A stretch of 24,229 nucleotides of DNA from an uncultured Candidatus Saccharibacteria bacterium (GTDB taxonomy: Bacteria; Patescibacteriota; Minisyncoccia; Phycocordibacterales; GWA1-40-21). The notes beneath the pieces were generated by a model that was not told the origin of the DNA, did not search any database, and saw only the letters and a program-made list of their open reading frames with translations. The DNA is taken from assembly GCA_964585835.1 (NCBI GenBank), contig CAZPFF010000006.1, positions 1-24,229 on the forward strand, written 5' to 3'. Position numbers and translations under genes: made by a program. Of this stretch, positions 1 through 24,229 are shown piece by piece. Every line of letters starts with the position of its first letter. The first letter of the stretch is position 1.

Positions 1-6970: not shown

Positions 6971-7092
6971 TTGCCAAAAAGTGACATATGAGAAGGGGTA
7001 GGTAATTCGACTGGTTTTGATCAAGTATCAAAACAACATAATTTAAACATTTAAACCTAAAGTTCAAAATATTTTGTGCCGGAGAAATATTT

Positions 7093-7257
7093 ATGGAAAT
7101 GTTAAATATAAAAATAATAAACAAACAGTTTGGTAAAAAAGCCTTATGGCCTATAGAAGACGTGGGGAAGGATTATAGATACATGTCGCACAATATATCT
7201 TTTGCCCACTATATATCTGTAATAAGGCTAGAATCTGAGCCTGACCACTTCCCCTGA
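7093..7257 (+). pseudogene. Probable remnant of an ABC-transporter ATP-binding protein gene. Only the N-terminal ~55 codons are recognisable before the sequence decays into AT-rich non-coding DNA.
   Basis: The 54-codon ORF MEMLNIKIINKQFGKKALWPIEDVGKD... begins with the stereotyped ABC-ATPase N-terminus (ML-I-N---FGKK-AL--I---V). The expected Walker A (GPNGAGKTT-like) does not follow. A GGAG sits 9 nt upstream of the ATG. It lies inside a ~620-bp ORF-free, ~20-30% GC stretch. Confidence 0.3.
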
Positions 7258-7551
7258 TATTTTAATTAAAATTGTTTAGAAAATATTATTTTGTTGGTAA
7301 ATAGATAATTAATTGTTTTATTCTCAAATATATTTCAAAAATTTTTCTCTTCCCTGAATCTGTCTATCACTTTTTTTAAAAAATAATTTATTACACAAAT
7401 CACTGTTTTTGAAGTTTTTATCAAATCTGGTCATTTTTGCCCCTTTTGGCTATTTTGCCTATTTGGTGTCAAAATCGTCTGGTTCGAGAGGACTGTCTAG
7501 AGGTAGGTATATACCAGGGCCAAAGCCCCTTTGACCTCAAAGTTTTTGACC

Positions 7552-7592
7552 CATACAAAAAGACAGCCTCTAGATTGTCTCTAGAGGCTGTC
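7552..7592 (-). terminator. Intrinsic terminator ending the long minus-strand operon: a 13-bp perfect hairpin GACAGCCTCTAGA-ttgtc-TCTAGAGGCTGTC.
   Basis: The perfect 13-bp stem on the minus strand is followed by TTTTTGT, 10 nt downstream of the stop of the 7603-7941 gene. Confidence 0.85.
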
Positions 7593-7602
7593 AAAATATT
7601 TT

Positions 7603-7941
7603 TTAGTTAGTTGGTACCATGCTGTTGGTCTGTGGCTGGCCATTCTTTGCACCATTTAAGAAATCGTCAGTTTGCAATAAATGTATGCCCACCAGAATGC
7701 ATTTTTCCCAAACAATTTTAATCATTACATTGTCCCAAAGCCAGGCGGCTGGAGCTTGTAAGTACTTTGTCCAGAAAGCATTGATGTAAGCCCAGACATA
7801 ATTAAAGTTTTTTTGGTTTTGTTGAGATTCAACAATTGATTTAAGATCAAAACCAAGATAACTTAAAACCAGGATTGCAATAACTAGAATAATAATCAAT
7901 TTTACGAAACCACCTTGTGGATTAATTCCAAATAGATACAT
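7603..7941 (-). CDS. Hypothetical small membrane protein.
   Basis: 112 aa. A strongly hydrophobic helix (LIIILVIAILVLSYLGF) sits near the N-terminus and the C-terminal half is Trp-rich. No recognisable family. It is the last gene of the minus-strand block before the terminator. Confidence 0.5.
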   Translation of the reverse strand: MYLFGINPQGGFVKLIIILVIAILVLSYLGFDLKSIVESQQNQKNFNYVWAYINAFWTKYLQAPAAWLWDNVMIKIVWEKCILVGIHLLQTDDFLNGAKNGQPQTNSMVPTN

Positions 7942-7993
7942 ATATTTATAAATTATAGATTACCTAAACATTATATCACCTCTCCTTTCAAAA

Positions 7994-9274
7994 CTAAAGA
8001 TAAATCATTGGATCAAGATAAGCCTTCACATCAGCAATCGGCATAGTATAAGTACCTTTACAGACAGCGCTTTTCAATTGCGAGACCTTAACACCCTGTG
8101 AGGCATAAACAGACAAATGTAAATGTGGTCCAATGGAATAACCGGTATTTCCAGAATATGCAATTATATCACCAGTGTTAACTGTTTGTCCGGCAAAAAC
8201 TTTTATCAAAGACAAGTGTCCATATACAGTAGTTAAACCATTATCGTGCTTGATGAGTACCCATTTACCGTATGAAGCTCCGGGGCAGACTGTGTCAGTA
8301 TCACCTGTTCCCACAATTACTCCGCCGCGCGCCGCTTTGACAATTGAGCCGACTGGAACGCCGAAATCAACACCGTTGTGACTGCCTGATGTGTAAAGTC
8401 TGGCTGAATATGCAGTTTTGCCAAATAGCTGCGTAATTCTCACATTGTTTACCGGCCAAGATAGAACACCTTTGCCTGCAGCCGGAATACTCTTTGGATC
8501 AATAGCAATCTTTAAAGCATTTTCATAGCCAAAAAGTTCCTTCTCAAAAGCATCTTTTTTAGCCAAACGATCATCTAATAACTTTCTGTAATTCGATTCC
8601 TGGTTTTTTGTTAGCGCAAGTAGAGTACTCTGAGCCTTCTTGTTACTTTCTAAAATCTTTTGTCTATCGAGTAATTGGTTTTTAAGTGTGATAAGTTCTT
8701 TTTTCTTTTTTTCTGCTTCAGTTTTATTACCTTCTAATACAGCTTTTGTTTCTTTGACCTCTGCTGTCTGTTTTTTTAAACTATCTTGGAAACGATTAAT
8801 AACCTCAATTTTATTCCAGGTGTCTGAAATTCTCTTATCAGCCAAGAAACTCTCAAGGATTGTTTGTGACCCTTCCCTATCCATTTCTCGCAACGAAAAG
8901 GAAATTGTACCAAGGTTGGAATTAATTTTTTCTTTCTTTTGCCCAATATTATTTGTCAGTTCTTCAATCTGTAGATTTGTAGTAGATATTTTATTTTGAT
9001 TCAATTTAATATCAGTTGCAATTTTTTTACCACTTAACTCCAAAGTCTTAATAGCGTTTTGTAAGGTATCTTTCTCCTCCCCTACTGCTTTCAATTGAGT
9101 TTCGTAGGCAGCGATTTCTTTTTCTAACTGTGCTTTTGTTTGGTTGGTAGCTTCAATTTTCTGTTGTAACTCATCTATTGTGTAGGCAGATGTTTTGAAA
9201 TATGAAAAAAATGCTACTAAAATAAATAGGCATAGTAGCTGACGATTTGAATTTATTTTATAAAACCAAATCAT
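7994..9274 (-). CDS. M23-family metallo-endopeptidase with an N-terminal signal/anchor and a long coiled-coil domain (EnvC/NlpD-like murein hydrolase).
   Basis: The C-terminal LytM/M23 domain has intact HxxxD (HNGVDFG) and HxH (GPHLHLSVY) motifs plus YGKWVLIKHDNGLTTVYGHLS. The N-terminal ~250 aa are a heptad-rich coiled coil. It is immediately downstream of murG. Confidence 0.8.
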   Translation of the reverse strand: MIWFYKINSNRQLLCLFILVAFFSYFKTSAYTIDELQQKIEATNQTKAQLEKEIAAYETQLKAVGEEKDTLQNAIKTLELSGKKIATDIKLNQNKISTTNLQIEELTNNIGQKKEKINSNLGTISFSLREMDREGSQTILESFLADKRISDTWNKIEVINRFQDSLKKQTAEVKETKAVLEGNKTEAEKKKKELITLKNQLLDRQKILESNKKAQSTLLALTKNQESNYRKLLDDRLAKKDAFEKELFGYENALKIAIDPKSIPAAGKGVLSWPVNNVRITQLFGKTAYSARLYTSGSHNGVDFGVPVGSIVKAARGGVIVGTGDTDTVCPGASYGKWVLIKHDNGLTTVYGHLSLIKVFAGQTVNTGDIIAYSGNTGYSIGPHLHLSVYASQGVKVSQLKSAVCKGTYTMPIADVKAYLDPMIYL

Positions 9275-9282
9275 AATAAATT

Positions 9283-10410
9283 TTATTCTTCGTGTGATAT
9301 ACCAATACGCAAGATTTCACTAGCAATCATTTCGGACGCATCTGGTTTAGAAAACGCTTTGGCGTTCTGACTCATTTTGGCCAAGGATTCAGGTGAGCTT
9401 ATCAAGCGATTGATTTCCATGAGTAAAACATTACTAGCTAGATTTGTTTCTTCGATAACCACTGTCGCCCCTGCACGAGCATAGGCATAGGCATTTTTTC
9501 TCTGGTGATCACCATTGGAGTCAGTTATTGGAATCATAATGCTTGGACGTCCCCAATTGGCAATTTCAAAAATAGTTGAACCAGCTCTAGATATTATCAA
9601 ATCTGCTGTACTGCCTGCCATAGTTAGATTTAATGAATTTAGGTATTCAGTTGGATGATAATCATCCTTGTCTGGATTATTATCAAGGATCATGTTGGAA
9701 AGTTTGGTGACTTCATCAATGTTGTTTTTTCCAGTCTGATGAATGATTTGTACCTTAGAAATAAGCTGTGGTAAGCAATCCAATATGACATTGTTTATTT
9801 TTTGGGAACCCAATGAACCACCGAGTATAAGTAGTAATGGCTTATTTATTTTCAGTTTCAAAAAGTCACGAGCATCCATGGTCTGAGTTTGTTCAACACC
9901 AACGCGGAGTGGATTCCCAGTTAAGGCCACTTTATCTTTGTTAAAGTACTGGGCGGCTTCAGGATATGAAATCGCTACCTTTTGAGCAAATTTTCCGGCC
10001 CAGAGATTGACACGTCCAGGCACACTGTCAGACTCGTGGATTATGATTGGTATACCAAAAAATCTAGCAGCCAAGACAACCGGAAAACTATTATAAGCTC
10101 CTTTACTAAAAACTACATCTGGAAAGATAACAAAAATTTTAATTAAAGCAAAAAATACTCCCAGGGCAGTTTTAAATAGATCAACTATGTTTAATAATGA
10201 AAAATACTGGCGCACCTTGCCGGCGGTGTTGGGCACAAATTCAATCTGATTTTCATTGAGTAGATTCTGATCGTAAGGTGAATCAGACATAAAATATAAC
10301 TTCGGAGCTAAGATTTTTTGAGCTCTGGCTATTTCATTGATTTTTTCAGCTACAGCTATAATGGGGTAAAAGTGGCCACCGGAGCCTCCACCTGTAAATA
10401 AAATTTTCAT
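9283..10410 (-). CDS. murG: MurG: undecaprenyldiphospho-muramoylpentapeptide beta-N-acetylglucosaminyltransferase.
   Basis: N-terminal MKILFTGGGSGGHFYPIIAV (the G-loop of GT28). C-terminal GT-B half with GGSLGSQ. Its start overlaps the ftsW stop by 4 nt. Confidence 0.9.
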   Translation of the reverse strand: MKILFTGGGSGGHFYPIIAVAEKINEIARAQKILAPKLYFMSDSPYDQNLLNENQIEFVPNTAGKVRQYFSLLNIVDLFKTALGVFFALIKIFVIFPDVVFSKGAYNSFPVVLAARFFGIPIIIHESDSVPGRVNLWAGKFAQKVAISYPEAAQYFNKDKVALTGNPLRVGVEQTQTMDARDFLKLKINKPLLLILGGSLGSQKINNVILDCLPQLISKVQIIHQTGKNNIDEVTKLSNMILDNNPDKDDYHPTEYLNSLNLTMAGSTADLIISRAGSTIFEIANWGRPSIMIPITDSNGDHQRKNAYAYARAGATVVIEETNLASNVLLMEINRLISSPESLAKMSQNAKAFSKPDASEMIASEILRIGISHEE

Positions 10411-11513
10411 ATTTTTTTGTGTTTAATATTTTTTGAAATATTTAAAATTATACCGAGGCTTAATATAGAAAATAACAGCGACGATCCCCCTTTACTGAAA
10501 AAGATTAGTGGCAGACCTGACAGTGGCATAACACCAGTCATAGAACCAATATTAATGAATGACTGGAACATAATCATTATAACAATTCCACTGACCAAGA
10601 GTCCACTAAACATATCCCCTGTTTTACCAGCGATGAAAAAACCTCGAAAAGCTAGTAGTAAAAACAGAACAATAATTAATGTCGAACCAATTAGTCCTAG
10701 TTCTTCTGCAGCAATAGGAAAGATTGAATCACTGATTGATTCAGGTAGATTCTTAAATTTTTGAATACTCTGCCCGATGCCTTTGCCGGTTAACTGTCCA
10801 GAACCGATAGCAATTAGTGACTGATTGAGTTGGTAGCCAATACCCAATGGATCTTTTTCTGGATGCATAAAGCTGGTCAAGCGATCCATAATGTATGGCT
10901 TGTAAAAGGCTAAAAGACAAAACCCGACTGCGCCAGCCAGGAATATTAAACCGATTCTTTTCCATGGTGCGCCAGCCAAAAAATATAGAGCAAAAGTAAT
11001 TAAATATATTGAGGCCAAACCGTCCATGTCAGGTTGAAGAAAAAGCAGAATAGTAATTGGGGCTAAAATAGCAGCTAGCCAGGCCAAGCCGAACCATTTC
11101 TGAGTCAAAAATTCATTGTAATCTGCAAATAACTTGGCCAAAATAATCAGTGTTCCTAATTTTAGTAGTTCAATTGGTTGAAAGTTTACAAAGCCAAAGT
11201 TAAGCCAACGATGAGCACCATTGTAACCAAAACCTATAGGTGAAAATACAGCTGCGGTAGCCAAAAGTGCAAAACCAAAAATCCACCAGGCGTATTTTCT
11301 CATCCAGTCAAGATTTTTTAAGCCAGCTACAATTATGGCCAAAAATGAACCCGCTAGAATACCTAAAACTAGTTGCCCCCCAATAACTTTGTAGAGATTG
11401 ATATTGTCTCTGGTGGCCAAACTCATAGACGAAGATAAAAAAACGACAAAACCAAAAACAACCAAAATAATTGAAAGGAACAAAAAAGTTTTGTCTATTT
11501 TTAACCAGGACAT
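10407..11513 (-). CDS. ftsW: SEDS-family peptidoglycan polymerase, FtsW/RodA type.
   Basis: About 10 TM segments and the SEDS motifs (FQPIELLKL, PESISDSIFPIAAEELG). It sits in mraY-ftsW-murG order. Confidence 0.85.
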   Translation of the reverse strand: MSWLKIDKTFLFLSIILVVFGFVVFLSSSMSLATRDNINLYKVIGGQLVLGILAGSFLAIIVAGLKNLDWMRKYAWWIFGFALLATAAVFSPIGFGYNGAHRWLNFGFVNFQPIELLKLGTLIILAKLFADYNEFLTQKWFGLAWLAAILAPITILLFLQPDMDGLASIYLITFALYFLAGAPWKRIGLIFLAGAVGFCLLAFYKPYIMDRLTSFMHPEKDPLGIGYQLNQSLIAIGSGQLTGKGIGQSIQKFKNLPESISDSIFPIAAEELGLIGSTLIIVLFLLLAFRGFFIAGKTGDMFSGLLVSGIVIMIMFQSFINIGSMTGVMPLSGLPLIFFSKGGSSLLFSILSLGIILNISKNIKHKKI

Positions 11514-12607
11514 TATTTACTTATTAATGAAATGATGAGACCTAAACCAGCAGTCATAATACCCAACACCCAAAAACGCATGGTAACTTTGTAAGCAGGC
11601 CAGCCCTTGGCCTCAAAGTGATGATGAATTGGTGCCACTAGAAATACTTTTTTACCACCACGAAATCTCTTTGACAATGTTTGTATAACTACTGATAGAA
11701 CAGTTAGAACAAGCGGTAAAGCGATAACTGGTAATAAAAGAACACCATGTCCACCACCAAGAGAGTCAGTCATAAAGGCAACAATCGCTAGAGTAATAGT
11801 GAGGGCCATACTGCCAGTCTCAGTCATGTAAAACCTGGCTGGTGGAATATTGAACCAAAGAAATGCTAAAGTTCCTCCAGCAATAGTGGCACAAAAAGCA
11901 GATAGATCCAGTTGGTGTTGTGAAAAAGCAATCGCCGCGTAAGTGGAAAAAATAATTGTAAAAATTCCACCAGCCAAGCCATCAAGGCCATCAATAACTC
12001 CGCCTGAATATGTGGAAATTGCCACAATGATAAAAGCCGGAATTATTAGCCAACCAATTTGCAAATCGCCCCAGAATGGAATGCCAAGAGTTGTAACATC
12101 GAGTTTGGAATAGAACCACCAACCACAAAATAAACCAATCAAACCAATTACTAGTAAGCGTTTCTTTAATGATAAGCCACCAGCTTTGTAGTCTTTACTG
12201 CCACGAATCTCAAGGATATCGTCAAGAAAACCAACAAAAGCGCCAATGGCCAAAGCAAACAATGGAACCCAGGTTTGGCTACGACTTAGAAAATCTAAAC
12301 GATTTAAAAAAGTTCCAGGCATCGCCTTATCCAATAACCAGATACCAACAGTAACAATAATGACTGAAGCCCAGATAATTAGTCCTCCCAAGCGTGGGGT
12401 TTTGGTCTCTTTGTCTTTGTGTAGGCTATTAAAAATTGGTGTACCACCTCCATCAAACGCGACAGTTTTGGCACTCTTCTTCCACATTTCTTTTTTATAA
12501 AGAAAATTTGTCCAAAATGGTGTAATTAAAATACCAACAATAAAGGCAATTACCGCAGGCGTTAAGACTTTGACCACATCAAAGATTTCTAGGGCGTGAA
12601 TATTCAT
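11513..12607 (-). CDS. mraY: Phospho-N-acetylmuramoyl-pentapeptide transferase MraY.
   Basis: Motifs FLDDILEIRG, VIDGLDGLAGG (the MraY/WecA DDxxD and NxxNxxDGIDGL region), ten TM helices, and a PIHHHFE-like C-terminal motif (APIHHHFE). Confidence 0.9.
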   Translation of the reverse strand: MNIHALEIFDVVKVLTPAVIAFIVGILITPFWTNFLYKKEMWKKSAKTVAFDGGGTPIFNSLHKDKETKTPRLGGLIIWASVIIVTVGIWLLDKAMPGTFLNRLDFLSRSQTWVPLFALAIGAFVGFLDDILEIRGSKDYKAGGLSLKKRLLVIGLIGLFCGWWFYSKLDVTTLGIPFWGDLQIGWLIIPAFIIVAISTYSGGVIDGLDGLAGGIFTIIFSTYAAIAFSQHQLDLSAFCATIAGGTLAFLWFNIPPARFYMTETGSMALTITLAIVAFMTDSLGGGHGVLLLPVIALPLVLTVLSVVIQTLSKRFRGGKKVFLVAPIHHHFEAKGWPAYKVTMRFWVLGIMTAGLGLIISLISK

Positions 12608-12662
12608 ATATGTTTGTTATTATACTCGATTTTGAGCTATCTGGCAAAATCCAAGTAGCTCA

Positions 12663-13715
12663 TTATTTAACGTTATTTTGCTGATTTAAAAGCTGTTTTT
12701 GGGTAGCTTGTACTAGTTGGACAATATCGCTAAATCTTTTCATACGACCTGATCCTAAAACTGTAGCAATGACTGGGTGTGATAAACCAACATCAAAGGC
12801 TACCACCAATGTGCCACCAGCTAGGTCTGTAAAACCGGTTTTAGAAGCAATAATTGTGGGTATTTCATTTACCACCTCATTCGTATTTTTAGAGATGTGT
12901 TTAATATTGGATAGTGATGAGAAGACTGCAGCATTTTGTGATGTGGCCTCCATAATGTCGGGATAGTTTTGTATGGCATACTCCATTAGTTTAGAAATTT
13001 CCCTTGCTGTACTGTAACCACCAGATAAATTTAAATCAACATCAAGTCCCGTACTGTTATAAAATCTTGTATTTGATAAACCCATATCAACCGCCTTTTT
13101 ATTCATGAGCCGCGTAAAATTGTTCTCACTGTAGTCTCCGGCTTGATTTATGACTGAACTTACTGTGCTAGCTACGGCCATCATTCCGTCGTTTGAAGAG
13201 TTGGTTAAGCTAAAGCTAAGTAAATCATTAAGTGACCATTTCTCTTGATTGAGTAGACCAGTGTCCCCTTCTGATAATAAATTATCAGAAGATATTTTAA
13301 CAGTGGCAAATTTCGATAGATTTTCCATAGCTACAACAGTAGTCATGAGCTTGGTGATTGAGGCAATCGGTAGTACTAGGTCTCCATTTTTTTGGAATAA
13401 AACCTTTTGATTTTGGACGTCCCAAACGCATGCAGATTTAGCTTGAAGACTGAGATTGTCGTAGGCTGTGATTGGTTTTTTTTCCGGTTCTTTATTCGCT
13501 GACAAGAGACTTGGCATATAACTCCAAAATGTATTTGGCAGCTCACTTAAAATGTTCTGGTTTTTTTCATTACTATAAATTTGTTTCTTACCAACTACAC
13601 CCAAAAAGATAAAAATAATTATCAATACGGCAATTACAAAATACTTTCGAGCGTTATCTGGCTCGTTTGTTTTAATTGAATCAGCTATATCATTAAAATT
13701 ATTCTCAGGATCCAT
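12663..13715 (-). CDS. D-alanyl-D-alanine carboxypeptidase (PBP5/DacA-like, S11 peptidase), membrane-anchored.
   Basis: SxxK motif (ASITKLMT), SxN-like NSSND, and KTG motif (KTGFTDLAGG). N-terminal TM anchor. Confidence 0.8.
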   Translation of the reverse strand: MDPENNFNDIADSIKTNEPDNARKYFVIAVLIIIFIFLGVVGKKQIYSNEKNQNILSELPNTFWSYMPSLLSANKEPEKKPITAYDNLSLQAKSACVWDVQNQKVLFQKNGDLVLPIASITKLMTTVVAMENLSKFATVKISSDNLLSEGDTGLLNQEKWSLNDLLSFSLTNSSNDGMMAVASTVSSVINQAGDYSENNFTRLMNKKAVDMGLSNTRFYNSTGLDVDLNLSGGYSTAREISKLMEYAIQNYPDIMEATSQNAAVFSSLSNIKHISKNTNEVVNEIPTIIASKTGFTDLAGGTLVVAFDVGLSHPVIATVLGSGRMKRFSDIVQLVQATQKQLLNQQNNVK

Positions 13716-13729
13716 ATTTTCAAATCATC

Positions 13730-14386
13730 TTAGGCTTCTTTTGTGTCAGAAATGTCATCAACTGAACTATTCATTGCAGATTCAGAATCTTCTTTCTCCT
13801 CAATCTCGTTTAGGTCAGCCAAGCTTTGTTCTACTTTCTCATCAATTTGCTTTTCTTCTTCCTTGGATTGCTCAAAAGCCAATAGGTCATCTTTGACCGC
13901 TTGGAATTCCGGCATATCTTCTATTTTTGACAGGCCAAGATATTGGAGAAGATCAAAAGTTGGGCGATACAAGAAACTACGTTGGTCATTTGGATTCGGA
14001 ACTCTTTCAATCAGACCTCTGATAGACAGGTTACGAATAATAAAGTTGGACTGAACACCACGAATATAATCAATCTCAGCTCGAGAGATTGGGCCTTTGT
14101 AGATAATAATAGATAGAGTTTCTAGACCAGCTTTGCCAAGGTCACGAACCAATTCTTCCTTGGTGAGCTTTTCAATCAAAGCACTAGCAACTTTGGCAGT
14201 ACCTAACACCACTTCTTCATCCTTGCGAATTAGAACAATACCTCGCTCATTTAGGCTCGTTTCCAGCTTATCTATACCCTCTTTGATGGCATTTTCATCA
14301 ACGCCTAAATATTCAGCAAGTTTTGTAACTTTAACTGGTTCACCCTTCCAAAAGAGTATTGCTTCAATTTGTTGTTCTAAATTCAT
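13730..14386 (-). CDS. scpB: Segregation and condensation protein B (ScpB).
   Basis: Two winged-helix repeats (IEAILFWKGEPVKVTKLAEYLG... and LSRAEIDYIRGV...) plus an acidic C-terminal tail. It is directly downstream of scpA. Confidence 0.85.
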   Translation of the reverse strand: MNLEQQIEAILFWKGEPVKVTKLAEYLGVDENAIKEGIDKLETSLNERGIVLIRKDEEVVLGTAKVASALIEKLTKEELVRDLGKAGLETLSIIIYKGPISRAEIDYIRGVQSNFIIRNLSIRGLIERVPNPNDQRSFLYRPTFDLLQYLGLSKIEDMPEFQAVKDDLLAFEQSKEEEKQIDEKVEQSLADLNEIEEKEDSESAMNSSVDDISDTKEA

Positions 14387-14403
14387 AAAAAATTTGTAAA
14401 TTA

Positions 14404-15144
14404 TTAATTATAATGTGGTACGTCAATTTTGTGACTCTCCATTTGAATATCGTCAAAATGCTTGTCTTGGGTGACATTGATAATCCCCTGTTTGACGAGT
14501 TCAAGCATGGCCAAGAAACTGACAATTACATTTACTTTTTCTTGTTTACCAAAATTAGAAAAGTTACGGAAAGACATTTTGAAACTGGATTGAATTCTTT
14601 TGGTCAATGTATTAATAGTGTCTTCCAATGAAATAACTTTTTTAACTAGAAGTTTTGGTAGTTTTTCTTTCTTGGGTAAATTAGTCAAAACTACTTTAAT
14701 CGCTAAAGCTAAATTAGAGACAGTCATAGATTCGTCTGGTGAAAAAACAGGTACGGATTTTCTTGGTCTGGCTGGGAAAATTATTTCTTGACCAAATAGG
14801 TTTTTTATATTGATAGAGGCTTCACGCATGCGTTGATAAATTCTCAATCTCTTTTCCAGATCGTCAATATTGGTTTTCTCTTCTTCGTTTAAGGCTAGTT
14901 GTGGTAAGAGAGATTTTGATTTAATGAGAAGTAGTGTTGAGGCAATCAAAATAAAGTTAGCACTATCAGCAATCGGAAAACTTTCTGCCTGACCTAAATG
15001 TGCGACATAATCATCAGCTACTTTGGCTAGTGAAATATCATTGATAAAAAGTTTGCGCTTTTCAATCAATGATAAAAGCAAGTCGAGAGGCCCCTCGAAT
15101 TGCTCAGTTTTAACTTTATAAACAGTGCCTGCGGTGTCAGTCAT
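14404..15144 (-). CDS. scpA: Segregation and condensation protein A (ScpA, kleisin).
   Basis: N-terminal FEGPLDLLLSLIEKRKLFINDISLAKVADDY is the ScpA signature. 246 aa. Confidence 0.85.
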   Translation of the reverse strand: MTDTAGTVYKVKTEQFEGPLDLLLSLIEKRKLFINDISLAKVADDYVAHLGQAESFPIADSANFILIASTLLLIKSKSLLPQLALNEEEKTNIDDLEKRLRIYQRMREASINIKNLFGQEIIFPARPRKSVPVFSPDESMTVSNLALAIKVVLTNLPKKEKLPKLLVKKVISLEDTINTLTKRIQSSFKMSFRNFSNFGKQEKVNVIVSFLAMLELVKQGIINVTQDKHFDDIQMESHKIDVPHYN

Positions 15145-15187
15145 TACCTCTATATTTTCTCATATTATCTGTATTATTTCCAGTGTA

Positions 15188-15220
15188 TAACAAAACCGCC
15201 TTTGGAGCGGTTTTGTTATT
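15188..15220 (-). terminator. Intrinsic terminator after the aspS-HIT transcription unit.
   Basis: Sequence AAAACCGC-ctttgga-GCGGTTTT. An 8-bp stem with flanking A- and T-runs, located between the HIT stop (15223) and the scpA promoter region. Confidence 0.7.
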
Positions 15221-15222
15221 AT

Positions 15223-15684
15223 TTAGCCTAGATTGGCTTCTATCTTTTTTAGAGTTCCTACTCTTTGTTCCGTGGTTGTTTCGGGGCCTAGTTGAGTAGT
15301 TATGTAGCCAGTGTATTTATCAAAGAAGACTCTGTCATTGGCCCACATTTCCTCAAATTTGCTGTTTAAACCGTGTATTGGGTACAATTTGATATGAACA
15401 TGGTTCACACCCAAGCCTTCCATAACAATAGCCACCCTTTTAACCTTTAAACCTTTTTCCAATAATTTTGCTACTTGTTTGGCATAAAGCATCAAGTCAG
15501 AATATTCTTGGTCTGGCATATCGGTAGCATCACTGTCAAAATGGTCTTTAGTAGTCACCAGGGTCATGCCCTCGGTATTTGGATTCAAGTCCAAAAAGGC
15601 CAAATGTTTTGCATCTTCAAGAACCTTAACACAAGGTATTTTACCGTCAGCAATTTTACAAAATATGCAGTCTTCTTTTTTCAT
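15223..15684 (-). CDS. HIT-family (histidine triad) nucleotide hydrolase.
   Basis: HVHIKLYP is the HxHxHxx histidine-triad motif. The N-terminal CIFCKI zinc-ribbon-like motif is typical of Hint/HIT proteins. It lies 3 nt after aspS. Confidence 0.8.
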   Translation of the reverse strand: MKKEDCIFCKIADGKIPCVKVLEDAKHLAFLDLNPNTEGMTLVTTKDHFDSDATDMPDQEYSDLMLYAKQVAKLLEKGLKVKRVAIVMEGLGVNHVHIKLYPIHGLNSKFEEMWANDRVFFDKYTGYITTQLGPETTTEQRVGTLKKIEANLG

Positions 15685-15686
15685 AA

Positions 15687-17111
15687 TTATTTATCTTCTT
15701 TTTTAACCATCTTTAACTTCAAATCGCGAAGTTGCTCGTCAGCCACAACACCCGGAGCATTCATCATGAGGTCTTGCATTTCACCAGTTTTAGCAAAGGC
15801 AATCACTTCACGAATGTTTGGTTCATTTTCCATAATCATCATCAGGCGGTCAAAGCCCCAAGCAATACCACCGTGTGGAGGTACACCAAACGAGAAGGAC
15901 TTCAACATGTGGCCATATTCACGTTCAATTTTTTCTTCATCAAAGCCCATAATTTCCAATACTTTGTGCAGGGCTTCTGGTCTGTGGTTTCTAATACTAC
16001 CACCACCGAGTTCATAGCCGTTTAGAGCGATATCGTACTGTGTGGTCAAAATGTCACCAATGTTAGTCTTGTTCATAAGGTCTGCCATATGCTCTGGCTT
16101 TGGAGCTGAGAATGGGTTGTGTGAGAAAGTCCAACCACCCTTGTCATCCTTTTCAAAGAATGGAAAATCAATCACCCAACAGAAAGCTAGAAGATTTGGA
16201 TCCTCTTTATTCTCGCGAATATCCGGCTTATCAGAACCATATTTTTCAATAGCTTCCTTGTAGGTTAAACGTGGAAATGGAACTTGTTGAATTTTCTTGT
16301 TTGGGTAAAGTTCTGTTACCAAGGCAATCAAAGCCCTTTCGTTCACATCCATGACATCCTCACGCTTTACAAAGCTCATTTCCAAGTCCATTTGAGTAAA
16401 CTCTGGTTGGCGGTCACCGCGACTATCTTCGTCACGATAACAACGAGCAAATTGGAAATACTTTTCCATACCTGCAGCCATGAGAAGCTGTTTGTATTGC
16501 TGTGGAGATTGTGGCAAAGCATAAAACTTGCCTGGTTCAAGACGTGATGGAACGATAAAGTCGCGAGAACCTTCAGCTGTGGCAGTGGTCAAAGTTGGAG
16601 TTTCAATTTCTGAAAAACCTTCTTTGGTTAGAAAGTTTCTAACATAGGTTTGGACTTTACTGCGGTTGCGAATATTCTTTTGCAAACGTGGACGACGCAA
16701 GTCCAAGTAACGATACTTGAGACGTACATCTTCACCAATATCACGACCATCGCCACGGACATCAATCGGTGGAGTTTGAGCCTCGTTCAAAACAGTAATA
16801 CCAAGGATTTCAATTTCAATTGCTCCGTTTGGTTCGTTTAGGTTCACGAGTTTTTCTGGACGAGGGTTAACTTTACCTTTGACTTCAACTACCCATTCTG
16901 GACGAATGGTGTTAGCCACTTCATGACCTTCTTTGTTGTTTGGCAGTGCTACCATCTGAACCTTGCCTGACATATCGCGTAGATCAACGAAAATAAGTTT
17001 GCCGTGATCACGACGAATATCCACCCAACCTGAGATTGTAACTTCTTGTCCCACTTTTTGTGGTAAATCTTTAATGTATGTTCTTTGCATCCCGTTAGAG
17101 ACTTTAAGCAT
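15687..17111 (-). CDS. aspS: Aspartyl-tRNA synthetase, bacterial type but short (474 aa), lacking the GAD insertion domain.
   Basis: The flipping-loop and motif-2 region LPQSPQQYKQLLMAAG...FARCYRDEDSRGDRQPEFTQMDLEMSF is near-identical to the bacterial AspRS consensus. Motif 3 is GGGSIRNHRPE. The N-terminal OB-fold anticodon-binding domain is present. The length implies the ~100-aa GAD insertion is absent. Confidence 0.9.
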   Translation of the reverse strand: MLKVSNGMQRTYIKDLPQKVGQEVTISGWVDIRRDHGKLIFVDLRDMSGKVQMVALPNNKEGHEVANTIRPEWVVEVKGKVNPRPEKLVNLNEPNGAIEIEILGITVLNEAQTPPIDVRGDGRDIGEDVRLKYRYLDLRRPRLQKNIRNRSKVQTYVRNFLTKEGFSEIETPTLTTATAEGSRDFIVPSRLEPGKFYALPQSPQQYKQLLMAAGMEKYFQFARCYRDEDSRGDRQPEFTQMDLEMSFVKREDVMDVNERALIALVTELYPNKKIQQVPFPRLTYKEAIEKYGSDKPDIRENKEDPNLLAFCWVIDFPFFEKDDKGGWTFSHNPFSAPKPEHMADLMNKTNIGDILTTQYDIALNGYELGGGSIRNHRPEALHKVLEIMGFDEEKIEREYGHMLKSFSFGVPPHGGIAWGFDRLMMIMENEPNIREVIAFAKTGEMQDLMMNAPGVVADEQLRDLKLKMVKKEDK

Positions 17112-17204
17112 TATGTATTGGTGCCAAAGTCATTTTTATTTTAATAATATCTTGTTGTAAAAATATTTTCTTAATCTCCGTCTCTAACGGGACCAGTAAA
17201 ATAT

Positions 17205-17432
17205 CAAACAAAAACGCCCTCGCAAAAAATCAAACTTTGATTTTTTGCGAGGGCGATCTTTTATGAACGCGGTACCACCTCCTTTGTTTATCAGTATGCC
17301 GATAAACCTTATTTTATAACTCTTGTTCGGGTTATTCCGAGAGGTTCTACTCAGACTAAATTAGTCCTTTCTTCCCCAAGCTTGGCTTTTGGGCCAAACA
17401 GCCGTGTTGCGGTGTCTTAACTTACAAGGATC
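17205..17432 (-). promoter_or_regulatory. T-box riboswitch leader (tRNA-sensing transcription antitermination) controlling aspS.
   Basis: On the minus strand the sequence AAAGGAGGUGGUACCGCG matches the T-box consensus AGGGUGGNACCGCG with the UGGN bulge. The antiterminator topology is GAGG[UGGUACC]GCG-loop-CGC-CCUC. Its 3' strand is the 5' arm of a perfect 20-bp terminator hairpin (CGCCCUCGCAAAAAAUCAAA/UUUGAUUUUUUGCGAGGGCG, plus coordinates 17215-17255) followed by UUUUUGUUU. The ~220-nt leader has no ORF and lies directly upstream of an aminoacyl-tRNA synthetase gene. Confidence 0.7.
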
Positions 17433-17460
17433 ATTATACTACAATTCACCAAAATGGCAA
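17433..17460 (-). promoter_or_regulatory. Sigma70-type promoter TTGCCA-16-TATAAT (minus strand) that drives the T-box leader and aspS.
   Basis: Perfect -10 TATAAT (plus coordinates 17433-17438), -35 TTGCCA (17455-17460), 16-nt spacer. It lies immediately downstream of the terminator of the preceding radical-SAM gene. Confidence 0.6.
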
Positions 17461-17490
17461 ATTAAAACCCGGGATTGCAGTAATCCCGGG
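17461..17490 (-). terminator. Intrinsic terminator after the radical-SAM gene: CCCGGGATT-gcagt-AATCCCGGG.
   Basis: A perfect 9-bp stem with a 5-nt loop, followed on the minus strand by TTTTAATTT. It sits 10 nt after the stop codon at 17501. Confidence 0.8.
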
Positions 17491-17500
17491 TAAATACCCC

Positions 17501-18061
17501 CTATTCTTTTTCTTTCAGAATGAACAATTTCTCATTTGGTGGCAGACCTTCTGGTTGTAAGAGAAGTAACTCCTCTTCTGTTAACCATCGTTTAATTTCA
17601 AGTCTTTTCCAGATGTTTGGCTTAATGGAAACAGCGTGTTTTACCCTGGAGTCGATATAGAGTCTAAAAGATTTTTCATTCGATCTTATTGAGATTAAAC
17701 TCTGAAATTTTTCAAAATCTTCAATATCTTTTAAATTTGCTTCGGCGTGCAGGGTATAATGAATTCCATCAACCATATCCAAAATTTCATTTACTCTCTC
17801 GGTAAAGAAGGCTGTGTAAAGGTAGACTTTGGAATTAGGACATTTTATCTTGACGGCTTGAAGAATATTAATTGTTGAATCAATATTCAACAATGGTTCA
17901 CCGCCAGTAAGACAAATAGAATTAAATCCTGAAATCTCAGACACATCATCGATGTATTCTGCTCTATTCAAGATTGAGCTATAGCTGTTGCAACAGCCCT
18001 GACAAGCTCTATTACAAGTAAATGTAATAATTAGCCTGGCAATATTATTTTGGTTATTCAT
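17501..18061 (-). CDS. Small radical-SAM protein of the NrdG/QueE-like family. An anaerobic ribonucleotide-reductase activating protein is the best guess, but a QueE-type enzyme is equally possible.
   Basis: Cx3Cx2C cluster motif (FTCNRACQGCC) at the N-terminus and the SAM-binding glycine motif ICLTGGEPLL. The segment ...GGEPLLNIDSTINILQAVKIKCPNSKVYLYTAFF...MVDGIHYTL aligns with E. coli NrdG (GISLSGGDPL...RAECPGKDIWVWTGY...LVDG). 186 aa. It has its own promoter (TTGACG-17-TAGTAT, plus coordinates 18165-18193) and a 7-bp inverted repeat gtctatt-gaat-aatagac (18113-18130) in the leader. Confidence 0.55.
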   Translation of the reverse strand: MNNQNNIARLIITFTCNRACQGCCNSYSSILNRAEYIDDVSEISGFNSICLTGGEPLLNIDSTINILQAVKIKCPNSKVYLYTAFFTERVNEILDMVDGIHYTLHAEANLKDIEDFEKFQSLISIRSNEKSFRLYIDSRVKHAVSIKPNIWKRLEIKRWLTEEELLLLQPEGLPPNEKLFILKEKE

Positions 18062-18203
18062 TTTGCAATTCCTTTCTTTTGCTTTCTAGGACTTTGTGTT
18101 TAGAAGATTAGTCTATTGAATAATAGACTTTCACAATTAATATGTAGGAGATAATCTGCTCTCTATACTAGCATAACTAATACAATACGTCAATATCACG
18201 CAA

Positions 18204-18392
18204 TTATTCCAACTTTATAACCTGGTCGCAGTTACAGAGCAATTCTTCCCTATTATCTGCAATCAAAACTGTGTTATTTTTATCAACAATCTTCTTTAAG
18301 ACTTTGACCAAAACTGGTAGATCACTGAGATGCAGGCCTTTTGGTCTTATTTTCCAAGCATTAGCTCCTTTGAATAATACTGAATATACCAC
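18204..18392 (-). CDS. Small hypothetical ORF (62 aa from GTG). The open frame extends to 18439 with no canonical start and contains a degenerate P-loop (DDGKSTLL). It may be a gene remnant.
   Basis: The in-frame upstream extension reads INLPEKILTDDGKSTLLSVVYS..., a Walker-A-like GKST without the preceding glycine. No ATG is present, no RBS is evident, and there is no family match. It sits between the degenerate T-box/terminator element and the radical-SAM promoter. Confidence 0.25.
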   Translation of the reverse strand: MVYSVLFKGANAWKIRPKGLHLSDLPVLVKVLKKIVDKNNTVLIADNREELLCNCDQVIKLE

Positions 18393-18465
18393 AGATAAGA
18401 GTGTTGATTTTCCATCATCAGTTAAAATTTTCTCGGGTAAATTAATCTAATAATTATTAACGAAA

Positions 18466-18553
18466 AACGCCCTCGCAAAAAATCAAAGTTTGATTTTTTG
18501 CGAGGGCGATCTTTACTTCGCGGTATCACCTCCTTTGTTTATCAGTATGCCGA
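18466..18553 (-). terminator. Degenerate partial copy of the T-box 3' module (T-box sequence plus terminator hairpin). It functions as the intrinsic terminator of the two-gene ABC operon.
   Basis: An ~88-nt near-identical copy of the 17215-17303 element, starting right after the ABC gene stop codon (18554-18556). The 20-bp perfect hairpin (18468-18508) plus UUUUUCGUU is intact on the minus strand. The tRNA-acceptor-binding bulge reads UGAU instead of UGGU, and there is no room for a Stem I that does not overlap coding sequence. Confidence 0.6.
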
Positions 18554-20377
18554 TTATTTATGAAGTCCAATCTGTAAATCATACAATCGTTTGTACTCCC
18601 CTCTCTTTTTCTTCAATAATTCATCGTGTGTGCCACTTTCTGTTATTTTACCATCTTTAAAAACGAGGATTTTATTTGCTTTTCTGACAGTGCTTAATCT
18701 ATGAGCAATAACAAAAGTGGTCTTGTTTTGCATCAAATCTTCTAAAGCTTCAGTAATTAGGCTCTCAGTACTAGCATCTAAGGCTGAAGTTGGTTCGTCA
18801 AGAATCAAAATCTTTGGATTGCGAAGCATAGCACGAGCAATAGCAACTCTCTGCTTTTGACCAACAGACAATTTTATACCTCTTTCACCGACAACTGCAT
18901 CCCAACCATCTGCCTGCTTTTCAATAAATTCGGTTAGACCAATCTTCTCGCAACAAGCCTTTACTTCTTTGTCACTAACATTAAAACTACCGTAGGAGAT
19001 ATTTTTTCTAATGGAATCATTAAACAGTACAACTTCTTGTGGTACTACGCCAATATTGCGTCGCAAAAATCCGAGATCAATTTTTCTAATATCTACGTCA
19101 TCAATTAGTATTTCACCACTCTGAGGTAGATTGTAACCTGAAATCAAGTCGATGAGCGTACTCTTGCCAACACCAGATTCTCCCACCAGAGCAATCACCT
19201 CTCCCTGTTTAACATCAAATGAAATGTCTTTCAAAATCGGGGTATCGGCGTTGTAATAAAACTCGACATTTTTTAAAGATAGATTTCCACTAATTTGATG
19301 AAGTTTTATGTATCCCTCTGGTTGATAGTTTTCGGTCGGCATTTTTAAAATCTTTTCTGTTTCAGATATAGTCACAATACCACCCACAATATCTTGCCAG
19401 TCTGACCCAAACTCCATGAGTGGACCAAAAGCCAAAGCGGTGTAAGCATTGAAAGCCAAAAGACTGCCAATGGTTATCTGTCCAGAAATAACTAGCTTGA
19501 GTGATACACAAAAAACGGCAAACTGTGTGAGTAAAATAATTGATTTCTGATAAAAGTTTAAATTGATTTTAACTGAGTCTTTTCTCAGAAAAGACGGTAT
19601 CATCCAGTCCTTAAACAGCTTACTGATTCTAGCCTTTTCATACTTCTCAGTTCCAGACTGTTTGATGGTCAGTGTGTTGTCTAAAACACCACTAAAATCG
19701 TCCCAGACTTTGTGTAGTTTCATCCAAAATTCTTCTTGGAAGTTTGCAAGTGGCTTCACTCCAATATACATAGCAATCGCAAAAACTATTAAACCACAAA
19801 TTAATGTTAGGAGTAGTGTTTGGCTAATATGATAACAAACAACAAAAGCAATAATTAAACTCAAAAATTTTGGTGCCACTCTCAAGATGCCTGTAACAAA
19901 AGTCTGACATATCGTTGCCGCCGCCATATCCATTTTGTGAGTGATTGAGCTTGGATTATTATCTTTTAGAAAAGAAATAGGAAAAAGCAAAATCTTGCCA
20001 ATGCCCTCGGCCATATAGTCGCACCAAATATTATGATTAACTGCCAAGCTTCTGATAGATATCTGCCATTCAATTACGGCCGTGGTTATCTGCACAATAA
20101 TCCATGCCGCCAACAAAGCGCCATAAAGTGGTACCGAAGAAAATAAGATGCTTACATGCTTGCCCGGTGCAATTATTGAATCAAAAAAACTACCGGTAAT
20201 ATAGGGGATAAAACCATTACCGAGCGCGGCGAGAATGGTTAAAATCGAGAGCAACCAGGTGGCTCGACTGTGCATTTTGAGATATCTAATAACTGCACCG
20301 GCCGTTAATTTGATTTTCTCCCCATTAATTTTTTTGTTTTCTTCGGCCATATTTATAAAGTACTTAATATTATACAC
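18554..20377 (-). CDS. ABC exporter, fused transmembrane and ATP-binding domains (type I exporter half-transporter). Likely the heterodimer partner of the upstream paralogue.
   Basis: N-terminal 6-TM domain. C-terminal NBD with Walker A GESGVGKST, signature LSVGQKQRVAIARAM, Walker B ILILDEPTSALD and H-loop VIAHR. The start is either GTG 20377 or ATG 20350 (MAEENKK). Confidence 0.85.
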   Translation of the reverse strand: MYNIKYFINMAEENKKINGEKIKLTAGAVIRYLKMHSRATWLLSILTILAALGNGFIPYITGSFFDSIIAPGKHVSILFSSVPLYGALLAAWIIVQITTAVIEWQISIRSLAVNHNIWCDYMAEGIGKILLFPISFLKDNNPSSITHKMDMAAATICQTFVTGILRVAPKFLSLIIAFVVCYHISQTLLLTLICGLIVFAIAMYIGVKPLANFQEEFWMKLHKVWDDFSGVLDNTLTIKQSGTEKYEKARISKLFKDWMIPSFLRKDSVKINLNFYQKSIILLTQFAVFCVSLKLVISGQITIGSLLAFNAYTALAFGPLMEFGSDWQDIVGGIVTISETEKILKMPTENYQPEGYIKLHQISGNLSLKNVEFYYNADTPILKDISFDVKQGEVIALVGESGVGKSTLIDLISGYNLPQSGEILIDDVDIRKIDLGFLRRNIGVVPQEVVLFNDSIRKNISYGSFNVSDKEVKACCEKIGLTEFIEKQADGWDAVVGERGIKLSVGQKQRVAIARAMLRNPKILILDEPTSALDASTESLITEALEDLMQNKTTFVIAHRLSTVRKANKILVFKDGKITESGTHDELLKKKRGEYKRLYDLQIGLHK

Positions 20378-20394
20378 TATTCGCCACCATTTTA

Positions 20395-22203
20395 TTATTC
20401 GTACTCGCTCTTTTGCTCATTATACATTCCTGCGTAAAGCTCGCTCTTGGCCATCAATTCTTCGTGTGTGCCCATCTCTACTATGGATTGATCTTCTAGA
20501 AGAATAATTTTATCGGCTCGGCGCAGGGTGGCAAAGTTGTGTGAGATAAGTAGAACTGATTTGTCGCTTGGCAGATTTTCAATGTTTCTGAAAATTCTAG
20601 AGGCTGATGGAGAATCTACGGCCGCGGTTGGTTCATCGAGAATATAAATATCAGCGTCACGATAAAAAGTTCTAGCTAGAGCCAACTTTTGTTTCTCCCC
20701 TTTTGATAACTCTTTTCCACCAAACTCCAAACCGATTTTTTCATCATAACCCTTTTCCCATTTTTCAATATAATCAGAAGCGGTACTTTCCTGAGCAGCT
20801 TTTTTAACCTTCTCAAGATCTATAGGCTTTCCAATCTGACCATATGAAATTGTTTTTTTAATTTCAAAATTATAAACTGTAAAATCTTGAAGTAAAACAG
20901 ATAACTTATTCCACCAAGACTTTAAATCAAAATCTTTTAGATTAACGCCATTAATTAATATTTCTCCTTCTGATGGATCGTGGATACGAAGTAATAATCT
21001 AACGACGGTTGTCTTTCCTACTCCGTTTCTACCGATTAATCCGATCTTTTCACCGGAATTGATTGTGAAGGAAATATTCTTTAGGACAAAACTGTCTGTG
21101 TTTGGATATTTAAATGACACGTTGCGAAACTCAATTTTGGGTAGTTTTGGCATTACTGTAATTGCATTCTCCTTTTGCACGACAACTGGTGTAATATTTA
21201 GTAATTCGAACATTTCATTGATATGAATGTTCTTCTCAATCATATTGGAAATATTGTATATTAACTGACTAATCACATCGTTTAGGCGAGAAACAGTTGA
21301 TACAATGAAGATAATACTACCCACACCGATTAGACCCTTCATGGACATATTTACCACCCAAAATACCACCAATATATAGCCGACTACAGCGAAAAGGTTG
21401 GCGAGTATTCTCCAGGTAGCAATTTTGCCTTCGAGAGCAATAATTTTATTGTCGATTATTATCGATGTATCACGCATTTCATCGATAACCTTGTCTTGTA
21501 CGCCAATGAATTTTGACTCAATTAGGGTAAATTTGTTGTAAAAGAAACTCTTCAGATAGGAGTACCAACGGAAACTAGCTGCATTTTCACCTATTAACTT
21601 AAATCTAGAACGGCCAAATTTAATTTCAATCAAGAAGCTTGGAATTGAAAAAGCAATTATTACCAAAATTATTTTCCAGTCAATTGACCAAATAATAGCT
21701 ATAATAGTTGCAGAAATAAATATGTATTTTATATTGGCGAATCCGCGCTCTACAAGGTCTAAGATTGGACTAGTGCCATAACGAAAGGCTCTAGAGTTTT
21801 TGTTTTGGTATTCCGGATCTTCAATGTGGGCAATATCTGCCAATCCTAATTTACTTACTACAAATATATCCAAATCACGTATCATGTTTCTGGATATATA
21901 TGCACTTAAATAGCTTATGACTTGATCAAGAACGTCAGGAATAAATAGTGTTATGGAATATGCAATTAAATAAAATAGAATTGAACTAGTATCACCATCC
22001 TTAACAAAAGTCACAACAGCATCAATCAATTGTGAGAAGTATTTGGTTCCAAAGACAGAAATGACTGCCAAGAGGACAGTGAAAACCACCCGAAGTGTCA
22101 TAGACACAGGCAATCTCTGAAAGTGAAACTTGGTCAAAAACCAGATATTAGTAAAAAAATTATTGAAACCGTTTACTTTTTCTTGTTTTTTTGTTTTATT
22201 CAT
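20395..22203 (-). CDS. ABC exporter, fused transmembrane and ATP-binding domains, with a degenerate signature motif.
   Basis: Walker A GRNGVGKTT, signature LSKGEKQKLALARTF (LSGGQ degenerated to LSKGE), Walker B IYILDEPTAAVD, H-loop LISHN. It lies 17 nt upstream of its paralogue, a layout typical of heterodimeric exporters with one degenerate site. Confidence 0.85.
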   Translation of the reverse strand: MNKTKKQEKVNGFNNFFTNIWFLTKFHFQRLPVSMTLRVVFTVLLAVISVFGTKYFSQLIDAVVTFVKDGDTSSILFYLIAYSITLFIPDVLDQVISYLSAYISRNMIRDLDIFVVSKLGLADIAHIEDPEYQNKNSRAFRYGTSPILDLVERGFANIKYIFISATIIAIIWSIDWKIILVIIAFSIPSFLIEIKFGRSRFKLIGENAASFRWYSYLKSFFYNKFTLIESKFIGVQDKVIDEMRDTSIIIDNKIIALEGKIATWRILANLFAVVGYILVVFWVVNMSMKGLIGVGSIIFIVSTVSRLNDVISQLIYNISNMIEKNIHINEMFELLNITPVVVQKENAITVMPKLPKIEFRNVSFKYPNTDSFVLKNISFTINSGEKIGLIGRNGVGKTTVVRLLLRIHDPSEGEILINGVNLKDFDLKSWWNKLSVLLQDFTVYNFEIKKTISYGQIGKPIDLEKVKKAAQESTASDYIEKWEKGYDEKIGLEFGGKELSKGEKQKLALARTFYRDADIYILDEPTAAVDSPSASRIFRNIENLPSDKSVLLISHNFATLRRADKIILLEDQSIVEMGTHEELMAKSELYAGMYNEQKSEYE

Positions 22204-22220
22204 TTGTTGAAAACTAGGAA

Positions 22221-23180
22221 CTAGTCTATATCAACCCCAACGACTTTTCTAACCGTCAGCATCTTGGCCTCGGCGCGAGCGCGGGCCTTCTCACCACCAA
22301 CTTTCAAAATATTCAAAACCTCTGGCAAATTTTTAGCGAGTTCTTTGCGGCGTTCGCGAATCGGAGCGATAAAGGCTTTGATGTCAGCTGCCAAAGCATC
22401 TTTGAGGGCTTTGTATTTACCTTTATTCTCAGCATACAGCTTGTCTAGGTATTCCTTATCACGGAAAAGATTGTGAATAGCTCGAACATTTTTGGGTTTT
22501 TCGCCAGAAGAATCAGTGACAATACTCATAACTGCTTTTTGTATTTCATCATCTTCAGCAAAGAGCTCAATCGTATTGTTGTAACTCTTGGACATCTTCT
22601 GACCATCAGTTCCCGGAACAGTTTCAACGCTTTCCAAAATATAATCCTTTGGAAGTTTAAACACTTCTTCGTTATTAGCAAAAATACGATTAAACTTTTC
22701 AGCCACATCGCGAGCGTACTCAACATGTTGCTTTTGATCTTTACCAACTGGCACCACGTCAGCATCCTGAATGAGAATATCAGCGGCCATGAGTATCGGG
22801 TAATCAAAAGTACCAACGTTTATTTCCTTGTTCTTAGCTTCAGCATCCTTGTAAGCATGAGCACGCATTAGGTATGGCATGGTGGTGATGGTGTTAAAAA
22901 TCCAACACAATTCAGTCACTTGTGGCACATCCGACTGCTTGAATAGACAAACTTTCTTTGGATCAAGACCAATCGCTAAGTAGTCTAGAGCAATATCGAT
23001 CGTTCCCTGTTTTAATTCCTGACCATTCTGGATGAGATTCATGGCATGGTAATCAGCAATAAAAACATAACAATCATGAGTGTCCTGACTGTCCACAAAT
23101 TGCTTCATGGCCCCAAAGTAGTTGCCTATATGCGGTCTTCCAGTCGGTTTGACGCCGGATAGTAAAATTTTCTTTGACAT
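22221..23180 (-). CDS. trpS: Tryptophanyl-tRNA synthetase.
   Basis: Class I HIGH motif (PTGRPHIGNY) near the N-terminus and KMSKS (QKMSKSYNN). 319 aa, typical of bacterial TrpRS. Confidence 0.9.
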   Translation of the reverse strand: MSKKILLSGVKPTGRPHIGNYFGAMKQFVDSQDTHDCYVFIADYHAMNLIQNGQELKQGTIDIALDYLAIGLDPKKVCLFKQSDVPQVTELCWIFNTITTMPYLMRAHAYKDAEAKNKEINVGTFDYPILMAADILIQDADVVPVGKDQKQHVEYARDVAEKFNRIFANNEEVFKLPKDYILESVETVPGTDGQKMSKSYNNTIELFAEDDEIQKAVMSIVTDSSGEKPKNVRAIHNLFRDKEYLDKLYAENKGKYKALKDALAADIKAFIAPIRERRKELAKNLPEVLNILKVGGEKARARAEAKMLTVRKVVGVDID

Positions 23181-23226
23181 GGGTAAATAATAACAAATAA
23201 ACTAATAAAATGGAAATACAACAATA

Positions 23227-23868
23227 TTATATTAAGCCGCTTAATTCATTAAATGAATGAACAACAATATGTTTTTTAAGAACGTTTTTATCATGTTTTA
23301 TATCATCATTTTTGTATAGTATTGTTATCCAACCCAATTTGCTTGGGATATTTAAATTTTCAATTGAATTATCGCAGAAAAATATCTTGTCGTATTTTTC
23401 TGAATATTTTTTAACATTATCATATGACGTTACATCTGGTTTTTCTAGAAAATTATTTTCTTGTATACCAAAGACCTTCTTAAAATAACCACTGACATTA
23501 TTATGTTTTAAAATTGCCTTTGCAAATTTTGATGGGCTATTTGTAAAAACAATTTTATCGTCAGATTCTATAGTTTTGAGAAAAGCTCTTAATCCTTTAT
23601 TCGACTTTACTTTTCTTTTCTTTAGATGAATTTTTAAATATGTATTTTTAACAATCTTATTAAAATCAATATCATATTCTCTTGATATGGCGAGTGCAGA
23701 TAGGTTTGTCCCCCACTTTATTTTTAATTTAGGAAGTTCGTTAATTAATTCTCCTCTCCGTTTATTAATTATACCTGATACATAATCTGAAAAAATATCA
23801 GGAAAATTATTTTTTATTCCATCATCGTTGTACAGTGTTCCGTCATTATCAAAAATCCACAGATTCAT
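23227..23868 (-). CDS. HAD-superfamily hydrolase.
   Basis: Motif I (IFDNDGTLYND, DxDGT) at the N-terminus and a motif IV-like FFCDNS near the C-terminus. 213 aa. Confidence 0.65.
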   Translation of the reverse strand: MNLWIFDNDGTLYNDDGIKNNFPDIFSDYVSGIINKRRGELINELPKLKIKWGTNLSALAISREYDIDFNKIVKNTYLKIHLKKRKVKSNKGLRAFLKTIESDDKIVFTNSPSKFAKAILKHNNVSGYFKKVFGIQENNFLEKPDVTSYDNVKKYSEKYDKIFFCDNSIENLNIPSKLGWITILYKNDDIKHDKNVLKKHIVVHSFNELSGLI

Positions 23869-23870
23869 AG

Positions 23871-24229
23871 TTAAATAACATTTGAGAATACAATCTTCAC
23901 TGCCCCGGATTTGTTTTTATTTTTAAATAGATTTAATCCCAGTAAAAAATTCTTCAGTGGTAATGTGTGGGTTATTATTCCTTCAAGGTTAAGTTTATTC
24001 TTTGATATTAAGTCTATCGCGACACTAAAATCATTTCTTTTGCTTGATGAATTATAAGAATTTGCACCGATAACTTTTATTTCTTTGGAAAAAATTAATC
24101 TGGCGTTAATTGGTAATTGGTAGTTTGCCTTATAAGCGCCCATGACAATTATATCACCCATTTTCTTAGTTATTCTAGCAGCTGTATTGATTGTCTCACT
24201 TTCCTCTCTGCCAACACATTCAAATACAC
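23871..24229 (-). CDS. Zn-dependent alcohol/threonine/sorbitol dehydrogenase family (MDR). Only the C-terminal part is in the window. The gene continues past the window end.
   Basis: The frame stays open upstream of the listed Met to the window edge (…VFECVGREESETINTAARITKKMGDIIVMGAYK…PINARLIFSKEIKVIGANSY…KIVFS). This is the typical C-terminal Rossmann and closing region of MDR dehydrogenases. Confidence 0.6.
   Translation of the reverse strand, partial: VFECVGREESETINTAARITKKMGDIIVMGAYKANYQLPINARLIFSKEIKVIGANSYNSSSKRNDFSVAIDLISKNKLNLEGIITHTLPLKNFLLGLNLFKNKNKSGAVKIVFSNVI

Follow-up and report, generated by a model that had tools for sequence, protein, structure and literature searches.

A candidate T-box riboswitch with a truncated Stem I upstream of a patescibacterial aspS gene, most likely sensing tRNA-Asn

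T-box riboswitches are a model system for RNA-RNA recognition. The described elements closest to the one presented here are ileS T-boxes of Actinobacteria (M. tuberculosis and N. farcinica) that have an 'ultrashort' Stem I and belong to TBDB class II; the review PMC7583486 summarises them, citing Sherwood 2015, Battaglia 2019 and Suddala & Zhang 2019. This class is translational and sequesters the Shine-Dalgarno sequence; T-boxes that act on transcription generally depend on a long Stem I that bears the elbow-binding platform (PMC7583486). According to the same review, the G.U wobble that closes helix A2 of the antiterminator is conserved and serves as the primary sensor of the aminoacyl group. 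In TBDB, RF00230 is used for class I, and the truncated-stem model was searched in Actinobacteria only.

Here we analyzed a 24,229-nt stretch of DNA, which we call the window, from contig CAZPFF010000006.1 (GCA_964585835.1) of an uncultured Candidatus Saccharibacteria bacterium. On its minus strand, a leader of ~220 nt (about 17426 to 17205) lies upstream of the aspS gene (Table 1). We read this leader as a transcription-attenuating T-box with a naturally truncated Stem I that senses tRNA-Asn, and we give this reading a probability of roughly 0.75.

Like the actinobacterial ultrashort ileS T-boxes, the window's leader has its specifier in an apical loop, followed by a purine, and has no distal tRNA-elbow platform. 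Both also have the S-turn of Stem II (GAA / AGUAGA), a IIA/B pseudoknot, which carries an F-box in the actinobacterial elements, Stem III and the UGGN bulge; the K-turn region of the class has a K-turn-like counterpart in the window, and the spacing of residues in the decoding domain is nearly identical (PMC7583486). Compared by described features, the window has the TBDB class II architecture of an apical-loop specifier, a short Stem I and Stem II with IIA/B, and high-GC ileS leaders with AUC loops are among the hits of R1, the covariance model that we built for the CPR 5' domain. In contrast, the expression platform of the window is an intrinsic terminator with a 19-bp stem and a U-tract ~115 nt before the start codon, whereas the ultrashort class uses a translational sequestrator. 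The window also differs from that class in carrying AAC on aspS instead of AUC on ileS, in an extra hairpin that takes the place of the K-turn 3' strand, in the pair that closes helix A2, and in its host, which belongs to the Patescibacteria and not to the Actinobacteria.

With the canonical class I T-boxes (RF00230; B. subtilis tyrS, glyQS type), the window shares its place before an aminoacyl-tRNA synthetase gene, a T-box core, the competition of antiterminator and terminator, a Stem III with flanking purines, Stem II, the IIA/B element and a specifier that ends in C (the 'C rule'). Unlike class I, it has no long Stem I and neither the AG bulge nor the distal loop (IDTM).

Another point of comparison is an Asn-specific T-box on the tRNA-dependent amidation genes of Clostridium acetobutylicum, reportedly described by Saad and colleagues in JBC in 2012 and in PNAS in 2013; that element is said to have the long Stem I of canonical Firmicute T-boxes. 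The likeness would lie in a T-box that reads tRNA-Asn and acts on the indirect route to Asn-tRNA-Asn, through a non-discriminating AspRS and GatCAB, a route that the window would share. The window differs from the C. acetobutylicum system in its truncation, in its CPR host and in having aspS as the only gene directly downstream.

Table 1. Features of the aspS leader and its surroundings, in window coordinates
Feature	Position	Strand	Details
Terminator-like hairpin of the upstream radical-SAM-like gene	17491..17467	(-)	
Sigma-70-type promoter-like site	17460..17433	(-)	TTGCCA-16-TATAAT, 11/12 matches
Decoding-domain base	17423..17378	(-)	closing stem AAGU (17423-17420) / GCUU (17381-17378)
Truncated Stem I	17417..17396	(-)	AGACACCG / CGG(C)UGUUU, 8 bp, one bulged C, loop CAACA
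Candidate specifier AAC (Asn codon)	17408-17406	(-)	apical loop CAACA at 17409..17405
Inserted hairpin	17395..17384	(-)	GGC-CCAAAA-GCC, extendable to UUGGC/GCCAA; replaces the K-turn GGA 3' strand
Stem II	17377..17341	(-)	lower helix GGGG/CCUC, upper helix GGACUA/UAGUCU
Predicted Stem IIA/B pseudoknot	17340..17316	(-)	UCGG-AAUAAC-CCGA; loop AUAAC pairs with GUUAU (17320-17316)
Stem III	17307..17286	(-)	GUUUAUC-GGCAUACU-GAUAAAC; from the RF00230 alignment and the MFE fold
T-box sequence and antiterminator	17285..17249	(-)	AGGAGG-UGGUACC-GCG...CGC-CCUC
Intrinsic terminator	17255..17205	(-)	19-bp perfect stem (17255..17215), 3-nt loop, then UUUUUGUUUG
aspS, bacterial-type AspRS without GAD insertion	17090..15687	(-)	467 aa

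The leader has a promoter-like site of its own, as the original prediction from this sequence had proposed, and relatives carry -10-like boxes that by eye stand at the same spacing to their leaders. The transcript probably starts near 17426-17424 on the minus strand. That the leader lacks an ORF had likewise been noted, and we observed none longer than 35 aa; the fold of the whole leader has a z of -5.8. A 1.48-kb region that spans the 5-nt specifier loop, the bulged C of Stem I and neighbouring oddities is 100% identical in two assemblies from different samples, one of which is possibly the window's own source. Rearrangement has affected the locus: 1.25 kb upstream lies a partial T-box copy, which has UGAU in place of UGGU.

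The T-box sequence AAAGGAGGUGGUACCGCG is present at 17285..17268. When up to one mismatch is allowed, the window contains two occurrences of GGTGGNACCGCG, where chance would give 0.06, and none of 100 shuffles had as many. The antiterminator that had been predicted is found in the sequence, including the UGGN-containing consensus: a 7-nt bulge (UGGN-ACC; here UGGUACC, 17277-17271) separates helix A1 (GAGG/CCUC) from helix A2 (GCG/CGC). The terminator's 5' arm shares sequence with the 3' strands of both A2 and A1, so the two structures are mutually exclusive. The original prediction had described a perfect 20-bp terminator with a U-tract; the stem is indeed perfect and is followed by UUUUUGUUUG, but it measures 19 bp. 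The terminator has a calculated energy of about -38 kcal/mol versus about -4.5 kcal/mol for the antiterminator alone. This balance would correspond to the usual T-box arrangement, predicted to be off by default unless a tRNA stabilises the antiterminator.

At the bulge, helix A2 closes with a G-C pair in the window and not with G.U. The closing pair is G-C or A-U in about 29 of 30 CPR aspS leaders and in 21 of the 36 low-GC metagenomic leaders among the matches listed, whereas G.U is kept in 17 of the 21 high-GC leaders among the matches listed. The G.U at A2 is thus a conserved feature rather than a defining one.

At its gathering threshold, the Rfam model RF00230 matched neither the window nor any of 20 orthologous loci, which also sets them apart from class I. 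With permissive filters, the window scored 40.2 bits against a gathering score of 93 (E = 1.5e-7). In this alignment Stem III, the T-box and the antiterminator were placed with high posterior probability; the Stem I half was forced upstream of the promoter, onto the terminator of the neighbouring gene, and ~90 nt of real leader were taken as an insertion. The original prediction had named a covariance-model score below threshold as grounds for dismissing the T-box, and formally the score is below it. We rejected this as a refutation, since the elements on the 3' side align with high posterior probability and only the Stem I half fails. The score falls below threshold because the window's Stem I is naturally truncated: it exposes an atypical Stem I, not a false T-box.

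For comparison, we used 27 leaders of aspS orthologues from Patescibacteria/CPR, together with 57 leaders from metagenomes among the matches listed. A T-box core lies upstream of aspS, on the same strand, in about 30 of 80 orthologous loci. The relatives share a 5' domain made of a closing stem with a K-turn (AAGC-AAUGA...GGAGCUU), a Stem I of 4-8 bp and a 6-nt apical loop, and the domain continues as GGGG-AAGAAAG-(hairpin)-AGUAGAA-CCCC. Between the T-box and aspS, the relatives carry unrelated accessory ORFs, none of them gatC and none an amidation-pathway gene.

The covariance model R1, built from this 5' domain, returned 27 instances in 81 sources, all of them upstream of aspS. In its alignment, which was fitted to our own structure, 95.3% of the cells were paired and 13 of 14 pairs showed compensatory changes; none of 500 shuffles attained the observed values, and slid partners were paired in 26-52% of the cells. 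Because two of our alignments were fitted in this way, and because the window itself is in the seed of a second model, R2, their pair counts lean towards our structure. An independent scan of metagenome contigs for the S-turn plus T-box signature gave at least 120 stretches, and 80 loci were searched with R1. The model matched 57 of these 80 (among the matches listed), with GC contents from 0.28 to 0.73. Among these 57 listed leaders, 92.8% of the cells were paired, as opposed to at most 49% with slid partners, and 222 cells showed double changes versus 66 in shuffles. By a strict criterion, and among the leaders listed, at least 29 of the 62 low-GC leaders with this architecture carry a terminator, as opposed to 3 of 21 high-GC ones; the low-GC leaders with a terminator include two ileS leaders (L116 and L140).

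The decoding domain of the window opens with a closing stem and a K-turn-like 5' strand (UAA-GA), and holds Stem I and the inserted hairpin within a three-way junction. Among relatives, covariation is seen in the closing stem (AAGC/GCUU versus AAGU/ACUU). Where the relatives have the K-turn UGA...GGA, the window keeps the 5' UAA-GA and has the hairpin in place of the 3' GGA. R2 scored the window's decoding domain at 44.1 bits, with the window itself in the R2 seed. The extra hairpin defines a subclass with an 8-bp Stem I that comprises the window and seven relatives (L002, L004, L015, L017, L018, L022 and L025); the hairpin appears as GGCC...GGCC in a subclass of relatives and is predicted by the MFE fold. 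In a plain MAFFT alignment of the extra-hairpin subclass, the three-way junction was 93% paired and seven pairs showed compensatory changes, for example UGAAGCCG/CGGCUUCG, UGACGUUG/CAACGUCG and UGACAUUG/CAAUGUUG.

Within the window's own structure, Stem I is the least secure element, since neither model aligns it well. The homologous 8-bp helix covaries in the same seven relatives, and the apical loop has 5 nt in the window versus 6 nt in relatives. R1 skipped the window's Stem I and R2 aligned it with five non-pairs; consequently, its assignment draws on homology and on the sequence as read directly, not on a model score. MFE folds reproduce the leader helices other than Stem I, and over the first 100 nt the homology-based fold (-21.8 kcal/mol) lies 2.3 kcal/mol above the MFE (-24.1).

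The original prediction had drawn a different, long Stem I, closed by CUUGU/ACAAG with internal helices CCCAA/UUGGG and GACUA/UAGUC and a specifier in GGAAUAACCCGAAC. The complementary segments do exist in the sequence. Over the same segment, however, this fold reaches -10.9 kcal/mol as against -22.7 for the homology-based fold, is missing from the MFE folds and is conserved in no relative. Its CUUGU strand lies at or before the probable transcription start and overlaps it, CCCAA/UUGGG is incompatible with two helices for which relatives show covariation, and AAUAAC, within the proposed specifier region, is the loop of Stem IIA and pairs with GUUAU. GACUA/UAGUC is a genuine helix, though one that makes up the upper part of Stem II and does not belong to Stem I. 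We regard this anatomy as very improbable.

Most T-boxes other than the glycine ones have an S-turn in Stem II and a IIA/B pseudoknot. In the window, the S-turn strands of Stem II are AAGAAA (17373-17368) and GAGUAGAA (17352-17345), flanked by two helices that both covary, and R1 matches the window at 31.9 bits (E = 2.6e-4). The S-turn motif corresponds to the residues G37-A38-A39 and G67...A71 named in PMC7583486. An attempt to align the region from the pseudoknot to the T-box across subclasses with MAFFT failed because some relatives have no Stem III, and pseudoknots were instead found by a scripted search with a shuffle control. The IIA/B pseudoknot of the window comprises 4+5 bp, a value attained by 7 of 300 shuffles. 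Pairing at the same place was observed in L001 (UAAGC/GCUUA, with an exact CCGUCA F-box) and in L028 (CUGCU/AGCAG). Support for the predicted pseudoknot in the window is moderate. The purines that flank Stem III are AUAAG on the 5' side and AA on the 3' side.

Which tRNA would such a leader read? The original prediction aptly asked whether it is tRNA-Asp or tRNA-Asn, and offered as specifier sites a 5' GAC (17415-17413) and the triplets of AAUAAC. The former sits in the K-turn-like strand and the latter is taken up by the Stem IIA pairing. The apical loop of Stem I, in contrast, presents AAC followed by the conserved 3' purine A (17405), where a T-box specifier is expected; the link between Asn and an AspRS is indirect, via a non-discriminating enzyme. 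The orthologous aspS leaders have the loop NN-AAC-A in 22 cases and NN-GAC-A in six (L032, L036, L037, L042, L064 and L070).

Across the 27 genomic leaders and the 57 metagenomic ones among the matches listed, the loop triplet matches the identity of the downstream gene. Loops with AUC lie upstream of IleRS (TIGR00392 above cutoff for L116, L140, L156 and L160), and those with GAC upstream of AspRS (L130, L087, L142 and L139). AAC precedes AsnRS (L121, L136 and L091), GatC (L146; 59.6 bits versus a cutoff of 47.1), an aspartate-tRNA(Asn) ligase (L127; NF003483, 525 bits versus a cutoff of 353), a GAD-less AspRS (L158) and full-length AspRS (L099 and L113). As AAC loops also precede asnS, gatC and the non-discriminating type of AspRS, we read AAC as Asn. 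Since the loop triplet tracks the downstream gene and the window's specifier is AAC, the leader most likely senses tRNA-Asn rather than tRNA-Asp. All AUC leaders (21 of 21) have U as the variable bulge base, and the GAC and AAC leaders have C or U (among the matches listed). The latter is compatible with G73, which is common to tRNA-Asp and tRNA-Asn.

It could be argued that the element is a functional T-box that senses tRNA-Asp, with AAC tolerated by mismatch or with the specifier elsewhere, for instance at the 5' GAC. The downstream enzyme is an AspRS, six orthologous leaders carry GAC at the specifier position, and UGGY fits the G73 of tRNA-Asp. Yet the 5' GAC aligns with the K-turn strand of the relatives (UGA-N) and not with a loop, the window's AAC is common to 22 other aspS leaders, and a tRNA with the anticodon GUC could read it only across an A-C mismatch at position one of the codon. 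The AAC loops upstream of asnS, gatC and non-discriminating AspRS also speak against tRNA-Asp, and we consider its sensing unlikely.

The aspS product would have 474 aa with a start at 17111 and 467 aa with the ATG at 17090. The latter is probably the true start, because the AspRS orthologues begin with MQRTY, and counted to this ATG the terminator lies ~115 nt upstream, not the ~95 nt given earlier. The protein has the Pfam tRNA-synt_2 domain and an OB-fold domain, and matches NF001750 at 623.7 bits. This 590-position profile is matched in two stretches, which indicates that the GAD insertion is missing, just as the original prediction had it. The nearest relatives, with 83-84% identity, come from metagenome-assembled genomes labelled Patescibacteria, Paceibacterota, Minisyncoccia or "Saccharibacteria".

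A sensor that reads tRNA-Asn upstream of an AspRS suggests that the enzyme also charges tRNA-Asn. Thus, this AspRS is probably a non-discriminating enzyme whose product, Asp-tRNA-Asn, enters the GatCAB route to Asn-tRNA-Asn. Judging by the AAC leaders upstream of non-discriminating AspRS and gatC, such Asn-sensing logic is in use elsewhere. No gene for tRNA-Asn or tRNA-Asp, no asnS, no gatCAB and no second T-box was found in the window, in the 10 kb that flank it on each side or in 60 related loci. We rejected the AspRS sequence as a marker of non-discrimination: RRD[HQ]G is present in essentially all 80 orthologues (two have RRDMG), regardless of the specifier, so the sequence is uninformative on this point.

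A 14-bp hairpin that is unique to the window (17193..17089) covers positions -13 to +1 of the aspS start codon. None of the 200 loci fetched contains a copy of it, nor does the window hold a significant second one, and the idea that it is a repeated mobile element was rejected on these grounds.

This start-codon hairpin bears on another explanation, namely that the leader is a decaying T-box, now a constitutive attenuator that does not respond to tRNA, with aspS controlled elsewhere, for example by the hairpin itself. The specifier loop reduced to 5 nt, the bulged Stem I helix, the rearranged locus with its partial T-box copy and the G-C sensor pair would all be in keeping with decay. All other elements, however, are intact: the promoter matches at 11 of 12 positions, neither the S-turn motifs nor the T-box core deviates from the exact sequence, both the pseudoknot and Stem III have been kept, and no mismatch interrupts the terminator stem. 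If a terminator of -38 kcal/mol acted constitutively before an apparently essential gene, it would be strongly deleterious. The G-C pair, moreover, is common to nearly all family members and is therefore not a lesion specific to the window. Decay appears improbable to us, and we retain the reading of a working T-box that senses tRNA-Asn.

Our model of how this T-box would work builds on what could be read directly, namely the sequence elements, the covarying helices, the correspondence between loop codon and gene, and the energetics. Transcription would begin at the leader's own promoter. The 5' decoding domain would then fold into a three-way junction with its 8-bp Stem I, whose apical loop would show AAC and the purine, and the S-turn of Stem II and the IIA/B pseudoknot would dock beside Stem I. 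In the model, an uncharged tRNA-Asn (anticodon GUU) binds by pairing with AAC, and its free 3' NCCA end would pair with the UGGU of the T-box bulge. This second contact, on which discrimination of the charging state would depend, is predicted to stabilise the weak antiterminator against the much stronger terminator, so that in vivo antitermination would let the polymerase enter aspS. With a charged tRNA, which would not make the 3'-end contact, transcription would stop at the U-tract.

The apical-loop specifier is known from the translational actinobacterial T-boxes; what is new here is its union with an intrinsic terminator and the replacement of G.U by G-C. Our literature search found no paper that links T-box riboswitches with CPR, Patescibacteria, Parcubacteria or Saccharibacteria, and an earlier description is possible. 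We tentatively raise a broader idea, which we hold to be somewhat doubtful: that the leader represents a T-box class which is widespread among Patescibacteria and further uncultured bacteria of low GC content, and which has apparently not been described. With its ultrashort Stem I and apical-loop specifier, this class would terminate transcription co-transcriptionally without a tRNA-elbow platform, often with a Watson-Crick pair for the G.U sensor and in some cases without Stem III, and here it would couple AspRS synthesis to the charging of tRNA-Asn.

In the current view, co-transcriptional switches need the long Stem I platform for fast capture of the tRNA, and translational ones alone dispense with it (PMC7583486). 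If true, the class would contradict the notion that transcriptional T-boxes cannot work without the elbow contact, and leaders that combine an apical-loop specifier with a strong terminator, often without a wobble sensor, would be natural test cases for it. As the family falls below the Rfam threshold and lies outside the phylum searched with the truncated-stem model of TBDB, T-box regulation is probably under-annotated in Patescibacteria. For the organism, the formation of Asn-tRNA-Asn via a GAD-less, non-discriminating AspRS would, if our reading is true, be a regulated step, and an Asn-reading switch on aspS would provide indirect evidence on how Asn-tRNA is synthesised in reduced genomes.

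Between the terminator of the T-box and the GAD-less AspRS gene aspS, we observed a perfect hairpin, whose 3' arm covers positions -13 to +1 of the probable aspS start codon. The hairpin is unchanged in two assemblies (one of which may be the window's own source) and has no counterpart in any of the 200 loci compared. It may be the relic of an insertion, or it may provide a second tier of control that acts on translation.

The aspS ORF is longest when read from the ATG at 17111 (MLKVSNGMQRTY...), which is also the start that gene callers chose. However, the orthologues begin with MQRTY and, thus, point to the ATG at 17090 as the probable start. No Shine-Dalgarno-like sequence was present upstream of either ATG.

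Features in the window, elsewhere on its contig and in related loci (L handles)
Feature	Location	Strand	Details
Perfect hairpin	17089-17193	minus	14 bp, 77-nt AT-rich loop; -27 kcal/mol, z = -4.4
Second, incomplete copy of the T-box 3' half	18452-18554	minus	92-97% identity to 17199-17303
Stretch with only short ORFs	18062-18450	minus	about 390 nt, from the T-box remnant to a radical-SAM-like gene
Four class-Ib (Trp/Tyr-type) aminoacyl-tRNA synthetase genes	window 22221-23180; L204 (same contig, upstream of the window) 4007-7695		406, 347, 403 and 319 aa
IleRS genes with a His_Phos_1 (histidine-phosphatase) domain inserted mid-synthetase	L140 674-4246; L159 10714-13035		
Vault-like ORF	4396-6906	plus	836 aa; precomputed Pfam: MVP_shoulder, faint Vault_3

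Upstream of the leader, the partial T-box copy comprises the Stem III loop and 3' strand, the T-box and the terminator, and its first base is the last base of the stop codon of an ABC-transporter gene. This copy has no decoding domain, and its bulge reads UGAU, as opposed to UGGU in the aspS leader; therefore, its sole role is probably to terminate the ABC-transporter gene. Its presence suggests that this region was duplicated or rearranged locally. The short ORFs in the adjacent stretch, where one assembly has a called 62-aa gene, resemble by eye the C-terminal piece of some larger gene, as would fit a rearranged locus.

Although the genome is a reduced one, all four class-Ib synthetase genes fall inside a stretch of some 8 kb, and no T-box was detectable at any of them. 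The IleRS genes of the metagenomic loci L140 and L159 are located downstream of short-Stem-I T-boxes with an AUC specifier. Elsewhere in the window, the major-vault-protein-like domain is unexpected for a Patescibacterium; an NCBIfam search of this ORF gave no match.

The aspS leaders of the relatives also vary. In L005, L010, L011, L023, L026, L029 and L032, a purine-rich linker some 20 nt long connects Stem II directly to the T-box, and both the IIA/B pseudoknot and Stem III are absent. In contrast, Stem III has been described as indispensable for aminoacylation sensing (PMC7583486). Unrelated accessory ORFs separate the T-box terminator from aspS in L002, L004, L005, L010, L011, L017, L018, L023, L026 and L037, including, as judged by eye, a 73-aa YKHSKTGNLY protein, a RhuM-like protein of roughly 330 aa, an HD-domain-like protein and a small Cys-rich protein. 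Inserted between the T-box and aspS, these accessory ORFs would fall under tRNA-Asn control.

Follow-up and report, generated by a model that had tools for sequence, protein, structure and literature searches.

The window (the whole stretch of 24,229 nt that was analyzed) derives from a patescibacterium, as judged from the homologues of its aspartyl-tRNA synthetase (AspRS), which come from Minisyncoccia/Paceibacteria-type MAGs of lake metagenomes. The genes and features considered below all lie on its minus strand and are listed in 5' to 3' order along that strand:

5' of trpS, minus strand: HAD hydrolase gene
22221-23180, minus strand: trpS, start of the trpS-ABC1-ABC2 run
20395-22203, minus strand: ABC1 (from the ORF, NCBIfam and Pfam)
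18554-20377, minus strand: ABC2, the second half-transporter gene, with membrane and ATPase domains (from the ORF, NCBIfam and Pfam), final gene of trpS-ABC1-ABC2
18452..18554, minus strand: truncated T-box leader paralogue (copy 2, the fragment), 103 nt, a direct repeat with 17199-17303 that aligns to the complete leaders of L008 and of other Patescibacteria
18537..18554, minus strand: Stem III loop and 3' arm of the fragment, AUCGGCAUACUGAUAAAC, opening on the final nucleotide of the ABC2 stop codon; there is no 5' arm, its place being taken by the end of ABC2
18519..18534, minus strand: T-box sequence of the fragment, AGGAGGUGAUACCGCG, with UGGU now UGAU at 18528-18525 (changed base 18526)
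18463..18508, minus strand: intrinsic terminator of the fragment, a 41-nt perfect palindrome (18468-18508) and U5 (18463-18467), from a terminator scan
18204-18392, minus strand: 62-aa ORF, remnant of an ABC/UvrA-type ATPase (from its translation and an NCBIfam match to the UvrA C-terminus, E 1.5e-6)
17501-18061, minus strand: radical-SAM/Fer4_12 gene, 186 aa, a rare accessory gene with its own promoter-like site and terminator hairpin
17210..17460, minus strand: complete aspS T-box leader (copy 1), from Rfam, a promoter scan and the homologues in L008 and L011
15687-17111, minus strand: aspS, bacterial-type aspartyl-tRNA synthetase, 474 aa (NCBIfam NF001750, E 2.7e-187), predicted to be controlled by copy 1

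The intergenic gaps of the trpS-ABC1-ABC2 run are of 17 nt each. Further downstream, the 62-aa ORF has a Walker A motif (GKST) in the same frame just 5' of it and an in-frame stop a few codons further up. Its derivation from a tandem duplicate of the ABC2 ATPase domain was considered and rejected, as the translation resembles the C-termini of UvrA/AAA_21-type proteins and not the end of ABC2. The radical-SAM gene has a promoter-like site of the form TTGACG-17-TAGTAT (18193 to 18165, minus strand) and a terminator hairpin (17491 to 17467), and its product, characterized by a CX3CX2C motif and Fer4_12, has just 22 detectable homologues among 5.8 billion proteins, the next best being 53% identical. 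These homologues occur in unrelated genomic contexts; some are found in phage-like or defence-like neighbourhoods, e.g., beside a Cap15-like gene in L053. In an NCBIfam profile search, the protein reached the cut-off of neither the QueE nor the NrdG family, and the ideas that it forms a conserved pair with the ATPase or has a role connected with tRNA were rejected, the homologues being few and their contexts unrelated. AspRS matches the 590-position NCBIfam profile in two stretches and is therefore without the GAD insertion domain, a short form that is common to thousands of patescibacterial homologues. A tRNA gene was sought within the window for its discriminator base and none was found. At some distance, on the plus strand (4396-6906), the window also codes for an 836-aa protein in which Pfam recognizes the shoulder domain of the major vault protein (MVP_shoulder, E 1.8e-27), along with a faint Vault_3 repeat.

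An earlier note, made from the DNA letters, had described a near-identical copy of the 3' end of the aspS T-box, about 88 nt long and starting immediately after the stop codon of the second ABC gene. Both points are borne out, the copy being slightly longer (103 nt) and its homology to copy 1 beginning at 18554, where the TAA stop codon of ABC2 (18556-18554) ends in its second A. A repeat search in the window resolves the similarity into two blocks, one pairing 17199-17261 with 18452-18514 (63 nt, 92% identity) and the other pairing 17268-17303 with 18519-18554 (36 nt, 97% identity), which are parted by an indel in the antiterminator loop, of 6 nt in copy 1 and 4 nt in copy 2. By blastn, the two are 91.8% identical over 98 nt (E 5.6e-33), and across the T-box and Stem III part there is one change in 36 nt. 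The distance between them is 1.25 kb. The 20-mer CGCCCTCGCAAAAAATCAAA that makes up the terminator arms occurs four times in the window, i.e., in both arms of the two palindromes, as against 0.00 occurrences expected from 100 shuffles.

Copy 1 is identified as a T-box leader by its motifs and by comparison with relatives, its Rfam match to RF00230 (40.3 bits, E 6.7e-6) lying below the gathering score of 93; at gathering thresholds Rfam returns nothing in the window, and it was a permissive search that gave both T-box matches. Its T-box features are, in order, a strong promoter (TTGCCA-16-TATAAT, 17460 to 17433, scored 11/12), short 5' hairpins, Stem II with a GAA/AGUA S-turn, IIA hairpin, Stem III, T-box sequence (AGGAGGUGGUACCGCG, 17283-17268) with a 7-nt bulge flanked by helices A1 and A2, terminator (17255-17215, exclusive with the antiterminator) and U5 (17214-17210), with an aminoacyl-tRNA synthetase gene downstream. 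L008 (AspRS 99% identical) and L011 (AspRS 83% identical) have homologous leaders 5' of aspS. Stem II differs among the leaders by compensatory changes, and Stem III is intact and invariant in copy 1, L008 and L011.

The terminator places copy 1 in a wider patescibacterial set of leaders. Its 41-nt palindrome, CGCCCTCGCAAAAAATCAAA-N-TTTGATTTTTTGCGAGGGCG, is almost invariant in L010, L015, L016, L019, L020, L038 and the window, including the distal A/U-rich half of the stem, while the remaining leader diverges; the hosts concerned range in G+C from 0.35 to 0.44 and their AspRS proteins are just 34-56% identical. In public collections, the palindrome is found solely inside full Patescibacteria leaders (L015, L016/L021, L019/L042, L020 and L038), with a near-identical variant in L010, each leader standing 5' of an AspRS gene. 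An 18-mer scan of 185,579 genomes, a collection that does not include the source genome, gave 27 loci, two of which are real T-box terminators (L038, L042) and the others single-arm chance matches in coding DNA. A metagenome scan for the palindrome gave eight loci, of which five are real, all of them full T-box leaders, the rest being again chance hits of a single arm in coding DNA. As it occurs elsewhere only within full leaders, the palindrome can be seen as a hallmark of this T-box family rather than as a free-standing repeat or mobile module. No other truncated T-box copy was encountered in any locus examined, and two copies are found only in the species of the window.

In several relatives the leader is separated from aspS by other genes: PemK in L008; DUF1653-Fic-HD in L010; DUF1653 in L015, L019 and L038; and RhuM/Fic on the L020 and P0007 contigs. 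The places concerned are L008:6487-6882, L010:5521-6978, L019 ~5150-5540 and L020:229-1212, with further instances in L038 and L015. Genes in this position should be co-regulated by the T-box, namely, DUF1653 (72 aa, four loci), RhuM/Fic, DUF1653-Fic-HD and the PemK/MazF-like toxin. We found no literature linking DUF1653 to T-boxes.

Compared with these full leaders, the fragment is without a promoter, the 5' hairpins (Stem I/specifier), Stem II/IIA-B and the 5' arm of Stem III, and it runs out into ~11 nt of A/T-rich flank beyond the U-tract. The hairpin and U-tract are intact, as the earlier note had stated: the stem has 19 pairs, nine of them G-C, and is followed by TTTTT, which is the sequence signature of an intrinsic terminator. 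Both terminators are predicted to form 19 bp with a 3-nt loop ahead of U5, at -32.1 kcal/mol (z -9.45) in copy 2 and -32.6 kcal/mol (z -8.6) in copy 1, and the two palindromes differ solely in their central base. The antiterminator helices A1 (GAGG/CCUC) and A2 (GCG/CGC) with the 7-nt bulge can still be folded in copy 2; such an antiterminator, with the canonical bulge, is the minimum-energy fold solely when the 3' arm is withheld (-7.8 kcal/mol in copy 2, -8.3 in copy 1). The antiterminator and terminator of the fragment are mutually exclusive, sharing CGCCCUC, and this is a T-box trait that it does possess. The other four of the five T-box traits tested are wanting. Stem I with a Specifier Loop is absent, the homology to the full leader starting only at the Stem III loop; the Rfam RF00230 match to the fragment region (18499-18697) is of 20.2 bits (E 1), as against the gathering score of 93; the bulge that should pair as UGGN with the tRNA NCCA end reads UGAU; and in place of a 5'-leader position with its own promoter upstream of a synthetase or amino-acid gene, there is an ATPase remnant downstream. 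The change from UGGU to UGAU is as had been reported, with 15 of the 16 bases of AGGAGGUGAUACCGCG as in copy 1 and the second G of UGGN replaced by A at a place where G is invariant in the eight full leaders aligned (8/8).

That there is no space for a Stem I outside coding sequence also stands, for the sequence 5' of 18554 is that of ABC2 itself. The 3' end of this gene is conserved coding sequence, colinear with L008 and L011 to the stop, and its protein ends in LQIGLHK, as in L011. On the minus strand, no promoter-like site was found in the 3' end of ABC2, within 250 nt 5' of the fragment. A Stem I hidden inside ABC2 was rejected on account of this colinearity and the missing promoter, and the scenario that would have turned the fragment into a complete T-box for the downstream genes, i.e., a promoter and a full Stem I in the ABC2 3' end, finds no support when checked in silico.

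Anatomy, homology and comparative arrangement are matters of observation; what they suggest is that the fragment is, on balance, probably a vestigial T-box leader, once whole and since beheaded, whose role is that of a constitutive Rho-independent terminator. Capture of tRNA by T-boxes needs Stem I, along with Stem II/IIA-B in the types with a short Stem I, and the pairing of the UGGN bulge with the NCCA end stabilizes the antiterminator (PMC7583486). With these stems, the promoter and the 5' half of Stem III all gone, the fragment should be unable to sense tRNA. It would be transcribed solely as the 3' UTR of the trpS-ABC1-ABC2 mRNA, where, with no means to capture uncharged tRNA, its weak antiterminator (about -8 kcal/mol) would always lose out to the terminator of 19-20 bp (about -32 kcal/mol). 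From an antiterminator that is without tRNA, mismatched in its bulge and faced with a rival some 24 kcal/mol more stable, we infer that the trpS-ABC1-ABC2 transcript is terminated constitutively, 46-91 nt past the stop codon. Such a terminator would keep transcription of the exporter operon from reaching the accessory genes and the aspS leader that follow it. The proposal of the earlier note that this is a decayed, non-sensing copy of the aspS expression platform is supported by its anatomy and missing domains, and so is its placement as the terminator of the ABC exporter operon, as a hairpin and U-tract from which termination is predicted stand exactly where the trpS-ABC1-ABC2 transcript needs them. 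By its sequence, the element would be best filed as a pseudo-T-box or T-box-derived terminator.

The origin of the fragment appears in a different light from that of a 3' module copied to the site and recycled as a terminator, which was the earlier proposal and is not supported in that form. L008, the closest genome compared, belongs to a related species (flanking genes ~80-83% identical in nucleotides, aspS 89.5%) and has at the same site a single complete leader, its -35 box 25 nt past the ABC2 stop, followed by the PemK toxin gene and then by aspS. The homology of this leader to copy 1 extends from the -35 box through the terminator. The presence of a complete leader at the position of the fragment is what leads us to read the latter as a beheaded remnant of a whole leader. 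In L008, the antiterminator loop has the form TTCATA-[24-nt hairpin]-AAGT, of which copy 1 keeps TTCATA and copy 2 keeps AAGT; the retention of opposite halves implies separate deletions from a longer, L008-like loop, so that neither copy is a present-day copy of the other. The junction in the window, CATAAATAA joined to TCGGC, fits a deletion of ~165 nt from an L008-like arrangement with a 2-nt microhomology, and 10 of 12 nt of the copy 2 flank are like L008, in A/T-rich sequence where such agreement is weak evidence. The fragment is thus better read as what a ~165-nt 5' deletion may have left of a whole leader, or else as a piece that may have come with the neighbouring cargo.

The history that we prefer would begin with an ancestor that had one complete aspS T-box leader right behind ABC2, as in L008. 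Accessory DNA, comprising the ATPase gene that is now a remnant and the radical-SAM gene, would then have intervened between leader and aspS, in the way that other cargo does in the relatives, and a second complete leader would have arisen immediately 5' of aspS. The upstream leader, now redundant, would finally have lost ~165 nt of its 5' end, at the TAA/TCGGC junction with its 2-nt microhomology, as well as 30 nt of the antiterminator loop and the bulge G. We infer this order of events from the sequence comparison. No intermediate arrangement, whether with two full leaders or with a leader followed by this cargo and aspS, was found among the genomes compared. The fragment is in this light most likely a by-product of local rearrangement and not a new regulatory device. 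A relic should evolve neutrally; that there is but a single change in its T-box and Stem III part would be in keeping with gene conversion or with a recent event, but the relic model itself leaves it unexplained.

This history costs at least two events, the gain of a second leader and then the 5' deletion, whereas a single insertion would cost but one. Accordingly, a tentative alternative, which we consider a good deal less probable but deserving of attention, is that only the 3' part of a T-box was ever present at the site, inserted with the cargo as one piece or copied as a module of ~100 nt, and serving as a plain terminator in either case. In the insertion variant, a piece consisting of the T-box 3' end, its flank, the ATPase gene and the radical-SAM gene would have entered between the ABC2 stop and the promoter of the intact leader, from a donor with this cargo 3' of its T-box. 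The cargo lying directly 3' of T-box terminators in relatives offers a natural donor piece of this kind, the cargo region is slightly lower in G+C (0.32-0.35 as against 0.38-0.43), and T-boxes are known to spread via duplication and insertion (PMC2494555). However, the insertion must have hit the ~25 nt that part the stop codon from the -35 box while harming neither; no other isolated 3' module occurs in any locus examined; and the copying variant is opposed by the loop halves, AAGT in copy 2 and TTCATA in copy 1, which exclude a direct copy of the present copy 1. That the repeat is an assembly artefact, collapsed or chimeric, has a negligible chance of being true. The short Logan unitigs L004, L006 and L007 do end inside the palindromes, but this is expected of de Bruijn graphs, and three independent metagenome assemblies from different samples and pipelines (L001/L005, L002 and L003) span both copies in long contigs that match the window at 100% across 1520 bp, so that four assemblies agree; the copies are, moreover, set apart by diagnostic substitutions and the indel.

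The fragment might instead be doing regulatory work, as an attenuator that would conditionally let transcription of the ABC operon pass into the small ORF and on into the radical-SAM gene, which the earlier note had offered as its second possibility. The foldable A1/A2 helices and 7-nt bulge, and the common orientation of the downstream genes, are in keeping with this. It is nonetheless very unlikely, since Stem I, specifier and Stem II, required for tRNA binding (PMC7583486), are missing, the UGGU to UGAU change breaks the pairing with the NCCA end, the terminator outweighs the antiterminator by the margin given above, the ORF that comes next is the remnant of a gene, and a promoter-like site of its own precedes the radical-SAM gene. 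Little more probable, and still improbable, is that the palindromic terminators are attL/attR-like scars of site-specific or hairpin-targeting integration, with the 41-nt palindrome as the site of cargo capture. The accessory segment is indeed flanked by direct repeats, the palindrome is almost invariant among the leaders of distant Patescibacteria, and cargo genes always begin just 3' of it. Yet the repeat takes in another 45 nt on the 5' side of the palindrome, with T-box and Stem III sequence, which fits a leader duplication and not a short att core; a full promoter, Stem I and Stem II stand between the cargo and the second palindrome; there is no second palindrome at the distal end of the cargo in L008, L010, L019, L020 or L038; and NCBIfam/Pfam annotation of the neighbourhood revealed no integrase or transposase gene near the repeats.

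A broader and, in our estimation, doubtful extension of the preferred history would see the aspS T-box leader with its near-invariant palindrome as a hotspot for the capture of accessory genes, many of them toxin-like (PemK, Fic/RhuM) and others of the DUF1653 or radical-SAM type, which thereby come under the control of uncharged tRNA. The window would then represent the aftermath of a capture, in which the leader was re-created by aspS, the old one was beheaded and the resulting repeats made it lethal to lose the cargo, as recombination between the repeats would take the promoter and sensor of aspS with it. Recombination of 17199-17303 with 18452-18554 would delete the cargo along with the aspS promoter, Stem I and Stem II, leaving aspS behind a constitutive terminator. 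By this reasoning, the arrangement of the repeats should protect the accessory genes from repeat-mediated loss.

Parallels might be struck with several known systems. With transcriptional T-box riboswitches (RF00230), the fragment shares the T-box sequence, the 7-nt bulge, A1/A2 and an exclusive terminator overlapping at CGCCCUC, but it differs in lying in a 3' UTR and not in a 5' leader, with the sensing domains gone and UGGN mutated, as befits a pseudo-element. It resembles a Rho-independent terminator in having a G+C-anchored hairpin of 19-20 bp, followed by U5, 46 nt past the last stop of the operon; unlike the typical representative, it is riboswitch-derived, drags along ~45 nt of useless sensor sequence on its 5' side, and has an unusually long and perfectly palindromic stem. 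Duplication and insertion of T-boxes have been documented (Wels et al. 2008, PMC2494555), and partially tandem T-boxes have been mentioned as unexplained (Zhang 2020, PMC7583486). As in those cases, the window has two paralogous elements at one locus in the same orientation, probably from duplication of a leader; in contrast to them, the copies are 1.25 kb apart, with genes that have their own signals between them, and the upstream copy is without any sensing domain, so that they do not act in series on one transcript. In the limited literature covered, no T-box remnant was found described as a 3' terminator. The fragment offers an example of riboswitch decay in which the sensing domains are lost first and the expression platform is kept, the latter presumably surviving because a terminator is useful in its own right. 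It also counsels caution to annotators, as a T-box motif with a terminator is insufficient to call a T-box. The T-box mechanism as currently understood is unchanged by these findings, and their main value is in the context, i.e., a patescibacterial family of terminator-type T-box leaders with a very short Stem I, in which accessory and toxin genes have been repeatedly housed between leader and aspS, the placement of toxin-like genes under the control of tRNA charging being particularly worthy of note.

The parent family, as distinct from the relic, invites comparison with the actinobacterial ileS T-boxes, with their ultrashort Stem I and Stem II/IIA-B. The full leaders of Patescibacteria are like them in having a K-turn, a small codon loop and a Stem II with an S-turn, and unlike them in ending in a terminator, the actinobacterial ones being mostly translational. 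The ultrashort Stem I is described in reviews mainly from translational actinobacterial T-boxes. An ultrashort Stem I together with a Stem II S-turn and terminator/antiterminator is seen at L015:755-965 (minus), L016:12086-12283 (minus), L020:~60-217 (plus) and L038:2491-2664 (minus), to be compared with 17210-17428 (minus) of the window; in these related leaders, it consists of a K-turn, a 3-bp helix and a 7-nt terminal loop with GAC. Papers on T-boxes in Patescibacteria/CPR were not found within the same limited coverage of the literature. In the window (17395-17407, minus strand), L008 (~6236-6250) and L011 (~6572-6590), the 5' hairpin has the loop CAACA and not GAC, and RNAalifold on these three leaders mis-paired the Stem I region. 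If the AAC of this loop, with the A that follows, were the specifier, it would be one for Asn and would suggest that AspRS is under the control of uncharged tRNA-Asn, as in indirect Asn-tRNA synthesis. The stems that carry the CAACA loop covary, with CCG/CGG as against GCGUU/AACGU.
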